Assembly (NCBI GenBank): GCA_963682135.1
Contig: OY821645.1
Coordinates: 2,979,342 to 3,043,341, forward strand
Length of the DNA stretch: 64,000 nt
From: Methanothrix sp.
Lineage (GTDB): Archaea; Halobacteriota; Methanosarcinia; Methanotrichales; Methanotrichaceae
Direction of reading: 5' to 3'
In this document: positions 1-64,000 of the stretch, piece by piece
Numbering within the stretch: the stretch's first letter is position 1
Layout: every line of letters starts with the position of its first letter
Notes under the pieces: generated by a model
Seen by the model: only the letters and a program-made list of their open reading frames with translations
Databases searched by the model: none
Told to the model about the DNA's origin: nothing
Made by a program: the position numbers and the translations under genes

Positions 1-1
1 T

Positions 2-1117
<1,116 letters not shown>

Positions 1118-1204
1118 GATATGCAACAGCTTTATTATTACTGGATAAGAGTGTAGATTGATATGGAGGGATAGATAACGAATTGCAGATCGCAAAACGT
1201 CTCC

Positions 1205-1672
1205 TTGGCTCTGGTCACCCTGGCACTGATTTGTACTTTAATGACGCCTGCCTATGCCGGAGCAAATGAAACCTCTACTGATTGGTTCATGAAGGGTCTT
1301 GAGCTTTATAACGATGATAAAATCGATGAATCACTGCAGGCCTATAATAGGGCTCTCGAACTGGACCCAAATGATTCTGAGGCCTGGAACAATAAAGGAA
1401 TTGACGAGGGTCTTTTGGGAAAGTATGACGATGCGCTGGTATCTTTTGGGAATGCGGTGGCCATAAATGAGTCTTATGCCGAGGCTTGGTACAATATGGG
1501 TGTGATTTATGATTTTAAAGAATACTATGGTTCTGCCGTCCAGGCATACAAGAGAGCCACCCAGCTAAATCCCTCCTATCAGAAAGCCCTGGTGAGGAGA
1601 AATGTCGATACGGATGTCGTAATGGCCCGTTCGCTCTCCTGCGCCTGTCAGGATCCGATAATTTTGGTCTAG
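1205..1672 (+). CDS. Secreted TPR-repeat protein
   Basis: Hydrophobic N-terminus ending AYA; TPR units AWNNKG, AWYNMG; true start uncertain (in-frame ACG at 1178 behind GGAGG). Confidence 0.8.
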   Translation: MALVTLALICTLMTPAYAGANETSTDWFMKGLELYNDDKIDESLQAYNRALELDPNDSEAWNNKGIDEGLLGKYDDALVSFGNAVAINESYAEAWYNMGVIYDFKEYYGSAVQAYKRATQLNPSYQKALVRRNVDTDVVMARSLSCACQDPIILV

Positions 1673-1743
1673 CCCTACTCATTGCTTTGTGAGAGCTTTC
1701 TTGAAAGGCCTCACATTTTTTTTTGCGCTGATTATGGCTATTT

Positions 1744-1938
1744 TTACAGGCCGCTCATTCCTATCGGTATCTGGCTGATATCTCCCACTCCTGTCAAGAT
1801 TCTATCCGCATCCTCGCGCACATCATGGTACATCGATTTTTGGGATGATGCCGGAATTGGGATCTCTTTCGCCTTCGTCATGGTGGCATTTGTCTCAAAA
1901 TCAGATCGCAAAGAGACTTTACCATTGCTCACCTGCAA
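1744..1938 (-). pseudogene. 5'-truncated paralogue (or small protein) resembling the C-terminus of the neighbouring secreted protein
   Basis: HDVREDADRILTGVGDISQIPI aligns with VDIHQYADKVQTGVGDISGIPI of 1992..2678; QVSNGK aligns with QISGGK. Confidence 0.55.
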
Positions 1939-1991
1939 AATGCTGCGGGTGCAAGAAAAATAAAATTAAAGCTTTGCACATGCGGAATAAT

Positions 1992-2678
1992 TTAGATAGG
2001 TATGCCGCTGATATCTCCCACCCCGGTCTGGACCTTATCTGCGTACTGGTGAATGTCAACAAACCTTGAGACTGGTTTCGCCGGCTCTGCCGTCTGCTCT
2101 GCAGTTGTATTCGTGGCAGACTTGTCCTCAACAGCAGCAGGGGTCTCGACTTTGGTCTCCTCGATGATGGCAGGGGAGTAACTGGAGACCTCCGGGCTGA
2201 CCCACAAGGCGCTGAAGTTGCCGCTGCCTACCTTCTTTCCTCCGCTGATCTGGGTGAAGTTGCCTACGATGGTATCATCGGCATATATTCCGGTCATCTT
2301 GGTGGTGACAAGCTCTTTGTCCTTCTGAGCGGTCAATGTCAGAGTTATCTCGTTTTCTGCGACTGAACCGAGGACATCCGCATTCCAGGCCTTTCCACCT
2401 TCCGGCTCGTACTTGGCCTGGCCGTACAGCTCGTTTCCTTCCTGATTGAGGACCATGGTAATGGGATCAATCTCAATGCCTGTAAAAGACCAGATGTAGT
2501 TGAGATTGGGCCCGGCAGCCGCCTGCGATGCATTGACATCGGCCGTATCGTTCGACGGGATACTCTCATTTGTCGAGCCGGTCTCAGAAATGCTCGTATT
2601 GTTGTCGATCTGGCCAAGAGACAGGCCGGTGAAGAGGGATACAAGCAGTAGGGAAAGAATTATGCTTCTTTTATTCAT
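1992..2678 (-). CDS. Secreted hypothetical protein (beta-rich domain, N-glycosylation sequons)
   Basis: Signal peptide MNKRSIILSLLLVSLFTGLSLG; several N-x-S/T; Thr/Ala/Glu-rich linker. Confidence 0.8.
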   Translation of the reverse strand: MNKRSIILSLLLVSLFTGLSLGQIDNNTSISETGSTNESIPSNDTADVNASQAAAGPNLNYIWSFTGIEIDPITMVLNQEGNELYGQAKYEPEGGKAWNADVLGSVAENEITLTLTAQKDKELVTTKMTGIYADDTIVGNFTQISGGKKVGSGNFSALWVSPEVSSYSPAIIEETKVETPAAVEDKSATNTTAEQTAEPAKPVSRFVDIHQYADKVQTGVGDISGIPI

Positions 2679-2830
2679 AATATGCCTCCGATATATTTCT
2701 ACCTTTCAGCGATAGGCTTTTCGTCATTTGCCTACAACGCCCTCCTGTCTAACCTCCTCCTTTATAAGCTTTTCACACATACCATCAATTAATAAATACA
2801 TAATTCAATTGATTATCAGGTGAATTTGCT

Positions 2831-3133
2831 TTGAATAGTGGCCGACTTCTCGTTAAGATAAATCGAATCTGCGCCTGGATGCTTCTCATCTTCATGATCA
2901 TCTTCCTTATCTCAGGATATGCCTGGTGGAACAGGACATTGCTTCCTTTGAAGGATGCCATATATATGCACACCAATCTGGACCTATTCCTGGTATTTTT
3001 CTTCCTGATGCATGTGCTTATCAGCATCAGATTTGCATTGGCGCGCTGGAGGGTGGGCCATGCTCAGATGGTTAATTTGCTGCTTATCGCGATCGGTATT
3101 CTCTCTTTCTGGTCCATCCTTAGCATTCGGTGA
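2831..3133 (+). CDS. Small three-helix membrane protein
   Basis: Three hydrophobic segments with His residues (MHTNL, LMHVL). Confidence 0.65.
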   Translation: MNSGRLLVKINRICAWMLLIFMIIFLISGYAWWNRTLLPLKDAIYMHTNLDLFLVFFFLMHVLISIRFALARWRVGHAQMVNLLLIAIGILSFWSILSIR

Positions 3134-3251
3134 AATATCCTGCCAACTTCGTCCAGTCCCGAGTTCGGGACTGCACAGGCATAAAGGACGAGAGAAAGCT
3201 TAAATTAGGTATGAGTAGTAACACAGATTTAAATAAAACAGGAGATAAGCT

Positions 3252-3506
3252 ATGAACCGAATACCAATTGGGGCTGCAATTCTTGCTATAATTATATCGT
3301 GTTCTCTGGGAATTGCTTTCGGTGAGATTGGAGCCGTTCAAACCAAGAACGCCGCAGATAACTCGACAGGTGATTCTACAGAAAATGCATCAGTTAAAAC
3401 AGGAAACATATCCATAAACGTCATAGGAAATTTGACAATAAGTGCGGCAGGCAATGCGACAATCAATATGATATTCAATAATCTAACGAGCATCCAATGT
3501 GACTGA
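3252..3506 (+). CDS. Small secreted Asn-rich protein
   Basis: GGAGA RBS; signal peptide; multiple N-x-S/T sequons. Confidence 0.55.
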   Translation: MNRIPIGAAILAIIISCSLGIAFGEIGAVQTKNAADNSTGDSTENASVKTGNISINVIGNLTISAAGNATINMIFNNLTSIQCD

Positions 3507-3620
3507 TCCAGTCAAAGCAGAGTATACTGCCTGAAATCAAGAGATATATTAATATTAAAAAAATCCTGCGCCCTTCTGGACACAGGATACTGACACAGGA
3601 TCCTTTCGATTGCCGAATGC

Positions 3621-5189
3621 CTAATATCCGGCTTTGGCTACAGGAACCACTCCAATGTCGAGATACTGGTCTTTCTCATTGCTGTATTGCGGCCAGGTAA
3701 CATTGATCCCGCCATTGGGGTTGCCCGTCTTGGCAAATCTGGTCCACATGTCCATGATGTAATCGGAAACCGTGCTGCTGGTTGGATTTGCCTTCCAGTA
3801 GCTTGGCCTGAAGACAAAGTAGAGCTCGCTGGTATGATATGCGCCATTGGGCTGGCCGGGCAGGACATAGGTGAACTTATACAGATATGTGCTCTTGTTG
3901 AGATCGGCCATAGAACCGGCAATGAACTTGGAGGCCAGGGCAAAGTCGATATCTGTGGCAATCCTCTCTATTCTGTACTGGACCTCTGAATCGTTCCTGG
4001 CCGGGTACCTGGCCAGCATCTTGAAGGCGTACGGTCCAAAGCCGTCCTGCAGGAACTTCCAGTAATCCTCCGTGGTCATATTTGTCTTGGCAGCCAGCAG
4101 AGTTCCTTCATCTGCGTTAGATCCGATCAAGAGTGGGACTGGATTTTGTCGCCCCTGTCTGAAGATCTCTTGCGGCTCCTCTGGAATCAGCCACCCGTCA
4201 ATGGTGGGCTTGAAGGCCACATTATGGAAACCCCAAAATGTTGAATTCCATACATACGGCGTGCTGTTGACCAGGTCAAGGGCACTCATGTTGCGCATCT
4301 TCTGGATTGCATCAGGCCCGGAATATCCCAGGCTTTCGGCGTACTTCTGGCCGTAATCTTCTGCCTCAGCCTTTGTTCTGTAACCAATAATTGCCGGGCC
4401 ATTTGACCAGACTCCGCCGCTCTCGACGATGGCCTGGCTGTAAAGCCCCTTGCTCTGGGGTATTGCCAACTGGCTGACTATGTTGGCAGCTCCTGCCGAT
4501 TCGCCGAAGATAGTGACGCGATCTGGGTCTCCCCCAAATGCGGCGATATTCCTTTGGACCCACCCCAAGGCTGCCTCCTGGTCAAGAAGAGCGTAGTTGC
4601 CTGAGGTATTGTTAGGTGACTCTTGGGAGAGCTGTGGATGAGCCAGATATCCAAGAACTCCGACCCTGTAGTTGAACGTAACCACGATAACCCCTTTTTC
4701 AGCCAGGGCGGTCCCATTATAGAGTGGTAGAGCGCTAGATCCCCTAACATATGCTCCTCCATAGACAAAGACCATCACCGGCAGTTTTTCGCTGGAATTG
4801 GCCGCAGGAGTCCAGATGTTCAGGGTGAGGCAGTCCTCGCTCATGTTCCCCGGGTACCATTCAGGTCCAAAGTCTTTTGAGACTGCCTGGGGGCAGGACG
4901 GGCTGAACCTGTCGGCTTTGAAGACACCCTCCCAGAGTTTAGCGGCCTCTGGAGGCTTCCACCTCAGATCTCCAGTTGGAGGTGCTGCATATGGAATCCC
5001 AAGGTATATGTTAAGCCCGTTCTGGTTAATTCCTGAGACATATCCACCTTGCGTCTTTATAACATCCAATCCTTTTTGCGTATCTTCTGCTACAGCAGAT
5101 ACCGCCAAGAGGCAAATCCCGGCGTATATCACACAGATCAGATATTTGATTTTTTTATTCTTTATCGTATTTTCCTCTATACACACCAT
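3621..5189 (-). CDS. Secreted carboxylesterase, type B family
   Basis: LGIPYAAPP, SEDCLTLNIW, YGGAY oxyanion loop, nucleophile GESAG, catalytic His GAYHTSEL. Confidence 0.93.
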   Translation of the reverse strand: MVCIEENTIKNKKIKYLICVIYAGICLLAVSAVAEDTQKGLDVIKTQGGYVSGINQNGLNIYLGIPYAAPPTGDLRWKPPEAAKLWEGVFKADRFSPSCPQAVSKDFGPEWYPGNMSEDCLTLNIWTPAANSSEKLPVMVFVYGGAYVRGSSALPLYNGTALAEKGVIVVTFNYRVGVLGYLAHPQLSQESPNNTSGNYALLDQEAALGWVQRNIAAFGGDPDRVTIFGESAGAANIVSQLAIPQSKGLYSQAIVESGGVWSNGPAIIGYRTKAEAEDYGQKYAESLGYSGPDAIQKMRNMSALDLVNSTPYVWNSTFWGFHNVAFKPTIDGWLIPEEPQEIFRQGRQNPVPLLIGSNADEGTLLAAKTNMTTEDYWKFLQDGFGPYAFKMLARYPARNDSEVQYRIERIATDIDFALASKFIAGSMADLNKSTYLYKFTYVLPGQPNGAYHTSELYFVFRPSYWKANPTSSTVSDYIMDMWTRFAKTGNPNGGINVTWPQYSNEKDQYLDIGVVPVAKAGY

Positions 5190-5344
5190 AATAATCCCTT
5201 AATAATAGAGGACGATTCAATCTATTAAGTTTTTTTGTATCTGTTTTGTTTAAAAAAATGCGTTGGTTGAATCAAAGATAGGTGACATTGAGTTGTTGAG
5301 TCCAAAATTAAGAATCTCACATAAATTGCTGAGCACCGCAAAGC

Positions 5345-5384
5345 TTATTTAACCTGGCGTTACTAACTTAAGGTTCAATAAGTA
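5345..5384 (+). promoter_or_regulatory. TATA box plus HSR1-like operator upstream of the heat-shock-type regulator
   Basis: TTATTTAA at 5345 after purine-rich BRE; CTAAC-TTAAG-GTTCA at 5363-5377 resembles the CTAAC-N5-GTTAG motif. Confidence 0.55.
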
Positions 5385-5392
5385 ATAATAGA

Positions 5393-6022
5393 GTGATGAT
5401 ATTGGATCCAGTTGAGCTTTTAGATATCCTGGGGAACGAGAATAGGAGGCGCATACTTCAATTGCTCTCCTTTCGCCCTTTCTATTTTAATGAGATGGCC
5501 AAGCGACTTGATGTCGGGCCAAAGGCAGTCATCGATCATCTGCTGATGCTGGAGAGAGCGGGCCTGGTGGAATGCTACCAGGACCAGGGAAGAAGAAAGT
5601 ATTTCCGTATTGTCAGAAAAACGGTCCTGGAAGTGGCGGTCTCGCCTCATTCTTATGGGGTGCGAGCCTTTCTCTCTGAGGACGTACCAAAGGTGGAAGA
5701 TACCGAGTTGGCCCAGGATATGAAGCTCTTACGCGACGAGCTCTCAAGCCTGGAGGAAGAAAGGCTGAAACTGCGCACCCTCCTGGACGAGATCGAATCT
5801 CGCGAGATGGAGATCAAACACAAAGCTTGCAGTGCGGCGAAAGACTTTGCGCAAAACCAGCTGGAGGCGGAGATTCTGACGGCATTGCTCTCGGGTGACA
5901 TTGATGCTTTGCATCTCTCTATGAAGCTCGAGGTTCCAGAGATTGTGGTAATAGATCGGCTTAAGAAGCTGGAAGAGCGTGGGGCTGTGCATTTATTAGA
6001 TCAGAAATGGAGCATTAGATAA
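5393..6022 (+). CDS. ArsR-family (HSR1/Phr-like) transcriptional regulator
   Basis: [17 protein letters not shown]…[17 protein letters not shown] wHTH, coiled coil, second wHTH; stop overlaps cdc48 start. Confidence 0.85.
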
Positions 6023-8235
6023 TGGAGAGGGATGCGGCGAGCCTAGAGACGGTCGAAGGTGGGCCAAAAGGAGTTGCTTCTGCGCAGCTTCGAGTGGCTG
6101 AAGCCTATCACAAAGATGCAGGTAAGGGCGTGGCCAGGATTGGGGCTGATGCATTTGCTTCCCTCTCCCTGGAGAATGGCGGAGTGGTGGAGATCAAAGG
6201 AAAAGATAAGGTCTACGCCATAGTCTGGCCCGGAACCCCTGACGATCCCCAGGACCTAATCAGGATTGACGGAAGTACCCGCGCCAACCTGGGTGTGGGG
6301 ATAGACAGCAAAGTTGTGGTCACTCGGGCTGAGGCAAGACCCGCCCGAAAGATCGTAGTCGCCCCCACGCGCCAGATCCGGCTCATGGGCGGTCCGCAGT
6401 ATTTGCTTCGCATGCTGCAAGGACGGGCAATTGTCAAGGGTGAGATGCTGCGCGTAGAGATGATCAATAGCAGCCTCAACCTGGCCGTGGTCAGCACATT
6501 GCCCGCCGGTGCGGTGCTGGTGACAACAGATACAATCATCAGCATCACCAGAGAGACTTTGGAGGAGCTGGCACTGCAAGTGCGGGATATCTCCTATGAG
6601 GATATCGGCGGCCTTTCCCGCGAGATAAGAGAGATCAGAGAGATGATTGAAATACCGCTGCGCCATCCGGAGCTCTTCTCTCGCCTGGGCATAAATCCAC
6701 CGCGCGGAGTGCTGCTGCACGGACCGCCCGGCACGGGAAAAACGCTCATCGCGAGAGCAGTGGCCAGCGAGACCGATGCTAATTTCATATCTATCTCCGG
6801 TCCTGAGATTGTATCCAAGTTTTATGGAGAAAGCGAGCAGAGGTTGCGCCAGATCTTCGAGGAGGCCTCAAAGACTGCTCCTTCCATCATATTCATCGAT
6901 GAGATCGATTCCATTGCACCCAAACGTGAGGAGGTGTCCGGCGACCTGGAGAGGCGTGTGGTAGCCCAGTTGCTGGCTCTCTTGGACGGCCTTTCCTCGC
7001 GGGGAGAGGTAATAGTCATAGCCGCCACCAATAGGCCAAATGCCCTTGATCCTGCCATCCGTCGTGGCGGACGCTTTGATCGAGAGATTGAGATCGGCAT
7101 TCCCAGTAAAACCGGTCGGTTGGAGGTGCTTTATGTTCATACCCGGGGCATGCCTCTCGATCCTACCCTGGACTTAAAAGAGATCGCGGATGCTACGCAC
7201 GGCTTTGTGGGAGCCGACCTTTATGCTCTCTGCAAAGAAGCAGCCATGCGAACATTGGAGAGGGCGTTTCCTGACCTGGATGTGAGTGAAGATATACCAT
7301 CAGAGATCGTGGAAAGCCTTAGGGTCACCAAAGAGGATTTTAAAGCGGCTTTAAAGAAGATTGAGCCTTCCGCCATGAGAGAGGTCTTCGTAGAGGTGGC
7401 GGAGGTACACTGGGATGATGTGGGGGGCCTCGATGGTGTCAAGCAATTGCTCATCGAGGCGGTGGAGTGGCCGCTGCAGTATCCGGAAGCTTTTGCTGCT
7501 GTGGGCGTTCGCCCTGCGCGCGGCATACTTCTCTATGGCCTGCCTGGGACGGGCAAGACCCTCCTGGTAAGGGCTCTGGCTACAGAGAGCAATTTAAACT
7601 TCATCAGCGTCAAAGGCCCGGAGCTGCTCAGCAAGTGGGTAGGCGAATCGGAGCGTGCTGTAAGGGAGATCTTTCGCAAGGCCCGCCAGGCGGCCCCAGC
7701 GTTAGTATTCTTTGATGAGATCGACTCCATTGTTCCCAGCCGCAGCGGCGGAGCGGAAGCGAATGTTACAGAGCGAGTGGTAAGCCAATTCCTAACTGAA
7801 CTGGATGGACTGGTGTCGCTCAAAGATGTGGTAATTGTGGCGGCAACCAACCGGCCGGATCTTCTGGATAGCTCAATGCTGCGTCCCGGAAGGTTCGATC
7901 GTTTAATTTATATTCCCATGCCGGATAATCTTGCAAGGAAGAGAATACTTGAGATTTATCTCTCCCGCATGGCCGCATCCGGTGTACAGGCCCAATGGCT
8001 GGCTGATATGACAGAGGACTTTTCCGGTGCAGATTTGGAGATGTTCTGCCGGGAAGCAGGGATGCTTGCTTTAAAAGAGCATATAACACCAGGCATGAAT
8101 CGAGAAGAATTGATCATTGATAGGATACTGATAACACATGATCATTTCCAAAGAGCGCATGAGCTTATCAAGCCCCATCTGTCTAAAGGCATGCGGGAAG
8201 AATACCTTAAAATGATTCGAGATTTCCAAGGGTAA
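6022..8235 (+). CDS. cdc48: CDC48/VAT family AAA+ ATPase (copy 1)
   Basis: N-domain plus two AAA modules ([15 protein letters not shown]; [14 protein letters not shown]), SRH RPGRFD. Confidence 0.95.
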
Positions 8236-8309
8236 GAAAGGACGAAATGAGCAAAAATAGTATGGTAGCAAAGCATCAGATATATAGTCAAGAAGGATTA
8301 AGAGACGAT

Positions 8310-10229
8310 ATGAGGGCCGAAAAATTGACTTTTGAAGACGAGTCGAAAGAGCTGCTTGGGGATATAGATTTCAATGATACCAGCAGCATAACCGTGCCTG
8401 AGAGCCTCATTGATCACGTAATCGGTCAGGATGAAGCCGTGGAAGTGATCAAGAAGGCGGCACGTCAGAGACGCCATGTCATGCTCATCGGATCGCCGGG
8501 AACAGGCAAATCCATGCTCGGCAAGGCCATGAGCGAGTTGCTCCCTGTGGAAGAGCTACAGGATGTGCTGGTCTATGCCAATCCAGAGGATAACAACACA
8601 CCGCGCGTTCGCATAGTGCCTGCCGGCAGAGGCAAGCAGATAGTTGAAGCCCAGAAGATGGAGGCCAGAAAGAAGGTCCAGACGCGCAATATGTTCTTAA
8701 TGCTCATCGTAATGGCCCTGATAGTATATGCCTATTATACCGGACAGCTCCTCTTCGGAATCATAGCGGCAGCGCTCATATTCCTATCACTACGTTATAT
8801 GCTGCCCAAAGAGGATGCCATGGTACCCAAGCTCTTGGTGGATAATAACGCCAAGAAGAAGGCACCTTATATTGATGCCACCGGTGCACACGCTGGTGCC
8901 CTTCTGGGAGATGTGCGCCATGATCCCTTCCAGTCCGGAGGGCTGGAGACGCCATCCCATGAGCGGGTGGAATGCGGAGCCATTCATAAGGCCCACAAGG
9001 GAGTTCTCTTCATTGACGAGGTAAACACCCTGCGCCCGGAGTCGCAGCAAAGCCTGCTTACTGCTTTGCAGGAGGGTGAGTATCCCATCACTGGTCAGAG
9101 CGAGAGAAGCTCCGGAGCATTGGTCAGAACTGAGCCGGTGCCCTGCAACTTCATCATGATCCTGGCGGGAAATTTGGATGCCGTGCAGGGAATGCATCCC
9201 GCTCTGCGTTCCCGCATTAAAGGCTACGGATATGAGGTCTACATGAGAGACAGCATGGACGACACTCTGGAGAACAGAAACAAGCTCATAAGATTCGTGG
9301 CCCAGGAGATTGTGAGAGACGGCAAAATACCGCATTTTACCAGGGATGCAGTCTCGGAGATTATGCGGGAAGCCAAGAGGAGGTCGGGCAGGAAGGGCCA
9401 TCTCACACTAATGCTGCGAGACCTGGGCGGCTTGATCAGGGTATCCGGGGACGTAGCTCGCGCCGATGGTGCGAACCTCACTGATGTGGACCATGTAAAA
9501 GAGGCCAAGAAGATGGCAAGGTCTGTAGAGCAGCAGCTTGCAGATCGCTACATGGAGCGGCGCCGTGATTACAGCATGTTCCATTCTTCCGGTGACGAGG
9601 TGGGAAGAGTAAATGGTTTGGCAGTCATGGGCGACTCGGGAATAGTGCTCCCCATCATGGCCGAGGTCACACAGGCCCAGTCCAAGGAAGAGGGCAAGAT
9701 CATAGCTACCGGCAAGCTGCAGGAGATAGCCAGAGAAGCTGTCACCAACGTCTCCGTGCTCATCAAGAAGTTCCTGGGTGAAGACATAACCAAAAAAGAT
9801 GTGCATATTCAGTTCATCGGCACCTATGAGGGTGTGGAGGGCGATAGCGCATCTATCTCCATTGCCACAGCAGTCATATCCGCCCTGGAAGGTGTACCCG
9901 TCAAGCAATCGGTGGCCATGACCGGATCGCTCTCTGTGCGGGGAGATGTCATGCCTGTGGGAGGCGTGACGCAGAAGATCGAGGCCGCAGCGAAAGCCGG
10001 CATCAAGACGGTGCTTATACCAAAATCCAACATGGGTGATGTACTCATTGATGACGCCATCAAGGGCATGATCGAGATAATCCCCGTCTCCAATATGAGT
10101 GAGGTCTTTGAGTATGCCATGGGCGGACAGAGGAATCGGTTGATAGAGAAGCTGAAGAAGTTTGCAGCTGAAAAGAAGATCGGCATCATCTTGCCGGAGA
10201 CCATCTCTATCCCCAGCAGGAGCATCTGA
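8310..10229 (+). CDS. lonB: Membrane-anchored ATP-dependent protease LonB
   Basis: GSPGTGKS, two TM helices inserted in AAA domain, GDVRHDPFQSGGL, catalytic EGDSAS and downstream Lys; ATG 8310 chosen over 8247 (TATA-like TATATAG at 8281). Confidence 0.95.
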   Translation: MRAEKLTFEDESKELLGDIDFNDTSSITVPESLIDHVIGQDEAVEVIKKAARQRRHVMLIGSPGTGKSMLGKAMSELLPVEELQDVLVYANPEDNNTPRVRIVPAGRGKQIVEAQKMEARKKVQTRNMFLMLIVMALIVYAYYTGQLLFGIIAAALIFLSLRYMLPKEDAMVPKLLVDNNAKKKAPYIDATGAHAGALLGDVRHDPFQSGGLETPSHERVECGAIHKAHKGVLFIDEVNTLRPESQQSLLTALQEGEYPITGQSERSSGALVRTEPVPCNFIMILAGNLDAVQGMHPALRSRIKGYGYEVYMRDSMDDTLENRNKLIRFVAQEIVRDGKIPHFTRDAVSEIMREAKRRSGRKGHLTLMLRDLGGLIRVSGDVARADGANLTDVDHVKEAKKMARSVEQQLADRYMERRRDYSMFHSSGDEVGRVNGLAVMGDSGIVLPIMAEVTQAQSKEEGKIIATGKLQEIAREAVTNVSVLIKKFLGEDITKKDVHIQFIGTYEGVEGDSASISIATAVISALEGVPVKQSVAMTGSLSVRGDVMPVGGVTQKIEAAAKAGIKTVLIPKSNMGDVLIDDAIKGMIEIIPVSNMSEVFEYAMGGQRNRLIEKLKKFAAEKKIGIILPETISIPSRSI

Positions 10230-10235
10230 AACCCA

Positions 10236-11555
10236 ATGGCGCCTGAGTTCTACGACATCCGAACCCTGCGCGGCAGTAGGACCAGGATTGTCCTGGACAA
10301 CGGAAAGCTGGAAGAGATTAACCAGGCCCCTTTCCAGGGCGCGGCTGTGCGAGCTCTTTTTGGAGGGGCCTGGGGTTTTGTTACCACGGATAGTGTGACA
10401 GATCTGGGGGAGGATGTCGCTCTGGCCAAACGCATCGCCCGGAAGATTGACCGGCGCGATGATCTCACGCTGGCCCGGGCCCCACCGGGTAGAAGCGTCG
10501 TAGTTCCGGTTAAAAAAGATCCCAAGGACATTTCCCTGGAGGAAAAGGTGGCGCTGCTGCGAGAGATTGAAGACGCAGCTAAAGTGAAAGGCGTAACCTC
10601 GACTCAGGCCGTCTATGCGGAAATGGATTTCACCATGCATTATAGTAGCTCTGAGGGCCTGGATCTGGAGGCAAAGACGACGCGTATGGGTTTTGTCATC
10701 AGCGCTGTGGCCCACAGAAACGGACTGTACCAGACGGATGGAGAGGGTCGGTCCGGAGTGGGAGGCCTGGAGCTCTTTGACCGGGAAGACCCCATTGCCC
10801 TGGCTAGAGTTGTAGGAGAGACGGCGGTAGCCCTTCTGGACGCAAAAGCGCCCAAGGGCGGAACCTATCCCGTTCTCCTTGATCAGGAGCTGGCCGGAGT
10901 CTTCGTTCATGAGGCAGTGGGTCATGCCACTGAGGGAGATATCATCCTGGAGGGCGACTCCTGTTTGGAAGGAAAGCTGGGCCAGAAGATCGGATCGGAA
11001 TTGGTGACGGTCAAGGACGATCCCAGTCTGATGAATAACGGCTACTATCCCTTTGACGACGAGGGAAGCCTTGCTCAGGAAACGGTATTGGTAGAAAACG
11101 GTATCCTCAAGTCTTATCTCAATTCTCGCGAGACGGCTGCGCGGTTAGGCGGCGTGCCGCGCAATGCCCGCGCTGAGGGACTGGACCGGCCGGTGGTGCG
11201 TATGAGCAACACCTACATCGCCAATGGCGACTGGAAGCTGGAAGAGATGCTGAGCGAACTGGGAGATGGCGTCTACCTGGCAGGTAGTCGTGGGGGCCAG
11301 GTGAGCACGGGCGAGGGCGTCTTCCAATTCAATGCCAAGAGAGGCTATCTGGTGGAAAAGGGCGAGAAGACCAGGCTATTGCGCGATGTCTCGTTATCCG
11401 GCAAGATCCTGGAGACTCTGCTGCATGTGCGCGCGGTGGGAAATGATCTGAAGTTCAACAGCGGGCGCTGCGGAAAAGCAGGACAGCTTGTGCCCGTGAG
11501 CGACGGTTCGCCGCACCTCCTGGTGGCCGAGGCGACGGTGGGCGGAGCGGGATAG
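10236..11555 (+). CDS. tldD: TldD-family metalloprotease
   Basis: HEAVGHATEGD zinc motif, RMSNT, CGKAGQLVPV. Confidence 0.92.
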   Translation: MAPEFYDIRTLRGSRTRIVLDNGKLEEINQAPFQGAAVRALFGGAWGFVTTDSVTDLGEDVALAKRIARKIDRRDDLTLARAPPGRSVVVPVKKDPKDISLEEKVALLREIEDAAKVKGVTSTQAVYAEMDFTMHYSSSEGLDLEAKTTRMGFVISAVAHRNGLYQTDGEGRSGVGGLELFDREDPIALARVVGETAVALLDAKAPKGGTYPVLLDQELAGVFVHEAVGHATEGDIILEGDSCLEGKLGQKIGSELVTVKDDPSLMNNGYYPFDDEGSLAQETVLVENGILKSYLNSRETAARLGGVPRNARAEGLDRPVVRMSNTYIANGDWKLEEMLSELGDGVYLAGSRGGQVSTGEGVFQFNAKRGYLVEKGEKTRLLRDVSLSGKILETLLHVRAVGNDLKFNSGRCGKAGQLVPVSDGSPHLLVAEATVGGAG

Positions 11556-11659
11556 AAATGGACCTTCTCAATTTATTTTTCTATTTTATTAATGGTTTCT
11601 TTAAGTTAAGTGGTATTAGAAGCATAATTTAAATGAGATTATAGCGAACATGAGGGATA

Positions 11660-12379
11660 ATGGTGGCGACCGAAATTCCAATGCAAGTAAAATTTCATCA
11701 GATATTGGCCCTTACGTTTCCTGGCTTCTTTTCCGCGGTAACATTTTTCATGTTGATTGATCTATGGAGTCCATTAAATCTTACATCTTATGTATTTGGT
11801 GAGACTTCAAGAATTATCGCATTTATTGGATTGGTATTTGTTATAGGAACTATGTTTGGCATCATAAATGATGGGATTAACCATTTGATTATTGAAGGTG
11901 TTTTCTTCGATAGATCTCAGAAAATAATTAAAATAAAGGCTTGCATTAGACATGCTGTTAAAGATTATTACCTAAATATTTTGCATAAACGTTTGACTTG
12001 TGCAAATGAAATAATGAGTTGTGAAACATGTGCTCATAATAATAATTGCAATTTGAATGAATTGATTCTAAACGACTACTATATATTCAGCAAAGATATT
12101 ACTAAATATATCTCTATTGATGCGCATCTCAATGAAGAATATTATTGCTATTGTAGCTTTTATTCTAACTCATTTATTTCATTGGTATTTTTCGCTGTAG
12201 TATCGCCGAGTTATTTTCATGGATCCTTTGGCATCGGATGGGGACAGGCTTTGCTATTATGCGCCATCACGCTGATTTTGTCTGGATTAGGCCTCTATAG
12301 CAGTTTTAATACATATATCTACTATTATCGGGCATTATACTCAATAATTAGGGGATATGTCGATACGCAAGACATTTAG
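11660..12379 (+). CDS. AT-rich hypothetical multi-pass membrane protein
   Basis: 239-aa ORF, GAGGG RBS, about 4 hydrophobic helices, Cys-rich loop; visibly more AT-rich than flanks. Confidence 0.7.
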   Translation: MVATEIPMQVKFHQILALTFPGFFSAVTFFMLIDLWSPLNLTSYVFGETSRIIAFIGLVFVIGTMFGIINDGINHLIIEGVFFDRSQKIIKIKACIRHAVKDYYLNILHKRLTCANEIMSCETCAHNNNCNLNELILNDYYIFSKDITKYISIDAHLNEEYYCYCSFYSNSFISLVFFAVVSPSYFHGSFGIGWGQALLLCAITLILSGLGLYSSFNTYIYYYRALYSIIRGYVDTQDI

Positions 12380-12685
12380 CTGGATGCTCGCGAAATCAAG
12401 TGTTTCCAAGAGATCAGCACAGTATTTGTCGCTAGTGATCGATCGACGTATCTGCCTATAGCTTGGGGTATTATGGGCGTGGCGAGATAGCTCTTGCAAG
12501 CTCTGCAAATTTGACCAATTGCTTTTGCTCTATCTAAATCTAACAGAACTTGAGCGTAACTGTTTTGTGGAGCGATATGTGCGATCTTCCTTGATGATTG
12601 CATATCGGTAGCGGCTGAGATTCTACTGGCGGGTACTATTGTGGTGGTTTTCCCTCCTAATTGCATCCCTCTTTTATCCGCCATC

Positions 12686-12967
12686 TATAAATACGGGTCA
12701 TCCATTAGGGAAGAGGCCGATGCGATGGGCTCGCAGGATCCGCTTCGTTCTCCAGATGCAAACCTGGGGATCAGATGGGGCGAAATCCTTAAGTACGAGT
12801 TTCGATCACAATGGCTGCCGAAAAGAGTTCATGTTTTCGTGTCTCCTTCGCGACTTCTCCTCATGGTCAAGTCCAAGTGACTCGAAAGCTATAAATAGTA
12901 CGAACTCCTTTTGTGCTGGTCCAATAATCGACGCTAAAGAGGTCTGCTGAAAGGCAACCTTTAAATA
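12686..12967 (+). promoter_or_regulatory. Tandem rRNA operon promoters (four TATA boxes)
   Basis: TATAAATA 12686, TTAAGTA 12789, TATAAATA 12890, TTTAAATA 12960; the last three follow purine-rich BRE-like sequence (CGAAA/AAAGG). Confidence 0.65.
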
Positions 12968-13176
12968 GTAGTGATGCGTACAGAATTGGGCCGATGAGGC
13001 GTCGCACCTGAAAATCCAGATCCAGCATTAAATGGCTGAACCTGCTTCGAAGCTGCGATTAAAACAAATGGAGACGCGAGTTTTTTCGTGTCTGACATTG
13101 GTCTTGGCGACTCAGCCAATTCCGACTGGTTTCGGAATAACATGATTGAGTTTTAAAACTTCCTAGAAGGATATGA

Positions 13177-14647
<1,471 letters not shown>

Positions 14648-14773
14648 AACGTTATTGGGTATGCGAAACTGCATACCCGTCCCCTTAACCAGTTGGAAGC
14701 TGAAAATGTCGACCGAGACCAAACAAGAGAAATTAGCCAGCTATTCTGATTATTAGCTGGGCAATGATAACCC

Positions 14774-14846
14774 GGGCTTGTAGCTCAGCTGGTAGAGCGC
14801 CGCCTTTGCAAGGCGGAGGCCCTGGGTTCGAATCCCAGCAAGTCCA
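14774..14846 (+). tRNA. tRNA-Ala(UGC) in 16S-23S spacer
   Basis: GGGCTTG…CAAGTCC acceptor stem, anticodon arm CCGCC-TTTGCAA-GGCGG, T-loop TTCGAAT. Confidence 0.97.
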
Positions 14847-14974
14847 AATTCATATGCACACATTGAGGCAGACTCGATGTGGAAGGGCAGAGGTCCGTTC
14901 ATTGACGGGACGGTCCTGTGAAGCCGTGCACAAGCTTTGCGACCAGACGCTCACTGAGTTTAGTGGGGCATAAG

Positions 14975-17868
<2,894 letters not shown>

Positions 17869-17917
17869 CCGCTAAACTCGGGCGAAATCTGGTCGCAAAG
17901 CATAAATTGTGCATTAC

Positions 17918-17975
17918 TCCACGGTAAGCTTCCAACGGGGAAGCAATTACTGCCGGTTCGAATCCGGACCATGGA
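17918..17975 (+). ncRNA. Mini-tRNA-like processing element immediately 5' of 5S rRNA
   Basis: TCCACGGT/ACCATGGA acceptor-like stem, GCTTCC/GGAAGC hairpin, T-arm CCGG-TTCGAAT-CCGG. Confidence 0.7.
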
Positions 17976-17978
17976 TTC

Positions 17979-18105
17979 GAGCATAGCGGCCAGAGCGACA
18001 GGGAGACTCCTGAACCCATTCCGAACTCAGAAGATAAGCCTGCCCACGTTCTGCACTGTACTCAGATGCGCGAGCTCTCGGGAAATGCAGATCGCTGCTA
18101 TGCTC
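17979..18105 (+). rRNA. rrf: 5S rRNA
   Basis: Terminal helix GAGCATAGC/GCTATGCTC, conserved CCCATTCCGAAC…GAAGATAAGC. Confidence 0.96.
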
Positions 18106-18226
18106 ACCTAAACCTATTTTCGCAAAGCTTGATTAAATTAATTGGATTGATATTACTACTATTTAGCCGTGCTGCTATATGCTTCACGTTTACAATTTCA
18201 TGGATAAAGGCAACCTTGCCACATCC

Positions 18227-21200
18227 TTATCCCGTATGTGCGCCTTCCTTACCTGATTCCTTCTTAAGTCGTGCGAGACTATTTTGAACGATGCCCACGC
18301 TGTATTCATCCTTGAATTCTTTGAGGATCGCTAGCGCCTTCTGGTAGTAATCCTCGGCTTCGTCCCATTTTCGCTGCTCTTCGGCCACCCTGCCCAGTTG
18401 ATGGTAGGTGCTGGCCTGGCTGTAGCGGTCGTTGAATTCTATCTTGATTCTCAGAGCCTTCTGGTAGTAATCCTCGGCCTCGTCCCATTTTCGCTGCTCT
18501 TCGGCCACATTGCCCAGTTGGTGGTAGGTGCTGGCCTGGCTGTAGCGGTCGTTGAATTCTATCTTGATTCTCAGAGCCTTCTGGTAGTAATCCTCGGCCT
18601 CATCCCATTTTCGCTGCTCCTGGGCCACCCTGCCCAGTTGGTGGTAGGTGCTGGCCTGGCTGTAGCGGTCGTTGAATTCTATCTCGATTCTCAGAGCCTT
18701 CTGGTAGTAATCCTCGGCTTCGTCCCATTTTCGCTGCTCCTGGGCAACCATGCCCAGTTGGTGGTAGACGCGAGCCTTATCGTAATTAGCGTTTAATTCA
18801 AAACATATTTTCAGAGCCTTCTGGTAGTAATCCTCGGCCTTGTCCCATTTTCGCTGCTCCTGGGCCACACTGCCCAGTTGGTGGTAGGTGCCAGCCTGCC
18901 CGTAGCGGTCGTTGAATTCGATATAGATTTTCAGAGCCTTCTGGTAGTAATCCTCGGCCTCGTCCCATTTTCGCTGCTCCTCGGCCACCCTGCCCAGTTG
19001 GTGGTAGGTGCCAGCCTGCTCGTAGCGGTCGTTGAATTCGATAAAGATTTTCAGAGCCTTCTGGTAGTAATCCTCGGCATCGTTCCATTTTCGCTGCGCT
19101 TGGGCAACCATGCCCAGTTGGTGGTAGACGCCCGCACATATTTTCTCTTGTTTCTCATCTATAATGTCTGAGTCATCATGCAGGAAATTGAGAATATCTT
19201 GATATAATTTCTGGGAGCTGGTATAATCTTTGAGCATTAGATGTCTCAATGCAGCATTATCCATAATAGCGATAAATTCGAGTCTAAGACTATCATTCTT
19301 GGCAAGACCCGAATATCCCTTAATCTTCTCGATAACCTTTTGGCCCATCTTAAGGCCGAGCGAATGGTTCTGATGAATGTCATAGTATTGGGATAGAGCC
19401 GTGTAGATGGATAAAACAGGAGCCTTGGCCTTGAGAGCCATATCCAGAGCCATGGACAGATTCTCAAACTCCAGCTCCATTAATATCTGTCCCGTTTTTT
19501 TCTCTTTGGGATCATTCGATCTGTTGAGATGGCCAATGTTTTGAGCTATAAGATTGTAGAGTTTATAGAAGGCGATTTCCACGGAAGCCTTGAATTGTGC
19601 ATCTTCTCTGTTCAGGCGGGTGGAAAGAAAATAGGGAAACGTAGGCTGCAACCTCAAAAATCCTTGAATCTCGTGCATAGTGGCCAGACCCCAGCGCCCG
19701 ACCTGGCCCAAGACATCCTGCCAGCGATCAAAGGGAAGCGCTGAGAGAGTGGGCTGCTCCTTTAGAAAACTGGTGTACTCACCCAGAGTGTATGCGGGTA
19801 GAATGCTCGTAAAAGGAGCGAGGCAGAGTAGCAGCCTCTGATCCTCGGCTGAGAGATTGCTGTGGGAATAGTCGATGCATTTCAATATGCTCTTGGTCTT
19901 ATCCTGAGTATCCTTCTGATCCAGCCCTTCTTTTCCCAGCCGCAGAGTCTCCATAACCTGGGCCGGGGTTTGAGACCGCAGATTGGAGAGGACCACCTGG
20001 ATAGCCAGAGGATAGCCACTCAGGATCTTCATCAGCCGGGAAAGCTCATCGCTTCGCATATATTCCTCTCTGATATCTGGATCGGAAATATTTCTCTCCA
20101 GGACTCTCTGGGCCAGATCCGAGGCTGCCTCGGGGTCCAGGCCCTCCAGCTCATAAAGATCGCTGGAGTGCAGCGGCCCGTCATGACCGTCCATCAGCCA
20201 GTCCTCGCCTCCTCTGGTTCCAAATAGTACCAGGCTCCTGCCTCCTGCCAGCTCCTTCAAAAAACTGCAAAGCTCCTGGCGCTCTTCTTCCGAGAGCGTA
20301 TTCTTGATGGCCAGGCCTTCGCCCGTAACCGACTCAAGATTGTCCAGAATCAGGAGGTGCCTCTGCTTCTGGCTCTGCAGGCCGGAAGCAACTTTTTGAA
20401 TCTGAGCAGCTATTGGCATGGCCTGAAAGCTCAGTAGCTCAAAGCTCGGCCTTCCCGATGCTTCAACCTTCGGCCCGTAGAGCTTCTGGGCAAGGGTCTG
20501 CAAGATCTCCTCTAACTTCCAGGCTTTCTCATCATAGCCGAAATAGGAGACTTCGCCCGCCAGTCCGGTGGTCTGCCACCATCGAGCCAGATGCCTGAGC
20601 AAAGCGGTCTTGCCTGATCCTCCCATGCCTTTGATAAGCAGAAGATTTCGTTCTGATCCCTCCCTTGGCAAGAGCAGCTTTCTCTCGATTCTCAATACAT
20701 CAAGGTCTCTGCCTACGAAACCATAGACCGTTTCCGCCTCTCTGCAAACATTAGCTCTCTGGCAATTGAAGTCATACTCCTCCTGAGGTGTAAAGGAGCG
20801 ACGGTCTAAGGGATTCTCGCCCATTATTCCTTGCTGATAAACAACAGGCAGCATCCAGTCCTCCAGGTCGATGCTCTGATTATAGTGAGCCCTGCGGCCT
20901 TTATCGGCAGATAGGGCGAATCTGGCCTTTTGCAGGGCAGAGTTTAGGTCATTTCCTTCCATGATCCGCTGGTAGAGGGCGGACATCATGATCCGGGCAG
21001 CACTGACGGTAACTGAATAGCTCATGCCCAGAGCAACCTTCACTCCAGCCTGGAGGAGCTGGCTAGCCATGACTGTCTCTACGCCCCCTACCTGTTTGCC
21101 GGATTGGCATGCATTGATAATAGCCACTGGTATGGAATAATGCTGGAATATCCTGTCTGCCAGCTCCTGAGCAGAAGTGGGTTCTGGAAGCTCCTTCTTC

Positions 21201-22000
21201 TCCGACTCGAAGAAGATGAAGGCTCTATGGCCGGGGAACTCAGAGATGTCCACTCGCCCCCAGCGGGCCTGGAAGAGGAGTCTGTCTGCTTCGCGCGCTT
21301 TCTGGAGGTCTTGATAGGTCAGGACGGCGCCATGCAGATCGAAATGAAGGACATGATAATAGCCAGGGCCTTTACGATCCAGGTGCTCTGCCAGGGCCCT
21401 GAATGTTCCTGGCCGGACCAGGTCGATGCTGACCGGGATTCCTGATTTTTGCATTGATTCCACGAGTGGTCGGGAGATGGTTCGATAACTGATATCTTCT
21501 CCTTCCTTTGGCCTGGAAGTGATCAGCAGGATGTTGAGGGTCGGTGATGGTTTTGTACTGGCGGCAAATGATGAAGCCTTAAATGTTCTCCTGATCATGG
21601 CCGATCGAACGGAGAATGGATCGGAAAGTTTTGGATCTTTGAGGGCCTCCCAATGAAGGCTATGAATATTTTCCGGTGAGCCTATGATCTCAAAGGCCAG
21701 ATGTTGCAAGCCGGATTGCGTTGCCTGTTTGTAGCTGGTGTAGAGATCAATGTCGGAAAAGAGCTGTGCAAAAAGAGCTTCGCCATAATCCTGGATACTT
21801 TTTGCGGCCTGCAAAGCTCTCTTCTGGCCGGTAAACGGAAATCTTAGATGCTCCTCGAAGTACCATACCAGTTCCTTTTCTTGAGCATCGCTGAATGGAC
21901 TCTTTACTGCGGTTTTGAATTCGCCCCGGCCATCTATGCTCAGGACAACGTTGGGCTCATCATTTAAAGCCGCAATCTCGCGAATGGTTATCAAGGGCAT
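18227..22000 (-). CDS. CHAT (caspase-like) protease - STAND/NB-ARC NTPase - TPR protein
   Basis: CHAT dyad HFDLHG and INACQSG; FVGRD, Walker A GMGGSGKT, Walker B LLILDNLE, GYPLAI; seven 40-aa TPRs; ATG 22000 with GGAG RBS overlapping upstream stop. Confidence 0.9.
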   Translation of the reverse strand: MPLITIREIAALNDEPNVVLSIDGRGEFKTAVKSPFSDAQEKELVWYFEEHLRFPFTGQKRALQAAKSIQDYGEALFAQLFSDIDLYTSYKQATQSGLQHLAFEIIGSPENIHSLHWEALKDPKLSDPFSVRSAMIRRTFKASSFAASTKPSPTLNILLITSRPKEGEDISYRTISRPLVESMQKSGIPVSIDLVRPGTFRALAEHLDRKGPGYYHVLHFDLHGAVLTYQDLQKAREADRLLFQARWGRVDISEFPGHRAFIFFESEKKELPEPTSAQELADRIFQHYSIPVAIINACQSGKQVGGVETVMASQLLQAGVKVALGMSYSVTVSAARIMMSALYQRIMEGNDLNSALQKARFALSADKGRRAHYNQSIDLEDWMLPVVYQQGIMGENPLDRRSFTPQEEYDFNCQRANVCREAETVYGFVGRDLDVLRIERKLLLPREGSERNLLLIKGMGGSGKTALLRHLARWWQTTGLAGEVSYFGYDEKAWKLEEILQTLAQKLYGPKVEASGRPSFELLSFQAMPIAAQIQKVASGLQSQKQRHLLILDNLESVTGEGLAIKNTLSEEERQELCSFLKELAGGRSLVLFGTRGGEDWLMDGHDGPLHSSDLYELEGLDPEAASDLAQRVLERNISDPDIREEYMRSDELSRLMKILSGYPLAIQVVLSNLRSQTPAQVMETLRLGKEGLDQKDTQDKTKSILKCIDYSHSNLSAEDQRLLLCLAPFTSILPAYTLGEYTSFLKEQPTLSALPFDRWQDVLGQVGRWGLATMHEIQGFLRLQPTFPYFLSTRLNREDAQFKASVEIAFYKLYNLIAQNIGHLNRSNDPKEKKTGQILMELEFENLSMALDMALKAKAPVLSIYTALSQYYDIHQNHSLGLKMGQKVIEKIKGYSGLAKNDSLRLEFIAIMDNAALRHLMLKDYTSSQKLYQDILNFLHDDSDIIDEKQEKICAGVYHQLGMVAQAQRKWNDAEDYYQKALKIFIEFNDRYEQAGTYHQLGRVAEEQRKWDEAEDYYQKALKIYIEFNDRYGQAGTYHQLGSVAQEQRKWDKAEDYYQKALKICFELNANYDKARVYHQLGMVAQEQRKWDEAEDYYQKALRIEIEFNDRYSQASTYHQLGRVAQEQRKWDEAEDYYQKALRIKIEFNDRYSQASTYHQLGNVAEEQRKWDEAEDYYQKALRIKIEFNDRYSQASTYHQLGRVAEEQRKWDEAEDYYQKALAILKEFKDEYSVGIVQNSLARLKKESGKEGAHTG
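18311..19135. repeat. Seven-unit 120-bp intragenic tandem repeat encoding TPRs
   Basis: GCCTTCTGGTAGTAATCCTCGGC recurs at 18336, 18456, 18576, 18696, 18816, 18936, 19056. Confidence 0.97.
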
Positions 22001-22007
22001 CGAAATT

Positions 22008-22340
22008 CTACTCCTGATCAGGAGTGACAACTATTATTTGCCCTTCATAATTATTAATTATATTGATTGAGATATTGCCTGGTTTTTCAGGGGCTTGCTT
22101 CTCGAAAATCGATTTTATTTTATCTTTGATTAAATCCTTTATGAGATCGAGAGCTATAGCTCCAGCCACTGTCTGGAGGAGTATGAGCGCTTGATCCGGC
22201 GACATGCTAAAGGCATCTTTAGAGTATTTGATCTCTTCAGCCTTGCCTGCGTAAAGAGATTTGGGATCCGAATTCCACATAGCAACGAAGTCATGCGAAT
22301 TGATATTCAGATCTGGTGAAAGCGCTATCTTATATTCCAT
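22008..22340 (-). CDS. Small hypothetical protein coupled to the CHAT-STAND-TPR gene
   Basis: 110 aa; central hydrophobic/amphipathic helix ALILLQTVAGAIALDLIKDLIK; stop 7 nt before next ATG. Confidence 0.8.
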   Translation of the reverse strand: MEYKIALSPDLNINSHDFVAMWNSDPKSLYAGKAEEIKYSKDAFSMSPDQALILLQTVAGAIALDLIKDLIKDKIKSIFEKQAPEKPGNISINIINNYEGQIIVVTPDQE

Positions 22341-22438
22341 GAATAATCAGCTCAACAGACGATGCGGAGAAAAAAACTTAAGGTTATCGCTCAAGCTCTT
22401 TGATATTTCCATTTGGTTTTGGAGGACGAAACTCGGTT

Positions 22439-22571
22439 CTATTTCTTTAATGCGGCAATGAATTCTTTTCTCTCCAGCTTAGCCTGCTTCATAATCGAGA
22501 TCAATGTGCCTTTCGCCAGCTCTCGGTGATTCGGCACGGTAACGACAAGATTTCTTTCTTCATAGTAGAGT
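22439..22571 (-). pseudogene. hicA: 3' remnant of a HicA-family toxin gene
   Basis: Manual translation YYEERNLVVTVPNHRELAKGTLISIMKQAKLERKEFIAALKK*; matches HicA VPxH…GTL..I C-terminus; 5' half absent. Confidence 0.7.
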
Positions 22572-22666
22572 AATTAGGTATCCATTCAGACTCTAAACGC
22601 CCATGATCCTTAAGGCTCATACGTGGCGGATGAAAAACCTCTCATGCTTTGTTAGCTATGTTTAGT

Positions 22667-22814
22667 CTGATATGGGCAGTGAAGGCAGTCACCCTTTTCG
22701 GACTATGATCCACTTCCCTAAACTAGCCAATAATCCCGCGAATACGGGGCTGCGTCATCGAACGCGTATGGGAAATTGCCCCTCTGTGAGGGATTTACCA
22801 TCTGCCCATATCAG
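22667..22814 (+). ncRNA. Candidate bridge RNA in IS110 left end
   Basis: Perfect 13-bp closing stem CTGATATGGGCAG/CTGCCCATATCAG, internal hairpins, ATGGGAAA identical to the element's right end. Confidence 0.55.
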
Positions 22815-22828
22815 GATTGGGAACATAT

Positions 22829-24085
22829 ATGGGCAAACGAAAGAATAGAGTTTGCGGAGCCGATGTCCATAAAGATATCATAGTTGCCACGATCCAAGAC
22901 TCTGATGATACCGAATTCCAGGAAAAGTTTGGCACTATCTCGATAGAGCTAGGGAGATTCAGGGACTGGCTCATCGCCCACAATTGCGAGCAGGTAGCCT
23001 TCGAAGCTACTGGAGTTTACTGGTTTCCCGTCTACGATGCTCTAAGTCCTTCTATTGATACCATTGTAGCGAATCCCTGGATGATAAAAGGTATCCCTAG
23101 GAATAAATCAGATACTCTTGACTCCAAGTGGATTGCAGGTAACTGCTTAGATGGCAAAATTAAGAGGTCACGAGTTCTGCCCAAAAATGGTAGAGACCTG
23201 AGGACTTTGACCCGTGCCAGATCGGCATATACCAAGACTCGAACACAGCTAAGGAATAGAATTCACAAGTATCTGGCGCTTTGCGGGATTACGCTGAGTT
23301 CTTACATCTCAGATATCTTCGGGAAATCCGGCAGACATATCTTAGATGGCCTAATAGAATCTGAGGATATAGATACGATCATGGACGGCATACCTTCTGG
23401 AAAAGTCAAGAAAAAGCGAGAGCCTATCAAAGCATCTCTTGGAAATGGTCTTGATGACGTTTCAAGAATGCTTATCAAGGATACTCTCGAACTCCTGGAT
23501 CATCTGGATGAGAAGGTAAATGATACAAGCCTGGAAATACTTGGTAGACTTCAGGAAAGAGCCAGAGACCTGGCAATAGTCATGTCAGTTCCTGGAATTG
23601 GATTCGTATCTGCTTCGATTATTCTGGCAGAGATAGGAGACTATCATGATTTCCAAAAGTCTGAACAACTAGTAAAATGGTGTGGACTGGCTCCAGGACT
23701 AAACGAATCTGCGGGAAAGAAGAGCCCTTGCGGTATCACTAAACAGGGATCCAAGCATCTCAGAACTATACTTGTGGAGATTGCTCAAGTTGTGGCTAAA
23801 ATGAGCAAGAACAATCTTTCAAGTTTTTTCCATAGATTGAGGGCTAGAAAGAATTACAATGTAGCAATTACTGCTTTGGCCAGAAAATTAATCAGCATAA
23901 TTTTCCATCTGTTGATTAACCAAGAGCTATATCAAGAAGACAACTGCACTACGGTTAAAACAAAACCCATCAAGAAGGATCTCCTCCGCCTATCCAAAGA
24001 AGAGCAATTTAAGGATGGTGTAGCTGCAATCGTAGATGCCTTTTATTACTTCAAGAAAAAATCTTCGTTAGAAGGGGGTGGATAG
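22829..24085 (+). CDS. IS110 DEDD transposase/recombinase
   Basis: GADVHKD, FEATGVYW, KSDTLDS, SVPGIG, GLAPGLNESAGK. Confidence 0.95.
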   Translation: MGKRKNRVCGADVHKDIIVATIQDSDDTEFQEKFGTISIELGRFRDWLIAHNCEQVAFEATGVYWFPVYDALSPSIDTIVANPWMIKGIPRNKSDTLDSKWIAGNCLDGKIKRSRVLPKNGRDLRTLTRARSAYTKTRTQLRNRIHKYLALCGITLSSYISDIFGKSGRHILDGLIESEDIDTIMDGIPSGKVKKKREPIKASLGNGLDDVSRMLIKDTLELLDHLDEKVNDTSLEILGRLQERARDLAIVMSVPGIGFVSASIILAEIGDYHDFQKSEQLVKWCGLAPGLNESAGKKSPCGITKQGSKHLRTILVEIAQVVAKMSKNNLSSFFHRLRARKNYNVAITALARKLISIIFHLLINQELYQEDNCTTVKTKPIKKDLLRLSKEEQFKDGVAAIVDAFYYFKKKSSLEGGG

Positions 24086-24191
24086 AACCCCACAAATCCC
24101 TCAATTGGAGAAGGGTTTTTCATGGGAAAGGGATGGGGAATTCGTGACCCTCCGCACTCCCGTTGTATCAATTGCCGGGGATTGTGCGCCC

Positions 24192-26471
24192 TCAGGCGTA
24201 CATCTCTCCGCGCTCCACTTCCCGTGAGGCTTTCTTGCGCAACTCCGCTGCCAATTTGGAATAGTACTTCATGGTGTCGGGGGTAACCGAGGGTCCGATC
24301 TCCTGCAAAGCCGCCAGGAAATGCTTCTGGCCGATCTTCTCTGCCGCCATATCCTCTCGCAAGGCCAGCCGCCCGGCTTTACGCACCACCGCAGCGATAT
24401 CAGCTCCCGTGTACTGGTCAGTGAGGTCAATCAGCTCGTCGATATTGATGTCGTCCGCCAAAGGCGCTCTTTTCAGATGCACCTGGAAGATCTTCCTGCG
24501 GGACTCCTTGTCAGGCACAGGAGCTAAAATCAGTTCGTCAAAGCGTCCCGGTCGCAAGAGCGCCGGATCGATGATATCCGGCCGGTTGGTGGCCCCAATT
24601 ACTACCACTCCTCTCAACTCCTCCAGGCCGTCCATCTCACTTAAGAGCTGGTTTACGACTCGCTCCGTGACATGCGGCTCTCCTGCGCCTCCGCCGCCAC
24701 GCATGGGCACCAGCGCATCCAGCTCATCCAGGAAGATGATGGACGGAGCCACTTGCCTTGCTTTTTTGAATATCTCTTCCACTCTCTTCTCGCTCTCTCC
24801 ATACCACTTGGAGAGCAGCGCAGATCCTTTGACCGTGATGAAGTTGGCTTCGCTCTCATTGGCCACCGCCTTGGCAAGCATGGTCTTGCCCGTTCCCGGA
24901 GGCCCGTAGAGCAGAATTCCCTTGGGCGCCTCAATCCCTAGGCGGCGAAAACTCTCGGCGTTTCTAAGCGGCCACTCCACCGCCTCCACAAGAAGCTGCT
25001 TGACTTCTTCCAGGCCGCCAATGTCCTCCCAACTGACACTCGGAACCTCAACTAAAATCTCCCTCATAGCCGAAGGAGAGACCTCTCGCATGGCTGCCTC
25101 AAAGTCGTCCTTTTGCACAATGAGCCGGTCCAGGATCTCTTTGGGAATGGTGGGCTCTTCCAGATCTATCTCCGGAAGAATGCGGCGCAGAGCATTCATG
25201 GCCGCCTCCCGGCCCACTGCCGAGATATCCGCGCCTACGAAACCGTAGGTTCTCTTGGCAAAGTCCTCCAAAACGACATCCTCGTGCAAAGGCATGCCGC
25301 GCGTGTGAATCTGAAAGATCTCCATGCGTCCTTCCATATCAGGAACGCCCAGCTCGATCTCCCGGTCGAACCTGCCCGGCCTGCGAAGGGCCATATCCAG
25401 CGCCTCGGGCCGGTTGGTGGAGCCGATTACTATTACGTTCTTTCTCTCTTTCAGGCCGTCCATGAGCGATAAGAGCTGAGCCACAACGCGCCTTTCCACC
25501 TCGCCGGTGACGTCGCCGCGCTTGGGTGCAATGGAGTCCAGCTCATCCAGGAAAATTATGGCAGGGGTGTTCTTCTCCGCCTCTTCGAACAGATCTCGCA
25601 GCGCCTTCTCGCTCTCACCATAGTACTTGGACATTATCTCCGGGCCGTTGATGCTTATGAAGTAAGCGTCACTCTCATTGGCCACGGCTTTGGCGAGCAT
25701 TGTCTTTCCTGTGCCGGGCGGGCCGTGCAGGAGAACGCCCTTGGGCGGATCAATTCCCAGGCGGTCAAAGAGCTCGGGATGTTTGAGGGGAAGCTCAATC
25801 ATCTCCCTGACCTTGGTAATCACCGGCTTCAATCCGCCAACATCTTCGTAAACTACCGAGGGCACAGAACGCTGCGGCGTCTCTACAGCCTGAGGTAAAA
25901 GCTCAATGTCGGTTCCTTCTGTGATCTTGACAATTCCGCCCGGGCTGGTGGAGATCACTCTCAGCTTGATCTCGCCCAGGCCAAAAGCTTGAGCTCCTAA
26001 AAAGCCGCGGAATATCTCCTCAAACATGGTCTCTCGGCCCATGGAGTCGGTGGGCGGCTTTCGCACGCTGGTCGTAGAGATGATATCTCCTTTTGTCAGC
26101 GGCCGGCCATTGAAGACCTTGGTGAGGACGTCCCCGGGAGCAAAGATCTGCATCCCTTGCGTGACGGGGGCCAGGGTTACATGCTTGGCCTCATTCCAGA
26201 CCGCCTTCTTGACCTCTGCATACTGGCCTATGCTCGTTCCGGCGTTGGACCTGATCAGACCGTCCATCCTTATCATGTCAAGCCCCTGATCCTGGGAGTA
26301 GGCACTGACCGCCAGAGCTGCCGTTGACCTTGAACCTAACAGCTCAACTACATCTAAGGGACGTGCGCCTATTCTCTCCAGAAAATCCTCGCCAATCCTG
26401 ACGATGCCTTTTCCTACATCGCCCTGATTGGCCTCGGAAACCTTCAGCCTGACGCTTTCTCCTTCAGTCAT
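24192..26471 (-). CDS. cdc48: CDC48/VAT family AAA+ ATPase (copy 2, HbYX tail)
   Basis: Two AAA modules [14 protein letters not shown]; C-terminus GEMYA. Confidence 0.95.
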
Positions 26472-26592
26472 GCAATTACGAATATTGGCACCTATTTTTT
26501 AAGTAGTTTGCGATTTACTGCATTTTTGCATTATTCGAAGGATATATCTCCGAAGAGCGCTCACTACAGCTCGCTAGGGAGCTGACACTATC

Positions 26593-28782
26593 ATGCAAGG
26601 CGCTAAAGACAAATTTCCCCATCTTCCCGAAAGGATCTCTGGATTGCGAGAGCTGGCCTATAACCTCTGGTGGAGCTGGCACCCGGAAGGCCGGGCTCTC
26701 TTCAAGCTCCTCAACCGCCGGGGATGGTATCTGAGCAACCACAACCCCGTAAAGATGATCAACCGCATGGATGGCGTCGCTCTGGAGGCCGCGGCATCCG
26801 ACCCGCACTTTCTGAGGCACTATGAAGCCGTCATGATCCGGTTCAACAGCTACATGGACCCATCCTCAGGATGGTTCTGCAGTCGTGTCGATCAGCCGGA
26901 TAAGTGCAAGATCGCCTACTTCTCAGCCGAGTACGGCCTTCACCACGCCCTTCCCTTCTATGCAGGCGGCCTGGGCTTTTTGGCAGGAGACTTTCTCAAG
27001 GAGTGCAGCGACCTGGGGCTGCCTCTTGTGGCTGTAGGGTTCATGTATCCACAAGGATATCTCCGCCAGATGATCTCGCCGGACGGCTGGCAGATGGGAG
27101 CCTGCGAGATGATGGATAGGGAGAATGCACCTATTAGAAAGATGGAAGATGCTAATGGCGATCCGATCAACATCAAAGTGCCGATCATGGACCCACCCAT
27201 CTATTTAGAGGTCTGGATGGTTCAGGTGGGAAAGACCAGCCTTTACTTGATAGATACCTCCAGCGAGGCCAACGATCCCTGGAATCGGGTCATATCCGAC
27301 CGGCTTTATACCGGTGATCTGGAGCAGCGCCTGCGCCAGGAGATAGTCCTGGGCATAGGGGGTGTGCGCGTCTTGCGTCATCTGGGTGTGGACTATTCCG
27401 TTCTTCACTGCAACGAGGGCCATCCTGCTTTTGCCATCCTGGAGAGAATTCGGGAGAAGGTAGAGGAAGGAACGAGCTATGCAGATGCTTTCGAGCAGGT
27501 CCGGAGTACCACGGTCTTCACTACCCACACGCCTGTTCCTGCCGGCCATGATGTCTTTTCCTTTAAATTAATGGACAAGTACTTCGGCTCATACCTTCCC
27601 ACACTTGATCTCTCTCGAGATGAGCTATTTCGCCTGGGAATGAATCCGGCCAAACCGGAAGGCTTTAACATGACTGCTTTTGCCCTGCGCTGCAGTGCTT
27701 TTAGAAATGCGGTGAGCAAGAAGCATGGAGAAGTCAGCCGGGATATGTGGCAGCAGCTTTGGCCGGATCTCGAGGTGGACAGAGTTCCCATTGAGCACAT
27801 CACCAATGGGGTGCATGTTCCTACCTGGATTGACCGGCGTCTGGGTGATGAAATATTAAACCGCTACCTTGGACGAACTTGGTTGGAGGAGCACGACCAG
27901 CCGGCTATCTGGCAATTAGTCGATGAGATACCGGACAACGTTATCTGGGAGCATCATCGTTTCATGAAAGAGATGGCAATTGCCAAGATAAGAGAAAGGG
28001 CCCGCAACAAATGGCGCAAATCCGGTTCAGACTTCAACAATGTCATGGCCTCAGGGGTGCTGCTCGATCCGGCTGCTCTCACCCTGGGCTTTGCCAGGCG
28101 CTTCGCCTCCTACAAACGGCCCACCCTCCTCATGCAGGATATGGCCCGTCTGGCTAGAATCGTAGGCGATCCCAGCAGGCCGGTGCAAATCATCTTTGCC
28201 GGCAAAGCTCATCAGGATGATCAACAGAGCAAGCAGCTCCTGCAAATGGTCTTCAATGCCGCCAAGGACCAGTCCTTCGGAGGGCGCATCGCCTTTGTAG
28301 AGGATTACGATGAGCTCCTGGCGCAGTATCTGGTGCATGGCGTTGATGTCTGGGTCAACAATCCTCTGCCGCCCATGGAAGCGAGCGGAACGAGCGGCAT
28401 GAAAGCCACCTTGAACGGCGTGCCTCAGCTTTCCATCCTGGACGGATGGTGGATCGAAGGCTACAATGGAAAGAACGGCTGGGCTGTGGAGGGCGCAGGA
28501 GAGGGGCCCGACAGAGACGCACGCGACGCAGCGGCCATCTACGATCTGCTGGAAAAGGATATTGTGCCGCTGTTCTACGATGTGGACGAGGATGGTGTCT
28601 CACACGGCTGGGCGGCTGTCATGAAGGAGGCCATCAAGATGGCCGGGCAGGGCTTTTCCGCTCGCAGGATGGCCAAGGAGTACACGGACCGGTTCTATAG
28701 AAAAGCACTGGAGTCGGCCATGAAGATGGAAAGATCCGGGGTAAGAGAGAGCGCCAAAGGGGATATCTTCGGCGGGATCTAG
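26593..28782 (+). CDS. glgP: Alpha-glucan (glycogen/maltodextrin) phosphorylase
   Basis: AYNLWWSW, YAGGLGFLAGD, NEGHPAF, FARRFASYKR, PLP site EASGTSGMK. Confidence 0.95.
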   Translation: MQGAKDKFPHLPERISGLRELAYNLWWSWHPEGRALFKLLNRRGWYLSNHNPVKMINRMDGVALEAAASDPHFLRHYEAVMIRFNSYMDPSSGWFCSRVDQPDKCKIAYFSAEYGLHHALPFYAGGLGFLAGDFLKECSDLGLPLVAVGFMYPQGYLRQMISPDGWQMGACEMMDRENAPIRKMEDANGDPINIKVPIMDPPIYLEVWMVQVGKTSLYLIDTSSEANDPWNRVISDRLYTGDLEQRLRQEIVLGIGGVRVLRHLGVDYSVLHCNEGHPAFAILERIREKVEEGTSYADAFEQVRSTTVFTTHTPVPAGHDVFSFKLMDKYFGSYLPTLDLSRDELFRLGMNPAKPEGFNMTAFALRCSAFRNAVSKKHGEVSRDMWQQLWPDLEVDRVPIEHITNGVHVPTWIDRRLGDEILNRYLGRTWLEEHDQPAIWQLVDEIPDNVIWEHHRFMKEMAIAKIRERARNKWRKSGSDFNNVMASGVLLDPAALTLGFARRFASYKRPTLLMQDMARLARIVGDPSRPVQIIFAGKAHQDDQQSKQLLQMVFNAAKDQSFGGRIAFVEDYDELLAQYLVHGVDVWVNNPLPPMEASGTSGMKATLNGVPQLSILDGWWIEGYNGKNGWAVEGAGEGPDRDARDAAAIYDLLEKDIVPLFYDVDEDGVSHGWAAVMKEAIKMAGQGFSARRMAKEYTDRFYRKALESAMKMERSGVRESAKGDIFGGI

Positions 28783-28835
28783 ACAAAGGGTTTATCTACC
28801 TTCATGCCAACCCGATTGTTTCAAAGGTCATCACC

Positions 28836-29906
28836 ATGATTTCTAAAGAAGATATTCAGAAGATTTTGAAGGGATACGATAAGAACGACCTTACCATTGC
28901 TACCATCTGCTCACACAGCAGCCTGCAAATTTTCCATGGTGCGCGTATGGAGGGCTTCAAAACCATAGGAATCTGCATCGGTCAGCCTCCTCGGTTCTAT
29001 GATGCCTTTCCCTTAGCAAAGCCGGATAAGTTCTTCTCAGTGGAGAGCTACAAGGCACTCCTGGATTATGCCGAGGATCTCGTAGCCGAGAATGTAATAA
29101 TTATTCCGCATGGCTCTTTGGTTGAGTATCTGGGGATCGAGAAGTTTGAGTCGCTGGCCGTTCCCACCTTCGGAAACAGGCGCGTTTTAGCCTGGGAGAG
29201 CGACCGGGAGATGGAAAGAGAATGGCTTCTCAAAGCCGGGGTAAATGTTCCCATGCGATTTGAGACTGCGGACGATATCGACCGGCCTGTCATTATCAAG
29301 TATCACGGCGCTAAAGGCGGGCGAGGCTTCTTCATTGCCAAGACAAAAGATGAGCTGCTCTCGAAGATGAAAGCGGAGGAGAAGTACACCATTCAGGAGT
29401 TTATCCTGGGCACCAGATATTATATTCATTTCTTCTATTCGCCCATTAAAGATGAAGGATACCAGCTTAGCAAGGGATCTTTACAGATGCTGGGCATCGA
29501 TCGGCGTGTCGAGTCCAATGCCGACGAGATCTTTCGCATAGGAAGCATGAAAGAGCTGGCAGAAGCCGGCATCTATCCCAGCTTCGTGGTCACGGGCAAC
29601 CTGCCGCTCGTCCTTCGCGAGTCTCTTCTGCCCCGTGCCTTTGAGCTGGGAGAGAGAGTCGTGGAAACCAGCCTGGATCTCTTTGGCGGGATGATAGGCG
29701 CCTTCAGCCTGGAGACCATAGTCACCGACGAGCTGGAGTTCAAGGTCTTCGAGATCTCTGCCAGAATCGTGGCGGGCACTAATCTCTACATGAGCGGATC
29801 ACCCTACTCGGACCTCATACAGCCCGGCCTCTCCAATGGTCGGCGTATAGCCCAGGAGATCAAATTGGCCAACGAGAGGAATCTGTTGCACGAGATTGTA
29901 TCTTAA
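28836..29906 (+). CDS. purP: Formate--AICAR ligase PurP family (ATP-grasp)
   Basis: ICSHSSLQI, IPHGSLVEY, GAKGGRGFF, FEISARIVAGTN. Confidence 0.9.
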   Translation: MISKEDIQKILKGYDKNDLTIATICSHSSLQIFHGARMEGFKTIGICIGQPPRFYDAFPLAKPDKFFSVESYKALLDYAEDLVAENVIIIPHGSLVEYLGIEKFESLAVPTFGNRRVLAWESDREMEREWLLKAGVNVPMRFETADDIDRPVIIKYHGAKGGRGFFIAKTKDELLSKMKAEEKYTIQEFILGTRYYIHFFYSPIKDEGYQLSKGSLQMLGIDRRVESNADEIFRIGSMKELAEAGIYPSFVVTGNLPLVLRESLLPRAFELGERVVETSLDLFGGMIGAFSLETIVTDELEFKVFEISARIVAGTNLYMSGSPYSDLIQPGLSNGRRIAQEIKLANERNLLHEIVS

Positions 29907-29927
29907 TATCGCATTTTAGATCGCATC

Positions 29928-31169
29928 TTGAATCTGAAAAGAAAGGCTTATCTTGGAGTGGTCAGTAGATGTGCCAGTATGTCAGGCCTGATTAAGACCT
30001 TCCAAGAGGCCACGCTGCTTCAGTGCGGCTTTTTAGAGAAGTTGCTGGATCTGGAAATGGCAAACGTTGCTGCCTTTTCCGACTCCATGGTGGAGTTTTT
30101 GAGACCGTCGCCGGACAACAGGTTCGTCTATGGCCTTGCAGCGGGCAGGTCCGCCCTCGCTCTTTACAGCTTCTTGCAGCTTATCCAAAACCACTTTGAT
30201 AATGTATTTCCGTTCACCCTCGAGGACCCGGTGCAAAGGCACTACCGCAAGGGGAAGAATCTGGGGATTGCCATCTCCGGTTCCGGAGAAACACTGGCTG
30301 TAAATAAATATATTGATGATATCATCTCTCTGGGAGGTGACATCAAGCTGATAACTGCCAATGAGAATGGAACCGCCTATAAGATGGTGAGCGAGTACGA
30401 AAGGGGATCGGTTCTGGTTTTCACGGCCAGGACAAAACAGTCCACCGATAAGGATACAAGGTCGCGTCTCTCGCCCATGGGCACTGAGTTTGAGCTGCAG
30501 GTACTGGCCTTCTTAAATGCCCTTTTCGCAGATATCCAGTCCCGGCTGAAGGGAGTATGCGATCCTGCCTGTCCGCAATATCGCTCCACGATAAGGGACT
30601 ATGAAGAGAATGCTCGACTCATCTCCCAAATGGACCCTGAGCAACTGGAGCACTGGTTTAGCAGGCTGCTGCCCAGGAGCGGCAGATACATCGTCGGCGG
30701 GGTGGGAAGATCAGGCCTGGTGGCCCGCGCTTTTGAGATGAGGTTCACCCATTTGAATAAGATCAGCTACTGGGAGAGAGATTTCAATACGCCCAGCTTT
30801 CAGATTGGAGACGTTTACATTCCCATAACCGGCATTGGCAACACCTATGAGGCTTTAGAGGGAACGGTTACGGCTCTGAGCAAGGGAGCTGATGTGATGC
30901 CCATTACCGCCAATCCCTCTTCCCGGCAGGTCATGATGCTCAAGAAGCACGGCAGGGAGAAGGACATCGCCGTGATACCTGTAAAGCCGGAATACAGGGA
31001 GCTGTTCCTGGGAGACACCAGCTCCACCACCTGGCTGATGTCTGAATACACCAAGTTACGCTATCCGATATTTGAGATCAATGCATCGGTGTTCACCAAT
31101 AGCGTGGTGGCTGTGGGCGCGGAGTTTCTGGGCATCCTGGAAACGGGCATGAGAAGGATGCACGTCTAG
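29928..31169 (+). CDS. Tandem SIS-domain protein, 6-phospho-3-hexuloisomerase (Phi/HxlB)-like
   Basis: Two Phi-like halves: AGRSAL…ISGSGET…PMGTEFE and GVGRSGLVARAFEMRF…IFE…MRRMH. Confidence 0.75.
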   Translation: MNLKRKAYLGVVSRCASMSGLIKTFQEATLLQCGFLEKLLDLEMANVAAFSDSMVEFLRPSPDNRFVYGLAAGRSALALYSFLQLIQNHFDNVFPFTLEDPVQRHYRKGKNLGIAISGSGETLAVNKYIDDIISLGGDIKLITANENGTAYKMVSEYERGSVLVFTARTKQSTDKDTRSRLSPMGTEFELQVLAFLNALFADIQSRLKGVCDPACPQYRSTIRDYEENARLISQMDPEQLEHWFSRLLPRSGRYIVGGVGRSGLVARAFEMRFTHLNKISYWERDFNTPSFQIGDVYIPITGIGNTYEALEGTVTALSKGADVMPITANPSSRQVMMLKKHGREKDIAVIPVKPEYRELFLGDTSSTTWLMSEYTKLRYPIFEINASVFTNSVVAVGAEFLGILETGMRRMHV

Positions 31170-31427
31170 ACATTGCGAGAATGAAATGGGGATGATTCCG
31201 GGCGAAAATGGCGGCTAAGCCCGGGGTCGTCCATGTCTAAAGTTCCGCTGTCGCCCATCAGCTGGACCGATTCGCTCAATTATGACGCAACTCTTTAAAA
31301 ACCTTGCAGGATTCTTCATTCTTTTGCTGCGCAATATAAGATTACGGGCAATGCAGCGACCTTTGAACGTTATATAGACCATATGAAAATATATACCATT
31401 GTCTACAATGTAATCAAAGGTGAAAAG

Positions 31428-32141
31428 ATGAATGCCAAGTTGTTGATGCCATCAGTGGTTTTTGCCGTCTTATTTCTTCTAATGGCAACCACTTCAGCCC
31501 AGTCGCTTCCCTACGATCAATATCCTTACGGACCTGACTATCAGGGGCCATATGATCCAACTGATCCCAATTATCCGGGACAGGACTATCCAAATTATCC
31601 CACAGACCCCTACTATCCTGGGAATCAACAGGGTCCTGTGACCGATCCCAGCTCAAGTGGCGGCAATGAAGGACACCCTGCCGAGGGACCAAGCAGCTCA
31701 GAGCCTCTTTCCGCACCATCGGGCTCCAATACAGAAGCCTTGAATTATGCTGAGGGAGAGTCTCTGAGCCTGCAAGAGGTCTCAAGCAGCGGAATGATGG
31801 CCTCGGGAAGCGGACCCGCCACCTCTGCCGACAGATCGATGGCCTTTATGATGACATCCGGCTTGCAGATCTGGACAAGATACAATGGCATGTGGACAAC
31901 CAATCCCGCTTCGGTATTCTTTTGGAGAAGCACCAGCATTCTCTCTTACAACGATCAGGCTCAAAGGGTGTGGTCCTGGGAGGGGTACCCCAGAGGACGG
32001 CAGGTCTGGAGCAACCAGGGTTACAGAATGCCAGGATACTTCCACGGCCGGTTTACCGGTGATGAACGGGGCTGGCACCGGCTGGCCATTTGGGGCAGCA
32101 GATCCGGCTGGAGCAATGTTCTCTGGATCTATGTATGGTGA
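31428..32141 (+). CDS. Secreted protein with Pro/Tyr/Asp-rich N-terminal repeats
   Basis: AAGGTGA RBS, signal peptide, DPNYPGQDYPNYPTDPYYPG low-complexity region, Trp-rich C-terminal domain. Confidence 0.75.
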   Translation: MNAKLLMPSVVFAVLFLLMATTSAQSLPYDQYPYGPDYQGPYDPTDPNYPGQDYPNYPTDPYYPGNQQGPVTDPSSSGGNEGHPAEGPSSSEPLSAPSGSNTEALNYAEGESLSLQEVSSSGMMASGSGPATSADRSMAFMMTSGLQIWTRYNGMWTTNPASVFFWRSTSILSYNDQAQRVWSWEGYPRGRQVWSNQGYRMPGYFHGRFTGDERGWHRLAIWGSRSGWSNVLWIYVW

Positions 32142-32229
32142 AGTGAGAATTGCACAGGTGCCGGGAGTATGAGCAATCTCTCGGCCTCTCTATTCACTAT
32201 TATTCATATGAATATAAGCAACCTTGATC

Positions 32230-33033
32230 TCAAAGCCCCCCGTACCTTCGCACGTGCTCCCAGGCTCGATGATCCTCCGGGAACCGCTCCTTTCGGGTGT
32301 AGATGGATGCATCCTCCCGCCCGAACAGCTTTCGGTCCTCGCCCACCGGGCAGACCTTGATGCATATCCCGCAGGGCGAGATGCCCCGGCTGTTCAGTTC
32401 AGCACTCCGGCCAGTGCAGCTCTTTTTATCAGTGAGCCCTTGCGGATAGTCCTTCTCATCCAGAGCCTTCACCGGGCACATCTTGACGCAGCGCATGCAG
32501 CGGGTGCATAGCTCTTCTTTCATGAGAGGATCAGAGGATAGCTCTGCCGCAGTGAAGACGCTGCCAAAGCGCACCCGAGGGCCAAATTGAGGGGTGAGCA
32601 GCATATTGTTCGTCCCGAAATTGCCCAGGCCTGCCAGGAGGGCAGCGTGTCTGTGAGAGAAGAAGGCCACCGGATTTTTGAGCAGGGCCTTGATGCCGAA
32701 GTATCCGTCACGAGGAACGAAGACAGATGGGTGGCCCTTTTCGCTCAGAAAATTGGCCAGTCGGTAGGTGTACTGATCGAGCAGGCTATTCACTGTGTTG
32801 TACAGCTCCCGGTAGTAAATGGATGGCGCGCTCTCCAGCACAGGCAGGCTGACTGGCAGGCCAATGACAATTACCGATTTTGCCTGGGAAAATATGGACT
32901 GAGGATAAAACTCCTCCGGCATCCAGGGCTGAAAGGGTGGGTCCTTCCAGCGCTCTACACTCGCTACTCCCAGCAAGGGTATCTCCATCTTCTTGCATCT
33001 CATCCGGATAGCTCTCAATAGATCTTCACTCAT
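32230..33033 (-). CDS. QueG/reductive-dehalogenase-like 4Fe-4S protein
   Basis: SHRHAALLAGLGNFG…GPRVRF, CTRCMRCVKMCP, CGICIKVCP. Confidence 0.85.
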   Translation of the reverse strand: MSEDLLRAIRMRCKKMEIPLLGVASVERWKDPPFQPWMPEEFYPQSIFSQAKSVIVIGLPVSLPVLESAPSIYYRELYNTVNSLLDQYTYRLANFLSEKGHPSVFVPRDGYFGIKALLKNPVAFFSHRHAALLAGLGNFGTNNMLLTPQFGPRVRFGSVFTAAELSSDPLMKEELCTRCMRCVKMCPVKALDEKDYPQGLTDKKSCTGRSAELNSRGISPCGICIKVCPVGEDRKLFGREDASIYTRKERFPEDHRAWEHVRRYGGL

Positions 33034-33215
33034 AGTAGTGACTCTATTCGCTATCAATGGATAAAAAGATCTGCACCAGATTTGCAATGGCCGTTATCAT
33101 TATTAACCTATAATCATTAAAGAATTAATTTAAAATCATTAATGGTTACCCAAGGCAAGCGTTATATAGTTTTTCATGCTTAATGCTGATATATATGTAA
33201 ATAACGGGGGCAAAT

Positions 33216-33692
33216 ATGATCGATGCCGAAAAGGAGAAGCTGGAGCGAATAATCAAAAAATATGAGGGAAAAGAAGGTTTTCTAATCCAATTGCTCTTAG
33301 ATTTGCAAAGCGAGCTGCATTGGATCTCCAAAGAAGCAATCAAGGAGCTTTCCCTGAGGCTTAAGATTCCAGTAAGCCGGATCTTCAGGGTGGCGAGCTT
33401 CTACAAAGCCATGAATCTCTCTCCTGTAGGCCGGCATAACGTATGCGTTTGTATGGGAACCGCCTGCCAGGTGCGGGGCGCTCAGAGACTGCTGGATGCA
33501 ACCGAATCCAAATTGGGCATAAAATCAGGCCAGACTACACCGGACCGTAGCTTCACATTAAATCGGGTCAATTGCCTGGGATGCTGCGCCATCGGTCCTG
33601 TAATGATAGTAGATGATGATTATCATGGTCGGGTGGACTCCAAGAAGGTAAAGTTGTTATTAGGTCAGCTTGCATCCGATAGTCAGAACTAG
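33216..33692 (+). CDS. NuoE/HydC-like 2Fe-2S subunit
   Basis: VASFY, CMGTACQVRG, CLGCCAIGP. Confidence 0.92.
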   Translation: MIDAEKEKLERIIKKYEGKEGFLIQLLLDLQSELHWISKEAIKELSLRLKIPVSRIFRVASFYKAMNLSPVGRHNVCVCMGTACQVRGAQRLLDATESKLGIKSGQTTPDRSFTLNRVNCLGCCAIGPVMIVDDDYHGRVDSKKVKLLLGQLASDSQN

Positions 33693-33710
33693 GAAAAAAA
33701 TGGGGTAGAG

Positions 33711-35678
33711 ATGGCAAGACTTACATCAATTCAGGATCTGGAGATCTTGAGAGATGAGATGCAGTGCAAGAGAGACCCTCGGAGAAAAGAAGTCGCAATC
33801 TGCACAGGTACCGGCTGTCTGGGTCTTGGTGCACGAGCGGTGGTCAGCGCCTTTGAAAAAGAGGTGGAATTAAGAGGGCTGCAAAAAGAGATCCGCATTA
33901 AGGAGACAGGATGTCCAGGCTTTTGCGAAAAGGGAACTCTGGTTGTTGTCTCTCCCCCAGGAATCTATTACATGGGAGTGCAGCCGGATGATGTGCTGGA
34001 GGTCGTGGAGGAGACGCTTTGCAAAGGCGAGCTGGTGGAGCGCCTGCTTTACACCGATCCTGCGACCGGCCAAAAGGCAGTACTGGAAGACGATATCCCA
34101 TTTTATAATCATCAGATGAGATTTCTAATTAAGAATAATATAAAAATAAATCCTAAGGATATATACGACTATATCGCCCTGGGCGGCTATGCCGCTTTGA
34201 GCCGCGCCTTATCACAAATGTCCTCCCGGGATGTGATCGAAGAAATAAAAAAGTCCGGTCTGCGCGGCAGGGGAGGTGGCGGATTTCCCACTGGAAAAAA
34301 ATGGGAATCGACGGCGAGTGCGCCCGGCCAGCCCAAATATGTGATCGTCAATTGCGATGAAGGAGATCCGGGTGCCTTCATGGACAGAGCTCTCATGGAG
34401 GGCAATGCGCACTGCGTTTTAGAGGGGCTGATTATCGGAGCCTATGCAGTGGGAGCGCATAGCGGCTACATCTATGTGCGCATGGAGTACCCCCTGGCCG
34501 TGGAGAATACCAAGTTCGCCTTGCATCAGGCCCGAGAGCTGGGCCTTCTCGGGAAGAATATTTTGGGTAGCGGATTTGATTTCGATGTATCCGTGCACAG
34601 GGGTGCGGGTGCTTTCGTATCCGGAGAGTCGACCGCTCTCATGAATGCCCTGGAGGGCAAGGTGGGCGAGCCCCGGCCCAAGTATGTCCATACCTCTGAG
34701 TGCGGCCTCTGGAATCGACCCAGCCTGCTCAACAATGTGGAGACCTGGGCCAACATTCCTCTCATAATCAACCGAGGAGCTGATTGGTTCTCCTCCATTG
34801 GAACGGAAAAAAGCAAGGGAACCAAGATATTCTCACTGGTTGGAAAGGTCAACAATACCGGTCTGGTGGAAGTCCCCATGGGCATGAGCCTGGCCGACAT
34901 AATTTACAAGATAGGAGGCGGAATTCCCAATGGAAAGATGCTAAAAGGAGTGCAGACCGGTGGGCCATCAGGCGGAATAATTCCTGCCCGGCATTTGCAG
35001 ACGCCTGTTGATTATGAAGAACTCACCAGGCTTGGCTCCATGATGGGCTCAGGCAGCATTATTGTCATCGACGAGGATACCTGCGCCGTCGATTTGGCCC
35101 GCTACTTCGTTGACTTTCTTTGCGATGAGTCCTGCGGCAAGTGTCTGCCCTGCCGGGAGGGCTTGCTCAGGATGCGAGAGACATTGGACGGCATAGTCTC
35201 GGGCATTGGCCGAGAAGAAGACCTGCAAAATCTCAAAGAGGTCGCCGAGCTGATGAGAAGGACGTCGCTGTGTGCCTTAGGCCGTACAGCCATAAATCCG
35301 GTCTTAAGTACATTATCTTACTATCCTGATGAATATGCGGCCCATATAATCGAGAAGAGGTGCCCCTCTCTGGCCTGCAAAGCTCTTGTTTCTTATTATG
35401 TCGAGCCGGAGGTTTGCATAGGCTGCGGCCTTTGCAGGAAGAACTGTCCCCAGGGAGCAATCGAGGGAGAGGAGGGAAGCATTAGCGTCATAGACCAATC
35501 CCGTTGCACTCGATGCGGCATTTGCTTCGATGTCTGTCCGCCAAAGGCGAGGGCCGTTGCGAAAGTCTCTCGCGGACTTTTCCGATCATCATCTTCCTCA
35601 TCATCGTTATCTCCATCGTTAATGCCATCATCATCTTTGACCGGTTTAGAGAAAGCAAACAGAGGTGAGAGGCCATGA
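33711..35678 (+). CDS. Long NuoF/HydB-like FMN/NAD(P)-binding subunit
   Basis: N-terminal CTGTGC…CPGFC, GLRGRGGGGFPTG, DEGDPGAFMDR, GGPSGG, CGKCLPCREG, C-terminal 2x[4Fe-4S] (CIGCGLCRKNCP; CTRCGICFDVCP). Confidence 0.93.
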   Translation: MARLTSIQDLEILRDEMQCKRDPRRKEVAICTGTGCLGLGARAVVSAFEKEVELRGLQKEIRIKETGCPGFCEKGTLVVVSPPGIYYMGVQPDDVLEVVEETLCKGELVERLLYTDPATGQKAVLEDDIPFYNHQMRFLIKNNIKINPKDIYDYIALGGYAALSRALSQMSSRDVIEEIKKSGLRGRGGGGFPTGKKWESTASAPGQPKYVIVNCDEGDPGAFMDRALMEGNAHCVLEGLIIGAYAVGAHSGYIYVRMEYPLAVENTKFALHQARELGLLGKNILGSGFDFDVSVHRGAGAFVSGESTALMNALEGKVGEPRPKYVHTSECGLWNRPSLLNNVETWANIPLIINRGADWFSSIGTEKSKGTKIFSLVGKVNNTGLVEVPMGMSLADIIYKIGGGIPNGKMLKGVQTGGPSGGIIPARHLQTPVDYEELTRLGSMMGSGSIIVIDEDTCAVDLARYFVDFLCDESCGKCLPCREGLLRMRETLDGIVSGIGREEDLQNLKEVAELMRRTSLCALGRTAINPVLSTLSYYPDEYAAHIIEKRCPSLACKALVSYYVEPEVCIGCGLCRKNCPQGAIEGEEGSISVIDQSRCTRCGICFDVCPPKARAVAKVSRGLFRSSSSSSSLSPSLMPSSSLTGLEKANRGERP

Positions 35679-37165
35679 CCAAATTGAAGATGACAATCGA
35701 CGGTCATGAGATAGAGACCTCTAGCGAGAGTGGCTCGACCACGATCCTGGAGGCGGCAAGGCTTGCCGGCATTCATATCCCGACGCTGTGCCATCATCCT
35801 TCTCTGGAAGCTTATGGATCCTGTCGTCTGTGTACTGTGCAAGTCGTTAAAAACGGCAGGAAAAAGTTTGTCACCGCCTGCAACTATCCAATAGAGGAAG
35901 GGCTTGTTGTAAATACCTGTACAGAGGAGATTGCAGGCATCCGAAAAATGATCCTGGAGCTTCTCCTGGCCCGCTGTCCCCAGGAGAAGAGATGGCAGGA
36001 GATGGCAGGAGAATATGGGATTATCAAGTCACGCTTCTCGCCGGAGGACAAGAATTGCATTCTTTGCGGACTATGCTACCGGGTCTGCGAGGAACTGGTG
36101 GGCGTGGCGGCCATCAATGCTCAGAACCGTGGCGTCTCCCGGGAGGTGGATACACCCTATGGCGAGCTATCGGAAGACTGCATCGCATGCGGTGCATGTG
36201 CTCTGGTCTGTCCTACAAATTCCATCATAGAACGAAAGAACATTTACCCGCTCACCTCAGTCGATATCAAAGAGATGGAAGAGGAATTCCTCAGTGGACA
36301 CATTGATGATGATCTGGGGATAAATAGAGAAATGCTGGCCGCAAAGAGCAGCATTGAAGGGCAGGATGGGGGTATGGTAACCTCAATACTCCAGCGTGGA
36401 ATTGAGACGGGACTGCTGGATGGAGCAGTAGTCGCCCCAAAAGATGAACGCGTGGGAGCGAAAGCCGCTCTTGTTGATGGAGTGGAATCGATTTTGCAGG
36501 CAAGAGGGACGAAATACGTTCGGGTGTCCGTCATCGCCCCGCTCCTGGAGGCCTTAGAGAGGGGCAAAAGGAGAATTGCCGTTGTCGGCACACCCTGTCA
36601 GATGCGAATGGTCAGAAAATTACAGAGGCAGGGCTATTTTAATGAAAAATTTCCAGATGCCAGGATATTTCTCATCGGCCTCTTCTGCTTTGAAAGCTTC
36701 GATTATGAATCCCTTAAAAGCCGCATGAAGGAGCATTTCGGCATAGATCTGGATAGGGCGGAAAAGATGCAGATCGCCAGAGGGAAATTCATAGTGGCAG
36801 CGGACGGCAAAGAGTACTCCTGCCGGGTGCGAGATCTTGGAGACTCTGTGAGAGAAGGCTGCGGATTTTGTGGTGATCTGGTAAGCCGGCTGGCAGATAT
36901 TTCTATAGGCTCGATTGGGAGCGAGGAAGGATATTCCACTGTGATAGTGAGATCCGAGTGGGGGGAGAAGCTGCTGGAAGCGGTGCAATTTGATCGAAAG
37001 GAGATCAATCGAGAGGAGATTGTCAAACTGGCTGCAATCAAGCGGAAGAATGCCGACAAAAATTTTGCGGGGATCGTGGCCGGGCTGCCGGAACGGCTGG
37101 AGGCGCAGAGGAATGAGTGCGCTTTGTCTCCTGCAAAGGTCTTTAATTCAGAGATCTTATCCTGA
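35675..37165 (+). CDS. Fusion of NuoG/HydA-type N-terminal Fe-S module to FrhB/FdhB-type F420-binding domain
   Basis: IPTLC…GSCRLC…TAC 2Fe-2S, CILCGLCYRVC, CIACGACALVCP; FrhB motifs QDGGMVTS, GTKY, VGTPCQ, IGLFCFESF, CGFC…ADISIGS. Confidence 0.9.
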   Translation: MTKLKMTIDGHEIETSSESGSTTILEAARLAGIHIPTLCHHPSLEAYGSCRLCTVQVVKNGRKKFVTACNYPIEEGLVVNTCTEEIAGIRKMILELLLARCPQEKRWQEMAGEYGIIKSRFSPEDKNCILCGLCYRVCEELVGVAAINAQNRGVSREVDTPYGELSEDCIACGACALVCPTNSIIERKNIYPLTSVDIKEMEEEFLSGHIDDDLGINREMLAAKSSIEGQDGGMVTSILQRGIETGLLDGAVVAPKDERVGAKAALVDGVESILQARGTKYVRVSVIAPLLEALERGKRRIAVVGTPCQMRMVRKLQRQGYFNEKFPDARIFLIGLFCFESFDYESLKSRMKEHFGIDLDRAEKMQIARGKFIVAADGKEYSCRVRDLGDSVREGCGFCGDLVSRLADISIGSIGSEEGYSTVIVRSEWGEKLLEAVQFDRKEINREEIVKLAAIKRKNADKNFAGIVAGLPERLEAQRNECALSPAKVFNSEILS

Positions 37166-37219
37166 ACCCTCATTTTTCGCTCGAAAGATCTATACCGGAA
37201 TAAGCCCAAACATTCAGGC

Positions 37220-37534
37220 ATGGACTACTCATTCAAGCGAGGCTTCAAGCCTGACTTAGAGCGAATATCAAAGGCACTGGAAGAGGAATTTCCCACCGAG
37301 ATCAAAGAGGAGAACGGCAAGCTTCTGCTCAGCTATGGAGCTCTTAAGAGCGTCTGTGTGTCAATCACCGGCAAGAAGCTCACTGTGACCACAGAGTCGC
37401 TAATAGGCGCCAGCGACGTCGTTGCCATGGATACCAACAAACGTTTTAGAAATTTCCTGGAAAAGGCCACAGGCTACACCGCCAAGCAGAGGCTGCAGAT
37501 GGCCAAAAAAGAGGCGACCAAAGGGGCTGATTGA
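37220..37534 (+). CDS. Conserved archaeal protein (DUF5611-like)
   Basis: YSFKRGF start, SYGAL, FLEKATGYTAKQR. Confidence 0.75.
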   Translation: MDYSFKRGFKPDLERISKALEEEFPTEIKEENGKLLLSYGALKSVCVSITGKKLTVTTESLIGASDVVAMDTNKRFRNFLEKATGYTAKQRLQMAKKEATKGAD

Positions 37535-37558
37535 TGCCACTCTTGGGCTTTCATTTTT

Positions 37559-38674
37559 TTAGTAAATAGTCAGCTTGCCTTTAACAAACTGCTCCACCAG
37601 ATCCTCTGTGCTCTCCAGCCAGAAGTCCAGGATGCGATCTACCTTTGACTCCATAGCCGCAGTCAGAGCCATGTCGCCTGAGATCTGCACGCCTCGCAGG
37701 AGAGGCTGGTTTATGGGCGAGCCGATCTTACTGACCAGAGTCACGTAGGCCTCCTCCACCCCTTCCAGCTCTGCGATCTCGGCTGCCGCTTTATGCGCCA
37801 GCACATTGTAGATCTTGCCCACGTGGCTGACCGGATTCTTTCCGGCTATGGCCTCCATGGTCATGGGCCGCATGGGGGTGATCAGGCCATTGCCGCGATT
37901 GCCCCGCCCCGTGGCTCCATCGTCTCCCATCTCAATTGAGGTGCCGGTAACCGTGAGGTAGATATTCTCCCCGGCGTCGGCGCAGTTCACACCTACCTCT
38001 ACCTCACCGCCATGATCTGCCTGGGCCTTTCTCATAACTGCTTCCCGGACGGCAGCCTTGGCCTCATCGTAATCCTCTCGCGAATTGATATACCGGGAGA
38101 CCATGGCTGTGGCTACTACGAGGGTCAGCCGGTCTCCGATGCGCACCGCCATGAGCTTAATGTCCTCGCCGGCAGCGGGCACGCCTCTTACCACTTGCTC
38201 CAGATCCAGGATGAGCTGCTCGGTATTACTGCGTGGTGCATATCCTACTCCAATGGAGGTATCATTGGCTCCCCGGCCGATGAGGCTACGTAGCTCCGGA
38301 GCGCCCTCTTCCACGCGCGGCTCGACCAGGAATTGCTGCAGATTTTTAACAGTTTTATGAAAATGCGAAGTAGTGGCATCTTCAATGATCTCAGCCATCG
38401 CCTTTGCGGATGGCCGGCTGGCCCTGCCGCCCACAACCACAGAAGGGGGCTTCAGAATCGTACCACCGGCAAAGCGGGGCGCGCTCTTGCCGGCGATGAT
38501 GAGGACCTTGTCCACATTATGGTGCAGGACCCTGCCGAACTCATCCAGATAAAACCGGCAGAGTGAGCGGGAGATGGCTTCAGAGATGCCGTCCGCCAGG
38601 GTATCCGGGTGACCCAGGCCTTTTCTTTCTACGACCTCGAAGGGAAGCGGATTGTGTTTAATGAGGGTGATCAT
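37559..38674 (-). CDS. mat: Archaeal-type methionine adenosyltransferase
   Basis: [43 protein letters not shown]. Confidence 0.95.
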
Positions 38675-38792
38675 AAAAACCACAGGATATAATTAGGTGG
38701 ATTATGATTAATACTTTTCTGGGAGAGAAAATTTTTCGGTTTACCGCTTCAGGCATGAATTTATAAGCATGAAAAACTCAGGGTTTCTTTAT

Positions 38793-40028
38793 ATGAGTGA
38801 AACATCGGCCATTTCCGGTCAAGAGACCATTCAGGAGTCCTTTGTAAAGAGGATAAGCGCTCTACAGTCCGACAACAAGAGCCTCGCCGAAGAACTGGAA
38901 ACCACCAGGATGGAGAGGGAAGAGGTAAGAGCAAAGCTCTTTGAGTCCCTCATTGCCAATAAGAAGTATCTGCGAGAGGTTGAACGGCTGAAGAAAGAGA
39001 ATATCCTTCTCAAGAGGATGCCGTTATTCCTGGCAACGGTAGTGGAGATGGGTTCGGACTATGTCCTTCTCAGGCAACACGGCAATAATCAGGAGTTCAT
39101 CACCACTGCTCCGCCGGAGCTGATGGGGATGATCCAGACCAACTCTCGTGTGGCTATAAACAACTCTCTGACCATCGTTCGCGTACTGGATCGCTCTGTG
39201 GATGTCCGGGCTAAGGTAATGGAGCTGATAGAGGCACCAGATGTGTCCTACGAGCAGGTCGGCGGTCTGGAAAGCCAGATTCAGGAGATCAGGGAGACTG
39301 TGGAGCTGCCGCTCACCAATCCCGCAATCTTCAAGGACATCGGCATAGAGCCGCCCAGAGGCGTCCTGCTCTACGGTCTGCCGGGAACGGGCAAGACCAT
39401 GCTCGCCAAAGCTGTAGCTCACGAATCCAAAGCCACTTTCATCCACATGTCCGGATCGGAGCTGGTTCATAAGTTCATAGGAGAGGGCGCGCAGCTTGTT
39501 CGCGATATCTTCCAGATGGCGCGCGAGAAGGCTCCCAGCATCATATTCATCGACGAGATCGACGCCGTGGGAAGCATTCGAACCCATGACGGCACCACGG
39601 GAAGCGCCGAGGTTAACCGCACAATGATGCAGCTGCTGGCAGAGATGGATGGGTTTAGGACCAGGGGAGACATCAAGATCATCGCAGCTACGAACAGGAT
39701 TGATATTCTGGATCCTGCACTGCTGCGGCCCGGTCGTTTTGACAGGATCATTGAGATTCCCATGCCTTCAGCAGTTGGAAGGCTCAAGATCCTGGAGATT
39801 CATTCCCGGAAGATGAAGAAGGATGAGGACGTGGATCTGATGGAGATTGTCAAAGTCACCGAGGAAGCAAGTGGTGCCGACCTTAATGCCATTGTAGTTG
39901 AAGCAGGCATGAATGCGTTGCGCAGAGGCGCATCTTCGGTTGGCATGAGCGATTTCGAGACGGCAATCAGAAAGGTTCTCGGGGATGAGATGGAAGGATC
40001 GGAAGAAGCTCTGCGGATGTTCTCTTAG
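38793..40028 (+). CDS. pan: Proteasome-activating nucleotidase
   Basis: N-terminal coiled coil plus [17 protein letters not shown] pore loop, EVNRTMMQLLAEMDGF, C-terminal MFS. Confidence 0.93.
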   Translation: MSETSAISGQETIQESFVKRISALQSDNKSLAEELETTRMEREEVRAKLFESLIANKKYLREVERLKKENILLKRMPLFLATVVEMGSDYVLLRQHGNNQEFITTAPPELMGMIQTNSRVAINNSLTIVRVLDRSVDVRAKVMELIEAPDVSYEQVGGLESQIQEIRETVELPLTNPAIFKDIGIEPPRGVLLYGLPGTGKTMLAKAVAHESKATFIHMSGSELVHKFIGEGAQLVRDIFQMAREKAPSIIFIDEIDAVGSIRTHDGTTGSAEVNRTMMQLLAEMDGFRTRGDIKIIAATNRIDILDPALLRPGRFDRIIEIPMPSAVGRLKILEIHSRKMKKDEDVDLMEIVKVTEEASGADLNAIVVEAGMNALRRGASSVGMSDFETAIRKVLGDEMEGSEEALRMFS

Positions 40029-40159
40029 GCGGCATAAAGCCGCCATTGTTTTTATATCTCTGGCAATATATTTTTGCAGTCTTTCAGTCAATTTGCTCCA
40101 TTCTATTGTCCCGTTAAGTCCGGAAATCTTTAAGTACTCATTTTCTATCCTAGCCTTCG

Positions 40160-41086
40160 ATGAATCTTACAGCGATGGCAGGCATGACCGATCCGATTCT
40201 ACTGGCAAATTGGATTCAGAAGGCTGTGGATTCAACGACCGGCAGACATGTTGATCTGGTCTTTATCCAGATCCTGGCAAATGCCGTCAGCAACATCGAT
40301 CTGGCGTCCATTTTTTTAAATGTTTTTTTTGTAATATTGATTGCGCTTTTGACTCGCTCCGCTGTGCGCATCGTAGACCGCATGTTGGTGAATTATCTTC
40401 CCACTGTAGCCTGCAAGGTGCAGATGAAGATGGACGAGACCATGCAGCTCATGATGCGCAGATTGGTTTCTGCCACTATCTACGTTATCGGTCTCATGCT
40501 CATCATCTATCAGATACCGCAGCTAAGAAGCCTTGTCACCGCCATACTCGCCGGTGCGGGTATCGCAGGTCTGGCCATCGGCTTTGCCGCCAAGGACTCG
40601 CTCTCCAACTTCACCTCCAGCATATTCCTCGCTGTTTTCCAGCCCTTCCGGGTGGGAGATTCAGTGGACTTTCGGGGCGAATACGGCCAGATTGAGGATT
40701 TGACACTGAGGCATACGGTAATCAGAACTACCGACAACAAGAGAATTATTGTTCCCAATAGCATCATGAGCATGGAGCCGATCATCAACTGGTCCATCAG
40801 GGAACCGGAGATAATCTGGATGGTGGATTTCGACCTGGAAAAAGCTTCCGACATCGACAAAGCCAGAGAGATCATCCTCAAAGCTGCAAAGAGCCACCCC
40901 ATGGTGCTAAAAGACAAGACCATCAATGTGCTGCTATTGAACTCTCGGTACTCGGAACTGACCCTCCGGTTAGAGGTTCCTGTCCCCGGAAGAAACGTAG
41001 CAAAGGTTATCGGTTGCGACATAAGAGAGAAGGTCAAAAAGGAGTTCGAGGTAGCGGGAATACCACCGGCGTCATCGCCTAATTAG
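40160..41086 (+). CDS. MscS mechanosensitive channel
   Basis: GAGIAGLAIGFAAKDSLSN, PFRVGD, IIVPN. Confidence 0.92.
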   Translation: MNLTAMAGMTDPILLANWIQKAVDSTTGRHVDLVFIQILANAVSNIDLASIFLNVFFVILIALLTRSAVRIVDRMLVNYLPTVACKVQMKMDETMQLMMRRLVSATIYVIGLMLIIYQIPQLRSLVTAILAGAGIAGLAIGFAAKDSLSNFTSSIFLAVFQPFRVGDSVDFRGEYGQIEDLTLRHTVIRTTDNKRIIVPNSIMSMEPIINWSIREPEIIWMVDFDLEKASDIDKAREIILKAAKSHPMVLKDKTINVLLLNSRYSELTLRLEVPVPGRNVAKVIGCDIREKVKKEFEVAGIPPASSPN

Positions 41087-41129
41087 AAATTATCTTAGGT
41101 ATTTTTGCTTGAAATTGAGTCTTTTCAGA

Positions 41130-41242
41130 ATTTAACTTGTAGGATTGCGAAGGACTGATTTCGCTGACCGCGGGTCAGCGAGAGTTTCAACGAGAAGTCG
41201 AAACATCGGTAAGTCCCCATCCTTCAGGACGCGGTAGTTCAC
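41130..41242 (+). mobile_element. Non-autonomous palindromic element with IS200/IS605-like right end (copy 1)
   Basis: Near-identical to 51019..51118; hairpin TCGCTGACC/GGTCAGCGA; ends AAGTCCCCATCCTTCAGGACGCGGTAGTTCAC. Confidence 0.65.
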
Positions 41243-41247
41243 CAGTC

Positions 41248-41865
41248 TCACCTATGCGCCGCAAAAATCTCCTGAAGCTTCATAATCTCGTCTCTCACGT
41301 TTTCTTTGGCCACAACACAGGATATGGCGCACAGCCCATCTGCTCCCGCTCTGACGACCTCCCCCGCATTGCAATGATTGATGCCGCCAATAGCGATCAG
41401 TGGAATTTCGACCTCTGTCCGGATCTCTTCAATCAGTCTGATGCCCGCCGGCTTTCCGGCATCCGGTTTAGTGGCGGTCTGGAAGATGGGTGAGACTCCC
41501 AGGTAGTCAGCTCCGATGCTTTCTGCCGCCAGGGCTTCGGCAAGATTGTGAACGGTAACGCCGATGATCATATCGTGCCCCAGCAGTTTGCGGGCGGCAA
41601 GGCACGGCATATCGGACTGGCCCAGATGAACGCCATCAGCCTCTGCTGCAAGGGCAATGTCTATGCGATCGTTGACAAGAAATAATGAGCCGGAGTCCCG
41701 GCATATCTCCCGCAGCCGCACAGCTTCCTGGTACATTTGCAGCGTTTCTGCGTTCTTGTTTCTGTACTGGACAACTTTTACTCCGCAGGAGACCGCAGAG
41801 AGAACATCGCTCTCATTTCCGGCACGGCTCAATTTGCCGTCCGTTATGAAGTAGTATCCTTTCAC
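41248..41865 (-). CDS. thiE: Thiamine-phosphate synthase
   Basis: VQYRNK, LVNDRID, GVHLGQSD, TATK, AIGGI. Confidence 0.95.
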   Translation of the reverse strand: MKGYYFITDGKLSRAGNESDVLSAVSCGVKVVQYRNKNAETLQMYQEAVRLREICRDSGSLFLVNDRIDIALAAEADGVHLGQSDMPCLAARKLLGHDMIIGVTVHNLAEALAAESIGADYLGVSPIFQTATKPDAGKPAGIRLIEEIRTEVEIPLIAIGGINHCNAGEVVRAGADGLCAISCVVAKENVRDEIMKLQEIFAAHR

Positions 41866-42656
41866 TCTTTTGTCCTCTGCATTCTCTGTACTGTTTCGCT
41901 GTCAAGATTGTACACGGCATCAAAGAGCATTTCCTTGAAGCTGCCCGGTCCTTCTGCCTTTGCGGCTGCCAGTTCTGCCGCGACCTCGTAACAGACAAGA
42001 CCGGCAACACAGGCATCAACGCAGTCCCTTTCCACAGCGGCAAATGTGCCTATTACTGATGTTGCCATGCATCCTGTGCCCACAATATTTGCCATCATGC
42101 AGTGACCGTTCAACACCCTTACCACTCTCTTTTCATCGGCCACAATATCCTCTTTTCCGGTGATAACCACGGTGCAATTCCTTTTTGCAGCCAGGTCGCG
42201 CGCTATCTCCTGAAGATTCTTCTCCACGTCCGAGGCGTCCACCCCCCTGGTAGAAACGCTCTCTCCGGCTATGCGAGCGATCTCGGAAGAATTGCCCTTT
42301 ATGATGTTCACCTTTACCTTATCCAGAATCTCAAAACATTTATCATCGCGAAATTTTGTGGCTCCGGCTCCGCAGACATCAAGGACCACCGGTATTCCCT
42401 TTTTATTGGCACTCTTTGCGGCAAGTATCACGGCCTCGACAAAATCAGTTGTCAGAGTTCCGATATTCAAAACCAGAGCCGAAGCTATGCCTGCCATCTC
42501 TGCCACCTCTTCCCTGGCATGAGCCATGACCGGAGAGGCTCCAAATACCTTGACAATATTAGCACAATCGTAAATAGTCACCCAGTTAGTCAGGTGATGT
42601 ATGAGCGGCTTTTCCCTTCTCACTCTTTCCAGGCAATCGGATGCGATGTTTTTCAC
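41862..42656 (-). CDS. thiM: Hydroxyethylthiazole kinase
   Basis: HHLTNWV, GASPVMAH, LNIGT, KGNSSEI, VGTGC. Confidence 0.95.
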   Translation of the reverse strand: MKNIASDCLERVRREKPLIHHLTNWVTIYDCANIVKVFGASPVMAHAREEVAEMAGIASALVLNIGTLTTDFVEAVILAAKSANKKGIPVVLDVCGAGATKFRDDKCFEILDKVKVNIIKGNSSEIARIAGESVSTRGVDASDVEKNLQEIARDLAAKRNCTVVITGKEDIVADEKRVVRVLNGHCMMANIVGTGCMATSVIGTFAAVERDCVDACVAGLVCYEVAAELAAAKAEGPGSFKEMLFDAVYNLDSETVQRMQRTKE

Positions 42657-42809
42657 GTGGCTGTCTCCTGTTCTCGAATATTTTATTGGACTGATCGTCA
42701 GAAGTTATAATGTTTTCTGTCTACCATGTGGTAGCAAAGGTAAAAATAATACTCAGATGCTTGGCAGTGGCAACAACGAATGCAATCTGAGTTCGAGGTA
42801 TCAAGATCT

Positions 42810-43820
42810 ATGGATTTTTCGTTAAAGGTTAAGGGCTGGATGGAGGCTAGGGGAAAGCGGCTGGAAGAGAGCGATGTAGGGGCAATTCTTGCCCAAGATC
42901 CGGCTGCTATCTGCAGATTTGGCGGCGAGTTCTTCTTGGAATGGAGTGACTGCAAGGCACGCGACCATTTCGGGATTATGCCGGGAGACTGCCCGGCGGG
43001 AACTATGATCTGCAGCGGCAAAGAGATGGGAAAAGTAGACCCCAAATATCCCCTCATGGATTTGGATGAGGCCATAAGAATTGCGGTACAGCTTCGCAGC
43101 GATGAGGGAGTTGTGGCTCTATCCGGTGGTGTGGACTCGGCACTTGTCGCCCGGCTGGCCGGCAGAGAATGCGTTGTGGTAGGATTAGCCGGATCGCATG
43201 ACCTCCGCCACGCAAGGCAGGTGGCTCTGGAGTTCGGCCTGATCCTTCATGAGCACTTAATCGATCCGGCGTCAATTGAAGAAGCCCTGGCAGAGGTCTT
43301 GGCCGTCATTCCCAAGAGAGACCCGGTAAATGCATCTATCGCCACAACGCTCTATTTCGTCTGCCAATGGGCAGGGCAGCATGGCGAGAGGCGCATCCTG
43401 GCCGGCCAGGGGGCGGATGAGCTCTTTGGAGGCTACTCCCGTTATCTGCAGACCGCAACTCTCGCCCAGGATATGGAGAAGGATTTCCAGGGGCTTGCTT
43501 TGCAGCTGGCCAGGGATCAGGCAGTGGCCGGACTGCATGGAACATGCTTCTCCCTGCCCTACATGGACTGCAGAGTAGTAGTAGCTGCCCGGAGTATCCC
43601 GGCGGATCTGCTGGTGGCAGATGGAGTGCGCAAGAGACCGCTGCGAGCTGTAGCCGGACGGTATATGTCACCGGCTATTGCCCAATACGAAAAGAAGGCC
43701 ATGCAGTATGGCAGTGGTGTCATGAAGGAGATACAGAAGCTGGCCTCCCGAAAGGGCTACAAGAGATCGCTACAGGATTATTTGCAGGAGATCTGCAAAA
43801 ATGCCGGCCTGGGACACTAA
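42810..43820 (+). CDS. Asparagine synthetase-like ATP pyrophosphatase (reduced N-terminal domain)
   Basis: ALSGGVDS PP-loop, GQGADELFGGY, KKAMQYGSG. Confidence 0.85.
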   Translation: MDFSLKVKGWMEARGKRLEESDVGAILAQDPAAICRFGGEFFLEWSDCKARDHFGIMPGDCPAGTMICSGKEMGKVDPKYPLMDLDEAIRIAVQLRSDEGVVALSGGVDSALVARLAGRECVVVGLAGSHDLRHARQVALEFGLILHEHLIDPASIEEALAEVLAVIPKRDPVNASIATTLYFVCQWAGQHGERRILAGQGADELFGGYSRYLQTATLAQDMEKDFQGLALQLARDQAVAGLHGTCFSLPYMDCRVVVAARSIPADLLVADGVRKRPLRAVAGRYMSPAIAQYEKKAMQYGSGVMKEIQKLASRKGYKRSLQDYLQEICKNAGLGH

Positions 43821-43839
43821 GGCCAAAAATAAGAAAGCA

Positions 43840-44439
43840 CTATAGATCAATCTTTAATTTTTTAGCTCCAAGGCTAACCATTTCATCCATTGCCCGGCTG
43901 GAATCCTCTGGCTGTAGGTTAACGCCGGCGATGGCATCGGTCAAAATAATAACTTCAAGTCCGCCTTTAAGCGCATCCAGCGCGGAATATTTCACGCAAT
44001 AATCCGTAGCCAGTCCGCCGATATAAATCTGCGTAACTCCCAGATTTTTCAATAAATTCGCTAATACCATTCCGCCCGGATCCGTGGCGTGGAAAGCCGA
44101 GTAGCTCTCTTCTTCCGGATCCATGCCCTTGGACACCACCAGGACCTCTCTTGGAAGCTCAAGCTTCGGATGGAACTGTGCACCATAACTCCCAACGATG
44201 CAATGTTCAGGCCATACTCCGCCAAACTGCTCAAAATGCTTGGTGACTTTGGGGTGCCAATCCCTGGTCACAATAATCGGCAAATTTTCCCGCTCAAAAT
44301 ACTTGATGTACCTGTTAAGAACGGGGATGATCCTGTCACCCCCATGGATGCCCAGAGCGCCACCAGGACAAAAATCATTCTGCACGTCAACCACCAGGAG
44401 TGCCTTATTTGGTCTCAATGAACTCATGGGCAAGAACAT
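43840..44439 (-). CDS. pncA: Nicotinamidase/pyrazinamidase
   Basis: VDVQNDF, TRDWHP, WPEHC, GLATDYCV. Confidence 0.92.
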   Translation of the reverse strand: MFLPMSSLRPNKALLVVDVQNDFCPGGALGIHGGDRIIPVLNRYIKYFERENLPIIVTRDWHPKVTKHFEQFGGVWPEHCIVGSYGAQFHPKLELPREVLVVSKGMDPEEESYSAFHATDPGGMVLANLLKNLGVTQIYIGGLATDYCVKYSALDALKGGLEVIILTDAIAGVNLQPEDSSRAMDEMVSLGAKKLKIDL

Positions 44440-44457
44440 CTCCTGGCCATTTCGAAT

Positions 44458-45309
44458 TCAGACCTCCGAAGCCCTGGCCTGGCTCTGCGTCGCAAATACC
44501 GTTTGGGAGAGCAGCATGGCCACGGTGAGCGGCCCTACTCCGCCCGGAACAGGTGTTATGGCGGATGCGATCTCCTTTACGGCCTCGTAGTCCACATCTC
44601 CCACTGTCTTGTCTCCCACCCGATTGATGCCCACATCAAAGACAATGGCACCGGGCCGGACCATATCCTTTTTGATCAGGGCGGGAACGCCTGCGGCTAC
44701 TATCAATATCTCGGCATCTCTGGTGTGCTCGGCCAGATCTTTGGTGAAGACGTGGCAGACCTGCACCGTGGCATTGCGGCTGAGCAGCATGGCTGCCAGA
44801 GGTTTGCCTACCACGTTGCTGTGGCCCACAATCACGGCCTCTGCTCCCTCCAGCTTCTTGCCCAGCCGCTCCAGGGCATAGATGATGCCCCGTGGGGTGC
44901 AGGGCACCAGGCGCTCCGCTCCCAGAAGAAGGGCGCCCATATTCACGGGATGAAATCCGTCCACATCCTTCTCAGGCAATATGCTCATCATGGCCTTTTG
45001 GGGGCTGAGACCCTTAGGCAGAGGCAGCTGCAGGAGAATGCCGTTTATGTCCGGACGGCAATTGAGCTCCAGGATCTTGGCTATGAGCTCTTCCTCTGAA
45101 CTGTTCTCGGAAAGGACCACATTCTCCGATCGAATCCCTACCCTGGTGCAGGCGGAATGCTTGAGCCTGATGTACATCTGCGAGGCGGGATTCTCGCCCA
45201 CCAGCACTGTGGCCAGGCCGGGCACTATTCCCCTCAGAGCCAGCTTTTTAACCCTCTGGGCGGTCTCGACCTCAACGTCTGCCGCCAGAGCTTTTCCATC
45301 GATTATCAT
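44458..45309 (-). CDS. folD: Methylene-THF dehydrogenase/cyclohydrolase
   Basis: [30 protein letters not shown]. Confidence 0.95.
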
Positions 45310-45314
45310 ATTAA

Positions 45315-46562
45315 TCACGGCAGATCCGGGTAGAGCGGGAACTGTGCGCATAGCTCTCTGGATTGCCTGCGAACATCGGCTATTGTCTCCTCGTTCTTGA
45401 TGTCGCGCAGCACCGTGGTAATGAGGTCGGCAATCTTCACCATCTCCAGCTCTTTCATTCCTCTGGTGGTCATGGCTGGTGTACCGATGCGAATGCCGCT
45501 GGTGACGAAGGGCGTGGCCGGATCGAAGGGTATCATGTTCTTGTTCAGGGTTATGCCCGCTCTCTCCAGAGTTTCGTCGGCAACCTTGCCGGTGATGCCT
45601 TCTTTGATCAGCTTGACCATCATGAGGTGGTTGTCAGTGCCCCCTGAGACCAGATCGAATTTGTTTTCCAGAAGTCTGTCCGCCAGGACGCGAGCGTTCT
45701 TGACCACCTGGAACTGGTATTCCTTAAACTCGGATGTCAGCGCTTCCTTGAAGGCCACCGCTTTTGCGGCTATGGCATGCATAAAAGGACCGCCCTGGGT
45801 GCCTGGGAAGACAGATCGATCAATGGCAGAAGCAAGCTCCTCTTTACAGATGATCAGAGCGCCTCTCGGCCCGCGCAGGGTTTTATGAGTAGTAGTGGTA
45901 ACGATATCTGCGTAAGGCACTGGTGTTGGGTGCGCGCCCACGGCACACAGGCCAGCGATATGGGCGATGTCAGCCATGACCTTTGCTCCTACCTCGTCGG
46001 CGATCTCGCGGACGACCTTGAAGTCGATAGTTCTGGGATAGCTGGAAGCGCCCACCACTATGAGCTGCGGCCTGTTCTTTCTGGCAATAGCTGCCATCTC
46101 GGAGTAGTCGAGCATCTCTGTCTCGGGTGCGACGCTGTAGGGCACGATTTTGTACATCCTGCCCGAAAAGTTGACCGGGCTGCCATGCGAGAGATGGCCG
46201 CCGTGGGCCAGATTCATGCCCATGATGGTGTCGCCAAGCTTGAGCACGGCAAAGTAGGCTGCCATATTGGCCTGAGTGCCGCTCACCGGCTGCACATTGA
46301 CATGCTCTGCGCCGACAAAGAGCTTTTTGCAGCGTTCGCGAGCCAGATTTTCCGCCACGTCCACACAGCCTGTGCCGCGGTAGTAGCGTTTGCCAGGGTA
46401 GCCTTCCGCATACTTATTGGTCATGACGCAGCCCTGGGCCTCCATGACGGCTCTACTTGCGAAGTTCTCAGAGGCGATCAGAATTATGTTATTTCGCTGC
46501 CGCTCCAGCTCAGACTGGATTGCAGATGCGATTTCGGGATCTTCAACGCTTAAAGGCTTCAA
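45315..46562 (-). CDS. glyA: Serine hydroxymethyltransferase
   Basis: [35 protein letters not shown]. Confidence 0.96.
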
Positions 46563-46741
46563 ATCAAATCACCAGTATATTGTCATGCGATCAGGATTGG
46601 AGGAGATGCAATGAGGAGAGCAAAATAGATTATGGTGATGACGCCATTTTGCATGCAGGATTTTAGCTAAATCTCCGGATCAAGATCAAGCCATAACTCT
46701 TTATTGTCAGCGGCTGTAAGGTATTGCCGGAAGGACATGAG

Positions 46742-47194
46742 ATGCTAAAGCGTGCCAGGATTATAGCCGATTATCAGTTTGGAAGAGGTGCCGGGGAGGC
46801 CCTCTTTCCCGAGGATACAACCTACAGTCTCTCCAAGACGCGCCGGCTGAGGTACCTCTACTCGGGAAAGGAGAGGATCGCCACGGTTCGAGCCAGCGAC
46901 AACCTCTTGACGCTCAGCATGCTGGGCGCGGGAAGGCTGCATGCCAGGTTCGAAAGCCCGCATCTTCGAGTAGTGGCAATGGAGGATGCCGCGCCCTTTG
47001 TGGCTAAAGGAGGCAATCTCTTTGCCAAGCACGTTTTGAGTGTGGACGAGGAGATCAGGGCGGGAGAAGAGGTGCTGGTGGTGGACGCCCAGGATCGGCT
47101 GCTGGCCACGGGAACGGCAGTGCTCGCGCCGGAGGAGATGCTGCAGATCAAACGAGGCATCGCAGTGGCTGCTAGAAAGGCTGCTGAGCATTAA
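46742..47194 (+). CDS. PUA-domain protein (C-terminal part of split archaeosine tRNA-guanine transglycosylase-like)
   Basis: IADYQFGRGAG, GGNLFAKHV, IRAGEEVLVVD. Confidence 0.8.
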   Translation: MLKRARIIADYQFGRGAGEALFPEDTTYSLSKTRRLRYLYSGKERIATVRASDNLLTLSMLGAGRLHARFESPHLRVVAMEDAAPFVAKGGNLFAKHVLSVDEEIRAGEEVLVVDAQDRLLATGTAVLAPEEMLQIKRGIAVAARKAAEH

Positions 47195-47367
47195 ATCCAA
47201 ATCTTTTGATCACTCTCTAAATCATCACACTACTTTTTCCCAAGCGGCAGGTTGTGCCGGTGTTGTGGAGCCGGGCAGAAATATCCTGCCAGGGGATTGT
47301 CTCTTGGTCTGCGAGAGAAGAGTTTTATACGTTAGTGGATGATTTTCGCGAAGAAGAGGTTGGATAA

Positions 47368-48210
47368 TTGTTGTTTGAAGAGCTCGAAAAGATCAACACG
47401 CGTCCTGAGCCGTTTGAGTTTTACACGGCAAGTGATCTGTGGAATGATGATCATACATCAGAGCAAATGCTCGCATTTCATCTAAACCCAGAAATTGATG
47501 TTTCTTCCCGAAAAGCAGCATTTATCGATCGATCGGTTGAATGGATAGCCGCTCATTTCCATGTGGGTGCCGGGATAAAGATTGCCGACTTCGGATGCGG
47601 GCCGGGATTATATGCTGCGGGGCTGGCTCGAAAGCAGGCGGAGGTTACGGGGGTTGATTTCTCGAAGAGATCGATTCAGTATGCGCAAAAAGCAGCCATA
47701 CGGGAAGGACTGTCCATCCACTACATAAATCAAAACTATCTGGATTTCGAAACAGATGATCGCTTTCATCTCATCCTGATGATTATGTGCGATTTTTGTG
47801 CTCTCAGTCCCAGGCAGAGAGAGAAGATGCTGGCGAAGTTCCATGCAATCCTAAAGCCTGGCGGCTGTGTTCTCCTTGATGTCTATTCGATGAATGCCTT
47901 CGAACAAAGGCAAGAAGCTGCAATATATGAAGCCAACATGCTCGATGGTTTCTGGTCACCGAATAAGTACTACGGGTTTCAGAATACCTTCAAGTACATG
48001 AGTGAAAATGTAGTTCTCGACAAATATTCGCTTTTTGAGTCAGATCGAACAAGGACTGTTTATAATTGGCTGCAATATTTCAGTCCGGAAGACCTGGAAA
48101 AAGAGCTAGCTGAATGCAAATTTGCTGTTGAAGAGATCTTTTCAGATGTCGCGGGCTCACCTTATGATCCGCAAGCCAATGAATTCGCAGTCATTGTTAA
48201 GAAATTATAA
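47368..48210 (+). CDS. Class I SAM-dependent methyltransferase
   Basis: IADFGCGPG motif I, GVDFS, LKPGG. Confidence 0.9.
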   Translation: MLFEELEKINTRPEPFEFYTASDLWNDDHTSEQMLAFHLNPEIDVSSRKAAFIDRSVEWIAAHFHVGAGIKIADFGCGPGLYAAGLARKQAEVTGVDFSKRSIQYAQKAAIREGLSIHYINQNYLDFETDDRFHLILMIMCDFCALSPRQREKMLAKFHAILKPGGCVLLDVYSMNAFEQRQEAAIYEANMLDGFWSPNKYYGFQNTFKYMSENVVLDKYSLFESDRTRTVYNWLQYFSPEDLEKELAECKFAVEEIFSDVAGSPYDPQANEFAVIVKKL

Positions 48211-48307
48211 AATGGCAAGAAGACAGAACAGAGCAATTGCTCGATGGGAATATTGCGCTGCTCTCTCACCTTGATTTCTTGCATCAGCTTTCCGCAGGCC
48301 ATCGTTT

Positions 48308-49468
48308 CTATTTCCTTCCCAGAGCCGATATTCCCCGGAACCGTTCCACAGCTTCCCCGATGCGTTCGGCCACATAGTCCACCTCTTCCTCGGTATTCGA
48401 CCGGCCCATGGTGATCCTTAGAGAGCCGTGGCACTCTTCCGGCTTCAGGCCCAGCGCCAGCAAGACGTGAGACGGCTCCAGCTTGTGCGAGGAGCAGGCG
48501 GATCCCGTGGATACGGCTATGCCCTTGGAGTCGAGGTAGAGGAGCAGCGATTCGCCCTCCACATAGGAAAAGCCGAAATTCAGGCTTCCGGGAAGTCTTC
48601 TCTTCATGGTCCCATTGATCCAGGAATCCTTGACCCTTCCCAGGACCTTTGCTGCCAGCCGGTCGCAAAGCTTGCTCAGCCTTAGCCCCTCCATGGCCAT
48701 GCTCTCGCTGCAAAGCTGCGCCGCCTCTGCCAGGCCCACGATGCCAGCCACGTTTTCCGTTCCCGAGCGCAGGCCTCTTTCGTGCCCACCGCCCTGCACT
48801 ATGCTCTCCAGTTTCGTGCCCCGGCGAATGTAGAGCGCCCCCACACCTTTGGGCCCGTAGATCTTGTGAGCTGAGAGCGAGAGCAAATCGACACCCAGGG
48901 CGTTAACGTCCGTGGGAATCTTGCCCACGCTCTGCACGGCATCGGTATGCAGGTAGATGTCTTTCTCGGCGGCCAGCTTGCCTATCTCCTCCAGCGGCTG
49001 GATGGTTCCTACCTCGTTGTTGGCGTGCATGATGGAGATGAGAATGGTGTCAGGTCGAATGGCTGCCTCAAGGGCTGCCATGTCCACCACACCCTCGCCG
49101 GTTACGGGAAGATAGGTGACGGCAAAGCCCTCCTTCTCCAGCGTCTTGCACGTCTCCAAAATAGCAGGATGCTCGACACAGGTAGTGATAATATGTCTGC
49201 CTTGCTCGGAATTGCGCATCGCTATGCCCTTCAAGGCCAAATTGTCGGACTCTGTGCCCCCTGAGGTGAAGATGATCTCCTCAGGGCTTGCTCCCAGGAG
49301 CCTGGCCACCTTCTCTCGGGATTCTTCCAGAGCTTCTTTTGCCTCCCGGCCAAAGCCATGCAGGCTGGAGGCATTGCCGAATTTGTCGGAAAGGTAGGGC
49401 AGCATGGCCTGCAAGACCTGCGATGCCACAGGAGTGGTGGCTGAGTGGTCCATATAGATCCGCTTCAT
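48308..49468 (-). CDS. iscS: Cysteine desulfurase IscS/NifS
   Basis: MDHSATTP, FTSGGTE, SAHKIYGPKG, catalytic STGSACSS. Confidence 0.95.
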   Translation of the reverse strand: MKRIYMDHSATTPVASQVLQAMLPYLSDKFGNASSLHGFGREAKEALEESREKVARLLGASPEEIIFTSGGTESDNLALKGIAMRNSEQGRHIITTCVEHPAILETCKTLEKEGFAVTYLPVTGEGVVDMAALEAAIRPDTILISIMHANNEVGTIQPLEEIGKLAAEKDIYLHTDAVQSVGKIPTDVNALGVDLLSLSAHKIYGPKGVGALYIRRGTKLESIVQGGGHERGLRSGTENVAGIVGLAEAAQLCSESMAMEGLRLSKLCDRLAAKVLGRVKDSWINGTMKRRLPGSLNFGFSYVEGESLLLYLDSKGIAVSTGSACSSHKLEPSHVLLALGLKPEECHGSLRITMGRSNTEEEVDYVAERIGEAVERFRGISALGRK

Positions 49469-49550
49469 AGCAATAGAGAGATGAAATGCCAGGGTAAATA
49501 GGTGGCGAACTCATAAGAAACTATAAGTATGCAGCAAAGGACGGGAAATT

Positions 49551-49799
49551 ATGAATCTATCCATTCCATTGTTTTCCACTCCGCTCTTGATAGCTGCGGC
49601 CCTTATCGCCCTGGGATTCATAACTTATCTCCTCTCCGCCAGGATTGGTGTGATTCTTATGGGTGCAGGCAGTGTGATCATGGGTGCGGTAGTCATCTTC
49701 GATCTGCCAAACGGCATGGGGCTGCAAGGCCTGGTGCTCTTTGGAATGACTGTGCTGGTGGGCGGATGGATGATGTATGTGGGAGTAAAGAATGGATGA
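49551..49799 (+). CDS. Small three-helix membrane protein
   Basis: 82 aa, almost entirely hydrophobic; TATAAGTA at 49522. Confidence 0.7.
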   Translation: MNLSIPLFSTPLLIAAALIALGFITYLLSARIGVILMGAGSVIMGAVVIFDLPNGMGLQGLVLFGMTVLVGGWMMYVGVKNG

Positions 49800-49940
49800 C
49801 AATATATTTTTAAATTATTAACTTATTAACCTATCTTCTTGAGATCGATATGATGGGCTTGCATCTTTTGCGGAGATCTTTCAAGAATAAGATTATATAT
49901 CATTATTTACAATTAACATATCATTCCGAAGGGATCTTAA

Positions 49941-50864
49941 ATGAACCGAAATTCAGCACCTGTAAGAATGCTGCTGTTGCTAATTTTATTTATATCATTG
50001 ATGTCAATTGCAGCTATGGGACAGGGTCCGGCCACCATCTTTTTCACAGATGCAAAGGAGAATCCGGGGAAGGTCTATTCATCAACGACGAGCGGAAGCG
50101 AGAATGTCTATTTTGCCCGCCCGTCAGGAAATATCTACACCTTTGCGTTTCATCCTTATGTGCCGGAGAAGCTATATTATGTAAATGCTAATGATAATAA
50201 GATCTACCTGGCCACAAGGACCACCGGTGGGGCCTGGACTGCGACGGATCAGGTGGCTTATACGCATAGCACTTATATCCGGGACTTGGAATACTACCCA
50301 ACAGCAGCTAGCGGACTTGAGGTCTACTTTAGCCAGTCCAGTGGAGCAGGCGGGGACGGCCAGATCTACCTCTTATCCGGGGGTGCTGCAGTTCCTTATT
50401 ATACCGTGAGGCTAACAGATGTCGATGGCTACTGGGCCGGCGATTTTATCCATGACACTGAAGGCCATCTCTACCTCAGCTCAGGAAACAGAGTACCTGC
50501 ATCTATCTATCAAGTATCTGGCAGAACTGTCAGCCGGATCTACACCAGCGAAACCGCTCCAATAACCGGCATGGCCTATCGGGATGGAAGCATTTACTAT
50601 GCCAATTGGGGCAATGAGATCCACCGTCTGGACCTCTCAACACTGGTTGATACTGTCGTCAGATCTCAACCAGGGCACACCTGGATTTCAGATGTTGCAC
50701 TTGGATCTTTCGGCGCTGCGACCGGGGCATTGGCTGACGCATCCGGCATCCTAAGACCAGGAATTGAGTCAAATGTCATAGGAAAGACTGCACAAGGATT
50801 CTCAAAGAATCCAATTAACCAATTGAACCCTCAGCCCGAGCCACCTAAACCCAAGTATTATTGA
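49941..50864 (+). CDS. Secreted beta-propeller-like protein with C-terminal LNPQPEPP motif
   Basis: Signal peptide; repeated blades (LYYVN, VYFSQ, LYLSS, IYYAN). Confidence 0.75.
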   Translation: MNRNSAPVRMLLLLILFISLMSIAAMGQGPATIFFTDAKENPGKVYSSTTSGSENVYFARPSGNIYTFAFHPYVPEKLYYVNANDNKIYLATRTTGGAWTATDQVAYTHSTYIRDLEYYPTAASGLEVYFSQSSGAGGDGQIYLLSGGAAVPYYTVRLTDVDGYWAGDFIHDTEGHLYLSSGNRVPASIYQVSGRTVSRIYTSETAPITGMAYRDGSIYYANWGNEIHRLDLSTLVDTVVRSQPGHTWISDVALGSFGAATGALADASGILRPGIESNVIGKTAQGFSKNPINQLNPQPEPPKPKYY

Positions 50865-51018
50865 CGCACAAATATCGTGAAAGAAGGCAACAGGGACCTG
50901 ATCATCCTGTATCTTCTTTCCACCTCTTTGGCAATATTTGCCGCATTTTCGGGACACTGCTGGATTTCTGCTTGTGAAACAGCAGCGACGCATCCGCGCA
51001 GCAGGCTGCAAGGTATCC

Positions 51019-51118
51019 ATTTAACTTGTAGGATCGCGAAGGGCGGATTTCGCTGACCGCTGGTCAGCGAGAGTCTCGACAGAGAAGTCGAAACATCGGT
51101 AAGTCCCCATCCTTCAGG
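51019..51118 (+). mobile_element. Palindromic IS200/IS605-end-like element (copy 2, 3' end rearranged)
   Basis: Same sequence as 41130..41227 with few substitutions; lacks terminal GTTCAC; followed by further hairpin GTTGCGA/TCGCAAC. Confidence 0.6.
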
Positions 51119-51565
51119 GTGATCTCGCTGACTGCGCAGAGTTTGCGGGAGTTGCGATGCAGTCGCAACGGACGAAAGCGGAGCCCTCTGCCATGATTAT
51201 ATTGATTACCATGTGCTTTAGCCTGGCAAGTTAGCGCGAGGTGATTTGGCAATAGAGTAATTAGTGATTTTCTTGCTAATCGCTAACGTATCAATATCTA
51301 TTAGTTCGAGATGATTTAGGTAGTTCCAAAATAATACACATTTTTTATGATTATTGCTATGATTTTATCACCATTCCTGGACAAATAAAGGCGCAAAACA
51401 TAAATATTTAAAGAAGATAGTAGGAATGTCAAATGCAAATTAATTGATTATGATGGCTCAAGCGTTCCCAGGAATTTAGATCGAGAAATAATGATGATTC
51501 GGTCACATTGATTACATTTGCAGCAAATCAATAATTTTATTAATTCAGGTTTTGGAGGGATATGG

Positions 51566-51769
51566 TTGGATGGAGATAAGAGGAGTTCTAAGAAAAACCC
51601 AAAAGGCACGATGACTGTTCAGGAGGCTGGCAGAAAGGGTGGTTTGAAGACTGCCGAAACACATGGCAAGGAATTTTATGAAGAGATCGGACACAAAGGT
51701 GGCCAAAGGGTCAAAGAACTAATCGAGGAAGGAAAGAAAGCCAAGGCACAGAGCGCAGAGAAACAGTAG
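51566..51769 (+). CDS. KGG-repeat / Em-like general stress protein
   Basis: MTVQEAGRKGG, FYEEIGHKGG; TTG 51566 behind GGAGG. Confidence 0.85.
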   Translation: MDGDKRSSKKNPKGTMTVQEAGRKGGLKTAETHGKEFYEEIGHKGGQRVKELIEEGKKAKAQSAEKQ

Positions 51770-51962
51770 CACATATCTCGTAGCTTCAACGATTCTGCAG
51801 TTCAGTGGATTAGCCTTAGGATTACAGCATATCTGCCCGCCGCCCAAAAAGCTAATAAATGTTTGGCGGCAGAAATAACTGCAATTGTATTTGTATATGG
51901 GGGAAAAATTAGTAGAATGAGCTCTGCGCACAGGCTACATTGAGACCAGAAGGAAGAGAACA

Positions 51963-52901
51963 ATGCTAAGAATTCTTCGCTGGATTACGATAGGGTTAAT
52001 TTTAGCAACGCTTTTGGTTTCAGCAGCATATCTCTGGGATATGAACCGGTCCTATGAACGGATCTCTGGAAAGAGTATGGTCATGCCTTCGCCTTACGGG
52101 GATATCGAATTCACCGAAGGAGGGGCCGGTCCGGATGTCCTGGTAATCCACGGTAGCGGTGGAGGCTACGATCAGGGAGAACTCCTTGCGCAAGCTGTGG
52201 TTGGCGACCAATTCCACTGGATTACTCCTTCTCGCTTTGGATATCTGCGCTCGACCTTCCATGAAGGTGCCACATTTGACGACCAGGCACGTGCCTATGC
52301 GTATTTGCTCGACCAGATGGGCATCAAGAAGGTGGCAGTCGTCGCATTGTCTCATGGCGGCCCATCCGCTCTGCTCTTTGCCGTGCTGTACCCAGAGCGA
52401 GTATCCTCGCTTACACTTGTCTCCTGCGGTGTCGCGTCTTCGGTCGCAAGAGACCAAGTACAAGCGAACCAGAAAGGCGATATGCTGACATCAATTTACA
52501 AGCATGACCCGCTTTACTGGGCCATAACCAAGCTGTTTCGAATCCAGTTCCTGGAGCTGCTGGGCGCTAACGACGTGGTCATTGCCGGCCTTAATCCATA
52601 TCAGCGGGAATTAGTTGACCAGATTGTTGATTACATGAATCCTGTGTCGCTGCGATCCGCCGGTGTTTCTTTCGACAACAAGGCAAAGATGCCGGGCGAG
52701 AGGATTGCAGCAATCAAAGCTCCAACCTTAATATTCCATGCCACAGACGATACATTGCAGCTCTACCACAATGCACAATTCGCTGCGTCCAACATTCCCG
52801 GTGCAAAGCTGGTCAGCTTCCCGAGAGGGGGCCATCTTCTCCTGGCAGTCGAAGAACCGACAATCCAGAGGCAAGCGCAAAGGCACATCCTGACTGCATA
52901 A
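51963..52901 (+). CDS. Membrane-anchored alpha/beta hydrolase
   Basis: N-terminal TM, VIHGSGGG, nucleophile elbow ALSHGG, HATDD, GGH. Confidence 0.88.
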   Translation: MLRILRWITIGLILATLLVSAAYLWDMNRSYERISGKSMVMPSPYGDIEFTEGGAGPDVLVIHGSGGGYDQGELLAQAVVGDQFHWITPSRFGYLRSTFHEGATFDDQARAYAYLLDQMGIKKVAVVALSHGGPSALLFAVLYPERVSSLTLVSCGVASSVARDQVQANQKGDMLTSIYKHDPLYWAITKLFRIQFLELLGANDVVIAGLNPYQRELVDQIVDYMNPVSLRSAGVSFDNKAKMPGERIAAIKAPTLIFHATDDTLQLYHNAQFAASNIPGAKLVSFPRGGHLLLAVEEPTIQRQAQRHILTA

Positions 52902-53112
52902 GCGAGTAGCTCCTGATTTGACAAGGCCATAATACTTGTATTTGTATCTTACATTTATCAGGGCATATTGTATTCGCTCGAAATACTCTAATATCAGCAG
53001 ATGATAATCATGATAAACCAAATCTGTTTGAATAAAAGGAGGGATTGAGATCAAAAAGGATACCATTGAGATATCTGCTTTTGCTAAAATAGTTTGTGCA
53101 GTCTGCATTATT

Positions 53113-54888
53113 TTGGCTCTTTCTATTTCAGCGTTGGGATGCACAACATTTGGAATAACCAAATCAGCTTCCTCCGATGGATCTGTCTTTGTGGCACACA
53201 GCAACGATGGCTTCGGGCCGGGTGAGGTGGGCACCACAGTCCGGGAAGATGCTGTAGTGTTCACATATGTCCCTGCTCAGAATTTCACTACTGGGTCAAA
53301 GCGTCCTGTTTTTTATGATCCGAACAGCGGCGGAGAATTTCGGGGAAGCGGTGCTACATCAGATAATGATACGATTATCATTGGCTACATAGATCAGGTG
53401 AATCATACATATGGCTACCTTTCCGGATCGTATGGGATGATGAATGAACATCAGCTGATCTCAGGAGAATGCACGGATTATGCGAAAATCCACCCTGATG
53501 CAGAGCAAGGCAAACGAATCTTCTACAGTTCAGAACTATCAAATATCGCAATGGAGCGATGCAGGACAGCCAAAGAAGCAGTTGAACTGGTAGGATCACT
53601 CATCGAAGAGTACGGGTACTATGGAACGGGAGAGACGCTTATCTTTGGAGATTCAAGAGAAGTCTGGGTTATTGAGATGTGCGGAGGGACACCAACAGAC
53701 ACTGGGGGATATTGGGCGGCACAGCGTGTTCCTGATGGTCAGATTTTCGTTGCTGCTAACGAGTTTCGAATCAGGGAAATCGATGCCAATGACACCAATA
53801 ATACGGACTTGATGTTTTCCAGGAATCTCTTTGATGATGCCGAGACGATGGGATGGTGGAATCGCAGCGATGGGCGGCTTGACTGGACGGCAACATTTAG
53901 CGCTGGCGAGTATTCTCATCCATATTATTCCCTCGGTCGTGTTTGGCGCATCTTCGATCGGATTGCACCCTCAAGAAATCTGTCTCCTTATGTAGAAGGA
54001 CCCTTCACCACAGCTTACCCCTTCTCCATCGTCCCGGACAGGCCTATCAATATCGCAGAGGCGTTTAATCTCTTCCGGGATCATTACGAGGGTACAGATT
54101 TTGATCTGACTGCGCCGCCTGCTGGTGGGCCGTTCGGTGATCCGTACCGAAAATGGGGGCCCTTTGATGAGCATGACCGGCTTTACCCGGGTGAGCTCAA
54201 GCCGGGTTCCTGGCCCAGGCCGATTTCCACCGATCCATGCGGCTACTCTTACGTAGCCCAGGCGAGAGAGTGGTTGCCTGATTCCATCGGCGGAGTATGC
54301 TGGCTCGGTCTCTCTTCGCCTGCCGAGACTTGCTACGCACCATTTTATGCGGGCATAACAAAGCTTCCTGCTCCGTATCTGAATGGATCACACTGGGATC
54401 TTGACTTTGATACTGCATTCTGGCCGTTTGAGATAGTGCAGAATTGGGCCAGGATGATGTATGTGGAGATGATACCGGTCATCAAGGCAGAACAAGCGCG
54501 GCTTGAGTGCAAAGCCATGTCCCAGCAGGCTGATATTGAGCAGCAGGCTCTGGAATTGCATAAGAACGATGAAATCTCTGCTCGGGAATTTCTGACAGAG
54601 TATACGAATGCCACAGCCATGGAGAACCTGGAGAGCTGGAAAGCGCTCTTCGAGAAACTGGTTGTCACCTATCGCAATGGGCAGTATAACGATGTTCAGA
54701 ATAAGACGATAACCAATATTGGATATCCCGATTGGTGGCTTGAGTATGCAGAGTACCAGTATGGCCCGAGAGTGTATGACGTCCAATCTCTGCAGGAGAT
54801 TCCAGGGGTCAAATACACCGACAAAACCGTAAATCTCACACCATCAGAAGACCCTATTGATTATATCCGGGAAAACCAAACTAAGTAG
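53113..54888 (+). CDS. Secreted C69-family dipeptidase (Ntn hydrolase)
   Basis: Mature N-terminal CTTFG…ASSDGS…HSND, MNEHQL, YGYYGTGE; start uncertain. Confidence 0.85.
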   Translation: MALSISALGCTTFGITKSASSDGSVFVAHSNDGFGPGEVGTTVREDAVVFTYVPAQNFTTGSKRPVFYDPNSGGEFRGSGATSDNDTIIIGYIDQVNHTYGYLSGSYGMMNEHQLISGECTDYAKIHPDAEQGKRIFYSSELSNIAMERCRTAKEAVELVGSLIEEYGYYGTGETLIFGDSREVWVIEMCGGTPTDTGGYWAAQRVPDGQIFVAANEFRIREIDANDTNNTDLMFSRNLFDDAETMGWWNRSDGRLDWTATFSAGEYSHPYYSLGRVWRIFDRIAPSRNLSPYVEGPFTTAYPFSIVPDRPINIAEAFNLFRDHYEGTDFDLTAPPAGGPFGDPYRKWGPFDEHDRLYPGELKPGSWPRPISTDPCGYSYVAQAREWLPDSIGGVCWLGLSSPAETCYAPFYAGITKLPAPYLNGSHWDLDFDTAFWPFEIVQNWARMMYVEMIPVIKAEQARLECKAMSQQADIEQQALELHKNDEISAREFLTEYTNATAMENLESWKALFEKLVVTYRNGQYNDVQNKTITNIGYPDWWLEYAEYQYGPRVYDVQSLQEIPGVKYTDKTVNLTPSEDPIDYIRENQTK

Positions 54889-54917
54889 ATTCTATATTCT
54901 TTTTTATTTTCGACATT

Positions 54918-56099
54918 CTATGGTATCTGATCCAGCCCTTGGGCAAAGTCTGCCAGGATATCCTCTCGGTCCTCAATGCCCACTGAGACCCTCACCAGGC
55001 CGTCGGAGATTCCCATCTTCTTTCGCATCTCTTTGGGCATGACGGCATGGGTCATGGAGGCGGGATGCTCAACCAGCGTGTCCACCGATCCCAGGCTTAC
55101 CGCCAGGCTGCACAAATTGAGGCTGTTCATAAGATTGCGACCCGTCTCCACTCCGCCTTTTACCTCAAAGGAGAGCATTCCGCCCCAGCCGCTCATTTGC
55201 CTTGCGGCCAGGGCATGCTGCGGATGGCTGGAGAGTCCCGGGTAGTTCACCTTTTCCACAGCAGGATGCCCCTCTAAATATTCGGCCAGATGCAGAGCAT
55301 TCTCTGCATGTCTTTCCATCCTCAGATGCAGGGTCTTGCAGCCTCTCAGGCAGAGCCAGGCCTCATGCGTGCCCATGGTTCCGCCTGCCGAGAGGGCCGT
55401 GCGCCTCATGGCGGAGATCGTCTTCTCAGAGCCCACAGCCACGCCTCCCAGAAGATCACCATGTCCGCCGATGTACTTGGTGCAGCTCTCCACGATCACG
55501 TCTGCGCCCAGCCGCAGAGGCCGCTGAAAGTAGGGGGTGGCAAAGGTGTTGTCTACAGCCAGCAAGGCTCCTGCCTCATGGGCCATCTTGCTTATCTCGC
55601 CAATATCGCTCACCGCCATGGTGGGATTGGCAGGAGACTCTAAAAAGACCAGGCGGGTGTTCTCTTGCAGACCGGAGAGCACCCTCTCCCGGTCGGTCGT
55701 GTCCACAAAGCTGACCTCGATTCCAAATTTGGGGAGAAGCGTGGAGAAGAGTCCATAGGTCCCACCGTAGATGACATCAGTGGTGAGCAGATGGTCGCCC
55801 TTTTGGAGCATTGAGAGCACAAGCGCCATCTCTGCGGCCATGCCTGAGGAGAAGGCGAGACCTGCTGGCCCGCCCTCCAAGGAGCAGATCTTATCGAGAA
55901 AGGCGGCATGGGTGGGCGTGTTGGGCGCAGAGCGTATGTACCTGTAACCCGGACCGCCGGAGAAGGTGGCAGCGGCCTGCTCGGCGCTTTCAAATACGTA
56001 TGTGGATGTCTGGTAAATGGGTGTAGCGTGAGCACCAAATGGATTGTGCCCTTCACCGGCATGAACGCACCGAGTGCCGAAGCCTGACTCTTTCTCCAT
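54918..56099 (-). CDS. Methionine gamma-lyase / cystathionine gamma-synthase family PLP enzyme
   Basis: PIYQTSTY, FSSGMAA, ESPANP, VDNTFATP, SCTKYIGGHGD, VSLG. Confidence 0.92.
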   Translation of the reverse strand: MEKESGFGTRCVHAGEGHNPFGAHATPIYQTSTYVFESAEQAAATFSGGPGYRYIRSAPNTPTHAAFLDKICSLEGGPAGLAFSSGMAAEMALVLSMLQKGDHLLTTDVIYGGTYGLFSTLLPKFGIEVSFVDTTDRERVLSGLQENTRLVFLESPANPTMAVSDIGEISKMAHEAGALLAVDNTFATPYFQRPLRLGADVIVESCTKYIGGHGDLLGGVAVGSEKTISAMRRTALSAGGTMGTHEAWLCLRGCKTLHLRMERHAENALHLAEYLEGHPAVEKVNYPGLSSHPQHALAARQMSGWGGMLSFEVKGGVETGRNLMNSLNLCSLAVSLGSVDTLVEHPASMTHAVMPKEMRKKMGISDGLVRVSVGIEDREDILADFAQGLDQIP

Positions 56100-56261
56100 G
56101 ATCTTTCACCTGAGTTGGGAATTTGGATGTTCAAAAGAAATATAATTTGCCATTGGTATGAAGTCCAGGGCACTGTAAATGCCATGCATTGGCGGGCAAA
56201 ATTGTCCTGGGAAGATAGGCATCCGCAGCCCAGCCCATCCCTGACATGAAGAGCGCGACAA

Positions 56262-56723
56262 TTACGATTTTTGCTCTTTTTGGCCGAGATCGATTCGGTC
56301 CAGCAACGCCGCTACCTCATCGGGATCTTCCACCTGGAAAGCGCCGCAGATTTCCCAGCTGTTCAGACTTATGACCGGCTTATCCATCTTCATGGCCAGG
56401 GCTATCTCGGAAAGGGTACCCAGTTCTCCGGGGAGAGCAATTACCACATCGGCGCTCTTTACTATTATCGCATTTCTGGCATGGCCCATGCCTGTAGCAA
56501 TCGTCACGTCGACACACGAGTTGGCCTCTTGCCTCTCACCGGGAAGTATGCCGATGCATAGGCCACCTGCCTCTCTAGCCCCGCAGCAGGCCGCCTCCAT
56601 CACGCCGCCCAGACCCCCGCAAATGAGGACATGGCCATGCGAAGCAATGATCTGACCAAGCCGTTTGGCATTCTCTCCGACCTTTGGGCTGCATACTCCC
56701 CCGCCCACAACTGCAATCTGCAT
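56262..56723 (-). CDS. TIGR00725/LOG-like Rossmann protein
   Basis: ICGGLGGVMEAA, TGMGHARN, GELGTLSEI. Confidence 0.88.
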   Translation of the reverse strand: MQIAVVGGGVCSPKVGENAKRLGQIIASHGHVLICGGLGGVMEAACCGAREAGGLCIGILPGERQEANSCVDVTIATGMGHARNAIIVKSADVVIALPGELGTLSEIALAMKMDKPVISLNSWEICGAFQVEDPDEVAALLDRIDLGQKEQKS

Positions 56724-56828
56724 TCTCCTTCCTTAGAGGCTAAACTAAAATAATAGTATCGCCATAACATACAGAAGAAACATAAATACTGCGTGACCTG
56801 AAAAGAACGACCAGAAAGGAATACTTCA

Positions 56829-57317
56829 ATGGATAAAAGATCGGTTCTAAGAGCATTCTTTCGGTTAATCAACCGATTCGTTGTCGTCCCGGCGTTTCAG
56901 ATCGGTTGGGGGCGACTCATATCCAATCCCATTACGGGAGACGTCATGGTGCTCGGCACCAGGGGCAGAAGGACGGGAAGGATTCGCTATACTCCAGTAA
57001 GCTATGCCCGGATGGGACCGAATATCTACTGCTACCAGGGAAAAGAGATGAAAGGACAGTGGTATCTGAACCTTCTGGCCGATCCCAAGATTGAAGTGCT
57101 CCTGCCGGAGGGACGCTTTTCCGGGCACGGTGAAGAGATTCATAACGGTGCAGAGAAGCTAAAGGCAATCAGGCAGATCCTGCTGGGCAGCGGCCTGAAT
57201 CGCTCCATGTACGGGTTTGATCCCGGGGCAGCAAGCGATGAGGTAGTGCTGGAGAAGACAAGATGCATGCCTGTGATCAGAATTGGACTTGACTTTGATG
57301 AGTTTAGCAAAATTTGA
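56829..57317 (+). CDS. Deazaflavin (F420)-dependent nitroreductase family (Ddn-like)
   Basis: LGTRGRRTGRIRYTPV, WYLNLLADP. Confidence 0.8.
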   Translation: MDKRSVLRAFFRLINRFVVVPAFQIGWGRLISNPITGDVMVLGTRGRRTGRIRYTPVSYARMGPNIYCYQGKEMKGQWYLNLLADPKIEVLLPEGRFSGHGEEIHNGAEKLKAIRQILLGSGLNRSMYGFDPGAASDEVVLEKTRCMPVIRIGLDFDEFSKI

Positions 57318-57367
57318 ACTGAGCTGAATTGCGAAAGCTATAACTTTCATCATCCAGATTAGCAATT

Positions 57368-58261
57368 GTGGACTGGTTCTTCCTCTCATTAGTGGGCGCA
57401 TCTGCTCTCGCCGTTACCGGGGTTATCGACAAGTTCATCCTGAGCAAGTATGTGCATAACCCTCTGGCCTACCTTGTCGCGCTGGTGGTAATGCAGCAGA
57501 TGCTTATCATAGTCATACCGGTCTATTTGGGATGGGGTTTTGTCTGCCCCCAGACCTTTTACGCCATGGCGGCAGGTTGCATTCAGGTGGTCCTCTGGTC
57601 GGCCTACCTGCTGGCCCTTCATGTGGAGGAGACGAGCAGAGTGGCTGCCATGGTATTCGTCTTTCCCGTCTTCGTCTTCCTGGGCTCATTTCTTTTACTG
57701 GGAGAGACTCTTGCCGTCAAGGATTATGCAGGAGGGGCTCTGCTGGTCTGCAGCGCCTTATTAATATCCTACCGGCCTGCACAGCGCGGCAGTCCGGCTA
57801 TCGTCTCTCCTGCTCTAAAGTACATGGCCGTATTCTGGATCTTTTCTGCAGCCTATGCTCTGGCTGCCAAATACCTCCTCGCCTTCATGAATGAATGGCA
57901 TTTAATTCTCTGGTCGTCTCTGGGCAGTCTGCTGGCCGTGTTGCCGCTTCTGTATCACGAGGCGGTGCGCAGGGAGTTTGCCGCATATTTCCGTCGCGGT
58001 CCGTTTCTGCTTTCCGCTCTTCTGGCCGACGAGCTCTTCGACTTTCTGGGAAGAGGTGCTTTCATCTTCGCCTATGCCGTCGGCTCGGTAGCCCTGGTCT
58101 CCAGCGTGGCCGCTCTTCAGCCCTTTATAACTCTGATCTATGTACTTCTCCTGGGACTGTTTGTTCCTGGAATCCTACAAGAGGAGCTGGACAGGAAGAC
58201 GATGGCTCTGAAGACAGTGGCCATTCTCTTGATTGTGGTGGGAGTTTATCTCGTCTCTTGA
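57368..58261 (+). CDS. EamA/DMT family transporter
   Basis: About 10 TM helices in two repeats, LLGETL. Confidence 0.85.
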   Translation: MDWFFLSLVGASALAVTGVIDKFILSKYVHNPLAYLVALVVMQQMLIIVIPVYLGWGFVCPQTFYAMAAGCIQVVLWSAYLLALHVEETSRVAAMVFVFPVFVFLGSFLLLGETLAVKDYAGGALLVCSALLISYRPAQRGSPAIVSPALKYMAVFWIFSAAYALAAKYLLAFMNEWHLILWSSLGSLLAVLPLLYHEAVRREFAAYFRRGPFLLSALLADELFDFLGRGAFIFAYAVGSVALVSSVAALQPFITLIYVLLLGLFVPGILQEELDRKTMALKTVAILLIVVGVYLVS

Positions 58262-58326
58262 TCTGTCTGATCTTGAATTGGCGAAGATACCAATTCAACA
58301 AAAAAGGAGATAGTACGATTTTTGCA

Positions 58327-58626
58327 TCAAACTTGTAATGGTTCTTTAATACGACTCAACCGAACGACGATATCACCATCCGGGCAGGTTACATCCGCAT
58401 AGCCTTCGCCTTTTTCCCATGGCATTTTGTCGCTATATCGCATCGCGAAAGCTGAAGGAAATATGGCATTGAATGCTCGCACACACATGCCTTCAGGCGT
58501 TCTGGCTTCAAAAACGAAATTCTCGCCTTTTTTCATTTTTGCAGCGCCTATGCACTTTTCTTTATCTCCCGCAATGCTAATTACTTCACATCTTATTTTA
58601 TAAACAGCCACTTTTGACTCCTCCAC
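58327..58626 (-). CDS. TIGR04076-like Cys-containing protein
   Basis: C…PEGMC…TCPDG pattern. Confidence 0.7.
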   Translation of the reverse strand: MEESKVAVYKIRCEVISIAGDKEKCIGAAKMKKGENFVFEARTPEGMCVRAFNAIFPSAFAMRYSDKMPWEKGEGYADVTCPDGDIVVRLSRIKEPLQV

Positions 58627-58775
58627 ACAAGTTGCTTGGCCTTAAATTGATGTTGGCAATGCTATTTAGTTATTTCTTGATCTCCATTCTTACGAAGCAT
58701 GCAGTATTTCCCTTTCATTACATTCGCTCCACGCACGGCTTGCTCTCATATCCCTAGAGTCACTTATCATCTATC

Positions 58776-59288
58776 ATGGAAATTGAACTCCACCCGGCGA
58801 TCTCTCTGCTCCCTGAAACATTCAATGTCCTGGTAGCCCCTGTTGAGATGTTAGCTGATGCCCTGAACAACCACCTGGAATTGCAGCGCTACAGTGTCCT
58901 CTTCGTCTGTGGCAACTACTCCCGCATCCTCAGTCGATTGGATCGTAACTTCACTGAGTTGGAGGTACGCCGGGCTTTCACCTCTTTCCAGCTAATGACC
59001 ATCTTGGAGGAAAACCACCACAGTTTCTTGATCATCGAACATGATCCGACTCTCTATGAGGATGCTAAAGAGATGGTCGAATATGTGGCACAGGCACTGA
59101 GGCAAACCTCCAGAGATGCAACCATCCTGCTCTACTCCCCCGCTCTGGACACTCATCTGGAGAAGATGACCGAACTGGCGGATCGAGTATTTTGCTTCTA
59201 CGAAATGCCAAAAGCTCCCGCAAGAGGCAGAGCGAAGGCTGAAATGAAAAATACCGGATCGCAGGCCACATTAGAGGTGTTCTCATGA
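58776..59288 (+). CDS. Hypothetical protein (degenerate RecA/RadA-like fold, polB2-cassette type)
   Basis: VRRAFTSFQLMTIL, FLIIEHD; recognition from memory of methanogen polB2 cassettes, not a search. Confidence 0.6.
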   Translation: MEIELHPAISLLPETFNVLVAPVEMLADALNNHLELQRYSVLFVCGNYSRILSRLDRNFTELEVRRAFTSFQLMTILEENHHSFLIIEHDPTLYEDAKEMVEYVAQALRQTSRDATILLYSPALDTHLEKMTELADRVFCFYEMPKAPARGRAKAEMKNTGSQATLEVFS

Positions 59289-59579
59289 GATATGCGATTT
59301 AGGTGTCATTCTTCCTTCTTGGCCTCTTCATTACCTTCTTGCAACTCGAGAATTGGCTTTCTTTGCCAGCTTCCAAAGTTGCATATCAGGAATTAACGAT
59401 GAAGAATCCTCGAAAGGGGATAGCACGCTATAACTTGATTCCAGAGCTATTGCTCCCAATCCCGAGATACTCGCTAAAGAATGCCAACTTTCTAAATTTT
59501 GGAAAAATTATTTATCATATAAACCTAATTAATTAAGTTCAGTTACTTACAGTCAAGGATTTTTACTTGAATCGGAGGA

Positions 59580-61058
59580 ATGAATATGGTAAGAAAAAGA
59601 GCTTTAATGGTAGAGCAATCTGAAGGCCCGGTATCGTCAATGCCGGATTTGAGCAACATAACAAACTGCACAAAAGAAGCCCTGAATGCGATCAGAGACA
59701 AAGATCGCGGACCGGATGATCCAACGAAATTCAATGAACTATTGGAACGAATAGCAGAAGCTGAACTGGAATTGCCGCCAGTCTATCGCGATAATGTCTC
59801 CCAGCCATTTGTACAGAAACTGGAATGGTACGGCAATAATACATTTAAGTATATCTTGAATCGGGATAAGGCGCGCGAGGGGAGGGCTGGTCTGATTATG
59901 GATATCGCTCATGCTATCCTTCAGAACGGCGAGGGATATTTGATGAGGGAATTGGATGCCTTCCAAGAGGTTATTAGCGACCTTTATGATGGCTTCCTAT
60001 CCAATGAGGATCGTCATGATGTAAAGCTTCCCGATCTAAGTGTCATCGCTCCGCTGGTCAAATGGGGCAGACCTAATTTTGGACCATACACCTGGACGGC
60101 CGATGACACCATCAATATGAATGTCCAAACTGCTATCGTCAACATGCCACCCACTAATGCCAGCAAAGGCCTTCTGGCCTGGGGCGCGCTGGGCCATGAG
60201 ACGGCAGGTCATGACATATTGCATGCCGATGATGGCTTGCATGACGAACTGAAGGCCGCCGTGAAGGAAGCGCTTCTTAAAGAGCAGATCAATCCGATAT
60301 TGCCTGATCAATGGGCCGATCGTTTGGACGAATCCGCTTCTGATGTACTGGGCATACTCAACATGGGCCCGGCTGTGGGTATCTCTCTTATCGGTTATTT
60401 CCGGGCCATGAATGCTTCCCTGGGCGGCCCTATGAAGCTATGGAACATGAGCCTGGACATTAATTACGATAACCACCCGGCCGATATCCTTAGAGGCTAT
60501 CTGGCGGCATCTGTGATAAGGCGTCTGAGCTTTGATACTGCCAAAGCCTGGGCTGATGCCACAGAAGCAGAGGTCAACAAGGATCTGGTGGAGATACGAC
60601 TTAATGTATTGCCAAAATATGATGGCACTTTGGATCCAAACTCAGGGACGGTTATAAGCCCGGCCGATGGACGCAAATCAGCGGATGTGGTAGCCGAGAC
60701 CATTATGAACTACAAGCTGAATAGCCTGGAAGGCCATGCTCTGTCAGAAATTCAGAACTGGGGGAACATCGATGAGGAAATCGTAATGATCCTCAGGTCT
60801 GCCTTAAGGTCTTCGGACCCGGAGGTAGAGGCCCTTCTAGAGGGTTTTTATGCAGCCCATGTGGTAGATGCAGCCATAAGAGAAGCAATGGTTAACGGTT
60901 CCGATATTCAATTGATCTTCAGCAATATGATCACGATTCTCAAGGCCATGCATGATGAGAATCCCATGTGGGGTCCGACATACGTAGAACGTCCAGGTGA
61001 TATAGTACGCTTGCGACTGGCTGTTTCCAAGAGCAGGAAGTTCGCCTGGGCTAAATGA
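59580..61058 (+). CDS. Hypothetical protein, putative zinc metallopeptidase-like
   Basis: 492 aa, GGAGG RBS; LGHETAGHDILH, downstream DESASD and HP motifs. Confidence 0.7.
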   Translation: MNMVRKRALMVEQSEGPVSSMPDLSNITNCTKEALNAIRDKDRGPDDPTKFNELLERIAEAELELPPVYRDNVSQPFVQKLEWYGNNTFKYILNRDKAREGRAGLIMDIAHAILQNGEGYLMRELDAFQEVISDLYDGFLSNEDRHDVKLPDLSVIAPLVKWGRPNFGPYTWTADDTINMNVQTAIVNMPPTNASKGLLAWGALGHETAGHDILHADDGLHDELKAAVKEALLKEQINPILPDQWADRLDESASDVLGILNMGPAVGISLIGYFRAMNASLGGPMKLWNMSLDINYDNHPADILRGYLAASVIRRLSFDTAKAWADATEAEVNKDLVEIRLNVLPKYDGTLDPNSGTVISPADGRKSADVVAETIMNYKLNSLEGHALSEIQNWGNIDEEIVMILRSALRSSDPEVEALLEGFYAAHVVDAAIREAMVNGSDIQLIFSNMITILKAMHDENPMWGPTYVERPGDIVRLRLAVSKSRKFAWAK

Positions 61059-61074
61059 GGCAAAAATTATTTTT

Positions 61075-61353
61075 TTAGAAACGTCGAGGCCAAAGTGAGT
61101 AAGGCGCACCAGGAAGAGGTGTTACGATTCCATTATAGATAGTACCTGCATTTGCCGCGTCTTCTGCATAAGCGGACTGTATTCCTGCTTCTATCGCCCT
61201 CACCGTCGAGATATTCCAATTATAAAGGCGCGCATCATAGTACAGATTCAATAGAGCACCACCTTTAGTGCCGGCTTCCCCAACGGTGTCCAAGAATTCT
61301 TCAACATCCTCTTTGTGCACCCCATTACGCGATGCAAACCCCTCGATCTCCAT
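61075..61353 (-). CDS. Small hypothetical protein
   Basis: Protein-like composition from MEIEGF; start uncertain. Confidence 0.5.
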   Translation of the reverse strand: MEIEGFASRNGVHKEDVEEFLDTVGEAGTKGGALLNLYYDARLYNWNISTVRAIEAGIQSAYAEDAANAGTIYNGIVTPLPGAPYSLWPRRF

Positions 61354-62378
61354 AGTCGACAACGAATGCAACCATGCCACCTCCCCTTTGAAAATGAGAA
61401 AACAATTATCGAGTCTCGAGCGTGGCCAACACCAAAAAGTCCATAGTGCCCTTTGCAGAGGAGCCAAATCACCTTCGTGATGGGCTTGACCCGCGCCCGA
61501 GATATTCGACTTCGTGCCGAGCCTGAGGCGTCACAGCACTGGACTATCACACAGTGTCCGTCTCACTGGAATCCGATGCATCGATAGATGTCGGATCTGC
61601 AATTCGCCTCAATCTCAGCATGATTGTGCCACTCCATGCCCCGACCGTGTATTAGCGCGAGATCTCCAGCAGATTACTGTGCCAATCACAGCACGCAACT
61701 TTTTCTTCCTGCTTAAGTCTCTCACAGGTTCATAGCCGAATGCATGGCCACGAAGGCATGCATCTCCTGGAACAAGGATGTAAATCATGCACGTTGCCCT
61801 GCATGTTGCCTATTCTAAGGCAATTATCCTTGCCATCAGAGCATTATCGGATACGTTTTAGCCCACGGCACGCCCACCAACCCTTGCATGAAGCGGCAAA
61901 CTACTATTATAGTCATTATTGATACTTATAGTTTGCGGCTGATTGCTGGTAAAATGAAAAGGGTTTCAAATGTCGCCAATTAAGCTGGCGCAATCAACCC
62001 AGGACGAATAGGTGGGATTGACTCTGTCCACTCGGATGGGCATTATCATTATCCCGAAAGCTAGACCCCACAGGACAAAGAGCAAGATTACATAGTAGAG
62101 ATCCATGAGCATTCACCATTATTAATAGTGATGTTCTTAGTATGTATATATTTCGCATCAGTTCGATGCAGCAACCTCCGAGATACGTAGCTGTGCGCTT
62201 GAAAAAGGAAAACTTAAGGGCTTCATAAGCTCATCCCCACTATAAATATGGACAGAAACTATAAATCATCCGGCGTACTCTACTAGTTATGCCACCCAGC
62301 AAAGTGTTCCTGGGTCTTGGATTTCGGTGGGACAAAACCCGAGTAAGAGCGGAATTGTAGCAGGAGGAAATACGAGGG

Positions 62379-63017
62379 ATGCTGACAGAACTGGAAGATC
62401 AGAGAGGCAAACTCAGGCAGGAGTCCCTTGCCTTCAAGGATCGAAGAAGCCAACTGAATGCTGAAGCGAGCAAATGGGCCGCCAAACGAAATGAGCTTAA
62501 CAGGGCCACCGAAGAGCTGATCGATAAGGCCAAGGAGTTCAAGAAGCTGAGGGACGAGAGTAACAAGAATGTTGCACAGTCCAAAAAGATGAGGGATGAG
62601 TCCAACGAGAAGATAAGCCCGCTCTATGCAAAGATAGACGATATCCGCAAGAAGCACAACTTCACTTGTGAGCGCTCCATTAGAGATCTGCACGGCGAGA
62701 TCGATCGCCTGGAGTTCCGGCAACAAACGGAGATTTTAAGTCCGGATAAAGAGAAGCAACTGGTCAATAAAATTACTGCTCTTCGTGCGGAGTTCAAAGT
62801 GAGAAGAGAGCAGCTTGAGAAGAACGAAGAGCTGAGGAAGCTTCTCGATGAAGCGCAAGCCTTGAGAGATCTGGCATCCAGTTACCACGATCAGGTAATC
62901 AAGTTCGCAGAACTGGCTCAAAAATACCACGATCAGATGATTGGTGCCTTCAAAGAAGCCGATCAGACTCGTGCCGAAGCCGATGCCGCACAAAAAGAGT
63001 TCTTGAAAGCCCAGTGA
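62379..63017 (+). CDS. Archaeal coiled-coil protein (COG1340-like), probably C-terminally truncated
   Basis: Heptad repeats, LEFRQQTEILSPDKE; ends KEFLKAQ*. Confidence 0.7.
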   Translation: MLTELEDQRGKLRQESLAFKDRRSQLNAEASKWAAKRNELNRATEELIDKAKEFKKLRDESNKNVAQSKKMRDESNEKISPLYAKIDDIRKKHNFTCERSIRDLHGEIDRLEFRQQTEILSPDKEKQLVNKITALRAEFKVRREQLEKNEELRKLLDEAQALRDLASSYHDQVIKFAELAQKYHDQMIGAFKEADQTRAEADAAQKEFLKAQ

Positions 63018-63106
63018 CTTTTCCTCGATATCTTTTTTGTGAAAGCAAGTAGTATAATATTATCATTACGTCTGCACGATGAGCTGTTCCGGGCCATCTT
63101 GATGGA

Positions 63107-64000
63107 TCATCTGAACATTGCCAGCATCTCATAGACCCCTTCCGCGCTTCTCTTGCTCACATCAAATCCCATCTTTCTAAAGAGCCGGAAGACAGGATCA
63201 TTGCCAACCAGAACCTCTGCCGTGAAGCCCAGGATTCCCTGCCTCTTGGCAAGATAAGTCAGATAGCTGAGCAGTTCACCGGCAACACCCTTCTTCTGGC
63301 AGTCGTCCCTCACCACCAAAGCTACATCAGCTGTGTACGTATCGCTGTTCAAGCCGTACTGGCCAAGTCCGCAGATCGATTCCCTGTCACCTTCCTGCAT
63401 TACGGCTACCAGTATCATCTTCTGGAAGTAGTCCACCACCACAAACTCTTGCAGCAATTCATGGGGAATGTCTCTCCTGGCTGAGATGAACCTCTGATAC
63501 ATGCTTTCATCAGATAGTGAGTAAAAGAAATCCTTGAGCATCGGCTCATCACTGATCTTGACCGGCCGCAGCAGAAGCTGCAAACCCTTGCCGGTAGTCT
63601 TCAAAACCTCCAGATCCGCAGGATACTCGCCTTTTATGCCGGGAATGAAGGCCTGATCCGGATAGATGAGATAGAGCCTCCTGGCCTCCTCTATCAGCCA
63701 GAGCCGGAAATCTGGATGAGCGATGGTGATCAGATCCATGGCCCTCTCTCGAATACTCTTGCCATGTAAGTAAGCAATACCATATTCAGTTACAACATAG
63801 TGAATATCGCCTCTTGTTAAGGTGACTGCCGCCCCCTCACTCAGGAATGGCACAATCCTGGAGACGAGCGGTCCTCTTGAGGATAGATCCTCCCCCATCT
63901 TTCGCGCCGTGGAGGCCGTGGAGGGCAGAGCGATAATGGTCTTTCCACCAGGCGCAAGGGCCGCTCCTCGCATGAAATCCGCCTGGCCGCCGATACCGCT
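63107..64000 (-). CDS. Acetyl-CoA hydrolase/transferase C-terminal domain fused to GNAT acetyltransferase, 5'-truncated by window edge
   Basis: GIGGQADFMRGA, IALPST, YVVTEYG, IAHPDFR then LRPVKISD…YQRF, QKKGVA acetyl-CoA loop. Confidence 0.88.
   Translation of the reverse strand, partial: SGIGGQADFMRGAALAPGGKTIIALPSTASTARKMGEDLSSRGPLVSRIVPFLSEGAAVTLTRGDIHYVVTEYGIAYLHGKSIRERAMDLITIAHPDFRLWLIEEARRLYLIYPDQAFIPGIKGEYPADLEVLKTTGKGLQLLLRPVKISDEPMLKDFFYSLSDESMYQRFISARRDIPHELLQEFVVVDYFQKMILVAVMQEGDRESICGLGQYGLNSDTYTADVALVVRDDCQKKGVAGELLSYLTYLAKRQGILGFTAEVLVGNDPVFRLFRKMGFDVSKRSAEGVYEMLAMFR

Follow-up and report, generated by a model that had tools for sequence, protein, structure and literature searches.

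Background

The closest described relative of the locus reported here is 'F420-Bfu', a Type 1 BfuABC enzyme with a BfuB of clade 45, named from Methanosaetaceae genomes (Schut et al. 2022, Front Microbiol 13:946711, PMC9304861). In the available part of that paper, two F420-Bfu sequences are counted, in 'some' Methanosaetaceae, BfuB clade 45 is shared with Wor-Bfu, and the reaction proposed for F420-Bfu is the formation of F420H2 from NADH and reduced ferredoxin (NADH + Fd(red) -> F420H2), for biosynthesis. A second description concerns ANME, in which 'FrhB8, NuoF-Trx' gene clusters, with an FrhB paralogue beside a divergent NuoF and a 'thioredoxin' gene, are listed without function and, in the portion of the text available, called almost exclusive to ANME (Chadwick et al. 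2022, PLoS Biol 20:e3001508, PMC9012536). The 'thioredoxin' gene is most likely a thioredoxin-like 2Fe-2S NuoE (PF01257), and the FrhB8 clusters, likened here by their description, are probably the ANME counterpart of F420-Bfu. A three-gene cluster of the bfuCBA type is present in ANME-1 genomes.

The bfuCBA operon

The window, that is, the whole stretch of 64,000 nucleotides that was analysed, comes from a host that its named relatives place in Methanothrix. It contains three intact genes on the + strand, at 33216-33692, 33711-35678 and 35675-37165 (158, 655 and 496 aa). The first two are 18 nt apart (TAG at 33690-33692, ATG at 33711, as read from the sequence) and the last two share an ATGA overlap at 35675-35678, exactly the linkage described in an earlier, sequence-only reading. 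The features are as follows.

33161..33197, + strand: candidate operon promoter, AT-rich, with two TATA-like motifs (read from the sequence)
33216..33692, + strand: bfuC, NuoE/HydC-type, 158 aa, one predicted [2Fe-2S] site (PF01257, 2.4e-48)
33711..35678, + strand: bfuB, long NuoF/HydB-type, 655 aa, predicted NAD(H)/FMN site and five metal sites (full-length match to solved B chains)
33783..34013, + strand: bfuB aa 25-101, N-terminal thioredoxin-like [2Fe-2S] domain (weak Pfam match and alignment to solved HydB)
34245..34760, + strand: bfuB aa 179-350, FMN/NADH-binding domain with glycine-rich GLRGRGGGGFPTG (Complex1_51K, 1.2e-43)
35091..35345, + strand: bfuB aa 461-545, [4Fe-4S] domain, C475/C478/C481/C521 (NADH_4Fe-4S, 5.4e-29)
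35394..35549, + strand: bfuB aa 562-613, C-terminal 2x[4Fe-4S] ferredoxin domain (Fer4 families)
35571..35675, + strand: bfuB aa 621-655, Ser-rich tail (tail alignment)
35675..37165, + strand: bfuA, 496 aa, electron-transfer module and FrhB-type catalytic domain (Pfam and structure matches)
35681..36229, + strand: bfuA N-terminal module, [2Fe-2S] and 2x[4Fe-4S] (Fer2_4 and Fer4_7 match)
36338..36988, + strand: bfuA aa 222-438, FrhB/FdhB/FpoF-type domain (PF04422, 1e-12; PF04432, 8.1e-39)

The TATA-like motifs lie upstream of the bfuC ATG at about -50 (ttatata) and -25 (tatatat), and this region is a possible archaeal promoter of the operon. The synteny search for nuoE-nuoF-(2Fe2S+FrhB) that had been suggested earlier covers 25 loci in four archaeal families, namely Methanotrichaceae, ANME-1 and two others, and 24 of them keep the C-B-A order; thus, the arrangement is far beyond chance. 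The one exception is locus G190, whose 5570 available bases include an A gene but neither B nor C.

From the gene content and by analogy with solved relatives, bfuCBA is read as one operon, whose product would be a soluble Fe-S flavoprotein of the HydABC/Bfu family, 'F420-Bfu' type, with three or more subunits; it would act as an F420/NAD(H)/ferredoxin oxidoreductase and is probably bifurcating; the probability of this reading is put at roughly 0.6. The cluster itself is real, ordinary in its lineage, and was predicted earlier; this oxidoreductase function, probably with bifurcation, is the best available reading of its product, but it is not new.

The BfuBC core

BfuC falls just under the cut-off of the NCBIfam NuoE model NF005722 (140.0 bits; cut-off 141), and its putative [2Fe-2S] ligands C79, C84, C120 and C124 are found in 24/24 orthologues, in agreement with its earlier assignment as a NuoE/HydC subunit. 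BfuB, the sole NuoF homologue of the host genome, matches SLBB (4.7e-8) and C-terminal Fer4 pairs (562-613) in addition to the two Pfam domains given in the list. Six solved HydABC/Bfu-type entries have B chains that align with it: 7t2r_B (746 bits, query 25-612), 8a6t_B (722 bits, query 1-612) and 9mqx_B (706 bits), and, also at full length, 7q4v_B, 9n5u_B and 7p5h_B. Foldseek titles describe 7t2r, 8a6t, 7q4w and 9mqx as electron-bifurcating. Complex-I NuoF chains align at about residues 150-550 only, the central 400 residues.

The N-terminal thioredoxin-like match (residues 25-101) is a weak one, since its 21.8 bits stay under the cut-off of 24.8; however, the 2Fe-2S domain is confirmed through the full-length alignment with solved HydB chains, and its cysteines are conserved (C31 in 23/24 orthologues; C36, C68 and C72 in 24/24). 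The glycine-rich GLRGRGGGGFPTG aligns with all four solved homologues in the alignment. Both the [4Fe-4S] ligands and C458/H545/C551/C556 occur in 24/24 orthologues and in the four aligned solved HydB chains; the latter set is the C…H…C…C motif flagged earlier as a possible Zn site, for whose counterpart in solved homologues presumably either a [2Fe-2S] 'B2' cluster or Zn was modelled. All eight cysteines of the ferredoxin domain (C569, C572, C575, C579; C599, C602, C605, C609) are likewise in 24/24 orthologues, and by analogy this domain would be a ferredoxin-interacting arm. The tail differs among orthologues in length and sequence and extends here about 20-28 residues beyond those of the closest relatives; tblastn matches to bfuB end at residues 619-625. 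As judged from its sequence, BfuB has an NAD(H)/FMN site together with all the additional metal sites by which the bifurcating long HydB differs from complex-I NuoF, and the domain composition proposed in the sequence-only reading is upheld by Pfam and by the solved chains.

This cluster set is necessary for bifurcation but no proof of it. The parts of the module are the same as in non-bifurcating NuoEFG/FdsABG enzymes, and a NuoEF-type diaphorase could simply send two electrons from NAD(P)H through the clusters to the FrhB flavin, or in the reverse direction, giving an NAD(P)H:F420 oxidoreductase in which, as in Hox-/FdsABG-type enzymes, ferredoxin is not obligatory. NAD(P)H and F420 have similar midpoint potentials, so that coupling would not be needed thermodynamically (PMC9304861, available part). 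Nevertheless, such an enzyme is unlikely: clusters B2-B5 are given in the same source as missing from non-bifurcating homologues, yet all are present and invariant here, and since Fno already exchanges F420/NADP, a 1300-residue machine with about ten clusters would be an improbable device for that job. Of the earlier proposal of a complex linking F420, pyridine nucleotide and ferredoxin, what is supported is a soluble HydABC/Bfu-type complex with an FrhB domain on its catalytic subunit, in which the sequence prerequisites of a bifurcating BfuBC core are all present; its implied novelty is not, because F420-Bfu had been published (PMC9304861).

The BfuA subunit

The Pfam matches of BfuA (Fer2_4, 1.9e-13; a 4Fe-4S dicluster at 125-185; FrhB_FdhB_N and FrhB_FdhB_C) agree with the earlier description of an Fe-S module fused to a full FrhB domain, with neither an H-cluster nor a molybdopterin domain detected. 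Three sets of cysteines in the N-terminal module (C39/C50/C53/C69; C128/C131/C134/C138; C169/C172/C175/C179) are present in 25/25 orthologues. PF10588, the His-ligated NuoG-type cluster, has no Pfam match in BfuA and does occur in two FdhA-like proteins of the same genome. The best solved match to the module is 9mqx_A (9.6e-44), the A subunit of a bifurcating tungsten aldehyde oxidoreductase; the structure model is poor in this region (pLDDT <50 at residues 123-192).

In the FrhB domain, which is predicted to hold FAD and an F420 site, the motifs GQDGG, GTKY and ADISIGSxGS and a [4Fe-4S] site (C308, C338, C396, C399) are invariant across orthologues. Scores against NCBIfam lie below the cut-offs for FrhB (165.6; cut-off 331.5) and FpoF (163.3; cut-off 475), and the domain therefore forms a separate subfamily. 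Could it serve another acceptor or partner protein as a flavin/Fe-S entry, so that the third substrate is not F420? F420-independent members of the FrhB family exist, the domain falls under every NCBIfam equivalog cut-off, and HCAR is among its matches (5dqr_E, 5.5e-15). Moreover, the orthologues form two deep clades, and in the second BfuB is equally conserved (60-67% identity) and BfuA only 38-41% identical, so that it is the catalytic subunit that drifts. However, Fsr and Frh outrank HCAR, and every one of the top eleven structure matches (8riu_B, 8.3e-24, among the Foldseek matches) is a chain from an enzyme that reacts with F420, whether Frh, Fsr or the F420-reducing components of CODH and Fwd. 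Sequence matches to F420-reactive solved proteins range from 1e-31 to 1e-41 (FrhB 9r51_B, 1.7e-41; Fsr 7np8_A, 5.3e-40). The invariance of the motifs and of the four cluster cysteines points the same way, as does the distribution: among the genomes searched, the cluster was detected solely in Methanothrix/Methanotrichaceae, ANME-1, Methanolliviera and family f31, and the first three are F420 users. A substrate other than F420 is thus quite improbable.

Distribution and proposed role

Among the sampled ANME-1 genomes the operon is common (36 of 54); it is patchy in Methanotrichaceae, where it is present in 49 of 105 genomes and missing from 56, including 35 of 64 high-quality genomes and all seven of genus g22. 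Consequently, it is not the general F420-reducing route of this family, and its role is accessory rather than essential. The host was correctly anticipated to be hydrogenase-poor: a single partial match of 31.9 bits is all that its genome yields for a NiFe-hydrogenase large subunit. Canonical FpoF is absent from the host genome and from all 105 Methanotrichaceae genomes (0/105), whereas F420-dependent Fno (225 bits) and Mer (474 bits) are encoded in the host, each above its cut-off.

Because Methanotrichaceae have Fpo without FpoF, BfuABC might be pictured as a removable electron-input unit for the membrane Fpo', standing in for the missing FpoF/NuoEFG head and passing electrons from NADH or F420H2 to methanophenazine; membrane-bound Nuo-Bfu complexes are also predicted by Schut et al. 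(PMC9304861, available part). This is very improbable. The flanks of bfuCBA are housekeeping genes rather than fpo, shared by close relatives only; BfuA has no Pfam match to the large C-terminal NuoG domain; half of the family is without the operon; and published work, in the part available, assigns direct ferredoxin oxidation to Fpo' itself.

For the soluble F420-Bfu, a mechanism can be proposed by analogy with solved HydABC, NiFe-HydABCSL and tungsten aldehyde oxidoreductase. F420/F420H2 would react at the FAD of the BfuA FrhB domain, and the BfuA clusters (the [2Fe-2S] and 2x[4Fe-4S] wire) would carry electrons to the BfuBC core. There, FMN and nearby clusters would couple them to NAD+/NADH, and ferredoxin would be coupled via the C-terminal ferredoxin-like arm of BfuB. 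The likely reaction would be 2 F420 + NADH + 2 Fd(red) + 3 H+ <-> 2 F420H2 + NAD+ + 2 Fd(ox). With F420 at -360 mV, NADH at about -280 mV and ferredoxin at about -500 mV (values given in Schut et al., PMC9304861, available part), it would lie near equilibrium, leaning to F420H2. Given a host with Mer and Fno and without hydrogenase or FpoF, a plausible role is the balancing of F420, NAD and ferredoxin pools; F420H2, and NADPH via Fno, could be supplied from the reduced ferredoxin of acetyl-CoA cleavage. It counts against the F420-Bfu reading that an acetoclastic methanogen has no evident source of NADH. The host genome also encodes a separate FrhB paralogue of 365 aa, which could be a simpler ferredoxin:F420 oxidoreductase; matches of this stand-alone type are found in 19 of 24 other genomes of the genus (about 35-38% identity, query ~166-437). 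A connection of F420-Bfu to DIET is pure speculation.

Comparison with known systems

BfuB can be aligned from end to end with its counterparts in the solved HydABC, NiFe-HydABCSL and Wor-Bfu enzymes (7p5h, 8a6t, 7q4v, 7t2r, 9mqx), and no ligand position is lost; BfuC and the BfuA N-terminal module match as well. The catalytic unit differs: here it is an FrhB flavin domain fused to BfuA, whereas in the solved enzymes it is either an H-cluster or a NiFe or tungstopterin subunit of its own. FrhB, FpoF, FdhB and the N-terminal half of Fsr have in common with BfuA both Pfam domains, the cluster cysteines and the conserved motifs. Unlike these modules, however, BfuA scores under the equivalog cut-offs, and it is joined to a NuoG-type Fe-S wire and NuoEF-type partners rather than to hydrogenase, Fpo, FdhA or sulfite reductase.

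The Nfn-Bfu/StnABC transhydrogenase (9n5u, whose BfuB matches that of the host at 634 bits; we take 8oh5 to be the same enzyme) has an NfnB/GltD-like flavin domain, for which the reactant is NADP(H) instead of F420. It resembles F420-Bfu in being Type 1, with the BfuA H-cluster replaced by a flavin domain for a two-electron hydride carrier (PMC9304861, available part).

To F420-Bfu as published, as far as the available description goes, the likeness is complete: the same three subunits and domain order, a BfuA with only 2Fe-2S and two 4Fe-4S clusters followed by an F420-dehydrogenase domain, the same organism family and the same proposed reaction. As the sequence-only reading had surmised, no characterised enzyme of this architecture, and no biochemical characterisation of any F420-Bfu member, was found in the literature searched. 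There is no difference in kind from the host operon; the range found here is wider (49/105, ANME-1, Methanolliviera and f31). What is added to the published prediction is the patchy distribution within the family, the lack of canonical FpoF throughout it, the two deep clades and the frequency in ANME-1.

The bfu operon and its surroundings

The window is the last stretch of one contig of 3,043,341 bp, and among named relatives Methanothrix MAGs come nearest to the locus. The F420-Bfu operon within it is real, intact and conserved, and it was correctly recognized by the sequence-only reading. It consists of three genes:

33216-33692, + strand: ORF, bfuC, 158 aa (protein P0001)
33711-35678, + strand: ORF, bfuB, 655 aa (protein P0002)
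35675-37165, + strand: ORF, bfuA, 496 aa (protein P0003)

The spacing originally reported is present in the sequence: bfuC ends with a TAG at 33690-33692, the ATG of bfuB follows after 18 nt, and bfuB and bfuA overlap in an ATGA at 35675-35678. G-rich, Shine-Dalgarno-like stretches lie upstream of all three starts. The 128-nt spacer upstream of bfuC is AT-rich and contains two TATA-like motifs, features that make it a candidate for the operon promoter.

The surrounding genes encode a glycogen-phosphorylase-like protein, a PurP-like protein, a SIS protein, a 252-aa ORF, a divergent 285-aa Fe-S protein, a DUF5611 protein, AdoMet synthetase, a PAN-like AAA ATPase and MscS. Among 31 loci compared, these neighbors are common only to close Methanothrix relatives (13-16 loci) and are not kept at ANME-1 or genus g21 loci; they offer no hint on the function of the operon. 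The DUF5611 ORF (37220-37534, + strand; 104 aa, 2.4e-27) begins 55 nt past bfuA and is probably a mere neighbor; it adjoins the operon in 16 of the 31 loci, all from close Methanothrix relatives and none from ANME-1 or g21. The divergent gene (32230-33087, - strand) flanks the same AT-rich spacer and is kept there in 13 of the 31 loci, again in close relatives only. Its product carries a 4Fe-4S dicluster at the C-terminus, while the N-terminal two-thirds has no domain assignment. Elsewhere in the window, a 422-aa ORF (22817-24085, + strand) lies within a low-GC stretch (0.43 versus about 0.52); we presume from its translation that it resembles an IS110-type transposase.

Relationship to named protein families

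Each of the products falls short of the NCBIfam cut-offs for its best-known relatives. P0001 narrowly misses that for NuoE (140.0 versus 141), and P0002 misses that for NuoF (TIGR01959, 452.5 versus 558.65). The NuoG cut-off is likewise missed (TIGR01973, 72.3 versus 470), as are, by P0003, those for FrhB (TIGR03289, 165.6 versus 331.5), FpoF (NF040616, 163.3 versus 475) and PRK09325 (196 versus 269). Because no equivalog cut-off is reached, the Bfu proteins are relatives, not members, of these families, and on its sequence the FrhB-type domain of BfuA is a subfamily separate from both FrhB proper and FpoF proper.

Identity with the NuoEFG of Complex I was considered and rejected, since the NuoF and NuoG scores are too low, BfuA does not have the C-terminal domain of NuoG, and no nuo or fpo genes are present near the operon. 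A related idea, that the proteins serve as a head module for Fpo' (Fpo lacking FpoF), would give such a complex the input part that it lacks; with the domain content of BfuA and the gene surroundings as they are, it is highly improbable. Identity of BfuA with [FeFe]-hydrogenase HydA was also rejected: the match to NF040763 is confined to the N-terminal Fe-S module (residues 5-193, 127.5 versus 765 bits), and the Fe-hydrogenase large-subunit Pfam domain was not found in BfuA.

BfuC and BfuB as a predicted bifurcating-type core

BfuC is a NuoE/HydC-type, thioredoxin-like 2Fe-2S protein (Pfam PF01257, 2.4e-48), in which the ligands of one predicted [2Fe-2S] cluster, C79, C84, C120 and C124, are present in 24 of 24 orthologues. 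BfuB contains the NuoF FMN domain (Complex1_51K, 1.2e-43), an SLBB domain, NADH_4Fe-4S (5.4e-29) and a C-terminal 4Fe-4S pair (all Pfam). Thus, it has an FMN/NAD(H) site together with the NuoF-type [4Fe-4S] cluster, B1, whose ligands (C475/C478/C481/C521) are found in 24 of 24 orthologues. Ligands for the additional metal sites, B2-B5, align with those of the solved chains 7t2r_B, 8a6t_B, 9mqx_B and 7q4v_B: an N-terminal 2Fe-2S cluster (C31/C36/C68/C72), two C-terminal 4Fe-4S clusters (C569-C579 and C599-C609) and a Cys3His site. The last corresponds to the "C...H...C...C" site noted earlier, which is C458/H545/C551/C556, a putative site for either a [2Fe-2S] cluster or Zn, and is invariant in 24 orthologues. 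The BfuB ligands as a whole are invariant in 24 orthologues from four families, except for C31 (23/24).

To call the type of BfuB, its alignment coverage and its ligands were compared against solved chains, in place of a HydB phylogeny. When searched against all PDB chains, P0002 matches the B chains of solved bifurcating enzymes over its own full length, as expected for the long HydB-type subunit that had been claimed. The best matches are NiFe-HydABCSL 7t2r_B (746 bits, residues 25-612), T. kivui HydB 8a6t_B (722 bits, residues 1-612) and 9mqx_B (706 bits), from an electron-bifurcating tungstopterin aldehyde oxidoreductase (as titled in Foldseek); A. woodii HydB, NfnB 9n5u_B and T. maritima HydB likewise match full length. 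Complex-I NuoF and FdsB chains align only across about residues 150-550. One small departure is FVSGE in P0002 at the position of FVCGE in three of the four aligned solved homologues. According to the accessible text of Schut et al. 2022 (PMC9304861), clusters B2-B5 are missing from non-bifurcating homologues, so by its sequence BfuB carries the marks expected of a bifurcating core. By analogy with the solved enzymes, the complex is predicted to bifurcate or confurcate electrons among NAD(H), ferredoxin and a third substrate. A plain NAD(P)H:F420 diaphorase, which would make use of the FMN and FrhB sites and leave the B2-B5 ligands unaccounted for, is unlikely but deserves some weight.

BfuB ends in a Ser-rich, low-complexity tail (residues 621-655, window 35571-35675; SSSSSSSLSPSLMPSSSL...) that exceeds the tails of its closest relatives (proteins of 626-634 aa) by about 20-28 residues. 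These tails vary by lineage; a PVPPPxPExER motif is common to the ANME-1 copies.

BfuA joins an Fe-S wire to an FrhB domain

The fusion described for BfuA is present: a 2Fe-2S domain and a 4Fe-4S dicluster are followed by both halves of an FrhB/FdhB domain (Pfam, 1e-12 and 8.1e-39), and, as had been stated, neither an H-cluster nor a molybdopterin domain is matched in Pfam. Both halves lie well above their Pfam cut-offs (FrhB_FdhB_N, 48.5 versus 22 bits; FrhB_FdhB_C, 133.3 versus 23.3), and the domain's own [4Fe-4S] ligands, C308, C338, C396 and C399, are invariant. The N-terminal part is limited, as in F420-Bfu, to sites for one 2Fe-2S and two 4Fe-4S clusters; PF10588, the domain of the His-ligated NuoG-type cluster, is unmatched in BfuA and matched in two FdhA-like proteins of the same genome. 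The four predicted clusters have 16 Cys between them; all of these occur in 25 of 25 orthologues and, together with the motifs GQDGG, GTKY and ADISIGSxGS, are invariant in alignments with identities as low as 41%. At the level of sequence, both the inventory of parts and its conservation are established.

The N-terminal 185 residues best match 9mqx_A, the A subunit of the tungsten enzyme (9.6e-44). This enzyme is Wor-Bfu, which is a clade-45 enzyme in the BfuB tree of Schut et al. 2022 (PMC9304861); by this indirect link, our BfuB may belong to clade 45 too. Residues 228-445 match solved FrhB 9r51_B (1.7e-41), Fsr (5.3e-40) and additional modules that react with F420. An AlphaFold model of BfuA from a 21-sequence alignment has a mean pLDDT of 67.4, with values <50 in the 2x[4Fe-4S] module and confident values over most of the FrhB domain. 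In Foldseek this model comes closest to 8riu_B (8.3e-24), a component from Ca. Ethanoperedens CODH that reduces F420; an F420-reducing Fwd component, Frh and Fsr are among the other leading matches. Since the nearest solved relatives are all F420-reactive, the FrhB domain is predicted to bind FAD and react with F420. F420-independent HCAR appears at rank 13 (5.5e-15), and a non-F420 substrate at this domain is accordingly a conceivable, if improbable, alternative to F420.

The host genome

P0002 is the sole NuoF homologue of the host genome. Canonical FpoF was not found there (best 189.5 bits, cut-off 475), nor was a NiFe-hydrogenase large subunit, apart from one hit of 31.9 bits that covers the first 68 positions of the model. 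Both Fno/NpdG (225 bits) and Mer (474 bits) score above cut-off. Therefore, the cell uses F420 without the usual F420-reducing enzymes, in agreement with the hydrogenase-poor methanogen assumed earlier.

Two more FrhB paralogues, with uninformative neighbors, are encoded in the host genome (G000; L077 and L078 are the loci):

G000:C1:613994-614992 (L077 3968-5065), - strand: stand-alone FrhB paralogue, 365 aa
G000:C1:669834-670790 (L078 3766-4815), + strand: stand-alone FrhB paralogue, 349 aa

Matches of the 365-aa type, which share about 35-38% identity over query residues of about 166-437, are listed for 19 of the 24 other genomes of the genus. This paralogue could be a ferredoxin:F420 oxidoreductase, and as an alternative F420 reducer it could make F420-Bfu dispensable.

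Outside the window, G000:C1:979000-990000 (locus L076) contains tandem FdhA-like genes (916 and 917 aa), whose products carry 2Fe-2S, His-cluster, 4Fe-4S and molybdopterin domains. These are followed by genes for a 310-aa NfnA/PyrK-like Fe-S protein and a formate/nitrite transporter, with a divergent 507-aa NfnB/GltD-like gene. The cluster may encode a formate dehydrogenase linked to NAD(P), here in an acetoclastic methanogen. Sharing of the BfuBC core by the FdhA-like pair, whose N-termini are 49-51% identical to BfuA, was rejected because these genes sit in a cluster of their own.

Distribution and conservation

A match to P0003 (E <= 1e-60) is present in 49 of 105 Methanotrichaceae species genomes (29 of the 64 of high quality) and in 5 of 16 genera; by genus, the counts include 37/58 genomes for g1, 8/16 for g21 and 0/7 for g22. 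A few matches are split or cut (genomes G012, G019, G078 and G081). At locus L045 (and G012:C1:430637-432069), from a Methanotrichaceae MAG, bfuA is in two overlapping pieces and the match to bfuB starts only at residue 298; this broken operon could be a pseudogene or reflect assembly frameshifts. Canonical FpoF was found in none of the 105 genomes (E <= 1e-70).

In an even sample of the phylum, 56 of 401 genomes match P0003 (E <= 1e-55): 48 of 54 in ANME-1/Methanophagales (f14), 2 of 5 in Ca. Methanolliviera (f11), 2 of 3 in family f31, 1 of 24 in f9 and none of 52 in the Methanosarcinaceae-like f3. (The names for f14 and f11 are taken from the source names of exact protein copies.) The match starts in the N-terminal 2Fe-2S module in 36 of the 54 ANME-1 genomes; 23 of these are full length at 52-60% identity, 9 are at 41-45%, and 4 are partial, at least two abutting a contig end. 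The remaining 12 matching ANME-1 genomes have only a shorter Fd-FrhB paralogue. Of the 355 proteins with a match at 1e-30 in a library of 50%-identity representatives, the best 150 include just two, P0194 (51%) and P0195 (42%), that cover the whole fusion; more than 120 clusters at 90% identity are listed at E <= 1e-180. Thus, the architecture is narrow in sequence space yet abundant.

The synteny proposed as a check holds: the order C-B-A on one strand is kept in 24 of 25 loci. The exception, L070 (G190:C46:19000-24569) from ANME-1, has a full-length bfuA (52% identity), and bfuB and bfuC were not found within the 5570 bases examined.

In a tree built from 25 BfuA proteins, with a midpoint root used just for display, two deep clades separate, both supported at 100/100. 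Clade I comprises 12 Methanotrichaceae rows on one side of an 80/84 branch and 7 ANME-1 rows; clade II comprises ANME-1 genus g37, f31 and f11:

Clade II loci: L053, L055, L072-L075 (genomes G176, G146, G183, G218, G425, G371)

The identity of BfuB to the window's copy is about equal in both clades (60-67%), whereas that of BfuA falls from 51-60% in clade I to 38-41% in clade II. Genome G146 holds operons of both clades. The third substrate or the kinetics of clade II may differ.

Proposed reaction and role

In the proposed mechanism, F420 would exchange hydride with the FAD of the FrhB domain, and single electrons would pass from the FrhB 4Fe-4S cluster through the BfuA clusters to the BfuBC core. 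As in HydABC, this core would couple the electrons to NAD(H), through the FMN, and to ferredoxin, through the arm at the C-terminus of BfuB. The reaction NADH + 2 Fd(red) + 2 F420 -> 2 F420H2 would be mildly exergonic and reversible at the potentials given in Schut et al. 2022 (PMC9304861). If real, it would make this the first HydABC-type flavin/Fe-S bifurcating enzyme to use coenzyme F420 and, among the redox enzymes of Methanothrix, the only one of this kind linked to NAD(H).

A broader reading, for which we would give odds of roughly one in four, is that F420-Bfu is the missing soluble hub balancing the ferredoxin, NAD and F420 pools in archaea without hydrogenases or Rnf/Ech, with roles in both ANME-1 and Methanothrix. 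As such a hub, the ANME-1 enzyme would use reduced ferredoxin (and NADH) to make F420H2, which would then be oxidized by membrane Fqo; if true, this would explain the recycling of ferredoxin in ANME-1. In those species of Methanothrix that have the operon, the hub would operate in both directions; during CO2 reduction with extracellular electrons it could supply F420H2 for the Mtd/Mer steps, or low-potential ferredoxin from F420H2. The split into two clades, with BfuB conserved and BfuA divergent, could then represent two third substrates. Counting against a central role in Methanothrix are the more than half of the family without the operon, the widespread stand-alone FrhB and a source of NADH that is not obvious. 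Methanothrix is among the main biological sources of methane. The enzyme bears on how F420 is reduced in this genus, which lacks hydrogenase and FpoF, and on how ferredoxin is re-oxidized in ANME-1.

Comparison with known systems

The novelty implied for an F420-linked Bfu enzyme does not stand, as the idea is already in print. The accessible text of Schut et al. 2022 (PMC9304861), which describes the Bfu family, lists an "F420 dehydrogenase, 2 sequences" among BfuABC-like clusters, defines Type 1 "F420-Bfu" (clade 45) by an F420-reducing FAD domain in BfuA, and places it in some acetoclastic Methanosaetaceae, which lack traditional F420 dehydrogenases. A figure legend from 2011, in the part available, lists Methanosaeta thermophila with FpoF; it is contradicted, because later work and the search of 105 genomes disagree with it. 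The available portion of a 2025 preprint on Methanothrix energy metabolism covers Fpo' and makes no mention of this operon. Biochemical characterization of F420-Bfu was not found in the main texts of openly accessible papers. The remaining value of the operon is as a well-defined, intact target for a first assay of an F420-dependent Bfu enzyme; the idea itself is not new. Compared with the original paper, what is added here is the wider range, which includes ANME-1, and the two clades. The FrhB8 "NuoF-Trx" gene clusters of ANME in the accessible text of Chadwick et al. are taken, by their description and not by sequence, as the presumed ANME form of F420-Bfu, and the operon here is an orthologue of the F420-Bfu that the available text of Schut et al. 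2022 (PMC9304861) had already predicted from the same family.
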